A stretch of DNA of 64,000 nucleotides, from the NCBI RefSeq assembly GCF_001949145.1, contig NW_019091362.1:1495838-1559837 (forward strand), written 5' to 3'. The notes under the pieces are model-generated. The model was not told the origin of the DNA, did no database searches, and worked only from the letters and a program-made list of their open reading frames with translations. Positions within the stretch are counted from its first letter, which is position 1; every line of letters begins with the position of its first letter. The stretch is from Acanthaster planci (Eukaryota). Below are positions 1 to 64,000 of the stretch, one piece after another. The position numbers and the translations under genes are program-made.

Positions 1-2011
1 TACCCCTCTTCGCCAGACTACCATCCCACGACTGGAATTAATGGCTGCGCTTATAGCCTCTCGCTTGGCCAAGACGCTTCACACTGAGCTATGAGAAAAG
101 CCACAGGTTCATCTTTGGACTGACGCCCGCATCGTTCTTCTCTGGTTACGGTCTGAATCCATAGATCTCAAGCCTTTCGTAGGAGTGCGTGTTGCAGAAA
201 TACCGTCAACTGGTCTCCAGACCTATGGAATCATGTACCCACAGAATCCAACCCTCCGGGGCCACAGAAGCCAACCCTACGGATGACCTTAGTCGCGGCC
301 TGACGGCCATTGAAATGAGATCACGATTGATCAATGGGCCATCCTTTCTCCGGCAACCAAAGACGGAATGGCCAGCACAAATCAAAGAAAAAGTTACCTT
401 GGAAGATCCGGAGCGGTAAAGGCCGAAGTTAGTTTCTACCGTAGCAGGAGCGAAATCCATCCCCCGATAGAGTGCGTGCGATTTTCAAGCTGGGGAAGAC
501 TGCGTAGGGTTACAGCTCTCTGCCTGCGATTCATTTCAACTTGAAATCCAGGAGACAAGACCAGATGAAAGGAACAGGTGCTCTCGTGCTAGACGAGCTC
601 AAGGACGCTGAAACCTATTGGTTAGTGCAAGCTCAAAAGGATTTGGGAGATTGGTCTATCAGGTGTCGGGATCACACCCCATTTATCGACGAAAATAACC
701 TGATAAGAGTTAGCAGACGACTGAGAAACGCAAGCTTTCCTTATGACGAAATTCATCCCATTCTTCTGCCATCTTCGGGACACATATCCCGACTGATTAT
801 GAAGGATGTCCATAATGCAAGGGCTCATCCAGGAGCGGAGAGAACGTTGAGCGACAGCAGGAGAAAGTTCTGGATTCTCAAGGGACGGAGTCTTGCGAGG
901 GAGGCGGTGAGACTATGCGTGATCTGTCGTAAACTCCGTTAGTCTCCACATGTCACTTTGATGGCAGGAGAAAGTTCTGGATTCTCAAGGGACGGAGTCT
1001 TGCGAGGGAGGCGGTGAGACTCTGCGTGATCTGTCGTAAACTCCGTTAGTCTCCACATGTCACTTTGATGGCTGGTTTACCACCAGAACGTCTGAGAATG
1101 TTTTCGCCACCATTTCCAACCGTTGGCGTTGATCTATTCGGTCCTTTCCAGTTGAAATACGGCTGTAATAAGGCGAAGAAAGCTTGGGCAGCCATATTTA
1201 CTTGTGCCACAGTTCGAGTGATCCACCTGGAAGTAGTAGAGGATCTTTCGACCCAAGCCTCCATGCGTGCTATTCGACGATTTGCAGCACATTATGGTTG
1301 GCCTTCAACACTGATACATATATCTGATAATGGCACTTCCTTCATTGATGCAGAAAAGGAACTCAAGAGGCTGTTCACAGAGAGACGGGAGCTGGAAGAC
1401 TTCGCATTTCTCCACAAATTGAAGACGCGGTTTATCACATCCGTTAGTCCTCATCAGGGAGGATTCTATGAGAGTCTTATTAAGCAAGTGAAAACCGCTC
1501 TGAAAGTTTCAATTTCAGGCCAGATTCTGGCGTGGAATGAAATGACCACAGCCTTCAGTGAAGTGAAAGGTCTTCTTAATTCCAGGCCAATCGGATATTC
1601 ATCTGATGACCAAATGATTTCAGACCTCTTACCCCCAATCATTTCATGATTGGGAGAGCTTCCACAGATACCCCACAAGGTCAGTTCAACGAGACTGGAA
1701 ACTTACACAAACGCTCCGAGTTCATTCAGGGTCTTGTCACGCAATTCTACAGACGCTTCAAAAGGGAATACCTCCACACATTCATGTCCAGACAAAAATG
1801 GCGAAGCGCTGGTCGACAGTGAGCCGTTGGGGATGTCGTGTTGCTCACAGACGACAAGCTCGCCCATGGTAAGTGGAGCATGGCGCTAATCATCGAAGTG
1901 TTTCCTGGAGGTGATGGAATAGTTAGAAACGTCCTGGTAAAGACCCCGTCTGGGGAGAAAAGGTGGAGCGTACAAAAGTGTTGTCTTATCTTGGAGGGTT
2001 GGATTGAATAA
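1..2011 (+). mobile_element. Degenerate BEL/Pao LTR retrotransposon pol 3' part (RNase H C-terminus, HHCC zinc finger, DDE integrase, C-terminal DUF5641-like region), with stops and frameshifts
   Basis: Translated pieces show Pao-type motifs: PRLELMAALIASRL, WTD, NPxDDLSRG, HPILLP..H..HPG..C..C, VGVDLFGP, SDNGTSF, HQGGFYESLIKQVK, LNSRP, FPGGDGIVRNVLVKT. The reading frame is broken several times and no LTR is recognisable before the gap. Confidence 0.9.
857..1072 (+). repeat. 107-bp direct tandem duplication inside the retrotransposon
   Basis: 857-963 and 964-1070 are identical except gactAtgc/gactCtgc. Confidence 0.9.
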
Positions 2012-2125
2012 CAGCTAGACTGCTGCGTAAGAAAGCGTGCGTCCGCGCCCAACTAAATAACAATGAAATTCTTTGTTTTGGTTTTGAATCATTCCGTCGT
2101 ATCCCGTGAACGGTACAAGTCCGGT

Positions 2126-2463
2126 NNNNNNNNNNNNNNNNNNNNNNNNNNNNNNNNNNNNNNNNNNNNNNNNNNNNNNNNNNNNNNNNNNNNNNNNNNN
2201 NNNNNNNNNNNNNNNNNNNNNNNNNNNNNNNNNNNNNNNNNNNNNNNNNNNNNNNNNNNNNNNNNNNNNNNNNNNNNNNNNNNNNNNNNNNNNNNNNNNN
2301 NNNNNNNNNNNNNNNNNNNNNNNNNNNNNNNNNNNNNNNNNNNNNNNNNNNNNNNNNNNNNNNNNNNNNNNNNNNNNNNNNNNNNNNNNNNNNNNNNNNN
2401 NNNNNNNNNNNNNNNNNNNNNNNNNNNNNNNNNNNNNNNNNNNNNNNNNNNNNNNNNNNNNNN
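2126..2463. other. Assembly gap (338 N)
   Basis: Run of N. Confidence 1.
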
Positions 2464-3340
2464 ATTTTCAGAATGTTGTCGTTGTTCCTGTGCGTCAAAT
2501 AAAATAATAATAAAGAAGCAACGATTAGAAGATTCCCGCTTGTATCGTAGTGATGTGGAGTTGCGCTTCTTGTCTGCACCAGGCGGTACAAAACGTTTAT
2601 GTATTGTGATTGTACGTACACACAATGTAGTTGCGCTCGATCTTGCGGTTTTATATAGCGCCCTCAGTGATACCATGCGTCGCGTTGTCGCGTATTGATA
2701 TTTGTAACGCATTATTAACTGTTGCCCGTTTTACAAGTAAATACCTGAAAAATAATTTTCAAAAGTACATTTACACAATTTGGAACTAAGAGAACGTTTT
2801 AGATGTGAATTGTGAAAAGAAACCGAGAGATTCATGGGGAGGATTGCAGTGCGGTGCGTCATTGGCGGATGGAACTCGACCCTTTCCTGTGCGTAAAACG
2901 TCTGTACAAGATGTAAATAATTATTAAATGCAATGACTGGACGCTCGCTGCATGCATGGAGCGCGGATATGGATGCGCTGCTACAATTAAGCTAGTGTTC
3001 GCGTACTACTCTATGTTGATGTGTGCTGTTCACCTCTGAATCGGACTGTCGTAATATAATGATAACTAAAGTGTAGATATTCCGACAGTTCTCCTTTACC
3101 ATGGCATCGTCTGGCACGCTCAACTTGAAGTTGTTGGTACATTTAATCCTCTGCTTGTGTCTCGCATTAGGTAAGAAGTCAGGTCACATTTTGTGTTGGT
3201 ATTCAGATGTCGGTGGATGTTATGTACTATAGGCCGAGGCCTACATACTGTACATGTATAGCCTACCTGCATACTTGGTACGTACGTGTACTGTTACTTG
3301 GCCCACATGCGCGTACCGCCCGCCTGCGCCTGTCCCTAGC
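2464..3340 (+). promoter_or_regulatory. CpG-enriched promoter / 5' UTR region of the type I receptor gene
   Basis: Visibly more CG dinucleotides than downstream introns; surrounds the signal-peptide exon; TSS not defined. Confidence 0.45.
3101..3170 (+). CDS. ALK4/5/7: TGF-beta type I receptor exon 1: signal peptide MASSGTLNLKLLVHLILCLCLAL
   Basis: accATGg context, hydrophobic stretch, AG|gtaag donor in phase 1 matching the phase-1 acceptor at 18964; too short for the ORF track. Confidence 0.75.
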
Positions 3341-3895
3341 CTGCTTAACGTAAGTAATGTATGCCTATACCCACCAGAACTGTGGCCTTGGGGTCTGATG
3401 TCCCCCCACTCCACCTATGAAGACAAGCCTAGTATTCTGCCACAGCGTAGGCTCTAGATCAGTTGTCACGAGTCACCATCCGCGCACTGGGTCTGTTAGG
3501 CCGTACTCTGACCTAAACTTGTTCTTAAATGTAGACCTGCTAAAATTTTGTATAGCTTCACTTTCAGTAGGTCCTAGTTGAAAGTTTGACTAAAAATCTA
3601 CGGAATAGGCCTAATAGTAATACTAACTATACTAGCTATGAAAAACATCTGATGTCACCACGAAGCAACAGAAACAATGTCATCTGCAAACGAGTCGGTT
3701 CGGCTGTACTACTAGTATTAGTAAAACCTACGTCACCACACATCACGCACATACATTGCAAACATTTTATGGGGTATTGGTAATGTCCTACTTGTACTTC
3801 TGAAAATCTGCCCGTTAATGTCTTTTGAATGAGGAGTTACTTTTTGCATTAATTACTTTGCTTTGGTGATTCAGTTTGAGGAAAAAGCGCTTTAC

Positions 3896-3985
3896 AGTCA
3901 CTTCGCCCCATTTCCACGTCACCCCTAACCACTTAGACTCATCTCCACATCGCCCCATCCCCACTTCGCCCCATTTCCACTTTTC
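3896..3985 (+). repeat. Repeat segment with CACTTCGCCCCA units; inverted counterpart at ~8221-8338
   Basis: cacttcgccccatttccac occurs twice; 8221-8338 carries related ggggcgaa/gggcgaagtg units in the opposite orientation. Confidence 0.45.
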
Positions 3986-4073
3986 CTGTCCTTGCTCTAG
4001 TGTGTTACAAGCCTCTTCAAAACATGTTCAAGAGAGGAGTTCCACAAACAACATCACGACGGAGTTATACATG

Positions 4074-4250
4074 TACAGTCGACTCTCGTTATCAGCCGTA
4101 ACGAAATTACGGTTGTAGCAAACACAAGTCTGTGGTCCCTGCGAAAACATGTACATTTCTATGGGAAAAAAAATCTGTTACAGCGAAATCACATTGTACG
4201 AAATTCCTGTTACAACGAATGGTTTTCATGACTCTTGCCTGAAAAACTAT
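4074..4250 (+). mobile_element. Left end of a pogo/Tigger-like non-autonomous element
   Basis: TA|CAGTCGACTCTCG start; a matching right-end fragment GAGAGTCGACT occurs elsewhere at ~42960. Confidence 0.4.
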
Positions 4251-5210
4251 TGTTGACGACCCATTCATAACGAACATTTGCGAATCAAGGTGGTTAAAGC
4301 ATGTGGGCAGTGCATCACGCTGGTTCTCACCGGTCCAAACCGTTGCCAAAGAAGGCACGAGGGAAATGTGGCAACCAGTCAGTGTACAGTTCCTGCCAAA
4401 AAGGGTCGTGAGCATTCCACTATATGTACATGGTATACGAATGCAGCTCTGCAGTTGCAAGCCGAAAAAACACTGCCGTCACAAATTTTTCTGCAGGTTC
4501 ATTCACAAAAATTGATCTCATGTCTATGTTTGTGTTTTCTGTATTTAATTTGAAGATGTACTGTTTGTACTTGAAACGAGCGTGTTTCCACAAAATGTCC
4601 AGTCGCAGCATGAGGCTAATCACCCGCCCCTCCAGATGTGTCACACACGCATAAAATGTGATACACAGACATTGTTTACCAGTTTCCTGTAGTCACGACA
4701 AGCGTAAAGCATGATTCAAAAATCAATGTTTTTTACATTGATCACACAAACATCATAACAAAAAGTCCCTTCCCAATTCCGATAAAAATACAGCCAAATA
4801 AGTTGGCTTGACTACTCTCATCTCGAGCCCAACTAATCATCCAATACTGAATAATTCATATTGCTGCAAAAAGATAGCATACCCGCTAATGAGACTGTGC
4901 GTTTTCATGACGTACATTTTGCAAGATACAGCTATCCAATCACAATATTCCTTCATGACAAAGCGACCATCGCACGCGGGCAGCCGCGCACAGTGGGTGT
5001 CACTGGGCGAGTGAACGTGGACTATCAATCAATCATGCAATCAGTAACCCATATCTTGTGTATCAATCACAGTCGTAGTCAACCATTTGGCCATGGCTCA
5101 TCTTCACAAGTGCATGTACATGTGAACCACATGTCTCTCGGATGCTGATCTGGAAATATTTGCACCTTTTTTGAAAATGGACATGGTTTTGACCTTTTTT
5201 TCGTGGTATA

Positions 5211-5850
5211 TACACTGGACAGCAAAAGAAACTTAACACTGCTGTCAAAGGCCACACAGAAAAAATGACTCCACCCCCTCCATAGAAATTTGTACACAGG
5301 TACATGTATACTGCAACATCCTTTACTAATCACATGCCCAAAAGCAAGTGATTATCTTTATAACAAGGAAGAAATTGACATGCACAGCAACTTGGTTACT
5401 GAATCAAAAGTCACAGAATGTAACAGAATGAGCCTTAAGTTTTATGCAGAAATCAATGTCACAGGACGAAATAAAGAAGTCACAATCACTACTTTTCCAT
5501 AATGTGTATGCATAGTCTGTAAGGATGGGATCCTTATACAGAAACCACTCATGCACATCATTTTGACAAAACAGGTGTTCACTTTGTCATTGGTTGTTTA
5601 AAATGTTATCCATTCATGGGTCATTTTTGCTTGGTGGAGAGTGCTTTTGTGAGTGACTTTTGATTCAGTAACCAAATTGCTGTGCATGTCAATTTCTTTT
5701 TTGTTGTGAAGATAATCACTTGCTTTTGGGCATGTGATTAGTAAGGGGTATTGCAGCATACCTGTGCACAAAAATTGTTTATTTCTATGGAGTGAATTTT
5801 TATGTGAGGCCTTTGGTAGAAGTGGCAAGTTTCTTTTGCTGTCCAGTGTA
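5211..5850. mobile_element. Tc1/mariner-type MITE with ~200-bp terminal inverted repeats and TA target duplication
   Basis: TA-CACTGGACAGCAAAAGAAACTT ... AAGTTTCTTTTGCTGTCCAGTG-TA; arms 5211-5414 and 5653-5850. The ORF track shows the same pseudo-peptide (PLLITCPKASDYL..EIDMHSNLVTESKVT) on both strands. Confidence 0.85.
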
Positions 5851-8800
5851 GTACGAAGGTACAGTGTATGTAAGCTACCTTACATAGAACTCTTCGGGGA
5901 ATGGAGCAGCAGTTCTGTGGCTACACAGTGGTCACAAAATTTCTGTTAAATGTCATGTAAAGCCTATGGCAGAATAGGCTTGTTTTCTGTGGGGTTCGTT
6001 CGAGGGGGGTGGACATCGAATCCCACAGATCTTGGTGTTCGGTAAGTACATGTATACTGTACATGTACATGTAGCCTACCCTACATCTTGTAACATGCCA
6101 CTTATCATTTTGCATTTGGCTATGACCTGTTTCTGTTCTACTTCTATCACAGCATAGGGTTCCCACAGTCATGACAGTGAGTGCTGAAGTCTTAAACTTC
6201 AGTTCCTTTGATGATGAAACGTTTAGGCCTTCCCATACTAGAAACCATAGAATTGAACACCATAATGGCTGAAACTTGCATTGGAAAGATCAAACCATTT
6301 CACTCAATAAAACCTGACCTACGGACGCATGACCAATTTTCTAGTGACGTTGATCGGGAAACCAGTGTGCAACGTTCCCCAAAGTGGCAGAACTCGTATC
6401 ACCTGTATGGTACATATACATCACTGACATTTATAAGAGTCATTATGCCACCTTGGTTTTTGCAGTTTGAATTACGTGAACAATTTTGTGCATGGCTGTA
6501 GTTAAAAAATGCCACAGAGTCCCCCTCTTCCCAGAAAAGAACTTGGGTGTGATTACTCTTTATCTCTGTGCCTGGATATAAACATGAAAAATGGTTGCCC
6601 TCATGATGGACTGCCGATACAAAGTGTGTCCCAAATACAGCCTTAGAAACACTTTTCAGACACCCAATCCCACTTTTCCCAGGCTAGCTTTCAAGTTATT
6701 GTCTAGTGCGCATGGTAATGTTTCTGTGGTTTCTGATTTTGTCCATATATGGAACTCTTGCCCCACTTGATTTAAGTCAGTCAACCTTTTTTTGAGCTTT
6801 GTTTACAATATTGGTGTTCAGCCTATGTACATAGTCCAGGGTAGGCCGGGTGAGAAAAGAAATGTTTGACATGTTGGGAAATCCAAGGTTGCACAAGACT
6901 AAGTACTGCACACGCCTGTAGAAAAAAAGCGCAAAATTGTTGAAAATTGACACCAGATCATGTGACACCTGGGGAGGCTTTACAGTCACTTTGTCCCGTT
7001 TTCACTTCACCCTGATGCCACTTTGCCCCAGTGTAAACTTGACAATCTTTTGTTTTAACTTTAACCTAAGCAAAGGCTACAATGTCGAGGTTGAAACTAA
7101 AGGTTTCAATGCAGGCAGTTTGCCAAGGAAAATGCAACAATACACACCATCATCCTGATGATCTGTGGGCATCAAGTCTTGTCGGCCAGTATGGAGTCAC
7201 GTGGCTAGGCAACAAAGTTATCTTATTCTTTCAATGCAGGGTAGTCGGTGATGGTCAGTGCGGTATGGAAAATATTGAAATGAGGAGCCACTGGCTCCTA
7301 GAAAAAAAAAGTCAGGGGCCAGGTAGATTTTTGCACATACTGTACACACATTTGCAAAATACACAAGTTACATGTTTTTGTACAAAATCTGACAAAACAC
7401 ATATAGAAACATTATTCTATCAATTATCCACATGACAGACAGGCTTTGGATTTTGTGCTTGTGAAATGAATAAAACATCGCAACCAATTACATGATTAAA
7501 AAACTGAAAGAAAAGACAAGGCATGTTTGCTCTCTTACTTTTGAGTATTTCGTACCTAGGACCGGACCGGACCAAGGGAAGCTTTGGTTTCAAACTTCAA
7601 ATACGTGTACATTTGGGACTGAAACAAGTTGATTGCACCGGAATCGTGGCGAGCATAGAAGCTTGTGTATTGTATATACATGTATGTGAAACATCTCAGC
7701 CCCCCATACACTCTCTATACAGCGTGCGACCACAAACCAGTCGACTCGGGTACTTAGTACCTGCGTGTATGTACATGTACGCAACGTTGCATTTAACATG
7801 GTCTCGTGAATGTTGTGTACGTTGTGAGATGGAGAAAGAACTGTGTGATCACAGAGACACATGCTCGGTTTACATAGAAGAAAACCCGGTAATGAGCATT
7901 CATGAAATATGACTGACAAGGTGGGCGACCAACAGGCACAAATCATGGTCGCCATTGGCGATAAGAATTAAACATTTGGTTGCATATCATCATTTTCTGG
8001 GCGCAAGTGCGACTGTTTCGGCCGCACCGTGCAGTGCTGGTGATGCCCCTCGCTGTAAAGAGTGAAGTTACGTTGAAAAGAATTATTGCACATACTTACA
8101 TGTAGTGTCACCAAAATATGGTTATAGAAACCGTTTTGTCAATATACGCTACCTACAGTATGGAAAGCTGCCTTACATGCCAGCTTTGCAATTCGGTAAC
8201 TTCCTCACAACCAAGCACAGCTGGGGCAAATTGGAAATGGGCTGAAGTTGCGGTGGTGCGCTATGGGGATAGGTCAAAGTGGTTCAGGGCGAAGTGACTT
8301 AGGGCGACTTGGAAACGTGGGGCGAATTGCCCGGCTCCCTTGGGAAGAGGGTGGCTGCATGTGTTTCACTGAGGATTCAAGATTTCACAATGGTTAGCAA
8401 TGACATTTTGTCCTCCTCCCATCTCCATAATACCTTTAAAATAGCATTCAAACTCCACGCTCAGGTCTGAATGTAGCCCTCCATCCTTAGGCCCACAAAT
8501 TGGTGGTTTTTGTGAACAAAATACTCTCAGTTGGAAGCCACAAGTCCCAAATGCTTGATCTAGAAGAGTTCTGAAATTGGTCCCGATGAAGGCGCCTCTT
8601 AAAACCTGTGAGATCGCATACATGCTTGCAGACAGGAATCTGGCTATCTAGTGCAATGCTCCCATCAGACTACAGAAACTACAACTTACTAGGTACCGCA
8701 TGTGCCTCATTACACTGTTACTTTTTATGAGGTCATAGCACTATGGTTTTTGAATCCAGCCATCGGTAGATGTCCTCAAAACGTCATGGGTAATCCATAT

Positions 8801-10185
8801 CCCTCTAAATTATCACAGCGATGGTTTTGTTTTTTCACCATGTGACCAACTGTTTAAATGAAAAAACCAGATCTTTTGCTTTCCACCCTCTGTGGACTGT
8901 ACTGTAACACTGTATGCATATACCAATTCGATGGGCTGACCCCTGTACATTGGAGGCTTGTTTTCATTCCACGACTGCATTATGACTAATATTGGCGGCA
9001 GGGCTAAAGCTATCCATTGTGCTGTGTAGCTGTGGATGGATATTCTTGCATGTTTTACAGACTTTTAAATGTTCAAATTAGACATGAACATTTTTGCAGG
9101 TAAAAAGAAAGAATGAAGATCTGATGTTGTTCACAATTGATTCAAGAAAAAAGCTTTTAGGGGGTGCTTCCATAAGGGATAGTTGAAGACAAGATTCCCT
9201 CCCATCTTCAACAATAGTCATGGTGAAACTAAGAAGTCGGCCCATCAACCTGATGAAAGCATACAAAATTACAAAGTTTACGGCCTGTTTTGATGGGCCA
9301 TTAATTATCTGTAAAGCCGCTAACTTCAAATTTGCTCTGACTCTTAATATCCCCAGATCATTTCCAAATGTTTAAAAAGGCAATAAGTAGGGTCCACGTT
9401 ACTCAGACTACAAAAATACCAACAAGGATACGCTGCACTTTAAACCTGTTCCTCCTGCCGTAGGCTGCCAGTTATCATCTTCCCACAAGTAAAATGTGAT
9501 TGAAGCAAGAAAGTTCTTAAGAAGGAGTGAAAATTTTAGCTGGGCAGGAAAATCTGACATTGGCCTGAGTCCTGAATACCTTATGAAGAATGTAATTTAT
9601 GGAATAGACACTTGTGCACTACCACCCACAATACTGGAGTGTGTAGGGGGGGGATTATGCAAGAGGACTGCCCTTGACCTCCAGGATATTGACCGATTAG
9701 CATCCATATATTGTTGCCAAGCCCTGTGATAAGTAATGAAAAAAGGACATCGCACCTTGATGGGCAGTCCACATTGGTGTGGACTTTCCAATTCACATAT
9801 GTATGGATATGTGTTTGTATTTGCTTCACCGTACATGTACCATGACAGATCCAGGGTCTCCAAAATGACATAAAAGCATAATTCTAGGTCTTAATCACTG
9901 ACGACACACTTTCTTTCGAGGCTTCCACCTTGATTCTTTAAATGTGGTCAGGGCCCAATTTCGTGGCACTGCTAAGCAATAAGCGCATGATTTTACACTA
10001 AAGAGGCACCGTGCATTTCATGAAGATCTTTAGCACTGAGCACAGATAAAGGGCAAGCTAACCTCTGAGGTTAAACCCAGTGTGTTCATCTTGCATTAAA
10101 ATTTGCATTCTGAAAACCTGTTTATCGATATCTCAGACTACCGCAGGAACATGGAACATGGAACATTAACGGTAACAAGCCAGCA

Positions 10186-10305
10186 CATACACATGTACTG
10201 AAGTGCATACATGTACGTGTATGTACCGGTACATGTACATGTACAGTGTACCTCTGTACATGTACAATGTACTTGTTCATGTACACTGTACATGTACATG
10301 TATGT
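10186..10305. repeat. TACATG/TACATGTA microsatellite-like tract (one of many; others at ~14860-15250 and 15560-15780)
   Basis: Dense imperfect repeats of the palindrome TACATGTA. Confidence 0.8.
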
Positions 10306-13300
10306 AGTTACACTAGAGAGAACTTCCTTGAAAAGGTGTACATGGATATTGCACTTGGCATTTCCTGTTCCAATTTTTCTAAAATAATGGTTCTCCCAAC
10401 CAAAACTGTGCAGTCACAAATAAATGACAAAGAAATCCCGAAGGAAGGGATTTCCTTCCCCTTTGGTACAGGTACATTGTACATGTAGGTGGTTGTCAAA
10501 TGGTATTCTATCGTTGTTGACATTTGTGGTGGAAACCTTCAGTACTCAGAAATCCACTGCTGTATTCCGTGTACATGTACTGTCCGTGAACCTCAAGGGT
10601 CATCAAGCTGTGTGGAATTGATAGGGGCTTATCAAAAGATGTCAAAGTACCATGTGACCACATGTTTTCACAGAGATCAGCCACCATTGTACAATACCGG
10701 TGTTTAGTGAGCAAGCATACGTTGAACATGTGCATACATGTAAGTTTGTAAATTTCTTCATCAAATAGCTTAATAGTCTCACCACCTGTGTCATATACTG
10801 TATTATGGTAGTTACATGTATGTACTGTGCTGATCCACCATGAGATGCTGACTGTGCATTTTCCCATACTTTAAAAAACTCTGCAGTCATTCCTGCAGGT
10901 ACTTCTAAAGACATATATTACTGTGCCAGGTGCCATGAGCTTTGCTGTGACACTGATGGATGTTCAGTCTACGTCTGGTCACATTGGTCAGTGTGAGAGG
11001 CTGCAGCTGCACTGTGCTTTCTTTGGCCCTGCAAAATCCTCAATGTTAAGACCAGTAGATTTTGAATAAGTTTCCTTTGATGTTGTAGTTGAGACCATCA
11101 CAAGGCCAAACACCAGACTATTCACAAGTGCTGGCGTAAGTTTAAGAGAGGAAATAATGACCTGTTGAAATTCATTTGAATATCTTTTGACCTGACTACA
11201 GACCGGAAGTCCTGTGCTTGTGAGTCATTCACACGGTTATGTGTGTAAAAGGTGTTATTATGAGAACCAATGCGTGAACCAACACGTGCGCGTACTCCGT
11301 TTGTACTAGACTTCCTGGTTAAAATGACATCACGCTTCATTTTTCTGTTTCAATGAGGCATGTGCAGAGCCAACAGAAACTTCTGACGTCGTACCATCTC
11401 AAACTTGTTTAGCGTGTGCAAGTCAGGTTGATCTCGCACAGGCACTGTGATTTGGTTGATCCATGGCAGCAAACAGTGTGACATACATGTAACTGTGGCA
11501 CAGTCCATATCAAACCCCACGTAATGTGTTGTTCTACATGTAACTCAATGCAATGTGCTATTTTTATACTAAAAGCAAACTGCACAATTGTACCATTCAC
11601 TGTAAATCAAAGGTGGCGTGTTTGCGCACGTACATGTGTAGACCCTGTAACATCTTTACTGGGCATCAAGTTTGCTTGAAGTTGAATTGGTTATCACACT
11701 CACGGAACACAAAAATGTAGTGCTTCTGTGTCCCGTCTACCACTCGGCCTTCGGCCTCATGGTATGTGAGACACAGATGCTCTACGTACATGTACATGTA
11801 CATTATTCTATGCTCCACTCGCGCTGGTGTGATAACTAATAGTACATGTACATGTACATTTGCACGTAACACACATGTGCATTTCATGGAGGTATTGGTT
11901 CACTGCACAGTGCTGGGTGTTGTTAGATTCAAGAAGTAAAGAGAAGGTATGCATTTAGTGATGGGGATGGTTTTTGTGCACCTACAAATTCAAGAAATGA
12001 GACGGGTAGACTTTGGATTAATGCATCATTTGCACAGTGCAGGGATGCACAAAGGGTGATTAGATCCAGACTGACATGCTCTCATGTTTTGTATTGTACA
12101 CAAAGTGTGATCTCTCATGAGTGTATAATTTACAGACATGAATAGTGCCTGACCTTGTTCGCCTCAGAAGGCAGACAAAAGTGGACTACGGAATGAAGTG
12201 AGGGCATTGTGCGGATCAACACAGAATGTGTGGGTGGACGTAAATGTGTGGAGCTTACCTACTCTGACCTACATGTTCATGTATATGTATGCACTGTAGT
12301 ACATATATGCTGTGCCTATGTACATGTACGTCAATGCTGTACATGTACTCGTACTGTACGTGGCCCCTGTACACCAAAGGCTAGACATGTTCCTCCCATG
12401 TGGCTAGACATGTCAGGCAAATGCTGGCTCGGTATTATTTTGGGACATACGTACGTGTGTACACGTTACATGCACTCCTTATGTCAACATTGGCTTAATT
12501 GGCTGTGGAAAATGATACTTCCATCTCAGCTGTGCTCCAGCCTTCTCTGTTAAATTGATATGCATACATGTACATGTACATGAGCAGTGCATGTAACCAA
12601 TTGACATTGAAGTTTAGAGAGTTATTGTGTAATACATTTGGAAAGCATTTGCTTTAAAGTTAAAATTATGCTTATTTTAGATAACTCTGACAGTGCTTTT
12701 TAGAATGACATGTACCTGTACATGTGCGGTATGATACGGTTTGGGAATTTTGTTTGCAAAGAATGTTCACACTTACATACAGGTATAACTTTTTGTTTAG
12801 TTGTCTGCAATGTTTGAATAGTGTGCTCTCTGGACACCAAGTTGCGGGCTTATCTCAAACTTATGTGTCTGCAGGTGTCAAGATTGTCAGTGTGCTCCAC
12901 AAGGTTTTAAATGAGCACTCTGACCTTTTGTGTTTTGAGTATTGTACCCAGTATATTCCCAAAATGATACCTGAATTTTTAAAACTCTTTTTTTTTAAAG
13001 AGAAAATGATTACAAAAAGGGTTATAGGCATATTTTTTTGTAATATGTAGATAGACCTTCTTGTGGTAAGTGGCATCATCCAGATGCTCTGATGCACATT
13101 TTTTTCTGTGTAGGGCATTACAGCCAGAATGTTTTTTTTTTTAAATGCCGGCTTCTCAGACAGTGACCCTGTGAATGGAAAAAGGGTATACTACCACAAA
13201 ATCTTGCTTGAGGCCTTTTTGCACTACAACTTCTCAACCCGGGTTACTTGAACTAAACCCCGGTTGAACATAGATGTACGGTGTGACCCTCCTGGATTGA

Positions 13301-16300
13301 AGATTGGATTTTGGTGCAGTTGGCGCAGGGTTGAAATTTTTCAAGTGTAAACTGCTGCCTTTTTTTTTAACCCTGCCTCAGCCCTGCGTCCATCCTGCAA
13401 TTTGTGTAGTGTGAAGAGGCTACCAATTTAATGAACATTATCAGGAAAAGGGTCTACAACCTCACTGAAGTGCGTCGGATCTCCCCGGCACACATGCCTT
13501 TTGTTCTGATTCATCTCCTTTTCTACAGTGTATGGTATTGTACCATTCATGCACCGTACTGTGAAGCTGCATGGCAAAATTGCAAGATGTGAATTCATCC
13601 TTGGTCTCTTGGTCGGCTGCAAAGCTGCATTTTACCATTCTCTGTCAGCTTTGCAATTACTATGGTAGACACCTTTGCAGGAGTTGATCTGACCCACCTG
13701 TGTTCAGCGTTGTTTTGCCATGTTATGTCACAGCAGAGTGACCACAGAGAAAAATCTGGCCGTGTACTTCTCCAGCCAGTTGAGTTTTTTTTTATGACTG
13801 GGTCAGTGGCATCACCGCTCTCCTCCCTGCTTGAGGCCTGTGCACTCCCTCCTCTCCCCCTCCCCCCCTCCCGCCTGGCACTAGATTGTCCACCTTGGTC
13901 AGTGTGGTCCAGTGGAAATGCTGCCACCACTTGGTCGAAAACAAAATGAACATGTACTTTGTCAAATGAGCTAAATGACTCAAACAGTACAATCAGTCTT
14001 ACATATTTGGTAGAGTAGTACATGTACATATATATCACAAAAATTACTGCATTGTACTTGTACATGGTGACCATGGGTACATTGCACATTTATACGTAAA
14101 AGTGAATTATATTGTACATTTAAGTTAAGGAATTGGGGTTTCAGTGCTGGACATTGACAGAACATGTTGCGGGACTTGTAATCCTGAAGTACAGCAGAGC
14201 AGCGGCCGGCAATGCCAAAGTTCTTATTCTGATTTCTTTCCTGTTACATACATGTACAAACACCCGGTAATGAGTGTTTTTGAGTGCAGTGGTAAGAGAT
14301 GACAGAGGAAATTTTTGATTCCATGAGGCGAAGCCGAGTGGAGTGGAACATATCGCCTGTAACTGAACGAAATTATTTTTACCATTTCGCAAATGTGAAC
14401 CATTCAGAATTTGTTTTATTCAATACATGTACCTCTTTTGTTAGGAGGACAAGTACGTACATGTTACATGTAACATTCGCCATTTTGCAAATCAGCTTTG
14501 TGTCGGAAACACTACCACTACCCACTGGTGGTAGAACCGTGTAATATTAGGCTATTTTCTGTCCCTGTGTACATGTACATGTACCGGATGGGAACTAGTC
14601 AAGTGAAATGAAGTTCTATTCAATGAGTACCATTGGTAACTCACTGACATGTGATCAATGATCAACCAATCAGATGGCAGAGCTTTATGCAAATATATCG
14701 TATAAAATACATGTACTGTGTAGCATAGTACTTGTATGTCACTGAGTGGGGAGTTTGCCGAATGCCTCAAACTGCATCAGAAATATTTTGCTTGTTTTTT
14801 GATTTTGCCATTTCTGCCCCACCCCTTGCTCAAACACTGGCCTTGACACGTGGCCAGGTACATGTACATGTAGATGTATGTGCTCATCAGCAAGCTTGTG
14901 TCTGGTGCTAATCCAACAAGATACCGATACATGTACATGTATACACACATGTAGTCCATGTCATGTATGTTCTACAAATACAGGTAGTTTTTATCTAGTG
15001 TAGTGTAAAATTTTATTGCATTTGCCAATGTTCCATGTACATACATGTACCGGTACATGTGCATCATTTACATACATGTACATAATTAAATGGTCTGTTG
15101 GTCTATAGACCAACATTACATGTTCTCGGATATTAAATGTGTACATTTACATGTATGCCTACCGGTTCCTAGACTTGTACTTCACACGAACATACCGGTA
15201 GGTGTTATTTGCTTATGAACTTTATTGTACCAGGTACATGTGTACATTTGTGTAAACTGTGAAGAGGGAAAAATGATGCATGTAGGTTTTCACTGTATTT
15301 CATTTATTGTAGAAGATTTAGGCATTATAATATTTTAATTTGGTGTTAGGTGTGTATGGTGTTAGGTGTGTATGGTGTTGTTGTACCGGTGCATGAAGTA
15401 ACCAAGTTTTTGAATGAGCATGTAGCGGGTACTGTTATGTTTACAGTGCACTTGTTCTGAAGCTCAATCTTAAAGTACCGTATACCAGTATGTGTACATT
15501 GTAGCCATGAAACTCCATGCTCCTTCTAGTGCATAAAATTTATGATAGCGCCTATTGGTATACATGTATGTGGTATAATTTACATAAATTCATGTACATG
15601 TATGTATGTCACCGTTTGTTTCATTTTATTTCACCTCCATATTCAAAGAACGTGGAGTTTCAGAAATCTCACTTGATGTACTATACATGTATCAGTACCT
15701 ACATGCACGTACATGTACAGTACATAAAATTTACATGTATCGTACATGTACTGGTACGTTGTACACTGTACGTGCACCCATTTACATTCCACTTAGACTA
15801 GTGCTGCAGGAACATGCATATTCACTTGACTTAACACTTGAGGTACATGAATGGTATGCTGTCCCGGTAGGCCTATCGCACACTCTAGACTACTGGTATG
15901 TTCACGTACCCTTTTCTTGTTCCTCTTTCTGGACTCTACTGAACTGTGTTTACGTCATTGATGGTAGAAATTGAAAAGCATTTATGTGCATAGTCCACAT
16001 CAGTTGCATTACTGATATACGTGTACTTGTACTAGTGTGTACAAGAAGTAAGACATATTCCATTGACAGGGACCTGACACAGGTTTGACCAGTGCAGCTG
16101 ACAGTTGGTCCCATGCACCATTTGCGGCACTGTAGGTATAACTAGTGCATGCATGTACCAGTAACATGATTCTAATTTACTCTCAAGGATACATGTACAT
16201 GTTCCATACATGCTGTACATGCACATATGGATCTTTCAGCATCAGCTTATTGTCAAAAGCCCTGACCAGCCTTGACATGGACTGTTTGGCAGTAGATGCA

Positions 16301-16437
16301 TGTGTGTACATGTACATGTGCAACACCTCAGAACAGTTTCTTCAATGTATTGGTCTGTCCATGTACAACACCTGAATGAATTTGTCATCTGACTGATTGG
16401 TCAAGTTATTGGCTTATTTGGTATATTCAACAGTGTG

Positions 16438-18112
16438 CAGGCCTTGCACTAACTTTTTTTCCTGGCTAGCCCACTGGGCTAGTTCAATGGATATTTTACT
16501 AGCCTGTATATAAAAAAATGTTGAAAACCCCAAATTTGTTATCAGCTGACCAATGCAGAATTTGACATTTCGGAAAATAAAAGGCTGATGGTATAAATAA
16601 ATAAAGAGGCATGTATGTTAGAAGTCGCAGGAGTCACTGGTCATGGAGTTGGGATCTCTTTGCTCCATTTTTCCTTTCATTTGGGTTGCTTACGTTTGGC
16701 AAAAAATGCTACTTTTTGCTTACTTTCTGACCTCCGCATGTGCGCGGTGAACGAGAAAAAACTTTTTCCAATCAGAAGAGAGTGCTGTTTGCACACGGCT
16801 TTGTGTATACTTCGTATCAAACGCTTTCAAGGACTCCTGCAATGTCCAGTATAGCAAGCTGTGGTCAGTAAAGGTCAGAAAAATTGATAAGGCCCCCCCA
16901 AAAAACTTCTGTTTTAGGTTTCCTGACCGACCCTAACTTTTCGGCACGACCCTAACATTTTTATCGGCAGGTTAGAAAAACAAATTTACAAAATTAAAAA
17001 AAAATTTAATGCTGATGTCTTTCCTGCCTTCACAAAACACCTTTCAATAACCCTCTCTCATGTTAAAATGCTTGTTTTTATATGTTTTCCTACTTCATTT
17101 GCAGTTGTTGAAAAGAAACTTCTGTCATTTTCACAAGTTCCACTCGTGTTTCGCTGTCGCCGTAGTGAAATTTTGTGCGCGCAAAGCTCAACGCATGAAA
17201 GTAAAGCTGCGTTGGTTCCCACCACGCCGCGCCCATGCAAAAGAACGTGAGATGGAAGAGTGCTAATCAGTCTTTACGTCCTGGTCGCGAGTCGATTAAA
17301 ACTACATTGGTGTCATACACGCATGCATCCATACAGCTGCAGGTCGAAAAAACAATGTTGCAAGAGGATTTCTTCAAGTTAATTCACAGAACTTGGTCTC
17401 TTGTTTATTTATTTTCTGTGCTCACATGTTCCTGCCATAGCACGTGGTTTATCGCCTGTCTGCATGCATCATGTACGCTTACCACGCGATACACGAGCAT
17501 TGCTGTCCAGTTTGCCGTCGTGATTACCTGACTAACATTGTGTGATTGTTCCATAATTCTTGTGATCTGTCAACTTCAGAAATTTTACATATACATATAT
17601 CAAGACATGTTTTTATCACTGTTTGAGACAATATTTGAAAGCTTTCATCCCCATTCAGGCTATTACATCAGTACAAAAAATTGACTAACCAAAATTCTGA
17701 CCTACTGATACTATTTTCAAGAGGCATGTAGTCAGAAGCAGAAGTGGCCTTAACAGTGAAAGAGAATAGTGCGCAGGTGCGGTATCACGCCGTACCATGT
17801 GCTATGCTACACCAGTACTACAACCCACCAGTCTACTCTGTTCATGGTGTTTACGGTGGCTTATCGCCCTGTCGCGCGACCATCATGTTTCAAAAACACA
17901 AGTAAAAACACATCTACAACAGCTCAGTTTTTGTGATGTTGTGTTTATTATCACGAAGAACATTATATATTTTGATCTAAGTTTTAACAGGTACAGTAGG
18001 CTTATTCTGAATTTTTCACTAGCCCACCGGGCAACCAAGGAACCAAGTTTAGGTAGCCTAGAGCATTTTTCGCTAGAATTTGTACGCCGGGCTAGTACTG
18101 TTTCGAGGCCTG
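16438..18112. mobile_element. Non-autonomous DNA transposon, CAGGCCT...AGGCCTG termini, 5-bp TSD GTGTG (hAT-like), hosting a nested element
   Basis: GTGTG|CAGGCCTTGCA ... TTCGAGGCCTG|GTGTG; subterminal CTAGCCC/GGGCTAG repeats at both ends. Confidence 0.65.
16891..17749. mobile_element. Nested element, GGCC...GGCC termini, ATAA/TTAA flanks (Kolobok-like)
   Basis: ataa|GGCC...GGCC|ttaa; CCGACCCTAAC-type subterminal motifs; internal 17280-17420 resembles 4400-4545. Confidence 0.45.
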
Positions 18113-18963
18113 GTGTGACATTGAAATATACCCAATAAATATTCTGTTGTAGTGTGCAGGCCTGCTAGGAACAGTCCCAACACAGGTGAAAAACACTGTA
18201 TCAAGTGCGGGGAAGGCACACTTGTGGCCAGATCAAACAGACACAATTTCAGTCAGGGCTTGGAATGTGAAAACTTTAATCACTGTTTTACGAGTACCTT
18301 TTTGTACACCGAGTTGAGAAAGTAACAGCAGCTACTCATACACAGAGGATTTGCGAAACAAAAAAATGAATGATTAACATTCACCTCATGGAATAGAACA
18401 TTCAGTCTGCCACCTCATGCAGTTATCCTTACCATTTGGATTTATTGCATGTGATGAACTAAGTGACACAGGGACAGCAGGTGAGTTCATTTGAATGTGG
18501 AGCAGAGTGAAACATAACCTGCGACAGCAGCTCCATTTTCTAGCAGTCTGGTGGACCCATTTGAATTTCATGTTCCAGTTTGGATGGGGAGTATTGTTTC
18601 TGACATGTACGTACATCAATATTGGAGACAAAATGTCTGGTTTTATTTTCACTTAAAATTGAATTGACCTTGGACGGTCGTTCCTAAGATTCTATCCAGG
18701 GCCCCCCCCATTTTGTTTATCTTGAGTTTGTCTTGATACCGCTCTTCGCCAATTAGTTATTCTTTTGTAACAGTGACAAGTACACCACCAGCTCAAGAAC
18801 TTCCCAATCTAGTGTTGCAGGACTGTTCAGAACCATTATCCATCCCTCAAATGATGTTTCATGGTTGGGAAAATTGATCAGACAGAGGTCTGAATGTTGA
18901 AATCACTGTATTGCATGTTCTGGTGCTTCCGTGTTCACATACTCTGTCTTTTTTTTTTGGCAG

Positions 18964-19100
18964 CAATTGACAGCTCTACTGACATAGTGGGCCGAAAGTG
19001 TGCATGTAACGACAAACCATGCCTTGAGACTAACAACACCTGTGTCCTACAAAACCCAGATGCCCTGTGCATTGCTATGAAGATGCGGAATGAACAGCAG
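18964..19100 (+). CDS. ALK4/5/7: Type I receptor exon 2: N-half of cysteine-rich ectodomain (KCACNDKPCLETNNTCVLQNPDALC)
   Basis: Poly-T...cag acceptor in phase 1, CAG|gttagt donor in phase 0; Cys1-5 of the type I receptor fold. Confidence 0.85.
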
Positions 19101-19307
19101 GTTAGTGAGTCCCTGATTCCTACAACTTACAAATGGAGAGACTGTCCCTGTGGTATTCTGACTCCCTGTAGATTGTACTGTGTACTCTGACAGCTGTCGT
19201 GGCACATGAAGTGGCTTGGCTCTATCTTCTTTACTACAGAGATGGGGTGCAAACATTTTCTGCAATATTTTTACAGTGGCAGTTTTTCATGTGCAAAGCC
19301 TAAGGGG

Positions 19308-19757
19308 TTTATGGCCAGCTGCGAAGCAAGTGCGAGCCTATGTAATACCGATTTCTGTCTTCTGTCCGTCCGTCGGGGCATCCGGCTGTCCACCCGCAAA
19401 TGCTAAAGTTTTTTCCTTGCAGGTCTGTAGGTGTTTAAATGTGCCATTGAGTGCTTGTTTGCTTCTTCTCAAAATTCCATCAGTATTTAAATAGTTTCAT
19501 ATGGCATTAATGCTTAGAAACTTATGAATTAATGAAAAAAATTATAAAAGTTGAATGTCAAAGTTTTGAGTTGTGCCGTCCGCCTTCAAATGTTAAAGTT
19601 TTTCCTTGCAGGTCCACAGGTATTAAAATGTGCCACTGAGTGCTTGTTTTTTTGCTTCTTGGAATGCCATCAGTATTTAAATAGTCTCATATGGCTTAGA
19701 AACTTATGAATTTTATGAAAAAAATTATAAAAGTTGAATGTTAAAGTTTTGAGTTGT
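19308..19757 (+). mobile_element. Putative Helentron-associated (HINE-like) element with a 190-bp internal tandem repeat
   Basis: gcgaagc..gagcctatgt..TGTCCGTCCGTC head, then two diverged copies at 19397-19574 and 19587-19757; family assignment is inference. Confidence 0.5.
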
Positions 19758-21753
19758 TTTGTATACTTGCCCAGTAGTACTTTTCCTACAGTACATATGT
19801 ACTGAGCACTCCTGTAATGTACATGTATGTATGTATGTATAGACAGTGTTCAGACACATACAAATGTACATGTACAGTATGTGGGAAAAATGTAAGGGAT
19901 GGGGGGGATTCCAAGTGACAGATTAGGATGTTTGTTAGGGGAGGGGTACCTGTAGGAGGAGGATCATGGGGACAAGGTACATAGGATGATGGGGGTTGGT
20001 TACAAAGTGCAGAGCTGTACGTGTTCCTGGTACTTTAGAGGAATTTTCATTATGCACCATCCGTCAAACTCACAAATGCACTGCTTATATAATCATCCAG
20101 GTTTTGTCTGACTGTACTAGCTGGACCCACTTTCTATAGGCATTCCTCTCTCCTATAAAGAACTGTGAAGCCTTTGTACCTGTATCTCCCTTGGTGGTGG
20201 TCTTTGTTGATTTACTTTTAAATGACAGACAGCGCTGACTAGAGTACAATGAATTGTAGTGCTAAGTTCGATAAAATAGCTTGCACATCTGTATTTCAGT
20301 CGTATGTCAGCCAACCTTGTTAGTAGTATTTGTTTGATTTAGTAACCATATTTATATAACTTGGATGTCTCCTTCCTGTTATTACAAGAAAGAAATTCAA
20401 ATTCATAGCAAGCAGCGAGCCATGGCGGCTTTGCCATTTTAGTTTAATACAATTTTGTGCTCATTTTGGCACCAATTTTGTGACAGTCAGACATACTGCT
20501 TTTGTACAACATGCATTTTTCCATGACAGGTCAGTCAAAAATCTGTACCTTTTCCATTGTGAGCTCAATGCACACGGACTGACACATTTGAGGTCATGAA
20601 CTTCAAATGATCATAACATCAAAACTATGTGATATTGAATTGAAACCTGACATTGGTACTGATAATAAGTGTGTGTACTGTACATGTACCGTGTACATGT
20701 ACCGGTACATGCATGCTAAGTTTACAAAACTGTGACAGCTGAGGTCACGAGGGAGCAGAATCCATCTCCCCTCGGCCCTTTGGCTGTGAGATGGTTCAAA
20801 ATAATCAGGCCTTTTGAGATTCATCCTGCAGTTTCTTTCAGAATTGACCAATTTCAAAGGATCCGGAAGTGTTGTTTTCTTGGATTTAGCAAGTCGGAGC
20901 CCAGTATGCCATAACGAGCATGTTACATGTACATGTATACATTGGCTTGATACCTTGGAGGAATCTCTTGTTTTCTAACCTCTTGGTTCGTCACCTTTTC
21001 GGATTCTTTATCCAGTCTCTTTATACATTTTTTTTTAAGCTGACTGAAAAAGGAATAAAGATTCAGCCTAACCCTGATCTCCAGTACATGTAGAGATGCA
21101 ATTTAGTCTTTGTAGTAAACTGTAGTATCCAGTGCTCTAGTTGGTTGGCACTATGTACATACACAAATAAAGTAGAACTTTACAGGGTGATGTTACTGTA
21201 CACGGCCAACGCAATATACTCTATAATATTTTGTATATGGTTCTTCCATCCAAATCAGTTTCTCAGGTGGTTAGGGTTAAAGCAGATGTACAAGCACGAC
21301 ATATACATGTACATTTACATGTATACGTGTACATGTATGTACCGGTAGCATAGAGAGTTAATGACTTCAGAAACAAAACGCTCTGTACACTAGTGGCTTG
21401 TTTCATGTAGATCCAGATCGCGAGCAATCAGTGATCAGACATTGGTTTACTGATACCAGAACCCACCTAATGGATAGTGCAAACCAGCTTTGGAATCGCC
21501 AATTGAGATCTAGAGCCATGTGAAACAAGAGGCCCATGTACATGTACATGTATATGCAAGCGTAGATCTTCACGTCCACATCTCCGTGTTTCTGCTTTTA
21601 CTATTATTCATGAGGGATTAATGTTTTGAGTTATGATTGCCAGTGATCTGTAGCTAAAGAGATGTGACCAAGTACTAGTCCACCAGTGTGTGCCAAACTA
21701 TGGATATTTAATCACACACCTTCAGACTCCACCAATTATGCAGTGCCTAACAG

Positions 21754-21873
21754 TTACTGACTGCTGTGATGTGGGGATATACATGTCGTGTTTCAATGCC
21801 TGAGGCGCTCATGAGGAAATGCATCCCTGGGGGTATTAGAGAGCATCATACCCCACATCACAGTAGTCAGTAA
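21754..21873. repeat. Short inverted repeat / mini-MITE
   Basis: TTACTGACTGCTGTGATGTGGGG ... CCCCACATCACAGTAGTCAGTAA (22/23 complementary). Confidence 0.65.
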
Positions 21874-23411
21874 TTGTTTTGTTTCACCCCTTCGTTTAGT
21901 TGAGCAATATGTTTGTCTCTGAAAGCATTTCAGATTTTAGTGCCTTGGTCCATACGATGTGTACAGACTTTGTGCAGCATTTTGTCGCACAGGCCTTGCT
22001 TGAAAGCAATATCTGTACATCATAAAGAGCAATTTTTTTTAAAGAGAATATGTCTTGTCAAGCTCAGCAGACATCAAATTAGAGAACTAACCATACAGGA
22101 AGAAACAGACTTCAATTATTGGATGTACACGTAGAATAACTATATTACAAAGTCAACAAAGCATTCTATCAGCTGATTGTATGCTGGTTCAATCGTCAAC
22201 TGTAGCTGTGGTGAAAGGACATGTACATGTAGCACAGGTACCAGTGAACAGAAAAGTCTGGTTAGTGGCTCCTGCATTGTGACTTGGACTGTGGTGCAGG
22301 GACTAGTCAGTGATATCAAGATGTGACATGCAAAGATATTCGTTTTTAGCCACTGGTCACGTGATCGTTCTAGGCCAGTAAAAATACAGTATTCACGATG
22401 GAGGTATAACAATTTTTGATACTGCTTTGGCGGTGAAGAGCAAGTATTTTGTTTGTTGCCGAATCCAATCTTTAAAAATTTTATTATTCAGTACCTGCCA
22501 GTATTATGCAATATTCAGCCATTTTCGAAGGGACCCTTGGGCTCAAATTGCACAAAGGGCCAGGGAAACTCTTTTGTATGTATTTGCAAACAGAGGGACA
22601 GAGTACACTGTTCGAAACATCGAGTTATTCCCTAGTTCTTCTGAGAACCACACGTGAATGTACTCCAGAAAGAGATTGATACACGGTGTCACCGCAATCG
22701 TTTCACTCGTCTAGTTTCTTTCACCATGAAAATCTTCAAGTCTTACATATTTTTGCCACTTTGTTTTCCTGTTATAGGCGTGAAAAGATATTCAACTTCC
22801 CTTTTTAGTTGGTGCACATCCTTAACATTTACAATTTGCCATGCGTTTTGATTTTGGGATTTCTTTTCAAAGCATGAATCCAGTATTTATTCATTTAAAA
22901 CATTTCCAAAGGAATAATTATCTTTAGTCTACTTTAGTTAATTTTATAAAAAAGCAGAAAGTTAAAAAATTTTGATGCAAGAATACGGATGATGTCGATA
23001 CGGTACACTGTAAATGTTGAAATAGGTTTCCGCTTGAAATGACACCGTACTTTGTCTGTAAAATTGCATAATAAAACTAGGAAACTTTGCAGTAAGCATA
23101 AGCACCCAAAAGGCAATGGGGCACCAAACTGAAAATGGAAAATGAGATTAGGCTAGATGCCACTATGCAAAAGTCACCATTGCATCTGACAGGTCATCAT
23201 TTCAGTGACGAAGTACATGTATACCGTGAAATCCTTGTCGTTTTTCTTACAATTTTTCAGTTTTATTATTTCCACCTCGTGGCAAAATAGAGGTACTAGC
23301 AATGTATGAGATAATAGGCCACTAGAGGTGGCAAAATCTTGAAAGCAGACTTAGCAAAGCGTACCGGTATGATTCATGATGCTGATGATAAATTTTTTTT
23401 TAACCTGTCAG

Positions 23412-23595
23412 CAAGAGGTTTCCTTGCTGATGTGTGAGGAGGACCCCAAGGGGCCACCAGAGAGGCGTTTCCCCTGTCAGAACCCCGAGCCCAGCCCCTA
23501 CTACATGTCCAAGTGTTGCGTGGAGCAAGATTACTGCAATCGGGAGCTGATCAAAGACATGCAGCTACTGCCCTTACCTACCTCCCAGCCCACAG
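23412..23595 (+). CDS. ALK4/5/7: Type I receptor exon 3: C-half of ectodomain with Cys box (SKCCVEQDYCN) and P/T-rich stalk
   Basis: cag acceptor in phase 0, G|gtgag donor in phase 1; CCx5CN motif; completes 10 cysteines with exon 2. Confidence 0.9.
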
Positions 23596-24563
23596 GTGAG
23601 AACAGTGCGTGTATTGGTATGGTAGGTGCTTGGGTAAAGGGACCCCAACCTCTCCCCAAAGAGTTTAACCTTTGTTTGTTTGTTGGCACCATAGCGGACC
23701 TCTCCTATCTGCCATTAGCTGAAGTGCGCCCCCAACTCGGTGAAAGAAAGCCAGTTGGTTACAACCGGGTTCTGTGCAAAGACCGTATGTTTCGGACTAA
23801 ATTTGTTGCATGTACTCAGCGTGCTCTGCGTCAAACGCACACAAACTTGCACGCCTACACGGTGAGTTTGTACAAAAAGCATTGTCTATTTCATTGAGAG
23901 ACACGCCCTCTTTTGTTCGGCTTGGAGCGCATAGCCACCCCAAATTGGCCGAAATCCAGTGCTTTGCGGTGCGCAATGTTAAAGGGTTCATTGTGGCAGA
24001 ACCATAGAGCTATTAAACACTAAGGGGCAGACTCATGTCCAAAATGATGCCTGCTGGGCGCATCCATGTTTGTGCAGAAACCTATAAAAACTGGAAATTT
24101 TGTACGGTTTTTGTATGGCTATTTGCATATATGTGTGTTTGTATTCTAAAAGGATGCATCAACAAAGCCCACGCACAAACAGTAAATGAGCGTTTAATTT
24201 TGCTCTGTATAAACAATGGAAGCCTGTGCGTGTATGCGCTGCGGATAATGTTGCCATGCTATTTTTAATCCAATTTTATTGGTACCTGATACGCATTGCA
24301 GAGTACATAACTCGATATTCATTTTAGCCGATTTCAAGTGTTCTACAAGCATGTACGTGGATTTAAAATGTCTCCGAACGGAGGATGAAAAGGTAGCGTT
24401 TTCATAATTTAATATAGCTCGGTCTGTTGAACCTAACCACTGTTACATAACCCGAGGTTTAATGGTCTACTTTGTGGCAAGTGCAGTGCTGGATTTCAGT
24501 GCGTTGGAGAGAGTGTGTTAGAGATTCTGTCTCTAATGGGTGTATGTCTGTTTATGTGTTCAG

Positions 24564-24725
24564 AATTGTGCAACTTGAAGCCAGATTATGGGGACTGTAC
24601 CATGGAAGCTTTCGTGTGGTACTACAATATCAGCCTTAATGACTGCCGGCAATTTGTGTATAGTGGTTGCGGTGGGAATGACAACAAATTCTACAGCAAG
24701 GGTTCCTGTCTTCGCCGCTGCGAAT
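24564..24725 (+). CDS. ALK4/5/7: Type I receptor exon 4 (probable cassette exon): BPTI/Kunitz domain
   Basis: LCNLKPDYGDCTMEAFVWYYNISLNDCRQFVYSGCGGNDNKFYSKGSCLRRCE; Cys spacing 8-15-7-12-3; ctaat branch site, ttcag acceptor, gtgagt donor; 162 nt, phase 1-1, in frame with exons 3 and 5. Confidence 0.8.
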
Positions 24726-26012
24726 GTGAGTGTCTTTTGTTCAGACTCTTTTAACAGATGGTTTTTTTAATAATGATAATGTCACATTCATACGTGGGGT
24801 GGTGATAGCCTACGGTGGTGGTTACAGCTAAGTTTTAAGTTAGGGATTGATTTTTACGGTAATCAAGATACTCCCACTCAAGATCAAGAATTGGCACGAG
24901 GAATTATTCTTGCTGTATATTAGAGTTGATTTATTTCTATTTGAAATCAAGTTGAGAAATCAAAATTTAGGACTGTCCCAATATTGATTTTGGTTGACCA
25001 GTAATGAAAAAGCTTATGCTGTGATAATTGCAAGAACGAAAGTTCTGAGATGATAATGATATTGATACAACTTAAGTTATTCGAATGGCAGAGACAGTAG
25101 GCAAAGGGATAAGCAAGAAGTGCAAAGGGATAAAGGGCACTGTGCAACGTGCTCTGTCTACAGAGTTCAGCTATGTAAAGACCACACAGTGAAACAGTTC
25201 AAAGACATGTTATAGTCGTTAAGTCCAAACATGAAACAGTTGTTACGCTTCATGCATGTGTACAAGTCACATGACCACACTTTCCACAAAACTTTCAAGA
25301 CAATGCGACAAACAAAATCCTCTGGATGACGAGTTTTTGACCCGACTTGGAGCCCACGCTTGGCTCGCATGTACTATGAGGCAAATCTTTCAATGCGAAC
25401 AGGCCAAAACTGTGCATAACGAGGGACAAACGAATGAAACATCGCAAAAAGTTTAGGACAAAAGTTAAGTTCTGACAGATCAAATTCCTGCTGGAGAGAG
25501 GCAGATCGTCATGTACGTCATGGCAAAGTATGTCGTGTAGGCGCACAAAAGTACGCTCATGTCTGGTACAAACGAATGAACTAAAACACGTTGTTGCAGA
25601 CTAATATTAATGAAGATACAGTTAATTTATGATAACGACCATGAACAACCACTGGGTGACTTTACTGAGAAAATACAACAATTTAAATATAATGTTGGGA
25701 CTGTGTTGAGCGAGTAGGAACACTCGAGGTTTGTGAGAAAGCGCTTGGTGTGGAAACCTGAGAGAACCCTAGACTTGCCAAAGTCTGACCACCAGATCAT
25801 TGTGCTAAGGGTAACAATGACCAATGATATAGGCACATGTAAATTTAGATTGCAAATCAATATGTTTTAAGTTGTTTTTGAAGGATGGAACAGTTTCCAG
25901 AGCTCTGATATGGGCAGGTATTGGATTCCACAATATGGGACCGGAAATTGTGAAGGCTTTGTCAGTGAAGCTCTTTTTTAGATATGGGTACTGAAATGAA
26001 AAACATGATTAA

Positions 26013-26509
26013 AGAGCAACTCGAAGGAAAAAATGTTTTCTCAGATTTTATCTGTTCAAATAAAATATGACAGTGTCCAAATCGAATTGGACGATGTCAT
26101 TCGTCTTCAGAGCTCAAGTATAACAAGCTAAAAAGGGCTTTTTTTCTGTTCATGCCAAGAAAACAGAGAAAACGAGGGGAACCCTCACCTTGTTTTCATA
26201 GTGGATAAATCCTTGTGCATGTCAAACATCGCATGTAGCCATTGTTTGTAGCCATGGTTTGGCATGCACGAGGGTTTATCCACTACGAACACAGGGTTCC
26301 CCTCATTTTCTCTGTTTTCTCAGAATGACACAATCTACATTCATCATGTTCAGAATTTGCATCTTGGCATGAACAGAAAAAAAGCCCTTTTTATCTTGTT
26401 ATAGTTGTTATAGCTCTGAAGACAAACGACACCACGTTCGGTTTGGATGCTTCCATATTTATTTGAAGAGACAAAATCAGAGAAAACATGTTTTCCTTTG
26501 AGTTGCTCT
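26013..26509. mobile_element. Almost fully palindromic MITE with TTAA TSD (Kolobok-like AG termini)
   Basis: TTAA|AGAGCAACTC ... GAGTTGCTCT|TTAA; outer arms 26013-26160/26362-26509 and inner arms ~26161-26230/26255-26320 are reverse complements. Confidence 0.85.
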
Positions 26510-27375
26510 TTAAATGAAGTTATTCTTTAGTGGTCATGTTGTGATGGGCTACTGTATGCCTGACTTAAATACTCCATCATTGGCAGAAAAGAGGCACATT
26601 GGTGGAATTGTTTCATCTTGGCCGTGGCGCACACGCACAGACTGGTTTATTGCACATGTTCAGTGCAGCCCATGCCAAATGCACATAAACTTGTGCATAT
26701 GTACACAGTGAAGTCCACCACCAAAGGACCATCGCTGCCATGTACATGTAAAAGTACACCATTTCTTGTTCCTGCACGGACCGGATGCTGGGCATTAGTT
26801 TACGGGCTTGGCATCCAAATGAGTAATGTTGAATGAGCTGTGTGCACTTTGTGGCTCTCTGGTACTAAACTTCGTAGTGCGCGTGCGTCAGATCTCAGTG
26901 GCTACAGTGTGCTCTGGCGGCGCCAATGAACAGAGTGCAGTGGCTGTGTTCTTGGTCTGAACTTGGGTACACTGGACAAGGATTGGTTGACTATTGCACA
27001 AGGTATCACGTTTGCAGAGGTCGTTGTGTGCCCTGATCAATAAGTTTGCAGGCATATGCACAGGGAGGAGGGACAAAACACAAAGGAAAACTGAAAAATG
27101 GAGCCTCTCTCATTCCAGGAAATTTTATACAATTTGGACGGGAATGAGTTAAAAGTTTAATTTTTTTAGATTGTTGATTTGGGAGGGAAAAATACATCTT
27201 TTCTGAATGTAATCATTTCTCTTTTTTCGAGGGGGTTTCATCATTTGAGTTTGTCATTTTGATTATTTTTCGCAGATGCCGGGTACTTTATTGTCTTTTC
27301 ATGTTGGACTTGTTAGCACTGTGATTTAGTTACGCTGTGAGAGAATGATGTAGTGGTGCTTTCTATTTGTGATAG

Positions 27376-27630
27376 ACTTTAACAGCAAGCCGGACAGCAG
27401 CCCAATATCCATGGTCAACCTGTCGCTAGCCATAGCCATTCCAGTTACCATCATCTGCCTGGCGGCGTTCTTCCTGATGGCGGTACGCTGGTACCTGCTG
27501 CAGAAGTCGGCCCGCCAGTCCATCACGCGCCTGGAGGTGCCGCTGATATCTGGACAAGGCAGCCAGGTCATCCCCATGGGCTGGACACTGAATGACCTCC
27601 ACAACACGGCCACGTCCAGCTCGGGCTCAG
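27376..27630 (+). CDS. ALK4/5/7: Type I receptor exon 5: transmembrane helix, juxtamembrane region, start of GS box
   Basis: LSLAIAIPVTIICLAAFFLMAV TM followed by R/K; TLNDL..TSSSGSG; tag acceptor in phase 1, G|gtaaaa donor in phase 1. Confidence 0.92.
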
Positions 27631-30600
27631 GTAAAAGAGAACTTTTGTTTTTGAGTTTTTTTAATTTTACAGCCCACAGAAGAGATACGTTTGCCAGAAG
27701 CTCTAAAGAAGTTCAGATACTTTACAATACTTCTGAACTATTTTTTGAAGTATCAAATCCGTGAAAACACACTGTATTGAGGGAAGTTTCATTTAACAGT
27801 GTGTGACTTGTCTCATAGCGATTGCGCGTCACTCTAAATCAAGCTTCCATGAACAAGACTTGAATCTCCCTTGTGACTACATGAGATGCCCTGATCATTT
27901 GAAATGCCATTGAGTTCTTTTGATTCACATCCACCTCACTCACTCGCTTTTCGTCAACTTGAGGGTGTGGAGGCCAATTAATTACCGGTGCTGAGCTTGA
28001 CAAGGCCATTTTGGGGATAAACAATTTCCGGTGCACCAGAGCGCCAGCAGTTTCTCTTCTGGTTACCCCTGACTCCCTATTTTTTTGGGTCTACTGACCT
28101 TTCTGAATCCTGGAAATATTTCCACACTACAAGAAACAAAGGCACTTCCTTTGAACTTAAGCTTCCAAGAAGCATATTAGTCCCATGTATGCTATGCCTT
28201 CCTCAGTCCTGTCAAATTCTCCGAGATTTCTCGATTCTGAAGGATAAGGGAGTATTGCGGTTAACAACTACAAAATTTGTAAAAAAAAGTGGTACATTAA
28301 GTGACCCCCCAAAAATTCTGATTACAGTCATACCTCATTGATAAAACGTCCTTCAGACTTCGCAAATCACCTTGTTATAACTGGAGCCTTGTGTTGTCAG
28401 GAATGGAAACTATGAAGAACAAAGGATTTGGACCTAATTTCTTTGTTGTAGGCACAGTATTTGTATCAATACGGTGGTCATCGATTGTGTGAGTTCTGGG
28501 TGCCTTTTGCTTTTGAATTTTTCAAATTTTTGGCACTCCTGCCTGTCCTGTTTTCTTGAGAAGGGTTCCAGTGACCTCTCGGTGGTAAACAGGTAGAAGA
28601 TAGAGAGTTTGGGCTTGGGCTCTGGAAGTCTGCACAAAGACTCCTCACTCCAATAAAAATTGGTTACATGTGCTGTCATGTTGGTCCATTTGAGCATTGT
28701 TGCTTTGTACTATGGTGGTCAGAGGTACAGTGTACATGTAGTGAAAAGCAGAATGTTAGTCCAACATGTCCAAGCCTGACTTTAATTTCGTTTCCCGTTC
28801 ATGTGCTTTACCTCTGCTGTGTGATGTCTTCCAACCTTGCTTAGTTTGTGTACTGTACCTCGAATGTGTCAAACAAAAATATGACGAATGCTCCCATATG
28901 AGAAAACATAAACCAGTGCCACTTTGAAATTCATTCTCCACTGAAGAAAAAACAGCAACTCTAATGTGCATTCCTTCCTGTGAATTATGAGAGAGAGTGA
29001 TCAGTTGCTGCATCATTCATGTCAGCGGAAGGCTTACACTGGGATGTCATAATGCATCAATTTTGGCTGTTTCTTGGCTGTGGCATTTGTGTTGTCTGCC
29101 TACATATTTGTGCCTGACTCCCCGAAGTGACAGGATAAACTTTCATTCCATTGTCCACTCTTTGGCCCCATGAAACTGATTCATAAGTACATGTAGGGGG
29201 CATACTCATACATGTATATGGAGCCAGTCCCCTATTCCGATCATGGATAATTGCCGCATGGTTACGAGTCACGGCTTTTGCCCTTGCTCACTGAAATCAG
29301 TGTCAGCTCCTAAATCCAAAATGACACCATTTCTGTCACTACAGTGTGACTGCCTGACCCAGTTGTTCTATCTTAGGGAAGGAGGCGGAAAGAGGGGAGG
29401 GCTCAAGCTCCCCTGGGGTACAATACCGTACACTCCCACAGTGCATGTATATGTACATGTACAATGTACCGTAGTTGCTCAAAAATTATATTGGACTGGG
29501 CAGATTGACTTGATTACAGCTACATACATGTAAGTACATGTAAATAACTCACAAAGTTGCAGTTTCTGTTGGATTGGGGTTTTTTTGGAAAAAGTGTGTG
29601 ATCCATGCATGTAAAATGCTTGTTAATACTTGAAATGATTAAAATGAAGTTAAGAATTGCTTTACTAAAAGGCATTTTTTTAATTACGATGAATATCTGA
29701 AGAACAGGGCAGTACTCGTGAATGGAGAGAAAAGCTACAAGTACTAGATCAGTGACTTCCTATTTGCCAGGAAGGAGAAGACCACTGATCACATTGTAAT
29801 TTGTTGGATTAGTCCAGTGGCCCAGTTATCATTTCAAGCCTATTTGATCTCTTTACAAAAACCCATGCTTTATAAGATCAAGTTTGCTGAATGCAAATCA
29901 GGTTAAACCCACATGTCAAAACATATTTTCAGAACTGTATTTTTTAAACCTTGTCTGTTTTGCGTCTTTTTTACTCCCAAGCAGCACGAAGTATAGGTTT
30001 TAAAGTTAAATGCGTAAAACTTTCATGTACCAAGCCAGATTCAAATACTGGTAAATGAAAATCACTGGTTTGTCCAGACCTGAATATCCAGGGAATACTT
30101 CTTGTACCAATAGCGGTACAGTACCTTTGAGACAGGCATATCTCTACATGTACGTCAACATTTCCAACCAGTAGAAGTTTCAAATGGTCAGGTGTTTTGA
30201 CTTGTGAAAGCAACACAAAGTGAACTGAAGATTATCATCGCGAATCCTTAACCCTAACGTTCCCCATCCCATCAATTTACAACAACAGAGGTTGTTGAAA
30301 TTTGATGCGATGAGTTCTGTGTACATATGAGACCTGCGACACAAAGTGTTGGGTTATGGCAGGGTGAGTACTGTGCACATGCAGTAACAGCGACGGGTTT
30401 TGACTGAGTGGATATGGTCGATATTGCCTAGTACCTGCTGCTGGGTTTTGGTGAATAGCGCTGCTGGTATGTGTGTGCCTGTACTTAAGGAGTCGAATAA
30501 ATTGCTCCAGTGTGTTGGTGACCTTGCTTTTTTAAGAAAAGTCAAAGATAAAACAAAGAAATCCGAGCCCCCCAAAACAAAGACATTATTTGTGTAGCCC

Positions 30601-30929
30601 TGCAGTTGTTGGATCTTGAAGGGATGAGTACACAGTGTTCCCATTCCTTATACATAGTATGTGACCAAGTATCCCCACTCAGCCAAAACCAACAGTTCGC
30701 TGTTAGGGTAAAATTGCATCTACATGTACAGAGGCCAAAAATGCAAGAACGCACATGACAAAGATAGAAACAGCCTACGTAGAAAACACAGTGTTTTTGA
30801 AAATAATAGTCATTCAAAGGCAAACGAGGAGTAGCCAGCATTGCAGTAATGTTTGTACATGGAAATGACTAGCAAATGAATATCCAGTATCAACGTTTCT
30901 CTTGTGTTTAACTTGCAATCGTTTGACAG

Positions 30930-31160
30930 GCTTGCCTTTGCTGGTGCAGCGTACCATTGCCCGACAGATCACACTGGTGGATTGCATTGGCAAGGGTCGC
31001 TACGGTGAGGTCTACAAAGGCCGCTGGAGGGGCGAGTACGTGGCGGTCAAAATCTTCTCCTCTCGGGAGGAGCGATCCTGGTTCCGCGAGGCAGAGATCT
31101 ATCAAACGGTCATGCTGCGCCATGAGAACATCCTCGGATTCATAGCTGCAGATAACAAAG
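30930..31160 (+). CDS. ALK4/5/7: Type I receptor exon 6: GS end and kinase N-lobe
   Basis: [62 protein letters not shown]; cag/gt borders; 231 nt. Confidence 0.97.
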
Positions 31161-31318
31161 GTTTGTGTAATCTGTCGCTTTCACGCCTCCAAGGAAAAAA
31201 TATTGCAACAACAGAAAAGATTTTGCAAGCAACACTAAATTCTGTATATTTACTTAGATGAGTTGAAATTTGAAACAAAAATTTCTTATGTATTTTGTGT
31301 CTCGTTCCAAACCTGCAG

Positions 31319-31486
31319 ACAGCGGTATGGTTACGCAGCTGTTGTTGATTACCGACTACATGGAGAACGGTTCCCTGTTCGACTACCTGAATATGACAAC
31401 TCTTGACACGGCTGGGATGATCCGGCTGGCGTACTCGACAGCAAACGGTCTTGCACACCTTCATGTGGAGATTGTTGGAATGCAAG
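31319..31486 (+). CDS. ALK4/5/7: Type I receptor exon 7: L45 loop end, hinge
   Basis: [38 protein letters not shown]; cag/gtcagt; 168 nt. Confidence 0.97.
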
Positions 31487-32152
31487 GTCAGTCCAGTACC
31501 CTCGGCCCCCTGCTATCATCTGTTCATGTTCCAGGGCTGCGAGTAATACCATTTGTACCAGAAATGTAATTAGACCAAATGTGCACCTACGATGTGGTGC
31601 ATTTATCCGCTACAAGTCTGTTCCAGATTGCTCGGGTTTTTTTTGCCCCTCCCCCGTCCCGCCCTCTCACAGTTGGTCCGATGCCCACATGGTAACCTCC
31701 TTCAAAAAACTAAACTCATTCAAAAGGTAGGGAGTTGGTTATGCGTAAATTTTGCGCATTAGGTTTGTGTGATTTTCTGTTGTTCCAGCTGATACTGCCA
31801 TAAAGTAATTGCATGGTCTTGAAAATTTAAGTTTTTATATTGCAGGATTGGCCTTTAGACATTCACATTAGTATACTGCAGTACATTACATATTATTCCC
31901 GAGGCATTTCGGAAGCAACCTATTCGAAGACTCTAAAATCCTCCATTTGGTAATTAGACTTTCAGATTCCTGTAAATTCCGTGTAAGGTAATGCTAGTTT
32001 TCCAGTACCTCTCAATTTTAAAGACCTTTTTGAGGATGGCTGCAGATTTCGTTATTCCATCTCAAATCCATGCGCATTAACACAGATTTGAACAAGTCAG
32101 ACTAATAAGTTTTCAGAGAACCATCTTTGAATTTTGGTGTTTTGTTCCACAG

Positions 32153-32434
32153 GCAAGCCCGCTATAGCCCACAGGGACCTCAAGAGCAAGAACATCCTGG
32201 TCAAGCGCAACGGTCAGTGCGCCATCGCCGACCTGGGCCTGGCTGTCCGGCACGACTCTGAGCGTGACACGGTGGACATCGCCCCCAACAACCGCATTGG
32301 CACCAAGCGCTACCTGCCGCCGGAGGTACTAGATGACACCATCAATGTCAACCACTTTGAGGCCTTCAAGCGAGCTGATGTGTACTCACTGGGCCTGGTA
32401 TTCTGGGAGATTGCGCGGCGGTGCTCCATAGGAG
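32153..32434 (+). CDS. ALK4/5/7: Type I receptor exon 8: catalytic loop to subdomain IX
   Basis: [54 protein letters not shown]; cag/gtaag; 282 nt. Confidence 0.98.
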
Positions 32435-32998
32435 GTAAGGCAGTGTTAGTCAGTTGATATTACAATCGGATGCACATTAGATTGCATTGTATGTAAAGTT
32501 GGTATTGCTTACATGACTTGTGAGTTCCAGTATGATATCAAGTGGTTAAGGTAAGGGTGACGTAATGTGATCTTGTCAATAGAACAGTTTTAGAAAGAGT
32601 TATTTTTTTATTCCAGGCTTTTAAACGTGTCTTTAAGTCCATTTATTCATCTGTGATATCCTGTGCCAAATCAAAACAGGATACGTGTAACCGGAAAAGA
32701 TGAGCTACATGTAGTCTGTCAAATACAATTCCAAACTTGTTTTGAAGATCCCATGATCAAACGCATGGCATGTAATAACGGTTTTTCAGCATCCTGCGTA
32801 GGACATACGTGTTACATGTGTGTGCCTTAGTTCTTGTGGTTGTTAGGTTCCAGTGTTGTTTCGTTGCACTACTTGGGTATCAAGTTTATGTTACGTTGTA
32901 AAGAGCCTTGGTGCAACCAAGCATAATTGTTGCCTTGGTTAATTCATGATCTTGGTGTTTCAACTGTCAGATTCCTTCAAATCGAGTCATTTGCTTAA

Positions 32999-34106
32999 AG
33001 GTGGTGTACACCATTGGTTTTTTGTCGTAGTTTCACAAGATTGGCTGATTACGCTGTGTAATATTCACTGCAACTTACATTCCACTCACTTGTTTCATGA
33101 TTGAGTCAAGTGCTTTATGAAAAAACGAGAAAAACAGTGCGGCATTTTCAACACTTAAATTGAAGGTCTTGTAGTTTATGTTGCGTAAAATTTATGGGTT
33201 ATAGGGCGTTCGTAGTACAAGCGAACATCGTCCGTGGGGTCAGGGTGGGAAACAAACATGACAGGTTCTCATTCCCTTAATAAAGGAGCGGTTTTCTTGG
33301 CCAGGAGTAATCAGTGAATTTACCTTGGAGTAATGCACCTCCCAGCATTGCGGATTCATGGAAAAACTTCATTCAGGAACACAGCAGTCGACTCGTGTCC
33401 GTAACATACACGTAGGCCGATACGATTACACACGTGCACCCACAATCGTGTTTATAATGACACTTTCATGTCAGTTCACACGTCGATGAAAGTCTAAAAC
33501 ACCATTCATAGTCGAGTCATTAATAATTATAAGTAAGAAAGAATTATGTCTTAAAACAAGGGAGGATTAACATGTAGAAATTGTACTTTTTGTTGACGAA
33601 ATCATTGTGCTCTGAAACAGCCGCCATATTGGATCATACCATTATTATCTAGGGGTGGTTTTGGATTCGCAAAGTTTTCCGTTAAAAACCTATTCCTTAA
33701 ATAAAATTCAACTTCACACTCATCCAATTCATTTTCTACTTTATGCCACTCAGGTTTCTATAATTTCAGTTCACAGTGTTTTTGGTGAAAGAATGTCAGT
33801 ATATTTTTAGCTGCTTTTAGGTTTATCCGTTCATTAATGGAATCTCACAACATCTGCAAACACTACATATAAGAAATTTGGCGCCTGTTAAAGGATGTGA
33901 TGTGCGAAGTGAAATTAACTCTATTACGATGATCGGCCGACCATCATAATAAAAGAGAACAAAATCTTTGTTTTTCTCAAAAACTACAGCATTCTGGGTG
34001 GAAATATTTTACAGACTGATTGAGACTGTTGTGTACAATCTTTGTGCAAGATCAGGATTATACGGTAGTCTTATTTTCGGGATTTTACCAATGGTGTACA
34101 CCACCT
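32999..34106. mobile_element. Non-autonomous DNA transposon, perfect 20-bp TIRs, TTAA TSD (Kolobok-like)
   Basis: TTAA|AGGTGGTGTACACCATTGGT ... ACCAATGGTGTACACCACCT|TTAA; no long ORF inside. Confidence 0.9.
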
Positions 34107-34230
34107 TTAATGCACGCACCAGTTTGACCAGTTGGAATCGGAGCAAATGGCTTTGCCGAATCATACATCACCCAGGGTACATGTAGCTTCATTTGTTGAT
34201 CTTTACATGGCTTTGCAACCCCCTTCATAG

Positions 34231-34361
34231 GTATCTATGAAGAGTACAGGTTACCTTACTACGATATGGTACCATGTGACCCGTCCATTGAAGACATGCG
34301 GAAGGTGGTTGTCAATGACCGGCAGCGGCCAACAGTTCCGAACAGATGGAACAATGTGGAG
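34231..34361 (+). CDS. ALK4/5/7: Type I receptor exon 9
   Basis: [44 protein letters not shown] read directly (not in ORF track); tag/gtaggt; 131 nt. Confidence 0.95.
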
Positions 34362-35029
34362 GTAGGTCATCCACCATGTAATTTTTTAGGTGTGATTTTA
34401 GAATAGGGAACAGTCTGAACAGAACTGTCATGCTGAAAGAGAAAGCTTTTAGAACAAACTCTAGAGATACATTTTTGGATTAACCGTAACCCCCTAGGGA
34501 CCATTAAAATCCCTACAGTAGCGGGTGTTGTTTGGCTTAGAGTACTCAGTACTGCCAAATACTAAGTAACACTCTGAGCCTGAAGGACCTAGCGCTACAA
34601 ATTACTATTTCTGGCTAGGTTTATTCCGTTGTTACTCGTACAGAGAACAATGAAACCATGCATTCATAGTGCCACAGCACTGTATGGTACATTGTCTTCT
34701 CGATTGTGTTTCATGGCTTCAGAGAATAATAATGTCATGTCCTCTTACAAGCGACAGGGCTGAGTGCTACATTTTACTACTAGGTAGTGCTTTGTAGCAT
34801 TCGGGACTGTTGGGGTTAATGGAGAAAATGGAAACGAAACAAGCTGGTATTAAAGTCTGTCAATTTTCAGCTTCAGTATAAACTTACTCATTTGTGACAG
34901 ATAAAACTCTGACATTTTTACACTATGAAATGGCCGTCCCCAATTTTTTTAAAACTCAATCCTTCGTCCATTAACAATACATTGCGGTTGAAAGTGAACA
35001 TTGTGAACAGGAAGGCATGAAAGGCATGG

Positions 35030-35232
35030 GATTGTTTTCCAGCTTGCGTGAAAAAGGTGTGATAATGGTTTTCTTCTCTTGGAGAAAAGGTTGAAAACCT
35101 TTTCCCACCTGTGGCATAAGGCATAAAAATCTTTTCCCACTTGCGTAGAAAACGTTTGCCAATTTTTCTCCACTTGTGTGGAAAGGTTTGAAAGTCGACT
35201 TGTGTGAAGGTGCGTGAAAATAGTTTCCCACT
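35030..35232. repeat. Degenerate minisatellite of TTTTCCCACTTG(C/T)GTG(G/A)AAA units
   Basis: About five imperfect units spaced ~30-40 bp apart. Confidence 0.5.
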
Positions 35233-37046
35233 ATGGGAACAGATTGTCACAGTTTGTGAATTATGAATCCCCCTTCCAAGAAAAATGTGTGAGGAGAATT
35301 TCTCATTCCCAGATTAACTTACAGTTGTCATGTACTCAATTTTTTTGGCTTTCTGTTGGTCAATAACTTTTAAAAAAAATTATGGTTTGGTATGTCCTTG
35401 TCTTTTTTGACCTGTAGAATGTTGATAAAGGCACAGACAATTACTGGTACATTCCATGCCGTAAAAGTCATTTGATGGTTTTTTGGGGAGGTCTGTGCCA
35501 TCATCACATCTGATGGAGCATACCCACACATTCCTACCTACATGTACTCATCGCGTGATTTTTTTGTTATCGAAAACGTGCATGATAGCAGGTTTTTTTC
35601 TTCAGAGATACTTTGTACTCTGTACTCTGCCAGCCATGGAGGACTATACCAGGGGGAGAAAAAACAAACTTAGGAATGGGGAGGGGAAATCTGAACACAG
35701 ATGGAGTTTAGAATTCTGGGAGATTGTCTGTCTGACTGAGCTTTGTGTGTGCCCTCAGGGTACAAGACTAGAGGAAGCTGTATTTAAAAAGTAGAATCCT
35801 GAGGCTTGTGTGAAATTAGAAATAAAACCCAGCACAACGGTCTAGGATTTCTTCCGGGAAGGAAAAGGTGACAGGAAGTCGTCTCTTGAACTCCAAACAC
35901 TCCGTCATTTAAAGCCACAGCGTGGTATTGAAAATGCTCTTGAGGCTGTCACATCCCCCCCAGAAAAGAAATCCCTTAAAAAACCGGAATCATATTTTCC
36001 TCCTGCTGTTAGACTTGCTGAACCTGCCAGAAACTGTTTTCTGCTCTAGTGCTTGTTTTGACTTTTTTCTTTTTCACCGAGTTCCTTTTGATGTTGCTTG
36101 GGTAACTATGCATTTTTATATAAATTGTCTCCTAGTCTTGTTTTGAGTGAAATGCACTTACATGTAATTAGGTTTTTCCTGTTCCTGCTAATCTTCAGTT
36201 AAAAATGTTACAAAAGTCCCTTTTGAGGAGAATTCAGAACACCCACTCATATTTGTTTTTGTCTGGACAAGTGGACATCATAATTTCCCTGTCTAGACAA
36301 ATGACTCAGCCCAGCTGTCTGCAATAGATAACATGGGAACAACGTGAACAAATCTGCCGTCTGGTGTTGAGAACAAATGGCTTGAGACTGCAGTTGAAAT
36401 TCATGACTTTTGGGAACTGTCCGCGTCTATACTTAGATTCATCTATAACTTTTATTTGAAAGATGCATTGGGAAGGTAAAGATCAAAAGTGCAAAGGATT
36501 ATGAGAGTAAACTGTCATGTTTTGAAGGCATCTGAATTTCAGAATAGTATAAGATGCTTTGTGGCTAAGTAAACAATACATTTATTTTAGACATTTGGGA
36601 GTTGGGGCTTACAAAATTATGATTACTTTGGTGTGAGAAAAACGATAGAGTACATGTACATGCACAGTAGGTTGGTGGACTGTGTACGCACATACAAGTA
36701 TGCAATGTGAAAGTGGTTCCTTGTAAAAGTTCACTGTATTAAAAGAGAACACTTGGGTACACAACCAGACATGCCGATGACACTGACCACAATAATTTAG
36801 CCTTTAATCAAGGTGATTGCTGCGAATTTATTCAAATGCCTGTGCCAGGCATGCACACAACTTGAAAAAAGACTAGCACATGATTCAGTTCACTATGGGC
36901 CACCACAATTGCTGTTACAGAATTGGTTTTTCAGGACTTAGGTTTTTCTGAACTTCTCTTACCATTTTGGTTGAAAAATAACACAGATGATGCTACCTTG
37001 TTTCAGTCAATAAGATGGTGAAAACGCCTGATTGGGGTCGTCAGAA

Positions 37047-37340
37047 TAACAGTTCTGCAAGTTAAATTTGAATAAAATCTGGTACACTGAGTTATCTGAT
37101 TGCACATACATGTAAGCTGAACAATTTGAATTCCCAGACTAAAGACACTGTTGCTACATTTATACCTCTTGATTTGGGGCAAGCTTTTGCATAGCAACCA
37201 CCATCTCTGGAATGGACTGGTGCAAAGCGTCTCTAATGTACGTGTACATAGCAACAGTCTTCAGTGTGGAGAATTCAAATTATGTTCACTTGAATTTAAA
37301 GAACTCAGTGTACCAGATTTCATTCAAATATAACTCGCAA
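37047..37340. mobile_element. Fold-back MITE-like inverted repeat
   Basis: TTTGAATAAAATCTGGTACACTGAGTT vs AACTCAGTGTACCAGATTTCATTCAAA; inner TTTGAATTC..CTGTTGCTA vs TAGCAACAG..GAATTCAAA. Confidence 0.7.
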
Positions 37341-40300
37341 AAGGCTTATTAGAGGGCACCATTGTGGTCACACCACGCTTGCTGATGATGGCATATGCCT
37401 CCCTGACCAATAGGGTGCTGTGATGTGACAAGATGTTTGTCTTCCTGTTCAATCACACAAGCTGGTTCCAAAGGATTAATTTGTTATTCCTGTTACATTG
37501 TTTGTACATTGTTACATTGCTTTGAGTGGTTTGTTAATAGAACTGATCACATTTGAATTGTTCAAACTACTGCTTTTGGTCAGGGCATTCACAGAGGCAG
37601 ACTGTGAGTAGTGTACAGTAATCTCTTGTGCCCCTTATGTGAGGGACGCACATCAAAAATGTTTATACATTAACTTTTCTGCCAACGATTTCTGGAAAAT
37701 TTATTCTCAACAAAATTTATGCTTATATTTCGCCCTCACGCTGGTGTAAGTTGGCTACATACTGGTTCTAGTTCATTTTGGGTTTTCGGTGAAAGCATAT
37801 TTTAGGATGTGAGGGAGAGGACTTTAATAAAATTGGGTACCTTCATCTAAGTGCACAGATTTGATTTGATTTTTTTTTACATGATATTTGCAAACATTAT
37901 AAACTTTGGTCAAGGTAAATCAAAACACTAATGGTCAAACTCTGTAACTGACAAGGAAGAAATTACTTTCAATTTCGTGAAAGCAGAGAGTTGAATTAAG
38001 TGTGAGGGATGGAAAATGTTCTGCATGAGGGACGGAAATGTGAGTCTTTGTGAAAAACAACAGCTGATGAAATATTTCACCGTACATGTAGATGCATTGA
38101 ACGAATCCCAACTGGTGTAGAAGTAGCTACTAAGAAATAAATTGACTTTATTTCAGATATTTATTGAAGATATAATGATGAGCCCTCAAAATAAATGTGA
38201 GGGACGGACAGCATCAGCGTTAGGGACGGACATTACAACCAATTAAGTTTCAACAAAGTTTTGTTAGTTTGCTTTCCACCATGTGGGACCATTCCACTAG
38301 TCAGGATGGATGCAACCTGACAAAAAGACTGGGTGGGTTGCATTTCCTACGGAGATTTCTCCTGATCAGGAGAACATCACATGAACATGTACAGGTACCT
38401 TTAAAATGCTGAACGTTGGATTTTTGTCAACTGCAGTTGACGCACATGGGAATTTTTCATGTTAAAACCGTTGGGATGGAAGGAGAAAGTTGGACCTTCC
38501 ACACACCTTTACAGTCTTTGGGTCTGCAACATCAAACCCAGCAAGTGTGGCTTACAGGTCATGATGCTACTGGCCTGAGAATTATTGTAGGGGATGGACA
38601 TGATTGAAATGGTATAACTGTAGGCAGTAAAAGCTGAGATGGAAACAATTTTGTTTGTGAGTAGTGATTAATAATTATAAATAGATAGGGGACATTTTAT
38701 TGCCATTTGATTTAGTACGTGTCTGGGAGAAAATCTTTTGATGCTCATTCATGAGGGACGGACAAAAGTACAAATGGTGCCCTCCTGTTAACAACTGTTG
38801 GGCATTCGGTTTAATCCCACCTTATTTTTACAGTAGGACAGCATGAAAGTTGTCAGTATGCAAACAATTTCAAGTCTTGAGTCCTACTCTTTCCTGAATT
38901 AGAAAACCTGCTTTTTAGAATGAAGCTTCTGTCTGTCCCTCACATTTCATAATTGTTAGTGCTATGTTGAAGGCAAGGTTTGTTCGTGTATTAATTAGTA
39001 GGGATTTTATTAAAATTCCTGTGAAGTTTAGAAAAATATAATTCTTTCTCAGTGACATGAAACACTTTTTAAGAGTTATCGATGGATTTTAATTTTTTCA
39101 TTAAATGTCACCTAGTTTTGGATCACCCCCAACCCTGTACGCACCACTTTCATGGATTACTCTTGTGCCTAATGACTAAAGGCTATCGATTCTTCCAAAA
39201 GGCTATCAAATTGTTTGCCTTAAGGTTGTGCCCGTGTTGTATGGCCAAAGTTGCACAGACACACCTTGCTTATTGTGCTTGCGTTACAAGCACAGCTGTA
39301 AAGAGTTATTTTAAAAAATAAAGATATATGTCCACCTGCATTCTTTTGTTTACAAACCATCGGTTACTATGATTGTTATACATACATGCATTGGTTACCA
39401 TATGTTTTGTCTTTTGGTGGTCTAGAAACCCTTAGTACCAGTACATGTACAAGTATTGGTATTTTTTTATGCAACTGGCACTACTCGTGAATCTCAGAAG
39501 TCCCCTCTGATTAGTGTCAACAAGAGTTGAAGCAGTTTGGCACAGTATGTCAGTCAAACGAGAGACTACATTGATTTAGCAGACTGTCACCTCTGGCCCT
39601 CTGTCTGACCTGCTTCCCAGCACAATTGTTTTTTAACTTAAAGACTGAGTTTCATGATGGTTAAATCTTCCTCATGGAATGTGACAGCTCTCACCTTTTC
39701 TCCGAGTTTCAGGTTTTGAAATTTCAAAAGGTTATCTTTGTCAAAAGTACTTGACTCAACGTCACACAAGCAAGAAAGAAAAGTGTGCTGGACACAGAAG
39801 GAATGGGAAATTCAAGAGGTGGTAACTTAAGGTTTTAACCAGATGTACCTTAAAAGTCTATAAAACCTCATTAAACCTGGAGACACGTGTAAACCCCCCC
39901 CACCTCATTCTCTTCCGAGGCAAACTTTTCTGCATTTGGCAGCATTCCGTTTCCTAAAATTACCCCATGCTGACAGAAATCTATTTCATAGTACATTCTT
40001 TCTGGGCGTTCACATACTTGAGCATGCAGGATTCTTACTACGATTTATGTCTTACGGTCGTAGGGTCACCGAGGCAGCTTCATCAGGGTTTCAGATCTCA
40101 TGCCAAAACTTATCCTTCTATTTGACCCCTGCGAACACCACATACATTATCACACACCCTGCAGGGGCACATAGCGAAGACAAACACAGTCATAAATACA
40201 GTAATTGGAACACAATGCATGGGTGTATTGCAGTATCACTTGTTGCCTTGCCAGTTCCAGGGTAACCTGCAAAAGAAAAGGGCCACTGTGATAATGTTGC

Positions 40301-40692
40301 CCTAAGGGTTATCTTTCACACTTCAATCCCACTAAATAATAGGGGTGGAAATCAAAAAGTTTAACATTGAAGGTACCAATGCAGCATTTGTCATACGCAC
40401 AATCCGTCGTTACTTGGCAACTTGGCCCAGAAACATTTAAAACCTTCTCAGGGGGGGGGAGCTAGATCCTGCCACTTTACACGTGCTTTAGGTGCTAACT
40501 GCAAATCAGTCACCACAACCCACTGTACCCTTATACAAGTACATGCACCTGTACATTTAGGTGCCCATTTTTATACCCTCTCAGTGAGGCTCATGGGTGG
40601 CGAAGAAACGCGCCCAAGGTCACAAGGTACTCGTTTGCCTATCACTGATGTGCAGTCCCTGACCCTAGAGTCGGGAATCAAAGATCCCATTT

Positions 40693-41379
40693 CAGGACTT
40701 GAATTTCAAGGGTTGGGGGGGCACTGCCATTTTGGCTTCAAGAAATGGGACATGTCATAAGGGGCACCTCGGCCAATAACAGGGGCAACAAGGCCAACAT
40801 TTCTACAAAGGAAAGGCGCTGAGGCCATGGTGTTAAATTTCTGCAAAACGAGTATAGAAACTGGAAAAATGAAAAATGGTGTTTAATGTGCTTAAGCTGT
40901 CATGTTTAAATGTTTTATAAAAACCCCGTAATCACTCCCAACATTTCCTGTGACAAAGCATCATATAACATAACGAAACAGGCACATTTTCTGACAAAGG
41001 ATTTCTTAATTTTAGAGAAAATTGATTCAGACATTTACAAACGAATTCCAGTGAATTAAACCATAGATTAAACAAAGCCACATGTTTTGCTTCAATTTTG
41101 ACGCATCTTTTTCAACTGCAAAGTGCGATCTTACCAACCATGTGGCGTGAAGATGGTTGCGTACCGGTAGACCGCAACACAATGTGAATGTGAAGTTGGA
41201 AACTTAAGCGAAATACATTGTATACATACCGTATTGTTTCAAAGGGCACCACTGCCAGGAAGAATAGGGTACATGGCCAGTTTGGGCCGTGGACAAAGTG
41301 AAACTTTCAGGGCACCGCGGCCAATTGTAAGGGCACCGACTGCCATGGCCGTGACGGCTTTAGTGAAATACGAGCCCTG
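40693..41379. mobile_element. hAT-like non-autonomous element with GGGCAC/GGCCAA subterminal repeats
   Basis: CAGGACTTGAATTTCA ... TGAAATACGAGCCCTG (13/16 complementary); no clear TSD. Confidence 0.55.
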
Positions 41380-41526
41380 ATTGTCATTTGGCGCCATGTT
41401 TAGATACAAGCGTACTTGTTAACTTGCTGTTTAAAATCATGCTTTGGACACACTTTTCTCGTAGTAGAATCTTTCCTGCCATTCTCTGTGGTAAACCTAA
41501 TTTCCTCCCTCTTTTTTCTCCCAAAG

Positions 41527-41652
41527 CCGCTGCGCGTCCTGGCCAAAGTCATGAAGGAATGCTGGTACCACAGCGCTGCCGCCCGCCTGACGGCACTCCG
41601 CATCAAGAAGACCCTGGACAACCTACGGGTGGCTGAGGACGTCAAGTTATAG
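41527..41652 (+). CDS. ALK4/5/7: Type I receptor exon 10 (last coding exon)
   Basis: [41 protein letters not shown]; pyrimidine tract + aag acceptor in phase 0; 126 nt. Confidence 0.96.
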
Positions 41653-44600
41653 AGCCATGGTCCAAACCAGATGGGAGAATTCTGACGGCGATGCACTTCT
41701 TCGGCCCTGTTTTGTTTTTGTTTTTTCCCTCTGGAAGAAGATAAAGTGCGATCAGACTAAACTGAAAAAGTCAACGCACAACGTGATTGGTGCGTGCAGT
41801 TGCAAATCTAAAAAGAGGGGGAATATTGCAGGAAAGACTAGAACTGTGGATTTGCTGTCGCAGTGACAACAGGTGGAGCCATTTTCCTTGTTGATTTGCC
41901 GAGCAATCTTTGCATGGAATCAATTTGTGATGGAAGCACAGGAAATATATCCCAGTGCACAAGTGGGATGAGTTTTATCATTCTCCAGAGAATGAACGAG
42001 GGGGACTTGAATCGGCCTGTCCAGTTTGACATCGCAGCACTGGTATCAACTACGACTTTTGTGGAGGGTTTGGGAAACTGGATCTCCTCACATATTTACT
42101 CTTCACCCTTTCTGCAGTCACAAGGTTTTTTTTTCCTTCTTTATTCAACAAAAGCTTTGAACACATTGTGATCTGGATATACATGTATGTATGTAGTTTC
42201 CAAGTTGATTTGAGGGAAATAACAGTCCGTCTGCGTTGCTCGAGCCTTTAGCATCCCTTCAACAACCCAGTAGAAATCAAGCTTTGGAAAATTGAGACTG
42301 AATCCCCTAATCGGTGAGGTTGGAGTAGAAGCTGTGCTATATGCTCTTCCTTTTTAACAATTCAAGCATCACCCAAGGAAAGTGTACCATATTGTATATA
42401 GAATCTTGAGGATTTTCTTAAGAAAAATTCCTAATTTCATTTTATCTCTGGCGTTAGTCTGTATAATGTTTAGCAAGTAGGGGCCAATTTCTTGGAGATG
42501 GAAGCAGTAAAATACGTCAAGCACAGATGGCATTGCTTGGCAACAACACTATCGAACATACCATAAACTGATCGGCATGTACGCTGCTCTTGATTGATTC
42601 TCAGCTGACTTGCCAGAGCTTCCGCCGTCACTGTTCCATACAGTTGAACCTTAGAGGCAAATGCTGACGGAGACTTGGGCAGTGTGTATCTCAAGGCCAG
42701 TTCACACAGCCGGCGAATGCCGAAGCGTAGCGAATTCTACGTCATAAAATGTTTGCTGCAAATTTGGCTTTGAGTTGAATTGGTGCAGATTCGCCACGTG
42801 AATTTAGTCCAGTTTCATCATGAAATCACCGTTATATTTGCTATGATGAACGGATTCCGAGATTTCCAATTTCTGGAATCCTTAGGTTCTTCTTTGTTTT
42901 TCCACAAAGCCATCATTGTAACAAAATAATTTGTCTGGTCCCTGCAACTTTGTCATAGGGAGAGTCGACTTTATTTGATCTGTCGATGCCGGAGTCCGTT
43001 TGTCTTTGTTTTCATGCCAATTGTGAACTGGCTGTCAGATTGATTTTTTTTTCTTTCCCCCCCCCTCTTAAAATGTTCTGACTGCCTAGCTTTGACTTCA
43101 GAGAGAAAACTAAAATGAACAGTTGGTCCAGGCCTTGAAGTTGCTTGGACAATTGTCTAGGCAGCCTGACAGGGTTGCGTCTCGATAGATGCCATGAGGC
43201 AGACATATACCCCTGCCATGGATCCTCTGCTGCATGGGTTCTCTGGACAGAACCTTGTCAGGTGGTGCCAACCAGCATTTGTACGTACAGTATCAAGCAG
43301 CATATTTACAATATACGTATTCATCTGCATTCGTATAGATCTGCATGTGTTTAGACTTGGCCACATTCACTAGTTAACTATCTCATTTTGAACTCTTTTA
43401 TATGTACATAAAAAGAAGAGGAAAGTTTGCATATTACATTAATGTCAAATTTTGTACGACATTCTCGTGACTTTTTTGGGTCAAGTTCACACTTGCAGAT
43501 CCAGTGGTTACTGCGGGTACACACAGGCATGAAATGGAGCATTGTCGTTAATTGTAGTTTGATTTGTTTTGTGTATGAGTATGTTTCCCCATGAGTACCT
43601 CATTGCTTTGTTGTAAGTCATACATGTGTACATGTACCTCAAATGTCAGGGCATGATAAAACTTTGGATATTTTCCTGCTATGGGAGACTTTGAAATAGT
43701 TGGTGGTGGCGAACCCACTGGTCCTGTTCACCTTTCTGAGCATTGATCGTGTTCTGGGCATGTGTGTACAGTTCTGAGCACGTGCAGTACTGTGAAAAAC
43801 GACCACTTTGTCTGCTGCCACCAGCTTCTCAAAGTCTCTTGCTTGACTGTAGTGCATCGTTTCCAAGGTGAGTCACCCACCATAGATTTCAGTTCAAACA
43901 ATTATGCGTAACTGGAGGCCTTCCAACAAATGAGGGCAATATGTTCTTTTCTCCTACAGTCCTTGAAGATGCACCATCTATAGTACCTGGTTGAGTTTGA
44001 ATGCGGGTTTGTTTGATACCCCAGGCTTTTTAATTAACCTGAAGTAACGGTGGACATAGTAATGCCTGTTGTGGGCGTGGCCTAACTTGATGGGCGTCAC
44101 CAAAAAAGAGTCGGGACTTGCAAGGCTCTTGAATCGACCTAAGCCACAGGCGGCCATCTTACTGTGCCAAATACAAAGGTGATTGGTGGCTCATGGGCTT
44201 TGTAACTGTTGTTGCTACAAATAGTTTGGTTTTATGATGACAAACCAAGCTTTGTCTCAGCATTTTATTGGCAAGGTAAGATTGTCCTGTGTGTTTTCAC
44301 TGACCTATTTGTGCCTATTAAGGGCACTGTGAGTCCAGACTTGTTTATGACATCCACGCCTAACAATAGCATTAGATATTGTGAATTGAGGAGGTTCATC
44401 CGAAGCATATTCAGGGATGTACATGTTAGTCTTGCAATAGCTCTATTCCAAGCTCCTCCGTTAAAAGTTTTAAAACAGGTTGGCCCACATACGTGTAAAC
44501 TCTTCTTGTCTGTAACACAAAACACAGAAAAAAGACAGGCAGCCACATTAGCAGTGTTACCCCCAATGTTTAAACATTCTTATAAGAGAGTGAACCAACA

Positions 44601-47600
44601 GAGAACGTTACGTTCTCATAAAATTGCTGCATGGGTTCCTCTTGACAGGCAAAAAATTGACAGACCAAATTTCACCTGTCAGTTTTGACATCAAAATGGA
44701 CATTTATTTTCATTTAAAAACTACTCCTCGGGGTTTAATCCAATTTCAGCCTCCATGGTGATATGTACGAAGAATATGTTTTGTGTTCTCAAAATGTGGC
44801 TAAAATGTGAAACCATCACGAAAACACTGAATGGGACAGTAATTTTCTGTTACCCTTCACTGTGCTCATGTGTCATGCCAGAAATTCCAAGCAAAAACTT
44901 CAAGTTGAAGAGCCCACTTCAATCCTGGTACTGTAAATTGGTCTAGAAGTCTTCAATGAGGTGAAAATCACTCTGTACAAAAAGACACGCCCTGCAAAAA
45001 AACTATAGGTATTCAAGCATTGGTGAGATACTTCACTTAGGATTCAATGGTGGGCTGGAGACATCCAAACCCCCCTTCCTCTTTCACACTGGACAGATAG
45101 GAGTTAAAACCACTTGTAGTCGTACCTACAGATGTCATTGGCTTTCCATGTTTCAATTCTGTTGGACTTCTCAAAATTAACAAATCAACACAAAGTCCAA
45201 GACCTTCTGGTTGCTATACAAATGTTCGCACATCCCATGGAATTAGGGTTAATATCCAGGGCTTAAAAATTACACTGCCAATCACTTTGTTTTCTGCCAT
45301 CAGTCTCCGTCCATTTCTTCAAGGCTGTGTCCAGTTTCCTGGAGTTGCTCAGCGGAAGGCATTGCTTGGCAGATTTTCCTGTTAAGCAAAAATAAGCGGA
45401 TAACCAATTTGAGCTAAACACAGTGGGTGTGGCATTTTAGCCAGAAACCTGTTCATGCTAAGCCTATATTTTTAACAACTTAACAATTTTCCCTGGTTAG
45501 TAAATGTCATTGACATGGAAAAACTTCAAGAGCAAAACATTGTAAAAAGAAATACCAACACAAGAATAGAAATCTCCCCATGTATGCAAGACATAGCATG
45601 TATACTACGCTTCAGAATAGTGTTTCTAATATTATGGCGACTCCATAGCCTGCCGTTAAAGGCAAATTCAACAATCTCTACTTACTAAAGACCTCATGTT
45701 CTGCAGTGCTGCATAGTTATTTGTTTCCTCTGCTTCCTGACCAGACTCGCTAGAGTCTTCTATTGACAGCGTCAATAATGATGGGCACCACCTTGTCTGT
45801 GTGTGTGCTTTGCTATGGTGCTGAGTGGACCTTGTGGTCCCCACTGACTCCATTGGAGTGATCAAAATGCAGCATGGAGGGAACTACATTTTCAAAGCCT
45901 GATTTATACCTGGGTTTTTTTTGGGGGGGGGGTTGAAAATCGTTTGACTTGTTCAAAACTAAAGTTCCTGGATTCTGGACGGTTAACCCCAAAATACATA
46001 TGCAATGGTCCAATTTCCATCAAAGTGCATGTACAATTTGTACCCTAATGTACAATGTATGTGAAGATCCATTCAAAGTTAATGTCAGATATGACCACTG
46101 AGAAAGTGTGTCAGGGAACCAGTGGATGTCATGGTACCTGATGCACATTCAGAGAGAGGCTTTGCTTGTTCTTGCTTTTCGAATCAACATTAAATGTGAA
46201 CATTATTAAGGAGTGCCTCATGTCCATGAATGCCGGTATGAAGACTGTACATGGATAGCGTACTGCCTCAAAGTCAAATCTCTGTGCACATTTGAATGGA
46301 TTTGGGAATGCAAGACAGATGCCACTAGGCTATATCAAAAATTCCAGGCTGCGGGTACAAATAACACAGTGCCAATGGGAGCCACTGCCTTGCGGCTACA
46401 CCCTCTTCCCATTGACTTGCTATTGTCTGCCGCAGCTAGTTGGTTCGGACACAACTTTCGTTTACATTGGGGGCTGGAAAATGTGCAGTACGGCAATTGT
46501 GCTGGACAGATCGTTGCCAGTTTGGGGAGATAGCAAGCATTTCACTGAGATGGGAGAGATTGGCCAAAGCGGAAGTGTTGACTTTCCTGCTCTTAGTGTA
46601 AATGTTTCTCAACCAGTGATTGCAAATTTGTGCTGATGGGGGGGGCAAGATAACAAAAAGCCTCAAATTGCCTGGCTTTGGAAATTTGAAAAACAAAGAA
46701 AGTTGGTAAGTTTAGAATAACCTCAAAATATAGATTTGTTTGTTTTCAAAATCTTTCCACCAGTAAGTGAAGGGGGTTCCTAACAGCCCATCCCCTCAGT
46801 CAAAAAGTGTGGAAGGGATGCCAGCGTTGCACACCCATGGGGTTCGCATTTTGAGAAATCTATTGTAAATTCAGGTGTTCCTTTTCAAAAAAATGAAATC
46901 AAGGGATGTTTGTCTGATACCTCAATATCTAATATACCTCAGCTGATTCATGCTCAGAAAAATCCAACAATTTGTACAAATGTGTACATTTTTAAAACTT
47001 TTATTCTAGATATGTGGAATATGTTTTTATTCCATTAAAAAATAGGAAAAGGCCAAATAATGTTGTTGAGCTCTTTAAGTTTGGGGGATGAAAGAGTAAA
47101 TTGATGTTTTGTTGGGAGATGCTAAGTATGTAACAAAATCACCTGCTAGTCATGATCATTGTAAAAACAACAGTAACCTTGAAGATGTTGGATAATCAGT
47201 GATAAATGTCTATGATAGGGTCAACAGCTTCATTGTCATTTAGACATTTCTGTGTCTTCTGAATATGTGTAACATTGAAATTGGCGTAATGATTGTATTG
47301 CGGTTATGAGTGCAGTTTTGTAAAATGAAAACCTTGCTGCTCAGTTTGCGAGAAGTTTCAAGATTTTTTTGTAGAGTAATGTATAATATGAATTTTGCTT
47401 GACGTTGCTGCAGTTAATTGACGTTATTGTTAATCCTTTTGTTACTCCTTGTTTTTAGTGATTGTGGTATATCAAAATCAGGCACTTTTGGACAAAGGTC
47501 AGAAGTAAAATGTAAACTATACTGTTTCAAATGCTGCTTTTTTGATATTCCAAAATTTGGAAGTCGTACTGAAATTTCAGTTTGAATCTTTTGCAGATCA

Positions 47601-49054
47601 TTTTAAACATTGGTAGTATCAAAAATGTGCAAAAATCTTAGAACATGAAATTAATCTGTGTCATTTCCGACTTTCTCCACATTTAGCTTTGCCCAAATTT
47701 GCCTGGTTGTGACAAAATCATGTCTTGTCTTCAGAAATCGTGTGGTGAAGCCAGATTTTGCATGGAAAAAGTAGACAGTGCTAATCCACACACTGTACAT
47801 GTCACTTAAAATATGATGGACTGTATTGTCCGTCAGTAACAGGAGATTGACGTCACAGTCATCTTGGCCTTAACCAAAACAAACCCTTTGGTGACAAAAG
47901 GAATTAGATTAGCCAGTGATGTCTGTCACGTACTAGATTAGGCTCTTAATTTCTCATTCACTGGAACCTGTTCAAAGGCCGGATGGGACGTGAGCTATTT
48001 TGTAATTTCTCCCCAAAAAGGAATGGTCCAAGGCTGGCTTGGAGGAAAATTTATAGTGAGGTTCCACATTCAGGAGAACCTAGATCTGTTAACAGTACGT
48101 CCCTTTGAGAAGAAAAAGACTCCCCCCCACCTGCCCATTAAAAAAATAAATAAAACTTGAAAATGTCTGAATTCTGTAGATTGCTTACTTCATGGGGATT
48201 TTAAAGAGCTTTAGTCTCCAGCCCATGGTCCCAGCTTCTCCTCAAACTTGCTTGCCTCAGCCCAGATTTGCCATAGTGTTTGGCACCTGTTACATCAAGT
48301 TGTTGTTACAGGGTGCCATTGTTTTTCCCCATGCCAGTCTTTGACAAGATACAGGCATGACATTAAGTTTTGGGCATTTCTTCCTCGTTTAATTTAAAAC
48401 CCTCAGACAGTTAAGTCAGAAAGATCAGAATAAACAAGCCTAAAATATATAGTCACAGGTGGTTGATATCAAAGATTAGGCCATTACCCTGAAGTAGTTT
48501 GCAGGAGTTACATGTAGCCTCGTCAGAAGGACTGTATTGAGCAAAATTAAACTTGCCATTGTTTATGTACCGGTACTTCGCTGCATATTGCTTGCGCTAC
48601 TGTCTTAGTATTGTGGTCTAGTTCATCACAAGTCCTCAAGTCACAAGCATTTCACGGAAAAGCATTCCTTTTGTCGGTGTGCATCCCCAATCACAAAATG
48701 AGGGGATGGGCGTTTGGGACTTGGTCTGCTGGGACGATATAAAATCAGATATTGCAATATGAGACTTGTGAAGAAATTGCCAGGCAGGCACAAAATGACC
48801 TGTGACTGACAAGGGATTGACTGTAGTCACAGACTTAATTACAATTTTGCTATATGAATTTGTTTATCAGCAAGACAAATGTAAAGGACTTTTCGTAGTC
48901 GATGGAGTTGGCCATTGGTTTGTGGACTTGTGACTTCTGTGGTTCTATTTAAAGTGGATATTTTAGCTATTGAATTTACTGGAAGTCAAGCATGGGATGT
49001 ATTATGACTGTAAATAGCATCTCTTGTAAACATAACCAATTGTTTCATTTGTTC

Positions 49055-49060
49055 AATAAA
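49055..49060 (+). terminator. Candidate polyadenylation signal of the receptor gene
   Basis: AATAAA ending a long T-rich/TGTA-rich tract, with a GT-rich stretch at ~49100; an alternative AATAAA lies at ~48145. Confidence 0.3.
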
Positions 49061-50059
49061 TAATTGTGTACATAACCAAAATGTTTCCTGCAGCCTCCCT
49101 GTTGTGTTGTCTTAGCCAATTCTTTACAGCTTAACAAAGTCTTGAAAATTTGCTGAGCCAAAGTTCATTAAAAAAAAATGCACTTGAAGCACTTGCTCAA
49201 GATGAAGTATTTACAGAGTTACTACCCAAGGTATTAGATATTGACTAAACTTGAAAATTACCAACAGGACAGATAAAAGAAATCTCGAAAGTGAAATCAT
49301 ATTGCAAATTGCATGAGGGTAAAATTTGAGGTACTGGATTAGGAAATTTGTGTATTTATGAAAGCGGCAGTGCTAATTATGATCAATATGAAAAACATGG
49401 TTTGAAAGAAGACCGGAAGTGATTTTACAAAGAAAGAGTTTTAAAAGGTAAATCTAATATGAGAACAATTAAGACACAAAACTTGTCAGGAATTCTTTTT
49501 TTAGGTAGTATGGGAGGCGGGCCAATCCAGTGTTTTCCACATTTTAGGGCATAAGAATATGCATGGCTTTTAGAAAATACACGTACATCTGTATGTTCAT
49601 ATATCCATTTGATGCTGAAATCTTGAATATGTTGGGGGAAACTAAAATGAAGTGGAACTCCAAAAAGATTTGCTCATGCTTTCTCATTTTTGTTTCTATT
49701 TTATGTTTTTGTTTCATGTTACACTGGGTGACCATTTTTTATATTAAATTTATCTTGAGTAGTTTAACTCGGCAATACTCAAAGAAGCATGACCAGCATT
49801 ACTTCTTCATTGGTTTGGAAAGTTCACGTGGATTGTATCAATGTAGTCTCTCCTCAAGATGCTGTTTTATTCCAGACGTGCATTTGCTTTTCCTGCACTT
49901 GAACATTTAGAACTAAAATTTGACTTCATGGAGGGGGCAGGGCTTACAACTATTTAGCAGATCTGTCTTATTTTGCAGGAAAGATTAACACGGCTTTTCA
50001 CTCTCTTTTCCTAGTCATGGAATGGAGCCACTCATTTTCCCGATCATATTTATTACATC

Positions 50060-50760
50060 AGGCAAGTTCTATAGATCACAATGTCGTCCGGGAGTCTGGT
50101 TGTTTCTTGATCCACGTGTCTGGTGGCAGAGTCTTTGGCAACGAGCTGAAAACATCTGCTGAACTGATTGGACACGTGCCAAGGCAAATCGCTTCTATGG
50201 AAGGATCGAGGAATGCCAATCTGGGCCACATTGTGGTAACTTGAAGGAGGTAATGTTGTTGATCCGTTCCCAGTGAGGTTACCAATAGAATGAATTCTTT
50301 TAAAGGAGGGGGGGAGTGCACTTTTTTTCAAGAGGGTACTGCAAGCACATTAACTGTAGCTTGTGCACAGGCTGTGTACACTTCCAAATTTTAAATAGAA
50401 GGGGGGGCAGCAGGGGCCCAGGGACTTGCTCCTTTGTTAATATGCCACTCCTCATTCCAGGAGAAGACACCACTTTCAACCCAGTCATTTTGGTGTGCCT
50501 TTGCTTGCTGTATCATCTTCGTCAGCTTCTCATTGATCAAAGGCTTCTTCCATGCCTGGTGTGACTTCAGGACAGCAACCCACGAGTTTGTTACGGACTG
50601 CCCTTGCTGAATATGTTACATTAGTCACAGCCTCTCACTCCTTAAAGGTCACTGGAGGTCAAATGATAATTCCTCAGGCTTGAACGGATGAGACAGTGGA
50701 CATCCCGTACAGCAGATACATGTCTCCCTCTCCATCCACCGGGCTGCAGTTAGGTGTTTA
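50060..50760 (-). mobile_element. Possible decayed hAT transposase C-terminus
   Basis: Minus-strand peptide MWPRLA..EAIC..PISSADVFS resembles the hAT dimerisation motif (WPxLA..P.SSAxVERxFS); upstream broken frames include INEKLTK and EEWHI. Confidence 0.3.
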
Positions 50761-53700
50761 CGGGCTCCTTATGCCTCATTTTAGCGTAGTCTCATAAACA
50801 GGGAACTATTTATTCACCAGTTTCTTAAATTACTGTAGCCTTGTTCTGGTGGTATCGGAATGAAAGTCTTTGTTGCATCGCTCTCAGAGGTTGAAAAGTA
50901 TACCACATAATTATGGTAATCTGAAACAATTTCTAATGTTTGGATACGGTATGGATAGGTAATTTAGAAAAAAGGATCATCAAAGGAGACAACCGAAACC
51001 ATCCAAACGGGATTTAAGAAAATGTATCAAATGTCATTCGGACAATCTTGAATCATTTAAGTATTGTATATTAACCAGTAATAATGTGATAAAATATAAG
51101 TGCTCCAACAATTTTCCAGAGCTGTGTGTCTTTAAATGACAATTTTTTTTTCATTTAATTAACTGCTTTGTGCTGTTCTGTGTAGATTCATATTTAGTTT
51201 GTTGGTCGGCTTGTTTGGCTTTGTCTACTTGATTGGTTGGTTGATTTGGGGGGCACTTAAGAGGGGCTGGAATGTGTCAAGGAACATTTCCGGGCCAATT
51301 CTGGACTAATGTTGTTGATGCATGCACACCACTCAACAAAACCTTTTGCAACTCACAAGATGTCTGCTACAATACAGTAAATATTTCAACTAGTATACGG
51401 ATATATATTTTCATCTGAGCATAACACTAATCAACCAACTGCTCATGTACAGTAGTACTTGTATGGTAATGCATGAATACACAAACTGCAGCAGATGGGA
51501 TTATTTTACACCAGATGTCTCTGCTAAGTCCCAGGTCCCAGACAAGAGACAAACAAACGACTCCATTTTCCTATTACATTACTTTTTTTTTTAACGAGAC
51601 ACGAGACAGTGCTCGTCCCAGGCCTGTGAAAATAAAAGCGTGCATTCTTTTGCTTTGAATGCGAGCATGATGTGGGCAGTGTCCTGGATTGTGCAATTTT
51701 CTGGACTATTGTTAAAGTACATTAGCACTGTCAAACTGGACCCTACTCAAGTCTACTGCTTCTTCTTGACAATTTAGTACTCTACGGTAACTTTGCAAGT
51801 TTGCAGCATCAAATGTCCACGCCAAGTGGTTCCTGAGTGTAAAAAAACAATAAAAATGCATTTTAGAAATGCATTCAATTTCATCCTGTGGGCAGTTGCT
51901 ATAATAGTGACGTATTGACACTGGTTTTCATTGCCATTACAAATTCACCCTTTTGGGGGTGTGGCAGCCATTTTACAAATAGGAGGCCTTCATTATGCCC
52001 ATTGTGCCATAGCTGTGTCAACCATCAAAAACATTTTCTTTCATAAAGATGTCTGTGCGAAGTTCTCTGTAAAAATCTGCCACAATTGTTTACTCAGCAT
52101 GTCACCATTCACTAATTCCTTTTGACCTCAACAGTACAGCGTGGGTGCATTCTTAGAACCTTTCCAAAGGCCTTTTGTATAGGTACTTAATCCGTGCCCA
52201 GCCCCAGTCCAACACTATTGCTATGTGTTCATTTAGCATTGCAATTCAGGACTGAAAACCATCCTCCTTCATAGCTAAGCTTTTGTGCAAACAGCACCTC
52301 TATATAGGTTGACAGAGTCCTGTTCTACTGAAGTGCACCATAGAACTATTAAATGCAATAGCTGCATGGAAATACCATCTGAAGGCAGGGCACTACTCTT
52401 ATCGCATACAAAAACAAAGTTTCAAGTCCATATTGCCAAATACGGGTACAAAGACTTAGTACACACACAGTTTGCCAATTGATGTGAATAATGCTGATAT
52501 TCTACAAAACACTATATACACGAAAATCCGTTTTCAGCCTAATTCAAACACAATGCTTACGAACAAAAATAGCCCAGTGATTACTTTTTTAATACGAGCA
52601 TTTAGCATTAAAGTATGAATACAATGATTGACAACCATTTTGAATGAATACAAACTCCACAACAGTAAACATTATTTGGGACTGACACTCCCAAGCAGCT
52701 TGATGCTTCCATGGAGGAAGGATTCCTCCATGATACTGCTAACTTCCAATACACGCAATGCACTGAAAGCACGCTCAGAACAAGTAAGCACTGTACATTT
52801 TTGCAAATGTGCATGTACAAGTACGTTTGTAATTTCTTACATTGGTTTTACTGTTGAATACATACTGCGGGTTAAAAATACCAGAGCATTAACTCATTTT
52901 GTAAAGTGAACCCTGCTGGCTACATCCATGCGCAATCCATGAATTAGTGCAGATTTAGCATGGCTAATTGCATATCTGCATAAACTATATTCTCCACTAC
53001 ATGTAGTATGCATGTACACTAGAGATGAAGTTTGCTGAAGTTTGCATGCTTACATAGTATATTATACATGTACTTGGGCAATACACATATAACACAATGT
53101 TTGAGATTCAGTCCATCTGATCTTATGTTCTACAAATACACACATGAACTTACACATGTAATCTGTGCTCTTCAGAATGGCTTCAAGGTCTTTGTGCGCA
53201 ATGGAATAACGAGTTAGATCTCTAGTAATTTGATACAGCCCTATGATCAAACATTATCCATGTACATGTACGAGTACATGTAGCTTTCCTTTAAAAATGA
53301 GGGTAATTTAAGATGTCCTACTGATTTGCTGTGCTAATAATCTGTTTACTGTATCTACCCTCAAGATGGTGGAACACTGCCATTGTTTCTTGGTGATACA
53401 TGTTGGTCTGGCATTCTAAATGTATGCACTGAATGTGCACTGTTGGTTTCCTGTGCACCCACAGTGTCAGTATTGAGAGATTCAGGATTTGAAAACGCAC
53501 CTACTGTACATGTACATGCATATATTGTATGTACAAAGGAGTTCAAATGTCAGTCTTTGCACAGATTTCAATGCTCTCTATGCACAACATGCAAAGGAAT
53601 GCAATCAAGAGATGCCTGAAATTATCCAACGCAATCCAACAGAATTCCTTGCTGATGGATTTGTCTGGAAACTGCACTCGTGGTAATAGTTAATTGTACT

Positions 53701-56284
53701 AAAATGCGCAGAGGTACATGGGTGAGCTTCTCACATAATCACAAACGTGTTGTTCTTTCCTTGAGGTTTCCAGCATATTAACCCATCCTTTCTTATTCTT
53801 TATCTCCATGAATGGGCAAATGGCAGCACTCAGGAAAGCTTTTACTGGAGAGCCCAGAGACCTGCAGATACGTGTTTTCTTTTAAAGCACACTTCTGAAA
53901 AAGCTGGGTTCACATTCATTATTTTGTAAGTGACTTGTGGAAAAATATAATCTACTTTCAAATTTTGTACAATGTCAATCAGGAGACCTGGTACAGAAAA
54001 AACACTGCATGTGTAAAACTGCATGAGCTCTTTAAAAGATACTTGCTCGGACAGATCTTCCTTCTCACGGAAGCCAAAAACAATAGATGTTAATCGACCA
54101 AAAGACTAGCGTTTCAAAAAAATTGAACTTGGCAGTACTCTTTAATTTCAGTGATACATAAATCAATGTTGCTAAGCAACATATCATCCCCACAGACATT
54201 CTGTACTTTTATTAAAATGCAAATCCATCTGTTCCACAGCTACAGGCTGATGGGAGACTTCCACTAATAGTACCTTGGACTGTTACAAATTTGTCAAGAA
54301 TACACACGGTAAAATCATCACACACATAAATCCTCAATTTAAGATAAAGTACCCCTATGATATACGCATACGTGTACTCTTCTTTGGTTATACAATTTAA
54401 CACTGGTCAGGAAAGGTTTTGTCTTAACAACTTTGACTACAGAACAGACCCCTGCTAAACCCACGTATACTGCAGTAGAACCTTGAAAATGTCTTGGAAA
54501 AGTTGGCAGACCTGCAGTGTATTCCCTGTACATGTATTTCCAGACAGATCCTTTCCTGATCCTTTTATATCCACTAGGGAGCCTTTGAGGAATTTGAGGG
54601 GACTATGGAAGATAGTGTCCAGCCAGTGGACAATACTTGGGATGTCATATGAAGGTCACTATTATTGACCTGATGCATAAGATAGCTTTTCCAGTCATCT
54701 GTCATGATGAAATGATGCCATAGTGTGTGTACACCATTGGTTTCCCATATAGTGGAGGATTTGGTGGGGACTTCAGCAAGCTTAAGTCAACTTGGCTGGG
54801 GAAATGGGTCTAGGCATGATTTGTAGAGCTTAATGTATTAAACTAAAATTCAACGTCAATGTGTGCAACTAAAATTCAGAAAGCAGTAAATTATGCAATA
54901 TTTCACTAAAACTGTTTCGAGTATACAAGCTATTTGTGAACTAAATCATATATTATTTGTACATGTATGTCTTGTGCATATAGAAGGACCTCAAATATAT
55001 GAACTTGAGTACTTATATGCTTTGAACCCTCCCTTCCCTATCCCCCTACCCCCCCTACCAGCAAAGCGACAGGCTGTTAGGAAAAATGTGAACTTGGTGA
55101 AGGGCACACGTGCTAAAACGCTAGATTTGAACAGAAGTCGGTCTCCCGCACCAAACGTGCATGTGACTATGCGAGCCTGTGACACGTTGTCACTAAAGTT
55201 CCTTCTCTCATTCCTTAACCCTACCCCCCCCCAAGGGTTGCTGGCCCTAACCTTCTCCATTCACACAAAGTGAAACACCCGTATCGGACTTTGTGTACAG
55301 AGGCTGTTGGACTTTGTTTTTCTGAGGTATGCCAAACCCAATGCAAAAGCCAGCTGTTATGGGCCTACCAGACCTATCCCCACAGAATTAAACACTTTAC
55401 TACTGTTTAATTCTGTGTGGTTGGAAGGTTAGGGCTAAGGAGCGGGCAGACCACCTCATCAAGTGCTGCCCTGGGGTGTTTTGACAGTTGTGACGCATAC
55501 GCCAAAGTGTGACATGTGTGCATCTGCCAGTTAACGTTTGCGGCCGACATATATGCAGTGTGGTTATGGGAGACAGCAGCATGAGCTACAGTTATTGGCC
55601 CATGTGCAAAGTTGGAGGGACCTATTGAATTGTCCATCACCTACAAACAATCACAAAACCCGACATCAGTCACATCTCTTTTTTAAAAAAAAGGTCAGCG
55701 CTATTGCTGATCCATAGACTTAGACTTGTAGTTCAAGTCGCGTGAAAAATATGATACCCAATTGTCATTAAGTACATGTATTACGTAGAGCAGCACGTTC
55801 GCGATGCAACATTCACAAGACATTTCGCAATTTATCCTACACAGTACTTCAGTACTGAATTACTTTCTTAATCAATTTTAAAATTTGATGAATGAGTTGC
55901 TAATTATTTATGCCATGCTACTACATTGTACCACACAGATTATACCTTTAGGTATATTTACACACACAGAGAACACCATTATCAAATTCAGAGATTGACA
56001 ATCTACATACCTGTATATTAAATGAATATCTAATCAGTAAATAGCTTACTACATTTATAATTCAGTCAAAGCCATGCGCATATTCACCCTAACCCTCCCA
56101 GAGAATATTTAAGATTGCATTGACCAGTACTTTACACAAAGCTTGATGCTCTAAAAAATCTTAAGGTTAGGATGTGCAACCCTGTGGTCAGGGTTTGTAA
56201 CTCACCATCATAGGGTCAGGTGTTCAAATTCAGAAATGGGTGTATACGTACTCCCGGGGAACAAGGGGAGATGATGGTTGCTGT

Positions 56285-56352
56285 GCTTGATAAGCCATGT
56301 GCCATAAGCCATGTGCCATGTGCTATAAGCCATGCTTGATAAGCCATGTGCA
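56285..56352. repeat. Short tandem repeat of ATAAGCCATGTGC
   Basis: 4-5 imperfect copies. Confidence 0.7.
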
Positions 56353-56620
56353 CTTTAAATGGCAGCATTGAGCTATATACATGTACGTGCTCTACCCACA
56401 GATTTCAGGAATGCTTCTGATAGTGGTCTGGTGAAAAGGGATTATAATGTTTGGTGCCTCGAGCAACAGTACCAGTGAAAGTGGATAACAAAAGATATGC
56501 CATTGGTTTCTGGCACAGTGAAGGATTTTGGAGGATTCGGGAAGGTTCCAGGTAAAAAATAGCTTTATGGTAGGGTTAAGGCACAGCAAACCGGTGATAA
56601 GGGATACACAAGCTACCGGT

Positions 56621-57274
56621 CTAAGGTTGATCTATCGGGTCGATGGGGTTGTCATGAAGTTTCAATTTACTGATCTTGAGATCGTCGGGCGATGTTTCCA
56701 CACGGTTGTGCTGTACCCACAATTCTTCCAGCTTCATCTGGCCCACCTCGGCGGGGACATCGGTGATCTTGTTGTAGTCCAGGACCAGGATCCGCAGCCC
56801 GGTCATCTTGGTGATCTCTGGTGGGATGACCTGGACGCTGTTGTGTTGCATGTGGAGCTCCCGGAGGCGGGGCATCTTGAATACGACTGGTGGGATGGCG
56901 TCAAACTTGTTGTTGTCTAGAATCAGCTCCTGCAGCTCGTCTAGATCCTCCATCTCGTCTGGGAGCGTGGACAGCTGATTGCCGCTCAGGTTGAGCGAGC
57001 GCAGGCCGGCTAACTGGCCGATTGAGGGCGGCAGGGTGGTGAACTGGTTGTTGGTCAGGATGAGGAACTCAAGCCTCTTCAGGCCCTTCAACTGCTCCGG
57101 GAGCTCGCTGATCTGGTTGTTGCTGACGTTGATGCCGATCAGCCGGCGGCCCTGGTTGTTGTCGATGGTAGGGATCTCATCTAGGCTCTCGCCCGCCATG
57201 ATGAGGGCGGGACCTAAGTTACCATCCTTGTCCAGCTGCTGCTCATAGTTGAGTCTCTTCTTCCCCCTATACAT
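56621..57274 (-). CDS. Leucine-rich-repeat-only intracellular protein, 217 aa, single coding exon
   Basis: 7-8 consecutive ~23-aa LxxLxLxxNxLxxLP repeats; high GC3; ttgcag acceptor 8 nt before the ATG at 57274; the ORF-track extension to 57400 is AT-rich and intron-like. Confidence 0.88.
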   Translation of the reverse strand: MYRGKKRLNYEQQLDKDGNLGPALIMAGESLDEIPTIDNNQGRRLIGINVSNNQISELPEQLKGLKRLEFLILTNNQFTTLPPSIGQLAGLRSLNLSGNQLSTLPDEMEDLDELQELILDNNKFDAIPPVVFKMPRLRELHMQHNSVQVIPPEITKMTGLRILVLDYNKITDVPAEVGQMKLEELWVQHNRVETSPDDLKISKLKLHDNPIDPIDQP

Positions 57275-58543
57275 GACTACTCCTGCAATATGTGGATTTC
57301 TTGGTGGGTTCTTTCGACAATAATTACACCTGTCATAAGGGAACATTGAACAAATCAGTGATAAGACCTTCATTTCTCCAACTTTTTTTATCATTTTCAC
57401 GTGAAATAGAGCCTCTCAGTTTCTGTAACGTCATACACATCATGATAGCCAAGATAGATACACTGTACAGTCAACACAGCATTATGCTGTGGGCATCAAA
57501 CACCATTGTGCGTACAATGCTGTGACAGCATTACATATGACGATCATATCACTGTTGGCTAGCCAAACTAGCCACTTTGTGAAAAATATGACCAAAACAA
57601 TTTTCCTCAAATCATGCTGAACACATTTTTTTTCAAGTTGAATACACTTATCTTCAATGAAAATACAAGGTGAGATGAAAATCTGTGAGGGAAGAGATCC
57701 AAGTATGGACATCGCCAATTTTCCAAAGTGATTTCTCAGCCACCAGAAAGTGATAATACGGGAAAGAGTTCCATGCCAACTAATGACTTATTAGCTGTCA
57801 GAAAGCAACAATGTAGGAAAAAAAACCCAAGTTGATTATCGTTGATTTACCCTAACGTAGCACAGCCCCTGATGTGGCCCACTTTCATTTCTTGCCTCTT
57901 GTGTCTTACTGGACATGCTGGAGCAATATTTTTACCTCAAATTTCACAATCAGTAAAACTTTATCTAACTCCTATTATTCTGATTCATAAATTGAAATTT
58001 TCGTGTATCTGCTAAAAAGTTCTGATGAAATTTCATTATCACCTGATGTTACAAATTTATTATCACCTGATGTTACGAATTTTTCTGACGCGCAAAATGA
58101 ATGCTTCTAGAATGTGCTCAAAAATATGAAAATAATCTTCTATTTTTCAGACCAGTTACCAGGGGTTTGTCCTTTTCTCAACAAGTATGACAGGCCGGAT
58201 GTCAAGTGATGTCTGTGTTTAGTTTAGAATGCTCTGTCAATGTCATGTCTATGGCCGAAGTTGGGCGGGGCTCTGTTTTCCAGAGCGCGTGTACATGGAG
58301 TACATGTAACATGTATGGGTGTGGGAGAGCCACGGGTAGGGGTTCGTCGTCCGCCGCGCTTCCATGGCATGCATCGAACGTAGCGTGTTGTCCTTGTTAA
58401 AAATAGCAGACGCCGAACTCAAGCGTGTAGGGTACACACGTAAGCCATTAACGCGATCCGCCGTCAAAGATGAGAGTTGTGCGGGACTGTTTCTAGCAGC
58501 TGTCTAAACATACGCCAACATCTGTCCGACGTCATAATCTTAC

Positions 58544-58770
58544 CTTTTTCGAAAGTGCTGATATTTGCAAGAGTTTGGCCCAAGACAGCTTCAAAAATAC
58601 GACAAAAACATGAAAAGTTCTACAGGCGCGGTGGGTTTCGGTGATCTAGTCAGAGACCTGACCCGTCCGTGTGAAACTATCGTTGAGTTCCGTGAATGGC
58701 GCTTGGGTGCTTGTCTTGAACTTGATAAAACTGGCCGCGAGAGGTCGCTCTCCGTTGTGAAAGATGAAGG
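58544..58770 (-). promoter_or_regulatory. Probable non-coding first exon / CpG-rich promoter of the LRR gene
   Basis: AAG|gtaag donor at 58544/58543 on -; CpG-rich; in-frame stop upstream of the junction and no in-frame ATG; GC-box-like GGGGCGTG and GGGGTGGGG at ~58770-58812. Confidence 0.5.
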
Positions 58771-59643
58771 GGCGTGACAAAAGTGGTTAATTTTAAAAGG
58801 GGGTGGGGTGGGTGGTACTGTAACTATGTTCGCATCATTCGAGTGCAGTACCAGTATATAAAGTGCAAATGGGAACAGAAAGAGAAACTGTTTTCCTGAA
58901 ATAGTTTCAGCAAAGTATTTGGCACGATTTGGGTTTTTAAGCAATTCTTCTGGCATCATTTCTAAAAAGAGGACTCACACATACATGTATCTGCATTTTA
59001 CTTTTTGGCTATAATGCATTGCTTCAGTTTGTACAAAATTAATTCAAATTGAAGATGCTGGTAACTACTTTGGGTTTTTAAGGTGAGGGAACCACAGAGG
59101 GACAAGATGACAAACACGAGGGCTATTTCTCTTTCAAAAACTTTGTGAAATTTAAACAAAACATCTTCAAAATTTAGTCTTCTATTGCACTTTCAAAATC
59201 TAAATATTGTACAAAAATCATAGACAATCTAAACAAAAGGTTCCAAGTAAAAAAATAAGACAAACTATCACTGTAGACACTAGACAGTGCTCCTCTCATA
59301 CTCCACTTAAAAACCTTTCTTCGAAACACTCCCCCACAAATGTAGTGCATGAAACCCGAAAAAGGTGTTTCAGATGTGCTATACAAGTATTTCATATTCC
59401 TTTGTGGGATGGATCAAATATCTTTGTGTCAGTCAGTCCTGCTGGTTAATTTCAAAATGTCCAAAAGTTCATGTCAGCGTTAGGGGTACATCTACTGTAA
59501 GTGAACCACTTGATACAGTGTCTGAAAACGTGAAGTTTCTAGAAACTTCAACCTGGAACAGGGCCTTGTTTCGTTTATCTGTGGGTATGCACTCAAACAC
59601 TGGAACAGGCATTCTTTAGGAAAAAAGAAACATAGAGTGCAAA

Positions 59644-59649
59644 TTTATT
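59644..59649 (-). terminator. Probable JMJD4 polyadenylation signal
   Basis: AATAAA on - about 70 nt after the stop codon. Confidence 0.5.
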
Positions 59650-59716
59650 TAATTCACTTCCAACTTGAGTACCCCGAAAGGAAAAGTAGCATATTTGTCA
59701 AGTTTTGAGACCATTC

Positions 59717-60364
59717 CTAAACTAGGCCCTCAGTGACGCAAATAATTTCCCCAATGACCTGCTGTGGATCTACACACAAGCTTCCAGTTTCTAGCCGGCA
59801 AAAATCTTCATTTTCTCTCAGTGATTCCAAGATCATTCCAATACGACACAGATCAAATATCATATGCCATACTGTGGACCATCTGGATGTGGTATCACTA
59901 TCACAGATACATGTACATTCTTCAGAACATGGTGATGAAGGCTGATTTGGGTCAGCACTGCCCGTGTGGTCGTTAGTAGCTCTGTCCATATCACTTGGCG
60001 TAGCTGTTTCATCGGTGTTTGACAGAATTCTTCCTGCACCTCGTGCGCAATGGGAGGACTGCCCCTCCAACTCTACTGTGCCTCGGGAATCTTCAACTGA
60101 AGAAGGTTTCAGGATTTCCCCACTGACAGTAGATTCAACTGTTCTTTCAGGATTTCCTGATGACAATCTTGTATTGAGACCATGAAGCTCCTGGGATCTC
60201 TTGGAGCGATCAAGAGGTTTGTCGGGCTTGCTGTGTCTGCTGTTTGAACATTTTCTTGAGCTCTCACTGTAAAGCCGCAATTGGTCAAGACGAGGCTCAG
60301 CCACTGTCCACAGCAACTGCAAGAATTCTGGGTAGTCTATTCCAGTGTTGGCTTTCATTATCAT
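59717..60364 (-). CDS. JMJD4: JMJD4 last coding exon
   Basis: ttcag acceptor in phase 0; IMKANTGIDYPEFLQLL..RL and HMIFDLCRI match JMJD4 C-terminal helices as recalled. Confidence 0.8.
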   Translation of the reverse strand: MIMKANTGIDYPEFLQLLWTVAEPRLDQLRLYSESSRKCSNSRHSKPDKPLDRSKRSQELHGLNTRLSSGNPERTVESTVSGEILKPSSVEDSRGTVELEGQSSHCARGAGRILSNTDETATPSDMDRATNDHTGSADPNQPSSPCSEECTCICDSDTTSRWSTVWHMIFDLCRIGMILESLRENEDFCRLETGSLCVDPQQVIGEIICVTEGLV

Positions 60365-60485
60365 CTGAAATCATATACGGACGAAAACAGGGCTATAACA
60401 GTGGCAGAAGGTCAGTGCAGAGACAACACAAAGAAACTCCATCATGGCTTTAAGCCTGCGTCAATTATGTAGGAGCTAAGAATAA

Positions 60486-60989
60486 AGCCTGGATTCCAAA
60501 TCAACACAGAGATGCAAATAGCATCACTGATCAGTTCCCCGATGATATGCAATCATATGGGAATGCTTTTTCGCAACCGACGCAAACAGGGACGGCGATA
60601 GTCGGTGAAGTTGAAGCCTATTCTAGTGACTATGTTGAGGCACCAGAATAGGCCTGTACAAATACACATGCTGGTATGATGGATGTACAACAATGCCTTC
60701 CTTGAATAGTACCACTCATTTTGCCCATTTTCTTGTTACTAACATAGTTGTATGTTGCCCCAATTTTAGACAAAATAGCTGACCATAAACAAAACCCATT
60801 AAAGTGGCATATCATTTTGGCTTCAAGAAGCAGTATTTCTGCCTAAAACAGCATATTCATTTTATGTTTCCGACACCATTTTGTAAAACTTTTTCCTGAA
60901 ATGACGTCACGGTGTCTCTTCCATGACTGACTACTCGTTACTGTCTTGCATGCTGTCAGTGTTCGTTACGGCTATATGGAAACCAGGCT
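60486..60989. mobile_element. PIF/Harbinger-type MITE with TAA TSD
   Basis: TAA|AGCCTGGATTCCAAAT ... ATATGGAAACCAGGCT|TAA (14/16 complementary). Confidence 0.75.
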
Positions 60990-61560
60990 TAAATCTTTGC
61001 CTTGTGAATGGACAACTAGAGCTCAGTTGTATTGGCCTAAAGACAGAACAGTGTAGTTGTAAAATACATGTACTATGTGGCTTGCCATCGAGAGAATGGT
61101 AGAGTGAGAAAGCCTGCAAGAATCGATAGCAAAATTAATGCAAACAAAATAGTGGGATTTTTAAATACTTTAACACTGTTTAAGACTTTAGAAGTAGGTC
61201 CTGAAGACTGCAGTTTCAAGGACTACCTGGCACTGTAGGTCTGAGGCCTACCTGACATTTGTAGGTCTGAGGCCCACTGAACACTGTAGGTTCTAGGCCA
61301 ACATGATGATGGGGTCAAAGGCCTATATGAAGCTGTGGGGAGGGGGGGCTGTGGGAGCCTACCTCCAAAATTGTATGCCCTCCCCCTTCAAAAAAATGCA
61401 AAAATAAAAAAAGGCTGGAAAATATTGGATTTGCAATAGCAAATGTTAAAAGGTCATGTCACATGCAAAGGGCCTAGCATCCCCCAACAATTGACTCTAG
61501 AACCGTGCCTGGTCCGAGGCCTGCCTGACACTACAGGCCCACTTGACGCCCTAGGCCTAC

Positions 61561-61704
61561 CTGACACTGCAGGTCCCAGCCCTCCATATCTCTGCAGTCA
61601 CTAATGGACTTCTTGACCAAAGCCAGTTCTTGTTGCAAAAATGCCCAGGTGATGTCCAGATTACATCCATTCAGCCAATTGTGGTTGATAGAGATAGTAT
61701 CTTC
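61561..61704 (-). CDS. JMJD4: JMJD4 exon
   Basis: EDTISINHNWLNGCNLDITWAFLQQEL..ISDCRDMEGWDLQCQ; cag/gtagg; 144 nt, phase 0-0. Confidence 0.93.
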
Positions 61705-61897
61705 CTGTAAAATCAAGGAAGTAACCGACTCAGTACTGGTGCATGATTTCACCCAGTGCACTACTTTAATGGAAAATTCTCTTTAGACTTATGAGTATTT
61801 AGCTGACAACCAACTTTGGCAAGAACCAAGAAAGAATTTAAAGGATTCTTTTAAGCCTGCTGTTGGAAAAAATGGGTGTTTAAAAATGGAAACTTAC

Positions 61898-62165
61898 AAT
61901 GTTAAAAACTTGGTGATGCCATCCACTCGGTACAAAAATAACCTCGCCTGGCTCCTGAATGACCTCAAATGGCTTGCAGGCTTTGTGGTAATCGGGATAT
62001 TTATTTGGATTGTGTAGTTCAGGAGAGGTGGCATCGTACACCAGATTGCCCAAGACATCCCTGAGGCAGTCCTCCTGACCCGGGGGGTACAGAAGCCATC
62101 TCTTGCGGCCGCAGACGTTTGCCGACCAGGAATAGGAGCGGAAAACGTCAGCATGGAAAGGGGTC
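61898..62165 (-). CDS. JMJD4: JMJD4 JmjC catalytic exon
   Basis: TPFHADVFRSYSWSANVCGRKRWLLYPPG..QEPGEVIFVPSGWHHQVFN; Fe(II) triad HxD...H intact; cag/gtaag. Confidence 0.95.
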
Positions 62166-63272
62166 CTGTGTTTAGAAAAGAAAATCAAAATTGAAGCTTG
62201 CCGCTGGGCTGCGATAGATACCTGGAAACTTAATACGTCATGAAAATTGGCGGGTATCTGGATTTGTCTTGTTTGGTTTTATATCACGTGAAAGGTAGAA
62301 CAATTTGCAGGGAATCTCGTGACACAAGCGATATATCTACGATATTGTTTTGCTCTTTTTTGGTTTTAAAGAAAACTACCTTCCCATGGAAACTTTGCTG
62401 TCCAGAAATTGGCCACTCTGGCAATTCCCTATAAGTACATGTAGATAATTGTATCTATCCTTGCAGGTGACTTGCCGCAATGTATCGACATGTAACCACC
62501 TGCCAGGTGTCAAACGACCCCATGATTAGAAACTACAAACCCTAACCACTAGGCTGCATGTTCCTTAATAGACCACGACAATGTGGTAGGCCCACATCCG
62601 CAGCCAATAAGCCCCAGCTGCACAGGGCACCTGATGCTTTGTTTCTCTTTTCCACACATTTATGGGTTAAATTTCAACTTTTGAACACTAAAGACATCCC
62701 AATATGTATTCCTGGGCACCTATGTCTCAGATGTAGTTTCTCATTGACTAAATGATTGCTCAAAAAAAAAAAAAGGACCCTTTAACCCCAAGTGCCCTAC
62801 GTGCACTCAGGTCAAAACACCTGCCATTGTAGTATTTAATACACCTGTAGAATCAGAGTTGTATATTGCAATTAGATGTTCCCTTAATAAAAATAGACCA
62901 TACGTTTACTGCATCTGATTTAGGCTACTGCAAAAACCACAGGTGAGATTAAGGAATGAAGAGAATTTTGAAATAAAGACAGCAATAAAATAAAAACTTT
63001 GCAATAAAAACGGGGGAGGGTTTACACGCTAACATGACATGAATTTTATGCCTAATGTCTATGCTAAACAGAATCTCACACATGTTTATATGTACAGAGA
63101 GCGAAGAAATAGCAAAATTTGAATAATTAAATCTCTAAAAAGTCTAGAATATGGGAACAAAAATCTACAAATTGGGTAAAACTTGAGAAATCACATTCAT
63201 GCAGGAGGTTTTTGAGCAAAGTACTGAAGAGTCCAGAGTTGAGGAGTATCTTGCAGTGTGTGTATTACTTAC

Positions 63273-63407
63273 CAAGAACCCTTAGGGCCCATGTAGACAA
63301 AGCGGTAGTCGTCCGATGTCTGGCCGGGCCTTTTGTCCCAGTACTCGTTCATCCAGTCAGATGTGAAAAAGACAGGTGTCCTGTAAGCCTTGTAATCTGG
63401 GAAGGAT
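63273..63407 (-). CDS. JMJD4: JMJD4 exon (earlier exons lie outside the window)
   Basis: SFPDYKAYRTPVFFTSDWMNEYWDKRPGQTSDDYRFVYMGPKGSW read directly; cag/gtaag; phase 2-2, joins the exon at 62165. Confidence 0.93.
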
Positions 63408-64000
63408 CTGTGTTTGGTTTGCGGAAAGGAAAAACCACAGTTGATAGATTATTAGACTGGGGGCCGAAGGAAGGGGTGAGTGGTGAAGTACATTTACCCT
63501 GTATGTTATGGTAATCTAATAAATCACACGGGGAAACCGAAGGGGTTGGACAAAGACTATCTTTGAATAACTGAACCTCTCTGCCATGTCCATCATTAAT
63601 TCTGGTCTAACCCTTGCATAAATGGAACGTATGTGTTAAAATGGCTGGTGCGTGGCAACCCTGCATAAAAGCTGAGTTCGGGCGGCTTGTTCCCGTATGT
63701 TCACGAACAGCTCAATTTGTTGTTCGTGGGTTGGCTGCTTGAACGCTAGGAACAAATAACCGGTTATCGCTGGTAGTTAGTGACAAGCAACATGCAACAT
63801 GGCGCCGTCCATGTAGGCTACGTTAACCCTCTTAGAATTAATGTTTGGATGGGCTGAATTCTTTTCTATATGAACAGGAACATTCATTTCTGTGTTACAG
63901 AAAATTATTAATGTTGATTTTGTAAAACGTCCCATTGTCTATGGCTTTGGAAGCCATCTCTCTACTTTTTGCAGCCGTTCAAAAATCAAAATCTCACGAG

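What the first reader, a model, noticed from the sequence alone, without database searches (positions are those of the whole stretch)
24564..24725. Kunitz protease-inhibitor domain built into the ectodomain of a TGF-beta/activin type I receptor
Seen: an intact 54-codon exon with all six Kunitz cysteines (spacing 8-15-7-12-3) and the FVYSGCGGNxNxF signature lies on the same strand between the Cys-box exon (ends 23595, phase 1) and the TM exon (starts 27376, phase 1). It has a branch site, acceptor and GTGAGT donor, and no start, signal peptide or partner exons of its own. Established: type I receptors (ALK1-7, Babo, Tkv, Sax) normally have only one three-finger Cys-rich domain and a short stalk outside the cell; Kunitz modules are classic phase-1 shuffled exons. 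Inference: the gene encodes SP-CRD-Kunitz-TM-GS-kinase (581 aa), an architecture I do not know from any characterised type I receptor. It could link pericellular proteolysis (ligand activation, ectodomain shedding) to Smad signalling, or alter receptor geometry and co-receptor binding.
Basis: partly seen in the sequence, partly recalled or inferred. Interest (0 to 1): 0.92.

Follow-up and report, generated by a model that had tools for sequence, protein, structure and literature searches.

The report
Starfish TGF-beta receptor carries Kunitz module
The starfish receptor of the Nodal/Activin/TGF-beta type (ALK4/5/7) has an extra, spliced-in Kunitz domain just outside the membrane, shared by all five echinoderm classes and missing in the acorn-worm and chordate relatives examined, and it likely acts as a sugar-bearing spacer rather than a protease inhibitor.

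Summary
Confirmed. Exon 24564-24725 encodes a Kunitz domain (Pfam E 6e-17) and is spliced into a ten-exon gene whose exons give exactly the 581-aa Acanthaster planci RefSeq protein XP_022109707.1. RNA reads cross both junctions (34 and 40 reads in four runs, against 59 for the next junction); no skipping junction was listed. The same layout (ligand-binding domain, Kunitz, membrane helix, GS box, kinase) occurs in 13 named species of all five echinoderm classes, in one clade (100/98) inside ALK4/5/7; three hemichordates, amphioxus, vertebrates and protostomes examined lack it. A published paper states that the sea urchin has a single Alk4/5/7, the Nodal receptor, so this is that receptor, not a spare paralogue. 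The protease-inhibitor idea is weak: the binding loop is no more conserved than between unrelated Kunitz domains, P1 is never Lys/Arg (0 of 15), while an N-glycan site is kept (13 of 15; 6 of 178 in background). A Lytechinus RefSeq isoform skips the exon. The layout sits in automatic annotation; I found no paper discussing it (seven searches, key subscription papers unavailable). This scan found the same feature earlier in a sea urchin genome (e1-7909033).

The parts
3101..3170 (+). Exon 1 coding part: start codon and signal peptide (aa 1-23), phase 1
   Evidence: tblastn and exact match to P0002
18964..19100 (+). Exon 2: first half of the Cys-rich ligand-binding domain (aa 24-69), phase 0 end
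   Evidence: spliced reads to exon 3 and contig of X1; PF01064 on aa 35-114
23412..23595 (+). Exon 3: second half of the Cys-rich domain with the Cys box, and Pro/Thr-rich stalk (aa 70-130), phase 1 end
   Evidence: junction reads
24564..24725 (+). Exon 4: Kunitz/BPTI domain (aa 131-184), symmetric phase 1-1 exon with N-glycosylation sequon on the beta-hairpin
   Evidence: PF00014 E 6.2e-17; both junctions read in RNA; two variants seen in reads are both synonymous
27376..27630 (+). Exon 5: juxtamembrane stalk, transmembrane helix, start of GS box (aa 185-269)
30930..31160 (+). Exon 6: GS box end and kinase N-lobe up to the L45 loop (aa 270-346)
31319..31486 (+). Exon 7: kinase (aa 347-402)
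   Evidence: spliced reads
32153..32434 (+). Exon 8: kinase catalytic loop and activation segment (aa 403-496)
   Evidence: spliced reads
34231..34361 (+). Exon 9: kinase (aa 497-540)
41527..41652 (+). Exon 10 coding part: kinase end and stop (aa 541-581)

Best explanation
This gene is the starfish ALK4/5/7-type TGF-beta family type I receptor, its mRNA includes a Kunitz exon between the ligand-binding domain and the membrane helix, and that Kunitz likely works as a folded, probably N-glycosylated spacer that does not inhibit proteases. Shown: the splicing, the layout in all five echinoderm classes, and orthology to ALK4/5/7. Inferred: one phase-1 exon insertion into the stalk intron in the echinoderm stem; the module roughly triples the stalk (83-92 aa against 33-36 aa in hemichordates and amphioxus), which would lift the ligand-binding domain away from the membrane and could aid folding or surface delivery, so tuning how the receptor meets ligand, type II receptor and the Cripto co-receptor. 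Signalling inside the cell would be ordinary GS-box phosphorylation and Smad2/3 activation.
For: Splicing. Spread: 23 of 267 kinase-bearing proteins held had a Kunitz match (55-94 bits; the other 244 at most 1.4 bits), all named echinoderms or unnamed Logan proteins that group with them; 11 of the 120 best hits carry PF00014 and they are ranks 1-11; 1 of the 150 best 50%-cluster representatives has both domains. Orthology: 12 Kunitz-bearing kinases form one clade (100/98) inside the ALK4/5/7 clade (100/99); PMC11239237 (passages) states that the sea urchin has a single Alk4/5/7. Constraint on the fold: six cysteines in 15 of 15; identity 79% to Patiria against 45% in the next stalk segment; both variants in reads are synonymous; model with beta-hairpin and C-terminal helix, pLDDT 66-87 by block, low-confidence linkers on both sides. 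Against inhibition: P1 is T, D, N, P, G, S or E, Lys/Arg in 0 of 15 (65 of 178 background domains); P1' is Ala/Gly in 0 of 13 non-crinoid sequences (109 of 178 background); P1-P4' identity between classes 15% against 12% among unrelated domains. For a glycan: sequon at one hairpin position in 13 of 15 against 6 of 178. Stalk lengths.
Against: No function was measured; glycosylation and the spacer role are inferred. Both crinoids lack the sequon. Loop sequence predicts inhibition poorly (PMC2740865, passages), and the first domain of the inhibitor SmCI has Thr at P1 like the starfish domain. A pure spacer could be any folded or mucin-like segment, so keeping this fold for the whole phylum may point to a specific partner. 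The Lytechinus variegatus RefSeq isoform X2 lacks exactly these 54 aa, so a receptor without the module can be made, and one starfish run covered the exon poorly.
Confidence: 0.6

Rival explanations
1. The Kunitz is a specific docking site for a partner (co-receptor such as Cripto or Betaglycan, an extracellular-matrix protein, an endocytic receptor, or a second copy of the receptor), with the contact surface drifting together with its partner in each class; exon skipping would switch the interaction off.
For: Retention in 13 named species of five classes; a few non-framework positions are enriched over background (Gln at BPTI 31 in 7 of 9 against 8%; acidic 42 in 8 of 9); skip isoform annotated in Lytechinus; precedent of the APP Kunitz cassette affecting trafficking (PMC10796103, passages).
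Against: Between-class identity (43%) equals that of unrelated Kunitz domains (42%), and net charge ranges from +2 to -7, so no conserved binding patch stands out.
Confidence: 0.22
2. The Kunitz is a tethered serine-protease inhibitor that protects the receptor from shedding or controls local activation of ligands.
For: Intact Kunitz fold with all six cysteines and the Gly-Cys-Gly framework; best solved-structure matches include active inhibitors such as SmCI, boophilin and bikunin; membrane-anchored Kunitz inhibitors exist (HAI-1/2; PMC12940448, search listing and abstract start only).
Against: P1 takes seven different residues, including Pro, Gly, Asp and Glu, and is never Lys/Arg (0 of 15); P1' is bulky in all 13 non-crinoid sequences; three sequences have a one-residue insertion in the loop; loop conservation is at background. 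P1, P1', P2' and P4' are the main protease contacts (PMC2740865, passages).
Confidence: 0.11
3. The exon is a neutral passenger: inserted once, tolerated, and kept folded only because unpaired cysteines would harm the receptor.
For: Conservation is limited to the fold; a skip isoform is annotated in one species.
Against: A symmetric in-frame exon can be lost at no cost to the frame (skip product 527 aa, open), yet all 13 named echinoderm species with a model held here keep it, and inclusion dominates in starfish reads.
Confidence: 0.05
4. The exon belongs to a separate nested transcript or is a gene-prediction artefact.
For: One of four runs had no Kunitz-to-TM junction read; the contig run X1 listed no Kunitz junction.
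Against: Both junctions are read in raw RNA from three studies; unnamed Logan contigs of 2.1-3.7 kb encode the whole receptor with Kunitz in one frame; a GenBank protein, AIQ77880.1, is identical to the Kunitz-including Lytechinus isoform.
Confidence: 0.02

Closest known systems
ALK4/5/7 (ACVR1B, TGFBR1, ACVR1C; arthropod Babo; hemichordate and amphioxus TGFBR1-like)
   Same: Cys-rich ectodomain with Cys box, one TM helix, GS box, kinase 72-76% identical to solved ALK5 kinase structures; nested in the ALK4/5/7 clade.
   Different: A 54-aa Kunitz domain in the stalk (stalk 83-92 aa against 19-36 aa); the starfish L45 loop departs from the usual group consensus in its second half.
Sea urchin Alk4/5/7, the Nodal receptor (Paracentrotus, Strongylocentrotus, Lytechinus)
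   Same: Orthologue with the same layout. The Q265D activating site of the Paracentrotus cDNA (PMC2772021, passages) matches positions 269-271 of Kunitz-including urchin proteins, not 217 of the skip isoform, so the cDNA used in those experiments likely included the Kunitz.
   Different: The papers I could read do not mention the domain (0 occurrences in PMC2772021, PMC4564238, PMC11239237; figure S2 legend of PMC2772021 names only TM, GS box, L45 loop and the cysteine pattern; the figure itself was not seen). Urchin proteins have a Pro-rich C-terminal tail that the starfish protein lacks.
APP751/APP770 Kunitz (KPI) cassette exon
   Same: A single Kunitz exon, alternatively spliced, in the ectodomain of a type I membrane protein, affecting transport to the surface (PMC10796103, passages).
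   Different: APP is not a receptor kinase, and its KPI is an active protease inhibitor with a conserved basic P1 (recalled).
Non-inhibitory Kunitz modules (collagen VI alpha3 C5; TFPI third domain)
   Same: Kunitz fold without inhibitor activity (collagen VI: PMC2740865); both rank among the best single-domain matches (1knt E 1.4e-10, 1irh E 2.2e-11; that 1irh is the non-inhibitory third TFPI domain is recalled).
   Different: Those sit in secreted or matrix proteins, not in a signalling receptor kinase.

Membership tests
TGF-beta family type I receptor | Cys-rich ectodomain with Cys box (PF01064) | tested here: met
   PF01064 on aa 35-114, 21.2 bits against cut-off 20.9, E 5.7e-4; pLDDT 85-96 over most of the domain
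TGF-beta family type I receptor | Single TM helix followed by GS box (PF08515) and Ser/Thr kinase | tested here: met
   PF08515 E 1.3e-12 and PF00069 E 4.2e-35; helix 197-232; Foldseek best hits ALK5 kinase, rmsd 1.3 A
ALK4/5/7 (Smad2/3 branch) | Kinase groups with ALK4/5/7/Babo, apart from ALK1/2 and ALK3/6 | tested here: met
   clade of 32 rows, 100/99; outgroups were unnamed representatives assigned by L45 motif
ALK4/5/7 (Smad2/3 branch) | L45 loop of the ALK4/5/7 consensus | tested here: inconclusive
   first half (DNKD) matches; second half is SGMV in sea stars against NGTW in urchins, brittle stars and vertebrates
ALK4/5/7 (Smad2/3 branch) | Binds Nodal/Activin/TGF-beta and activates Smad2/3 | not testable with these tools
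   shown for the sea urchin orthologue in PMC2772021 and PMC11239237 (passages); not tested in starfish
Kunitz/BPTI domain (PF00014) | Six cysteines at Kunitz spacing, beta-hairpin and C-terminal helix | tested here: met
   117 solved Kunitz sequences matched at E <= 0.001
Active Kunitz serine-protease inhibitor (MEROPS I2) | Conserved P1 fitted to a protease pocket and small P1' | tested here: not met
   P1 of seven kinds, Lys/Arg 0 of 15; P1' Ala/Gly 0 of 13 non-crinoid, 2 of 2 crinoid with a loop insertion
Active Kunitz serine-protease inhibitor (MEROPS I2) | Measured inhibition of a protease | not testable with these tools
   needs an assay

The most novel reading that the evidence does not exclude
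Echinoderms rebuilt their only Nodal/Activin/TGF-beta type I receptor with a splice-switchable Kunitz module that sets which ligands and co-receptors it can use, or how far Nodal spreads, so that one receptor gene does the work that vertebrates divide among ALK4, ALK5 and ALK7; the change arose at the base of the phylum and was never lost.
Probability: 0.25. Interest if true: 0.87.

Novelty: new variant of a known kind. Interest (0 to 1): 0.66.

Why it matters
Type I TGF-beta receptors have a very stable domain layout across animals. An added folded domain, fixed across a whole phylum and absent in its sister group, is a rare molecular character of echinoderms, and it sits in the receptor that sea-urchin developmental biology has used for two decades to study Nodal axis patterning, apparently without comment in the papers I could read. 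Models of Nodal, Univin, Panda, Lefty and Cripto action at this receptor assume a vertebrate-like ectodomain. The question is directly testable with existing morpholino-rescue and CRISPR tools by deleting one in-frame exon.

Tried and rejected
No whole genome was held, so a second, Kunitz-less ALK4/5/7 gene in Acanthaster could not be searched directly; none appeared among echinoderm hits. No indexed holder run was on record as RNA: no RNA holder listed, not used as evidence. In one search only 15 of 91 joints were shown, crowded by intronic repeats, so the second junction needed. The ESM Atlas gave no usable hit. A first structure model from 8 sequences was unusable (pLDDT 39.6); 110 sequences gave 84.5. 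A complex prediction for self-association of the ectodomain gave no verdict, so dimerisation through the Kunitz stays open. dN/dS could not be computed, as no orthologous DNA was held. The kinase tree left hemichordate-echinoderm sisterhood unresolved, so a single gain in the echinoderm stem rests on the distribution, not on a resolved root; 41 of 290 proteins were used, one chosen outgroup was dropped because its anchor motif was not found. A secreted form by read-through of the exon-4 donor (frame open to 24751) has no support: depth just after the exon is what the exon's last 21 bases would give. Two papers asked for by recalled ids were not held. A look-up of earlier findings by sequence returned nothing.

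Full report
Observation. The exon at 24564-24725 is as described: 162 nt, flanked by AG and GT, phase 1 on both sides, encoding a Kunitz domain (PF00014, E 6.2e-17). The six-cysteine spacing occurs once in the window and in 0 of 200 shuffles. A search with the Cys-box exon found a 581-aa protein identical over the query, XP_022109707.1 of Acanthaster planci. Ten exons of the window, from 3101 to 41652, translate exactly to it, so the RefSeq model already includes the Kunitz.

Splicing. In three raw RNA runs of three studies the joint 23595->24564 had 8, 6 and 13 reads, level with the upstream joint 19100->23412 (7, 11, 12); only 15 of 91 joints were displayed, and the contig run X1 listed no Kunitz joint. 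In four further runs of the same three studies, at stricter likeness, all 7 listed joints were shown: 23595->24564 had 1, 9, 13, 11 reads, 24725->27376 had 0, 4, 10, 26, and 27630->30930 had 5, 11, 18, 25; no joint skipping the exon was listed (threshold 3 reads from 2 starts; 18-24% of each run read). Inclusion is therefore the main form in these samples. Run X14 covered the exon poorly, so low-level or tissue-specific skipping is open. The two base variants seen in the exon are synonymous.

Spread. Searches with the Kunitz-TM-GS region and with an eight-sequence profile and cluster look-ups gave the same layout in 13 named species: sea stars (Acanthaster, Patiria, two Asterias), a brittle star (Amphiura), sea urchins (two Diadema, Strongylocentrotus, two Lytechinus), a sea cucumber (Holothuria leucospilota) and feather stars (Anneissia, Antedon). 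Of the 120 best hits listed (of 2559 passing), 11 carry PF00014 and hold ranks 1-11; rank 12 is the Lytechinus variegatus isoform X2; the other 108, among them three hemichordates, amphioxus, vertebrates, molluscs, a nemertean and arthropods, carry none. A Kunitz profile run over all 290 proteins held found it in 23 of the 267 with a strong kinase match, all named echinoderms or unnamed Logan proteins that group with them; the other 244 scored at most 1.4 bits. Of the 150 best representatives from the exhaustive search, only the Patiria protein has both domains. These searches list best hits only, so an independent Kunitz gain in a distant receptor is not excluded.

Orthology. A kinase tree of 41 proteins puts the 12 Kunitz-bearing sequences in one clade (100/98) inside the ALK4/5/7 clade (100/99), apart from ALK1/2 and ALK3/6 outgroups, which were unnamed representatives assigned by L45 motif. 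[quoted passage not shown] PMC2772021 (passages) calls it the Nodal receptor and makes the activated form by Q265D; the matching Gln is at 269-271 in Kunitz-including urchin proteins, 217 in the skip isoform and 199-218 in receptors without Kunitz, so the experimental cDNA likely held the domain. That mutant is constitutively active and says nothing about what the Kunitz does. The GenBank protein AIQ77880.1 is identical to the including isoform X1 of L. variegatus; that it is the clone of Piacentino et al. 2015 is recalled. Isoforms X1 and X2 differ by exactly 54 aa at this place, so the exon is the same symmetric cassette in urchins, and RefSeq annotates a skip form there. The simplest history, inferred, is one phase-1 exon insertion into the stalk intron in the echinoderm stem, at least about 480 million years ago (date recalled).

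What the domain does. The fold is kept: six cysteines in 15 of 15 sequences, 79% identity to Patiria against 86% for the ligand-binding domain and 45% for the next stalk segment, and a model with the Kunitz hairpin and helix set off by low-confidence linkers. The protease-binding loop is not kept. P1, P1', P2' and P4' are the main contacts (PMC2740865, passages). P1 is T, D, N, P, G, S or E and never Lys/Arg (0 of 15; 65 of 178 in background domains taken from the multi-Kunitz representatives). P1' is Ala/Gly in 0 of 13 non-crinoid sequences (109 of 178 background); the two crinoids have Gly but also a loop insertion. Between classes, identity over P1-P4' is 15% against 12% for unrelated domains, and 43% against 42% over the whole domain (nine sequences of canonical spacing, crinoids and one Logan protein left out for their insertion). 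The one clear family-specific feature is an N-glycosylation sequon on the hairpin, in 13 of 15 against 6 of 178. The module lengthens the Cys-box-to-TM distance to 83-92 aa from 33-36 aa in hemichordates and amphioxus. I therefore favour a non-inhibitory, glycosylated spacer that changes receptor height, folding or surface delivery (0.6), over a specific docking module (0.22), a tethered inhibitor (0.11), a passenger (0.05) or an artefact (0.02). Against my reading: crinoids lack the sequon, an active inhibitor domain with Thr at P1 exists (SmCI), and PMC2740865 warns that loop sequence predicts activity poorly.

Comparison and novelty. The protein is a member of the ALK4/5/7 type I receptors by domain content, structure and tree; the Kunitz is a member of PF00014 but fails the sequence test for an active inhibitor. 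The nearest precedent for the arrangement is the APP Kunitz cassette (PMC10796103, passages). The layout is present in automatic annotation (RefSeq and UniRef records with precomputed PF00014), which lowers novelty in the database sense. Seven full-text searches of the held library for Kunitz with TGF-beta receptor, Alk4, Nodal, echinoderm, starfish, sea urchin, sea cucumber or amphioxus terms listed no paper that describes it; five echinoderm papers searched for the word had 0 occurrences (PMC2772021, PMC4564238, PMC11239237, PMC12295056, PMC8605306; passages only). Subscription papers that first described the urchin receptor were not held, and supplementary figures, notably figure S2 of PMC2772021, were not seen; they may mention it.

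Verdict. Real, expressed, phylum-wide and apparently undiscussed: a new variant of a known receptor, in a heavily studied developmental pathway, with a cheap decisive test. The likely mechanism is modest, which keeps interest at about 0.66.

Noticed in passing
window 31140-31340 (exon 6/7 junction, L45 loop): The L45 loop, which sets Smad choice, is DNKDSGMV in all three sea star genera, DNKDSGIS in two crinoids and DNKDNGLC in the sea cucumber, against DNKDNGTW in urchins, brittle stars, chordates and protostomes. Some changed positions are ones needed for Smad2/3 activation in ALK5 (recalled), so Smad specificity in these classes deserves a test.
   Followed up: partly
P0140 / P0022 (Lytechinus variegatus XP_041481444.1 and XP_041481451.1): RefSeq lists isoforms with and without exactly the 54-aa Kunitz exon; read support for the skip form was not checked.
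   Followed up: partly
P0003 / P0005 (Patiria miniata): The two Patiria isoforms differ by one residue at the start of the Kunitz exon, as from a tandem splice acceptor.
   Followed up: no
window 24564-24725, run X14: One RNA run covered the Kunitz exon far less than its neighbours (bin depth 0.13 against 2.2-4.3); small numbers, but a possible sign of skipping in one sample type.
   Followed up: no
P0013, P0019, P0133, P0140 (sea urchin orthologues): Sea urchin Alk4/5/7 proteins carry a Pro-rich C-terminal tail of about 50 aa after the kinase, ending in a PxY-like stretch in several, absent from the other classes.
   Followed up: no
P0131 (Holothuria leucospilota KAJ8019706.1, 1008 aa): The GenBank model has a long insertion resembling a reverse transcriptase inside the kinase, probably a mis-joined intronic retroelement; the Logan protein P0020 of the same cluster is a normal 568 aa.
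   Followed up: no
window 57415-56624 (- strand): A single open frame of about 260 codons made of leucine-rich repeats (PF13855 E 2e-33), just downstream of the JmjC gene.
   Followed up: partly
window about 58000-63600 (- strand): Exons of a JmjC-domain gene (PF13621, PF02373), JMJD4-like by recall.
   Followed up: partly
window 95-2008 (+ strand): Frameshifted retrotransposon remains with integrase zinc-binding and core domains, about 1.1 kb upstream of the receptor's start codon; a run of 338 N follows at about 2125-2465.
   Followed up: partly
window about 26050-26520 (intron 4): A high-copy repeat with inverted arms, heavily covered by reads from other loci; probably a small transposon.
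   Followed up: no
P0047 (Branchiostoma lanceolatum TGFBR1): The GS-box motif appears twice in tandem in this amphioxus model.
   Followed up: no
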